A DNA stretch of 11,995 nucleotides from Selaginella moellendorffii (Eukaryota; Plantae; Lycopodiophyta), in NCBI RefSeq assembly GCF_000143415.4, contig NW_003314278.1:1-11995 (forward strand). Reading direction: 5' to 3'. The position numbers and the translations under genes were made by a program. Below, in pieces: positions 1 through 11,995 of the stretch (positions are counted from its first letter, which is position 1; each line of letters begins with the position of its first letter). The notes beneath the pieces are model-generated. The model did no database searches and was not told where the DNA came from. It worked only from the letters and a program-made list of their open reading frames with translations.

Positions 1-2
1 AT

Positions 3-164
3 GGCTTCATGTGTGAAGAGTTTGGTGTGGTAAGGTATGTTGTGGAGCAGCCAGAAGCCCAGGGTGAATATAAGTATGTGAGGCCTTGTGAGGTTTTACC
101 ACTGCCTGAGGACTCCTATGCATGGACCCTGGGCGAGAGTCATTTGCGAAAGTGTTCTGTGTGA
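3..164 (+). CDS. Possible 3' end of an unidentified coding region entering from the left window edge
   Basis: Open frame from the window edge, GFMCEEFGVVRYVVEQPEAQGEYKYVRPCEVLPLPEDSYAWTLGESHLRKCSV, ends at TGA 162-164 and is followed by AT-rich sequence. No family recognised. Confidence 0.25.
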   Translation, partial: GFMCEEFGVVRYVVEQPEAQGEYKYVRPCEVLPLPEDSYAWTLGESHLRKCSV

Positions 165-385
165 AACTGGTGCCCCAAGGCTTCTGGCCGAAGAGCATTT
201 TTTATTTAATTTGTGTAGAGTGTGGTTTATTTTTGCATATTGAGTGTATCGATATCTTTTAGTTAGCAGATTATATTGAAGAACTGAAAACTACCTACAG
301 TTAAGTGCATGCAGCAACAGATCATATAAAAAATGAATGCAGAGAATAACAAATCGGGATTTCTAGGAAGTTCATGCGTGTTGTT

Positions 386-412
386 AATAATAATAATAAT
401 AATAATAATAAT
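386..412 (+). repeat. (AAT)9 microsatellite
   Basis: Perfect AAT run. The paralogous site in copy B (1931-1945) has (AAT)5. Confidence 0.9.
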
Positions 413-705
413 CATAAAAACCTGATGTTCAGCCAGTTAGAAGATTGTCTGAAAATTATGCATGGATTGCTGCTGGCTCACTTTCTATATATATCAAAGA
501 GATTTTTTTTTTAACAATAAACATCTAAGCTGCTGCAGTTAAGCTGTGACATTGTAAAGTTTAAAAAGGAAAAGAATTAGAAAAAGAAAAAACAGAAAAC
601 ACGAGCTTTTTACTACTACAGTTAAGTAATAACAAATTGGGATTTCTAGGGTATGCGTGCGGCACTAGGGTTTGTGTGGTGTGTGTCTCATTTCTCAACA
701 ATCTC

Positions 706-749
706 ATGCAGTGGAAAACGTTTTTCAGGGATCCCACTTTCTGGTGGGA
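706..749 (+). pseudogene. Truncated 5' copy of the PDF-PPR gene (MQWKTFFRDPTFWW), broken inside the PDF motif
   Basis: Near-identical to 2256-2299. Similarity stops abruptly at 749. Confidence 0.8.
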
Positions 750-1618
750 GCTTCGATCAAAGACTTATTGGATCTACAAAGAGCTAGCAAGCCATCACTT
801 ACAGCAAAGTTCTTGTTGGGATCTTGTTTTTCTTCCTCAGCAGTGGACAAGGTATGATACAATGAAAAAGGTAAAGTCAGGTATTTGTTTAACGTCCGCT
901 TGGAGCAAACCTTGCTCATCGGATGGCCTCATGACAACCCATTACAACCCAGGATGAAAACTCCACATCAAAGCTTAAGGCAGCATCACTTGTGATCGCC
1001 TTCATCTTGCTTTACAAACTGAAGTTATCGAGGTTTGTGATTGGATAATGCTTGATGGTGCTGAGACTCAAATCATCTTTGTTATGGAAACAACCCCTAG
1101 TCTCTCCATGCAACACATAACAATCCATCACCTCAAGCTATTGTTTTTTATCCCTGTAACAGTGGTGCACTGTTTCCAGGTATAGCTCCCAAGGAGGTCC
1201 CAGTTCCCAGGATGGCCTTCGGTAAAAGGATCGGGACGATACATCAGAGAGGGAAATACACTGAACTGGATCCTAAGGTTCAACTGGGAGAATGCTCTGC
1301 AATACACTAGTTTGGGGAGTACCTATATCTGATCTTATATAGTTATCCTGGGAAGGTAATGAGTTCAGTGTGTCTTTTTTTATGTACAGGTCTAAGCATG
1401 GCAGAGAGCTTTTGATGGATAAAATTGACACCAAGCTTATGCGGAAGTTGAAGAATCGGAAGTACATTGTCAACATGTGGAAGACACTGGTGGAAGCTAA
1501 GGTAAGCTGGCTTCTTGTGCAGGACAGCATCCCTGTTGGTGATTGGCTCACAGTTCACAAAACTCTGTATTCTATGCAATGAAAACCCGTGGAGATGCTT
1601 GAACACCTCTTCACATGC
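750..1618 (+). mobile_element. Degenerate LINE (L1-like) ORF2 fragment: post-RT region and zf-RVT/CCHC zinc knuckle
   Basis: Across frameshifts, ~1470-1618 reads MWKTLVEAKVSWLLVQDSIPVGDWL..LCILCNE..VEMLEHLFTC, matching the zf-RVT pattern WK..PKV..WL....P....CxxC...E..HLF.C. The upstream part (SIKDLLDLQRA..AKFLL..QW) is compatible with the post-RT region but weaker. Confidence 0.6.
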
Positions 1619-1707
1619 AAGTCGCCACGAACAGATCTACCTGTTTCTTCTCCTTGCTCAGCATTGAATGGATCTCCATCCCGATGCGTAGAGCTCTCTC
1701 CCTCTTC
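1617..1707 (-). repeat. 91-bp inverted copy of an internal PPR repeat segment
   Basis: Reverse complement matches 2864-2954 with 1 mismatch, and also matches the +333 and +666 copies. Confidence 0.95.
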
Positions 1708-2299
1708 CTGGTGCCCTGAGGCTTCTGGCCGTGTCGCCCCATGAAGAGCATTTTTTATTTAATTTGTGTAGAGTGTGGTTTATTTTTGCATCGATATCTT
1801 TTAGTTAGCAGATTATATTGAAGAACTGAAGACTACCTACAGTTAAGTGCATGCAGCAACAGATCATATAAAAAATGAATGCAGAGAATAACAAATCGGG
1901 ATTTCTAGGAAGTTCGTGCGTGTTGTTAGTAATAATAATAATAATCACAAAAATCTGATGTTCAGCCAGTTAGAAGATTGTCTGAAAATTATGCATGTAC
2001 TGATTCTTCAGCTCTTGAGCAACTGATTGCTGCTGGCTCACTTTCTATATATATCAAAGAGATTTTTTTTTTAACAATAAACATCTAAGCTGCTGCAGTT
2101 AAGCTGTGACATTTTAAAGTTCAAACAGGAAAAGAATTAGAAAAAGAAAAAACAGAAAACACGAGCTTTTCAGTTAAGTAATAACAAATCGGGATTTCTA
2201 GGGTATGCGTGTGGCGCTAGGGTTTGTGTGGTGTGTGTCATTTCTCAACAATCTCATGGAGTGGAAAACGTTTTTCAGGGATCCCACTTTCTGGTGGGA
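1708..2299 (+). repeat. Copy B of the ~590-bp direct duplication (native upstream region and start of the PPR gene)
   Basis: Aligns to 167-749. Confidence 0.95.
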
Positions 2300-4940
2300 C
2301 AACAGGTTCAAGAAGAAAAACAAGTTCTTCTCAGAGTCCTACCCGGATTTCAAACATGTTTCTACCGGAGAGAGCCTGTGGATCGCCAACAGGAAAACAC
2401 CAACCTGGGTCTCTGCAAAACTCGAGTCGCTCGCTGACCCAGCTGTAGGTAAGGCCACCACGGCCCGCTACAAATCTCCACATACCCCGGTGAGTTTAGG
2501 GAGGCTGATACACCGCGTGAGAGACTCAGCTGAGAGCAGATCCCTTTCTTTGGGAAAACAAGCCCATGAAGCTGTGCTCAAGAGTGATGAGCACAAAAGC
2601 AACATCTACTTGTTGACGGGATTGCTCGATATGTACTGCAAGTGTGGCGAGCTTGAGGAGGCTCGCAAGATTTTCGACTCCATGGGAACCCGGAGTGTTG
2701 TGTCCTACAACGCGATCATCCAGGGCTGTGGCTCGAACGGGCAAGCTGAACTTGCTCTGGAGTACTACTCTGCCCTGAGAGCTTGTACCACCATTCAACC
2801 CAACGATCGGACACATGTCGCGGTGATCAGTGCCTGCTCCAGACTTGCTACCGAATCCAGCGAGAAGAGGGAGAGAGCTCTACGCATCGGGATGGAGATC
2901 CATTCAATGCTGTGCAAGGAGAAGAAACAGGTAGATCTGTTCGTGGCGACTTGCCTGGTAGACATGTACTGCAAGTGTGGCGAGCTTGAGGAGGCTCGCA
3001 AGATTTTCCACTCCATGGGAACCCGGAGTGTTGTGTCCTACAACGCGATCATCCAGGGCTGCGGCTCGAACGGGCAAGCTGAACTTGCTCTGGAGTACTA
3101 CTCTGCCCTGAGAGCTTGTACCACCATTCAACCCAACGATCGGACTCATGTCGCGGTGATCAGCGCCTGCTCCACACTTGCTACCGAATCTAGCGAGAAG
3201 AGGGAGAGAGCTCTACGCATCGGGATGGAGATCCATTCAATGCTGAGCAAGGAGAAGAAACAGCTAGATCTGTTCGTGGCGAATTGCCTGGTAGACATGT
3301 ACTGCAAGTGTGGCGAGCTTGAGGAGGCTCGCAAGATTTTCCACTCCATGGGAACTCGGAGTGTTGTGTCCTACACCGCGATCATCCAGGGCTGCAACAC
3401 GAACGGGCGAGCTGAACTTGCTCTGGAGTACTACTCTGCCCTGAGAGCTGATAACACCATTCAACCCGACGATCGGACTCATGTCGTGGCGATCAGCGCC
3501 TGCTCCACCCTTGCTACCGAATCCAGCGAGAAGAGGGAGAGAGCTCTACGCATCGGGATGGAGATCCATTCAATGCTGAGCAAGGAGAAGAAACAGCTAG
3601 ATCTGTTCATGGCGAATTGCCTGGTAGACATGTACTGCAAGTGTGGCGAGCTTGAGGAGGCTCGCAAGATTTTCCACTCCATGGGAACTCGGAGTGTTGT
3701 GTCCTACACCGCGATCATCCAGGGCTGCAACACGAACGGGCGAGCTGAACTTGCTCTGGAGTACTACTCTGCCCTGAGAGCTGATAACACCATTCAAGCT
3801 GATGCTTGCACCTACACCTGCGTCCTTGCTGCTTGCGGGAGTGTGATGGCGATCAAGCTCGGGAGGGAGATTCACCAGCTGGTGAAGCATAAAGGGCTGC
3901 TGAAAAACAATCCAGTTCTGGGCTCCAGCCTGGTGAGCTTCTACGGCAAATGCGGCGATGTTGATTCTGCTCAGGAAGCGTTTGACGAGTGCCGAGCTCG
4001 GGACAACACGGGTCTCTGGAACTCTCTCATACAGGCTTACACTCTCCAGGGCCGATCGATCGAGGCCTTGGAGCGTTTCTATTCCATGACTCAGGAGGAG
4101 GGCTGTAAAGCTGACGATGTGAGTTTTGTCTCGGTGTTGAACGCTTGCAGCCATGGTGGTCTGGTCGGGAAAGGAAGGCAGCTTCTGGATGAAATGCCCA
4201 AGCAGTATGGAGTCAAGCCACGTCTGGAGCATTATGTGTGCCTGATCGATATGCTCGGGCGAGCTAACCTCCTCGACGAAGCTGTGAGAGTTCTCAGAGC
4301 CATGCCTTTTGAACCGGACGCAGTGGTTTGGACGTCCCTGCTCGGAGCCTGCCGGAAGTGGAAGAATTACACGATCGGCAAACTCGCGTTTGAGCGTCTT
4401 GTGGAGATGGATCCCAAGAGCTGCACGCCCTACGCATTGATGGCCAATATATTTGGAAACCTGGGGATGCTCAGTGAAATGGCCGCTGTTGTGGAGAGAA
4501 TGAGAGGTGAAGGCAGCTTCAGGGAGCCCGGGAGAAGCTGGTGGACGGATGTTAGCTCAGGAAAAGTGCATTCTTTTTCTGTCGGGGATAGGAGTCACTC
4601 ACAGAGCGACGAGATTGCGGCCAAGCTCAAGCAATTGTTGCTGAGAATGAAAGAGGAGGGGTACGCGAGCGATGTGATCAACGTTCTAAAAGACATACCC
4701 GAGGAAGAGAAAGAGGATCACCTGTGCGGCCACAGTGAGAAGCTTGCGCTGGGGTGTGCTCTGGTGAACTCGCACCAGAAGGAGACCATCAGAATTGTGA
4801 AAAATCTCCGAGTTTGTGACGGTTGCCATGCGGCCACTGCTCTCATCTCTAAGCTGGAAAAAAGGCTAATCATCTGCAAAGATGCCAGTCGGGTTCATGT
4901 GTTCCAGGATGGCAGATGTTCCTGTGACAACTACTTTTAA
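2205..4940 (+). CDS. PLS-class PPR protein with E1/E2 and DYW (WW-type) cytidine-deaminase domain and an N-terminal OSB-type PDF motif; putative C-to-U editing factor. Start may be ATG 2256.
   Basis: 911-aa intronless ORF. S motifs (LVDMYCKCGELEEARKIF), P motifs (VVSYNAIIQG), L motifs, P2-L2-S2, E1 (AVVWTSLLGAC), PG box PGRSWWTD, HSEKLA, KNLRVCDGCH, HVFQDGRCSCDNYF. Confidence 0.95.
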   Translation: MRVALGFVWCVSFLNNLMEWKTFFRDPTFWWDNRFKKKNKFFSESYPDFKHVSTGESLWIANRKTPTWVSAKLESLADPAVGKATTARYKSPHTPVSLGRLIHRVRDSAESRSLSLGKQAHEAVLKSDEHKSNIYLLTGLLDMYCKCGELEEARKIFDSMGTRSVVSYNAIIQGCGSNGQAELALEYYSALRACTTIQPNDRTHVAVISACSRLATESSEKRERALRIGMEIHSMLCKEKKQVDLFVATCLVDMYCKCGELEEARKIFHSMGTRSVVSYNAIIQGCGSNGQAELALEYYSALRACTTIQPNDRTHVAVISACSTLATESSEKRERALRIGMEIHSMLSKEKKQLDLFVANCLVDMYCKCGELEEARKIFHSMGTRSVVSYTAIIQGCNTNGRAELALEYYSALRADNTIQPDDRTHVVAISACSTLATESSEKRERALRIGMEIHSMLSKEKKQLDLFMANCLVDMYCKCGELEEARKIFHSMGTRSVVSYTAIIQGCNTNGRAELALEYYSALRADNTIQADACTYTCVLAACGSVMAIKLGREIHQLVKHKGLLKNNPVLGSSLVSFYGKCGDVDSAQEAFDECRARDNTGLWNSLIQAYTLQGRSIEALERFYSMTQEEGCKADDVSFVSVLNACSHGGLVGKGRQLLDEMPKQYGVKPRLEHYVCLIDMLGRANLLDEAVRVLRAMPFEPDAVVWTSLLGACRKWKNYTIGKLAFERLVEMDPKSCTPYALMANIFGNLGMLSEMAAVVERMRGEGSFREPGRSWWTDVSSGKVHSFSVGDRSHSQSDEIAAKLKQLLLRMKEEGYASDVINVLKDIPEEEKEDHLCGHSEKLALGCALVNSHQKETIRIVKNLRVCDGCHAATALISKLEKRLIICKDASRVHVFQDGRCSCDNYF
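2218..2225 (+). promoter_or_regulatory. Telo-box-like motif (TAGGGTTT) upstream of the second ATG
   Basis: Reverse complement of the plant telo-box AAACCCTA, ending 30 bp before ATG 2256. Also present in copy A (666-673). Short motif, could be chance. Confidence 0.35.
2262..2423 (+). other. PDF motif (as in plant organellar ssDNA-binding OSB/PTAC9 proteins) within the PPR ORF
   Basis: WKTFFRDPTFWWDNRFKKKNKFFSESYPDFKHVSTGESLWIANRKTPTWVSAKL fits the pattern W..FF..P..WWDNR..K.N...PDFKH..TGE.LW.....P.WV...L recalled for OSB PDF motifs. Confidence 0.85.
2631..3797 (+). repeat. 3.5 x 333-bp intragenic tandem repeat (one S-P-L triplet, 111 aa, per unit)
   Basis: atgtactgcaagtgtggcgag recurs at 2631, 2964, 3297 and 3630. 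Units are nearly identical at DNA level. Confidence 0.97.
4527..4940 (+). other. DYW deaminase domain, WW variant
   Basis: PGRSWWTD (4527), HSE (4731), CDGC (4815), HxF..G.CSC, terminal NYF in place of DYW. Confidence 0.88.
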
Positions 4941-5224
4941 AACATGTCAGTGCTCTTTCTTGCAGTTATCCCTGGTTTTAAACCCTCCGTGAGTCGAGCA
5001 GAAACATGGGCCGCTGAGTGAGCATGCCTCGAAGTACCGCCGTCAACCTGCAATGATGCCAGTCGGGTTCATGTGTTCCAGGATGGCAAATGTTCCTGTG
5101 ACAACTACTTTTAAAACATGTCAGTGCTCTGTCTTGCAGTTATCCCTGGTTTTAAACCCTCCTTGAGTCGAGCAGAAACATGGGCCGCTGAGTGAGCATG
5201 CCTCGAAGTACCGCCGTCAACCTG
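4874..5224 (+). repeat. 2 x 174-bp tandem duplication of the last DYW codons, stop codon and 3' flank
   Basis: 4874-5047 vs 5048-5221, four substitutions by eye, ctg microhomology at the junction. Confidence 0.95.
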
Positions 5225-5662
5225 AACTTCAAGGAGAAAAAATTAACATTTAAAAGTTAAAACTATGCAAAAGGAGGATGACACCGGGAGCAAGGTGATG
5301 GCGGCTTGCGGCATGACCAACTTTGGGTTTGTGCTCCTAGAGCACGTTGAAGACGTGTGGAGGCTGGTGACGACGGCATTTGTTTCTTGCGACGTACTCA
5401 CCAGTTCCTCGGCGACGTCTTCCTTCCAGATTTTTTGAGCTTGTCGTGAGTGGTGACCTGCTTTCTCTCTCCTGTGACGACTTCTTCCAGCCTCTGGTGC
5501 CCAACCTCAAGGCTCTCTTGTGGATGGAGCTAGCCCTACACAGTGTGTGTGTGTGTATCAAACAGCAGATGCACAAATCGTTGAGAATTAGCAACAAGTG
5601 TGTATCATAGGCTTAGTACGTAGTGTACTAGTGTACATGTACATGTGTTTCAGCTAAATATA

Positions 5663-6409
5663 ATGGGCCAAATACACCGAAGAAGTGTGTATAAGAAGAG
5701 TAGAAACAAATTAAGAAATGTGGCCGGGGTTGGCCGCGGATCTCTGAATCTGGCCCCGGGAGGATTAGGCCATGGTTCTCGAGGAGGGGGTGCCCCGGGA
5801 GGAGGAGGCCATGGTTCTACTCTAGGAGGAGGAGGCCGTGGTTCTTCTCCGGGAGGATGAGGCCAGCATGTTCTCATGACGAAGACACAGCACTGGAATC
5901 TCATCTTCACCCTTTTGCTTTAGGGTGACATGCACATTGCGGATGACAAGAGCCCCGGTCTCCAAGTGCTGCCTGAGGAAGAAGACCGTGAACTTGAGGT
6001 TCGTTGGGCTGTGATTGGGAGGAGGTTTTGCATCGGCCTGTGGTGGGTCACCACCTGGAGTAAGTTTTCTTTGGAGTATTACGATGTGGGGAGGTGGAAG
6101 AGGAAACTTCAGATGGAGAAGAGGACCTTCTTCACCATTTGTGGGATGCTGGAGAGCGAGATCCAGAAGCAAGATACCGGTTGGAGGAGTGTGGTGCTGG
6201 TGGATGTTTGACTGGGGGTGACTTTGTACAAGCTTTTCAAGAACACAGATTACTTGGATCTGTCGGACAAGTTCGGCATCGGGGAGTCCACAGCTCATGA
6301 GATTGTCATGGACACTACTGTGGCAATTGTCAAGTGTCTCAGGTACAAGATTCATTTTCCTTCAACTGCCAAAGAGGTTCGAGCTGTTAGGGTGGGGTTC
6401 CATGCTCTA
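5663..6409 (+). pseudogene. PIF/Harbinger (HARBI1-like, DDE_Tnp_4) transposase 1, N-terminal part, with a Gly-rich leader
   Basis: ORFs 5645, 5930 and 6218 share one frame, broken by stops at 5858, 5921 and 6209. Reads WKRKLQMEKRTFFTICGML..V*LGVTLYKL....LSDKFGIGESTAHEIV...IHFP, the typical Harbinger N-terminal/HTH region. Confidence 0.85.
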
Positions 6410-6582
6410 CCCACCTGGAAATTTCTCCCCCCCCTCCAAAAAAACTCCCTTCCCCTTTTTTTTAATGGTTACTTGTAACCCTTTCTTTTTTATGCCATGT
6501 AGGGTTACACATCAGCATTCTTTTTCCCACATCATAAAGGATTAGGGCATTAATTTTGTTTGCCCTAAATTGAGCACATAGC

Positions 6583-6758
6583 ATGCCACAGCTTAGCAAT
6601 TCTTCCTTGGCAATCATTTCCCATGCTATAGAGATTGTGATGAGGTACTTAAATTTGGTAGAGTTGTTCTTCCTGGAGGAAAAGGACATGATTTTAGTTC
6701 CGGTTTCAAAAAAACTTTTATTTATTCGAATGGTGGAGAAAGTGATTGCTATAGTGCA
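6583..6758 (+). pseudogene. Probable N-terminus of Harbinger transposase 2, left of the inversion breakpoint
   Basis: ATG-led open frame runs up to the point where minus-strand transposase similarity ends. Assigned by position only. Confidence 0.35.
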
Positions 6759-6930
6759 TCTATCTGAAACACTACCTACTATCCTTGTTATTATGTCAAG
6801 GAATGAAGTCTTACTATCTACCACGACTTAAACTACCATCGAGTAGTACTTTTTTGCCCCAACATACCAATTTGTTGCATCCTCTGATCCTGGGAACTTG
6901 ATTGCAATGTGAGTGCAATCCATTGCACCA

Positions 6931-7053
6931 CAACAATTTGGGAATCCATGCAATCTCTGAAATCCAGCTATACTTCTTTCATTCCCTCCTCAACAATTTG
7001 GGAATCCATGCAATCTCTGAAATTCAGCTATAACTTCTTTCATTCCCTCCTCA
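6931..7053. repeat. 60/61-bp tandem duplication inside transposase 2
   Basis: caacaatttgggaatccatgcaatctctgaaat.cagctata.cttctttcattccctcct at 6931 and 6991. Confidence 0.95.
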
Positions 7054-7189
7054 TCCGGCCAATGAGTCATTATTCCTTCATGCTCAAGCAATGCATACCT
7101 GAAATGGCGTAGACAAGCTTGGGCAATGCATGAAAACACTCCAAATGCATCACTAATTGTCTACCACATATCTATAAGCTCCTGAGTTT

Positions 7190-7244
7190 GGACTTCCCGA
7201 GAGGTCACCCAGCCCAGTACTATTCTAACCCAAGGACACTTAAC
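7190..7244 (-). promoter_or_regulatory. 5S rRNA-derived Pol III internal promoter segment (A box, IE, C box) in the 3' LTR
   Basis: GTTAAGTGTCCTTGGGTTAGAATAGTACTGGGCTGGGTGACCTCTCGGGAAGTCC vs plant 5S GTTAAGCGTGCTTGGGCGAGAGTAGTACTAGGATGGGTGACCTCCTGGGAAGTCC (recalled consensus). Confidence 0.9.
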
Positions 7245-7501
7245 CCTAAGTATCCCAAGACCCTTAACCGATTGGAAAAAAGGGTGCACTCTTGTTCATA
7301 GGCCCTTTCCCTCTATATTTGAGCTGAGAGCCACAGCTCTCCCGAGAGTCCCGCTCTCTTGACACCCTACCCCTCGGGTCGAGCCCAGTGGGAGCAAACT
7401 GGACCAGCCAGATGTTAATCAACATGTGGTGTGATTCCCCTAGCCAACCAACAGAGTCGGACTTGAGACCTCTCTGATACCAAATGTAAGCTCTTGAGTT
7501 T

Positions 7502-7556
7502 GGACTTCCCGGGAGGTCACCCAGCCCAGTACTATTCTAACCCAAGGACACTTAAC
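7502..7556 (-). promoter_or_regulatory. 5S rRNA-derived Pol III internal promoter segment in the 5' LTR
   Basis: Same 5S-like segment: GTTAAGTGTCCTTGGGTTAGAATAGTACTGGGCTGGGTGACCTCCCGGGAAGTCC. Confidence 0.9.
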
Positions 7557-8005
7557 CCCAAATATCCCAAGACCCTTAACCGATTGGAAAAGGGGGTGCA
7601 CTCTTGTTCATAGGCCCTTTCCCTTCTATATTTGAACCCCATGGACTGTCTCTCGAGTTGTTCCCTTTGGTTGCTTACAATATCCCCGAATGCCAAACGT
7701 TTCAAAGCAATAGCTATTTACTTTGAAACAAGCAAGTGCCACCCTAGTATTTCTGCCAAACTTGGAGGAGGCCTCTTGACCAATTTTGGAACAAGCTCAT
7801 CACAAAGAAAAGTGAATGTAAATACCAAAACCTGAAAAACTTCTCTGAATTTTTATGGATCTATATGGAGAACCTCAAGCTCTGTTTGATACCACCAGTG
7901 TAAACTTCGTGGCTTGATGTAATACGCACTAATCGATAGCCCTAAGAGCTCCTTTTTCGTGATTACTCTTTCAACAAATGAAGATATAGCGGGACATGGC
8001 ATAGA

Positions 8006-8489
8006 AAGAGTTTAGAATTCTAGTGGTTTGAAGAAGGCTTGGATTGAGAAGAAGTGTTAATGTGGTCCAGTGTACCACATAGAGTTTGGGGACATTCCAC
8101 AGTATATAATTGCTAATGAAGGATATAACTATGCTTTACCAGTTTTGGTCCCATATCCAAATAAGTTTCATGGCAAAGAGCAATACAACTTCCTTCATTC
8201 TTCTACAAGGATTGTTGTTGAGTGATCTTTTGGAATTTTAAAGAGGCAATGGAAATTGCTAACTCAGAAAGGATTTAGAGGTCATCCAGTCATCCTTGCG
8301 AACAACATCATTGCTTGTTGCATGCTACATAACTTAATGATCACACAGAATGATAGGTTCATGGAAGATTTTGACCCCGACAAATTTAACCATGATGTAG
8401 GTTACCTTCCACAAAGGTCTCTTTGTTCAGCTAAAGATGGCATAGCATTGAGAGACACAGTGGAAAGGTTTATAGAGAGCTTAGAGTGA
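8006..8489 (+). pseudogene. PIF/Harbinger transposase 2, C-terminal part
   Basis: RV*NSSGL..IPQYIIANEGY...LVPY..EQYNFLHSSTRIVVE*SFGILKRQWKLL...IIACCMLHNLMI...GIALRDTV. Second catalytic D appears as N. Confidence 0.9.
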
Positions 8490-8807
8490 CAATACTATTG
8501 TACTTTATTTACTTAAGAGTGACAAAAACTAAACATTTTGGTGTTGATCCTCTTTTAAGATTTGTCGTGTTTCAGATCACTTGACACAAGGCAAGAAGTC
8601 CCTATTGAATCAGAAAGACAACGAAACTTGTTAAGCTCCGAGTTGTAGAGCATGACATAAGCCGATACCTTGTTGTTGACAATGGTGACCGCACAGCCCA
8701 CTGGTAGCTCTACAACATTGTTGCATATCTGCAAGCATCACAATTAGAAGGCCAGCTTTCGCAAGGAAACTCTTTCCACTCACAAGGAATGAGTGGCTTT
8801 CGACAAG

Positions 8808-9701
8808 TGACAGGTACATTTTCTTATGTTTTTTGGATTGTTATAAGTTTTGATGACCAATAGGAACCCGACTGCCTAATGTTGCTGGGGTGATCGACTA
8901 CTAGACTGGACGGCGAGAGCTACTACAACTGGAAGCAGCGGTACTCGGTCATCTTGCAAGGGGTTTGTGATGCCCAAAAGAGGTTCCTTAGTGTCTACGC
9001 TGGGTGGCCAGGTATGTTTCTTTGTGTGTTGTGGATGGTTCTAAAATGTTCTTTTTGCTTTCAGGACGTGTCCATGACATGAGGGTTTTTCGTAATTCAA
9101 GCCTCAGGAACAAGATTGTAGCAAGGGAGCTGCTGACATCACCCGCGGTGTTAGCATATGATGATAGGATCAAGCCATACCTAGTGGGGGACAAGGGTAC
9201 CAACTCCAGCAGCATCTGATGATTCCACACACAAGTAAGTCTTCTTCATTCTACTTTCTTTTGTTCACTTGCTGTGGTTGTTGCTCAGCTGTGAACCCGA
9301 CACCATCCAAGGCAGCTTTCAACCTTCATCACCACCTTGCTCGGATTGTTATTGAGCAAGCATTTGGACTTCTTAAAATGAAGTTCAGATGCTTGGATAA
9401 AAAACAAAGGATCCAGCCAAAGTACCTTCCCAACATCATCAAGAGTTGTTGCATCTTGCACAATTTCTTGATTGATGTTGGGGAGACTGATCTTTGGGTG
9501 GAGATCCATGCTTGGAGGAAAGAGGTGAAAAGGCTCAAGGACCAGGACCTCTTTGTTGATTATGGTGATCCCGAGCAAGCGGAAGGGGAGCCTCGCGAGG
9601 AGTTGCACAGTCCAGAGGGTGCGAAAGAGGCTAGAGAGAACCTCACGTTTTCCCTCTGTCTTTGCTTCGAAATTTGCCGGGATATAATTCTAAACATTTG
9701 A
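8808..9701 (+). pseudogene. PIF/Harbinger transposase 1, catalytic part, with three short introns (8814-8863, 9012-9064, 9235-9288)
   Basis: Spliced: TG/TRLPNVAGVID[deletion]..YYNWKQRYSVILQGVCDAQKRFLSVYAGWPG/RVHDMRVFRNSSL..YLVGDKG(frameshift)QLQQHLMIP..FNLHHHLARIVIEQAFGLLKMKFRCL..IIKSCCILHNFL. GT..AG introns of 50, 53 and 54 bp restore the frame. Confidence 0.92.
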
Positions 9702-9753
9702 ATTTGAAATTTGAATTAAGTGAATTTTAAGTGTTTGAACGCATTGTTTTTAA

Positions 9754-9925
9754 GTGCGAATCCGAGGGTGTTTTTCCACTTAAATCTAAGACATGTGCGA
9801 ATGCAAAAGTCCTTATAAGTTTACTTTGCAACACAATGTTTTTCAATGTGCGAACCCAACTTTCTTAATTTTTAAAGTGGGTCGCTTAAGTTTTTTTTCA
9901 CTAAATAAATGTGCGAGTTGGTCCT
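9754..9925 (+). repeat. Spaced GTGCGA(A/G) motifs; candidate subterminal repeats and right terminus of Harbinger element 1
   Basis: gtgcga at 9754, 9795, 9848 and 9911 in AT-rich DNA just downstream of the transposase, the last followed by gttggtcct. No matching left TIR seen in the window. Confidence 0.45.
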
Positions 9926-10134
9926 TTCTCAACATAAAAGATAATGTTTTGCCAAGCTTACCACAACCACTGGCAACCTTGATTGCCAATGATGTTGTCC
10001 TTGGTCTATAACCATACTTCTAGGGCCAAAGTTACACCACCAATGGCCCATAGCAAGCACAGCCATGGTGGCACAAGGTCTCAGCCATGGCTAGCACTAC
10101 CTTGGCTGGCCTTAGTCATGGGATAGCCATCTAC

Positions 10135-10525
10135 TAGAGGAGCTAGAGGAGAGCTGTTGTAGGAGGAGTGCTAGAGGAGTTGGAGGAGAGCTGTTGCAGG
10201 AGAAGTGCTGGAGGAGCTGGAGAGCTGCTATAGGAGGAGTGCTGGAGGAGCTGGAGGAGACTCAATGCACAAGGGGTTTTGGAGGAGCTAGAGGGTGAGA
10301 AAGAATGATTTGATGAAAAAGAAAAAAAACTGAAAAATCCAAGAGTAAGATTGGCAAAAGTACAATGTGGAAGAGAGTTGGTGCAAGAGGAGCACTAGAG
10401 GACATGGAGGAGAGTTGCTACAGGAAGAGTGTTGGAGGGAGGAGATATGTTGCATTGGGGGAAAGTAAGAGCCACTAGAGGAGTTGGGCACTAGAGGAAA
10501 ATAAGAGTTGCTAGGTGGAGAGTTG
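10135..10525. repeat. Degenerate purine-rich low-complexity repeat (ggaggagtgctggaggagctg-like)
   Basis: Many imperfect gaggagtgct/gaggagct/gagagttg units. Confidence 0.7.
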
Positions 10526-11134
10526 GGCATTATACACAACACCAGCTACACTCACTAACCCTAACCGAACTCAAATAGATATAATTTTCTGCATTGCACT
10601 ACGTTTGAATTTTTACATAAATAAAAATTTATATGATGTACTCATTTTAATACATTTTTTATTCATATGTACTTCTTGTTTATCTCTCAAAGAGTTCAAC
10701 TAATGTTTTTTTATCAATTTTATTCTTCCTGTAGCAAGCTTAAAGCAAATAGTGAAGAATATAAGGAAGAAGTCCTACACTCTTGCAATACTAAAATCTT
10801 GCAAACTTTCCTTTAAGAACATTATTACTAGTCAAAAAGTTCACTTTTTTTGAGTAGTCTGATGTGTTTGTCTTTATAGCATGTCCATAAACAGAAAACA
10901 AGGAACTTTTTACTTGCTCCTCATAGTAGAGTATCACAGTGATAGAAGAAGTTTGAGCTTCTTCTCCATGCAATGGGCAACAATATAATCAAGTGGCTGT
11001 AGTGATTGATACAAAAGTTCTCCTGGATCTTGCTTGTTAGGCTGGCATGGCTAAGACACTGATAAAGGTAAGTTCTGCAAAGATTTAATAAGGTTTTGCT
11101 GGATTGTCCTTACTGGGCTTACAGTTTGATCATG

Positions 11135-11308
11135 GGTGATCAGGAGCTCACAGTTTTGCACAAGATTTGATCAAACATGTTTCTTGCTTGAGGTAGGATC
11201 CTTGATCTGCCATGGGTGGTGATCAGGAGCTCACAGTTTTGCACAAGATTTGATCAAACATGTTTCTTGCTTGAGCTAGGATCCTTGATCTGCCATGGGT
11301 GGTGATCA
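11135..11308. repeat. 2 x 83-bp tandem duplication
   Basis: ggtgatca starts at 11135, 11218 and 11301. One substitution between units (gaggtagg vs gagctagg). Confidence 0.95.
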
Positions 11309-11995
11309 ATGCATTCACAAAAGGTGCCGGAATGAAATCCAACAGCTTAAGCACTTTCAAAAGACACCCATTCTAGGCATTTGCAGTGATCATTGCATTC
11401 CAAGAGACCAAGGTCCTCTTGCTCAAAACTTCCTGCTATGCTCATGATCACATTTCCAAGATTGAGCTCCATGTTTCGAGAATTCTTCTGTGAATCGTCA
11501 CTTCTTTCTCATACTGCACAGGTCACAAATCACCCAAGAAATCACCTCATGGAGGCTGCAACACTCAATAGTTCTAGGACTGGCAGACAAGCCCTGTCCC
11601 ATGGACAGCCACTGCTCCTTACGTGGGAATGTGCACATTACAGAGGTTCGTTTCTGTTTTCCAGTCTGTCTTTTAACTCCTCAAATGTCTTGATCATTAT
11701 GAAGAAGGGAACCCATTGAGAAAATACAGTGTTGGGCAGACTGTTCGAGCTAAAATCCTTTCAAAACGTAAAACCAGCAGAAAGCACAGAAATGCTGCCA
11801 CTTTGGATTTATCTCTACGTCCATCTGAGCTTGCAGGTCTGTATGGCCTTTGAATTAGCTTACTTATCATGACTTGCAGGAAACGATGCTGCATGTTCAG
11901 TGATTACTTTCGAGACCGTAACCATTGAACAGTCGGTTATCAGATATGTTCAAGAAGTAAAGGACAACTGGGCATGGCTAGTCCTCTCACCCCAT

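Follow-up and report, generated by a model that had tools for sequence, protein, structure and literature searches.

The sole long open reading frame of the window (the whole 11,995-nt stretch of Selaginella moellendorffii DNA analysed here) encodes a PPR-DYW protein whose N-terminal motif is a genuine OSB-type PDF domain, fused in frame. The intact frame lies at 2205..4940 on the + strand, has the order PDF-PLS-E1-E2-DYW and specifies 911 aa from the ATG at 2205 or 894 aa from the ATG at 2256. We give an even chance to the reading that the product is a C-to-U RNA editor carrying an accessory, sequence-independent single-strand-binding PDF cap; in this reading the deaminase activity, the location in an organelle, the target and all functions of the PDF are inferred. 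PDF-capped editors are a real and old variant of the PLS-DYW editors, apparently undescribed.

An OSB-Type PDF Domain Heads a PPR-DYW Reading Frame

All 911 codons of the frame are stop-free, which bears out the in-frame join of a PDF motif to a PPR-DYW protein proposed in the original prediction. Pfam recognises PPR_2 (E 1e-63), the E motif, the E+ motif and DYW_deaminase (E 3e-30), with no match across the first 95 residues. PPR models of Selaginella moellendorffii are its nearest matches in the databases. At about 88-99% identity, the gene region can be aligned with loci in assembly GCA_000143415.2.

The PDF domain occupies 2259..2426 (+; residues 19-74) and contains a 4-residue insertion, FFSE. 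An OSB-type motif had been predicted at residues 20-73, with the proposal that it be scored on a profile of OSB PDF motifs. Our profile was built from 37 motifs, all of non-PPR proteins; these proteins had originally been found using the window motif as query and include SSB+PDF proteins and a named OSB3. It matched residues 19-74 strongly, at 65.3 bits, while the best of 2000 shuffles reached 14.8, ruling out a chance match and upholding the prediction. With residues 18-76 as query, 463 cluster representatives were retrieved at E up to 0.001, among them SSB+PDF proteins such as a named Chenopodium OSB3. The consensus of about 50 aa, W..FF..P..WWDNR..K..PDFK.K....LW...P.WV, is present with all six invariant columns kept, and the window PDF is 40-57% identical to the aligned PDF segments. 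AlphaFold models the motif, whose first elements are a short helix and a run of basic residues, as helix, two short strands and helix (mean pLDDT 81). In the Atlas, the predicted fold scores TM 0.83 against a model from the SSB family and TM 0.74-0.81 against models of PPR and DYW clusters. No Pfam family covers the motif, and no solved structure was found for it by sequence or by fold search, so the fusion is unannotated.

OSB proteins (AtOSB1-4; OSB2 is PTAC9) have the same PDF domain with the same predicted fold, and consist of a transit peptide, an OB-fold-like domain and C-terminal PDFs (PMC13393729). The window protein, in contrast, has its PDF at the N-terminus and no OB fold: Pfam found no SSB-like domain in the ORF, and the C-terminal PDF of an OSB is absent. 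It is not an OSB but borrows an OSB part. A 2014 review lists canonical OSB as undetected in S. moellendorffii and states that OSBs favour ssDNA over dsDNA or RNA (PMC4166229); among PDFs, it is that of AtOSB1 which has been shown to bind ssDNA, and it suffices for the binding (PMC6963530).

Start Codon and Transcripts

The ATG at 2256, which begins the sequence MEW, is the start common to the copies of the gene and is more likely the true start than the ATG at 2205. The latter is in frame in the window, but several copies and the X6 transcript contig have it in another frame, which leaves the start uncertain. The intervening stretch, an optional 17-codon leader (2205..2255, +), is frameshifted in several copies. 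With one Arg and one Ser, it shows no Arg/Ser richness and does not resemble a transit peptide. Because an in-frame TAG stands at 2199-2201, upstream of the ATG at 2205, at most 17 residues precede the PDF domain (MEW) in the window. No transcript contig shows a longer leader; splicing at the AG at 2200-2201 may, rarely, add an upstream exon. No transit peptide is evident in the subfamily to which the gene belongs.

Contigs of three RNA-like runs span 2231-2657, 2231-2660 and 2185-2660 and show no splice joints. The RNA-like call is presumed from their coverage, which begins only at about 2185-2231; run X17, in contrast, extends over the entire stretch. All of these contigs carry a 21-nt spacer insertion absent from the window and therefore represent a sister copy or allele; the window's own allele is not among them. 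A 2-nt insertion at 2230 throws the ATG at 2205 out of frame in the X6 contig, and several genomic copies likewise have it out of frame. At 2231 the X1 and X2 contigs join a different 5' sequence, in which, read by hand, an in-frame TAG is followed by an ATG nine codons before MEW. On the evidence of the RNA-like contigs, sister copies are transcribed unspliced from the PDF into the repeats. Transcript reads over 2260-2650 had been proposed as a check on the fusion, and the sister-copy contigs supply it by covering 2231-2660. Splicing out of the PDF was rejected, there being no joint between 2231 and 2660. Two RefSeq models (P0001 and P0011) treat the repeats as an intron; they are probably artefacts, given that no stop interrupts the genomic frames across the repeats and that the RNA-like contigs cover the unit and join unit to unit, although a minor spliced form may exist.

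A Variable PLS Array

Between the PDF and the array lies a spacer (2427..2489, +; residues 75-95) of about 21 aa, shorter than the linker of about 40 aa in the original prediction, as a degenerate L motif already begins at residue 96. Most other copies have 7 extra residues in the spacer, whose position is that at which moss relatives carry their first P motif; to judge from this alignment, it is probably a remnant of such a motif. From the degenerate L motif, 17 PLS motifs run to residue 705 (2490..4319, +, from Pfam and the translation) in the order L-S-P four times, L-S, and P2-L2-S2, with L motifs of 44 aa. Inside the array is a minisatellite (2631..3800, +) of three full 333-nt units and a partial fourth, 93-97% alike, corresponding in the protein to three and a half near-identical 111-aa units (residues 143-533).

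The PPR code resides in the fifth and last residues of each motif (PMC12733224). Across the four units these pairs are N/N, N/N, T/D and T/D in the P motifs and T/S, T/S, N/S and N/S in the S motifs. The number of unit starts ranges from 2 to 9 among eight copies, and even the closest locus (L006) has three to the window's four. Among 31 distinct units, common amino-acid variants occupy 4 of the 6 code positions versus 16 of the 105 others (Fisher p 0.009, indicative only because the units are related and not independent). The corresponding pN/pS is 2.3 at code positions and 0.80 at non-code positions. The variants at code positions mostly swap one standard code residue for another, and all four P-motif pairs, N/N, N/D, T/N and T/D, are found among the units. 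By the fifth-and-last-residue code, each copy would read a different target sequence. With the code extended to pairs that have Ser as last residue, the predicted target of the window array is nAYnAYnCGnCGnAU, followed by the C about six bases on.

The E Motifs and the DYW Domain

The array is followed by E1 and E2 motifs (4320..4517, +; Pfam) and by the DYW deaminase domain (4518..4940, +), which starts at residue 772 and contains the PG box PGRSWWTD, HSE (4731; residue 843), CDGCH (4815; CDGC at residue 871) and CSC. It aligns with the DYW domains of 9KFX (E 6e-39), OTP86 (7O4E; E 2e-29) and DYW1. By alignment with these solved domains, for which the zinc-ligand positions are described (PMC7611903), all zinc ligands are kept, including the H...CSC of the second zinc. 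The intact HSE/CxxC noted in the original prediction is thus present, together with the ligands of the second site.

Two features of a PLS-class editor are in place: the P-L-S array closes with P2-L2-S2-E1-E2, and the DYW domain possesses the PG box, HxE...CxxC and the ligands of the second zinc. The protein shares P-L-S triplets, P2-L2-S2, E1, E2, PG box, HxE/CxxC and the second zinc site with PpPPR56, PpPPR65, OTP86 and the synthetic 9KFX. It differs from them in its N-terminal PDF, the lack of an evident transit peptide, its 44-aa L motifs, its near-identical 111-aa units, a PG box that ends in WWTD and a C-terminus that reads DNYF. We take the WWTD box to recall the DYW:WW subgroup. With its HSE and PG box, the domain falls outside the U-to-C DYW:KP subgroup, which is defined by HAE and by an altered PG box and C-terminal triplet (PMC9478123). 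The terminal Phe, in place of the Trp of DYW, is a conservative change and is present in the copies whose end is intact. As the terminal Trp is reported to be essential in two editors, DYW1 and PpPPR65 (PMC7611903), deaminase activity of the domain is plausible but not assured.

Gene Copies and Local Rearrangements

The PDF is intact in four of eight copies and frameshifted or partly deleted in the other four, two of which still keep a long open PPR-DYW frame. In four copies the whole PDF-to-DYW frame is open, over 2.4-3.8 kb. Among the eight copies pN/pS is 0.32 for the PDF, where differences are few, 0.42 for the tail repeats and 0.53 for the DYW domain. The copies are 88-99% alike and show frameshifts, inversions and truncated duplicates.

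The window copy is a member of this unstable subfamily, and its upstream region is rearranged. A truncated duplicate at 190..749 (+) contains the gene's upstream region and the PDF coding sequence up to its 44th nucleotide, and 94 nt of a PPR repeat unit lie inverted at a rearrangement junction (1614..1707, -). A candidate second PDF gene at 637-957 proved to be only the 44-nt truncated duplicate. At the other end of the gene, the last codons and the 3' flank stand twice in tandem as a 174-nt unit (4874..5221, +), a duplication absent from the other copies compared. We also considered whether the PDF and PPR-DYW parts are separate genes or an assembly chimera, and rejected this: the join recurs in eight copies of the independent 2011 assembly, in three RNA-like runs and in one DNA-like run.

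PDF-PPR Relatives in Other Plants

Selaginella has a second, distant family (XP_024517303.1) with a PDF-PLS architecture and no DYW domain. The window PDF is sister to the PDF of this family at 96 SH-aLRT, on a long branch (0.63 vs 0.08 for the sister); the tree has only 55 columns and fits one or several fusion events. The Adiantum protein KAI5061374.1, which lacks the DYW domain, has two PDFs ahead of its PPR repeats, and a transcript contig of run SRR4210093 (P0027) encodes three, followed by a long PLS array. A metagenome scan yielded two complete PDF-PLS-E-DYW ORFs, L071 (975 aa) and L072 (788 aa), both with Arg/Ser-rich leaders, DYW ends and a PDF that abuts the first P motif; L071 falls in one 90% cluster with KAH9533372.1 of Sphagnum magellanicum. 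The original prediction had called for a search for PDF, PPR and DYW in one protein, and it succeeded: the combination with DYW occurs in the Sphagnum cluster, and PDF-PPR in Adiantum and the second Selaginella family. As in the window protein, the PDF precedes the first PPR motif in all three, and the Sphagnum proteins also have E-DYW; the moss versions differ in having leaders and a complete first P motif. The PDF is at the extreme N-terminus in the window family, XP_024517303.1 and the Adiantum model.

In a control set of 117 other PPR proteins (gene models and not a survey; many from seed plants and 20 or so from Selaginella), no PDF was found, so editors do not need one. Among prokaryotic genomes the one match was a 536-nt contig, likely a contaminant. 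Judged from these sequences, the PDF-PPR architecture is old and spread over seedless plants, and the best explanation is that PPR genes acquired the PDF from OSB proteins long ago.

PDF Cores in Phage Proteins

Matches in an Atlas fold search with the PDF extended to proteins of tailed phages (TM 0.62-0.66) and to a Rad52/Rad22 cluster from phages (TM 0.52). In a viral scan 55 loci were recovered, and of the 53 examined, 39 (about eight sequence groups) encode ERF-like ssDNA-annealing proteins with a PDF core after the ERF domain and one encodes Rad52/Rad22. The core, WDNR..K.NPKAPDFK, follows the annealing domain and resembles the window PDF, but in these phage proteins it is mostly a cysteine-flanked half motif of 23-32 bits and, unlike in the window protein, is not joined to PPR. 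A few phage proteins of unknown function reach 40-54 bits on the plant PDF profile. The presence of the core on phage ssDNA-annealing proteins supports an ssDNA-related role for the module. The PDF has been said to be confined to green plants (PMC4166229); as sequence matches, the phage cores conflict with that plant-only description and put it in question.

Possible Functions of the PDF Cap

For an editor with a PDF cap, the PLS array would read the target, one base per repeat, and the DYW domain would deaminate the C just downstream of the bases read. Capping the array at its N-terminus, on the flank turned toward the 5' side of the target, the PDF would grip single-stranded nucleic acid without sequence preference. 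It could anchor the enzyme to ssDNA of the nucleoid, close to transcripts being made, or keep the RNA upstream of the site open. The complete PLS-E1-E2-DYW with its zinc ligands, the profile and fold match of the PDF, the ssDNA binding of OSB PDFs, the PDF-PPR relatives in other plants, pN/pS below 1 in PDF, tail repeats and DYW, and code-position variants that mostly keep to standard code residues all count for such a protein. Counting against it are the lack of a recognisable transit peptide, the terminal Trp to Phe change, the PDF lesions in half of the copies, the long PDF branch, the preference of OSB PDFs for DNA over RNA and the existence of editors without a PDF. Of the three functional ideas in the original prediction, added non-specific affinity or tethering to the nucleoid agrees best with the evidence; ssDNA deamination is without direct support.

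The signs of decay can also be read as those of a PDF that was functional in ancestral, organelle-targeted PDF-PPR genes and is vestigial in a drifting, birth-and-death subfamily, whose arrays shift by unselected unequal crossing-over. The close similarity of the copies, with their frameshifts, inversions and truncated duplicates, is what this account expects, as are the damaged PDFs, the missing leader, the W-to-F end, the pN/pS of 0.80 at non-code repeat positions, the rearranged upstream region of the window copy and the absence of its own allele from the three RNA-like runs. However, four copies keep an open PDF-to-DYW frame, sister copies are transcribed, pN/pS is below 1 in PDF, tail and DYW, and variants are enriched at code positions; we regard a vestigial PDF, the chief alternative, as unlikely, though it deserves to be taken seriously. 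The extreme N-terminal position of the domain here, in XP_024517303.1 and in the Adiantum model, and the short helix and basic stretch at its start, could instead point to a targeting or protein-docking element (an import signal, oligomerisation or recruitment to nucleoid proteins). This seems doubtful to us, as the moss relatives have a separate leader before the PDF, the other gene models with an N-terminal PDF may lack a first exon, and the conserved aromatic and basic residues suit nucleic-acid binding.

The protein might alternatively be a sequence-guided ssDNA cytidine deaminase or an extra-organellar editor, with the reshuffling array chasing changing targets such as mobile elements. 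An ssDNA-binding cap would suit the former, the PPR code also lets designer P-type arrays bind ssDNA (PMC12733224), and the bacterial DYW-like SsdA is reported to deaminate ssDNA (PMC12494967, PMC12628173). Moss PPR-DYW editors are reported to act on nuclear transcripts in human cells (PMC9508816), and the absence of a transit peptide and the TALE-like turnover of the array agree with either activity. In its fullest form the proposal is a naturally reprogrammable deaminase family that combines a phage-related ssDNA-binding domain, a TALE-like array and a DYW domain and acts on ssDNA or extra-organellar targets. Both this and the simpler version strike us as improbable: no plant PPR-DYW protein deaminating DNA was found in the literature searched, leaders of organelle type and ordinary DYW ends are present in the relatives built alike, and many copies have lost the PDF.

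Place among Known PPR Fusions

The original prediction knew of no functional description of such a fusion, and none emerged from the literature searched; likewise no description of any PDF-PPR fusion was found, in a search mostly without reach into subscription papers. A 2026 survey of editing-factor fusions in 364 species does not contain the terms 'PDF motif' and 'OSB' (PMC13386178). A 2026 OSB survey kept only proteins with both an OB-fold-like domain and a PDF, and PPR does not appear in it (PMC13393729). Proteins that join PPR to RRM or MORF domains (PMC13386178), and PPR-SMR proteins, resemble the window protein in placing an accessory nucleic-acid or cofactor domain on a PPR array. The scheme of PLS-DYW editors, a transit peptide, repeats and a deaminase, gains an unannotated nucleic-acid-binding cap in editors from one moss and one lycophyte and in PPR proteins from one fern. 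The lineages with PDF-capped editors are not known to have MORF cofactors. Through the cap, editors might bind more tightly or be brought to nucleoids, and designers of synthetic editors could find it a useful component. The PDF-PPR relatives are present in public gene models, unannotated for the PDF.

Repeat Array and Gene Models

A 333-nt minisatellite occupies window 2631-3800 within the PLS array and likewise occurs in the gene copies at loci L001, L002, and L005-L007. Each copy contains 2-9 unit starts, and the code residues, the repeat positions that set the base recognised, reassort among the units; in combining variable unit number with reassorting code residues, the minisatellite is TALE- or PRDM9-like. 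Some RefSeq gene models, XP_024536012.1 and XP_024521142.1 among them, treat most of the repeat array as intron, yet the genomic frame is open. Models of this type are probably artefacts of annotation and make the protein too short.

Rearrangements and Transcript 5' Sequence

Window 1-1707 is a complex rearrangement, made up of a duplicate of the gene's upstream region that extends to 749 and is cut off inside the PDF motif, an inverted piece (744-1620) matching L001:4180-5042, and an inverted 94-nt PPR fragment (1614-1707). Its arrangement looks like template switching. Two gene copies lie head-to-head, in opposite orientation, at L002:2213-12148, the second with a 158-nt inversion within its tail, and two oppositely oriented copies lie tail-to-tail at L007:8001-15526.

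The transcript contigs from runs X1 and X2, which represent a sister copy or allele, differ from the window in their 5' sequence, with the junction at window 2231. This divergent sequence, up to about 1.5 kb long in X1, ends in an AT run and is absent from all genomic loci compared. It may come from another paralog, from read-through, or from an assembly join.

PDF Motifs Elsewhere

In the second Selaginella PDF-PPR family, the genomic sequence at L004:6001-6250 divides the PDF of XP_024517303.1 between two reading frames, a pattern consistent with a short intron within the motif. Marine contigs that look green-algal (L073, L080, L087, L124, and related ones) encode an SSB-like domain together with a PDF, which is relevant to the timing of OSB origin.

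On viral contigs (L008-L062), phage ERF and Rad52/Rad22 ssDNA-annealing proteins carry PDF-like modules, most commonly as a cysteine-flanked half motif, and phage proteins of unknown function carry near-full motifs scoring 40-54 bits. No mention of such phage modules was found in the OSB literature examined. Examples are at L018:2452-3177, L021:2419-3189, L023:2278-3282, and L008:2731-3180.

Other Window Elements

Fragments of a DDE_Tnp_4 (PIF/Harbinger-like) transposase lie at window 5930-6478 and 9219-9701, with Pfam matches to HTH_Tnp_4 (E 9e-4) and DDE_Tnp_4 (E 8e-12). Further local repeats comprise a 138-nt pair (7175-7624), a purine-skewed repeat tract (10111-10442), and an 83-nt tandem pair (11135-11300).
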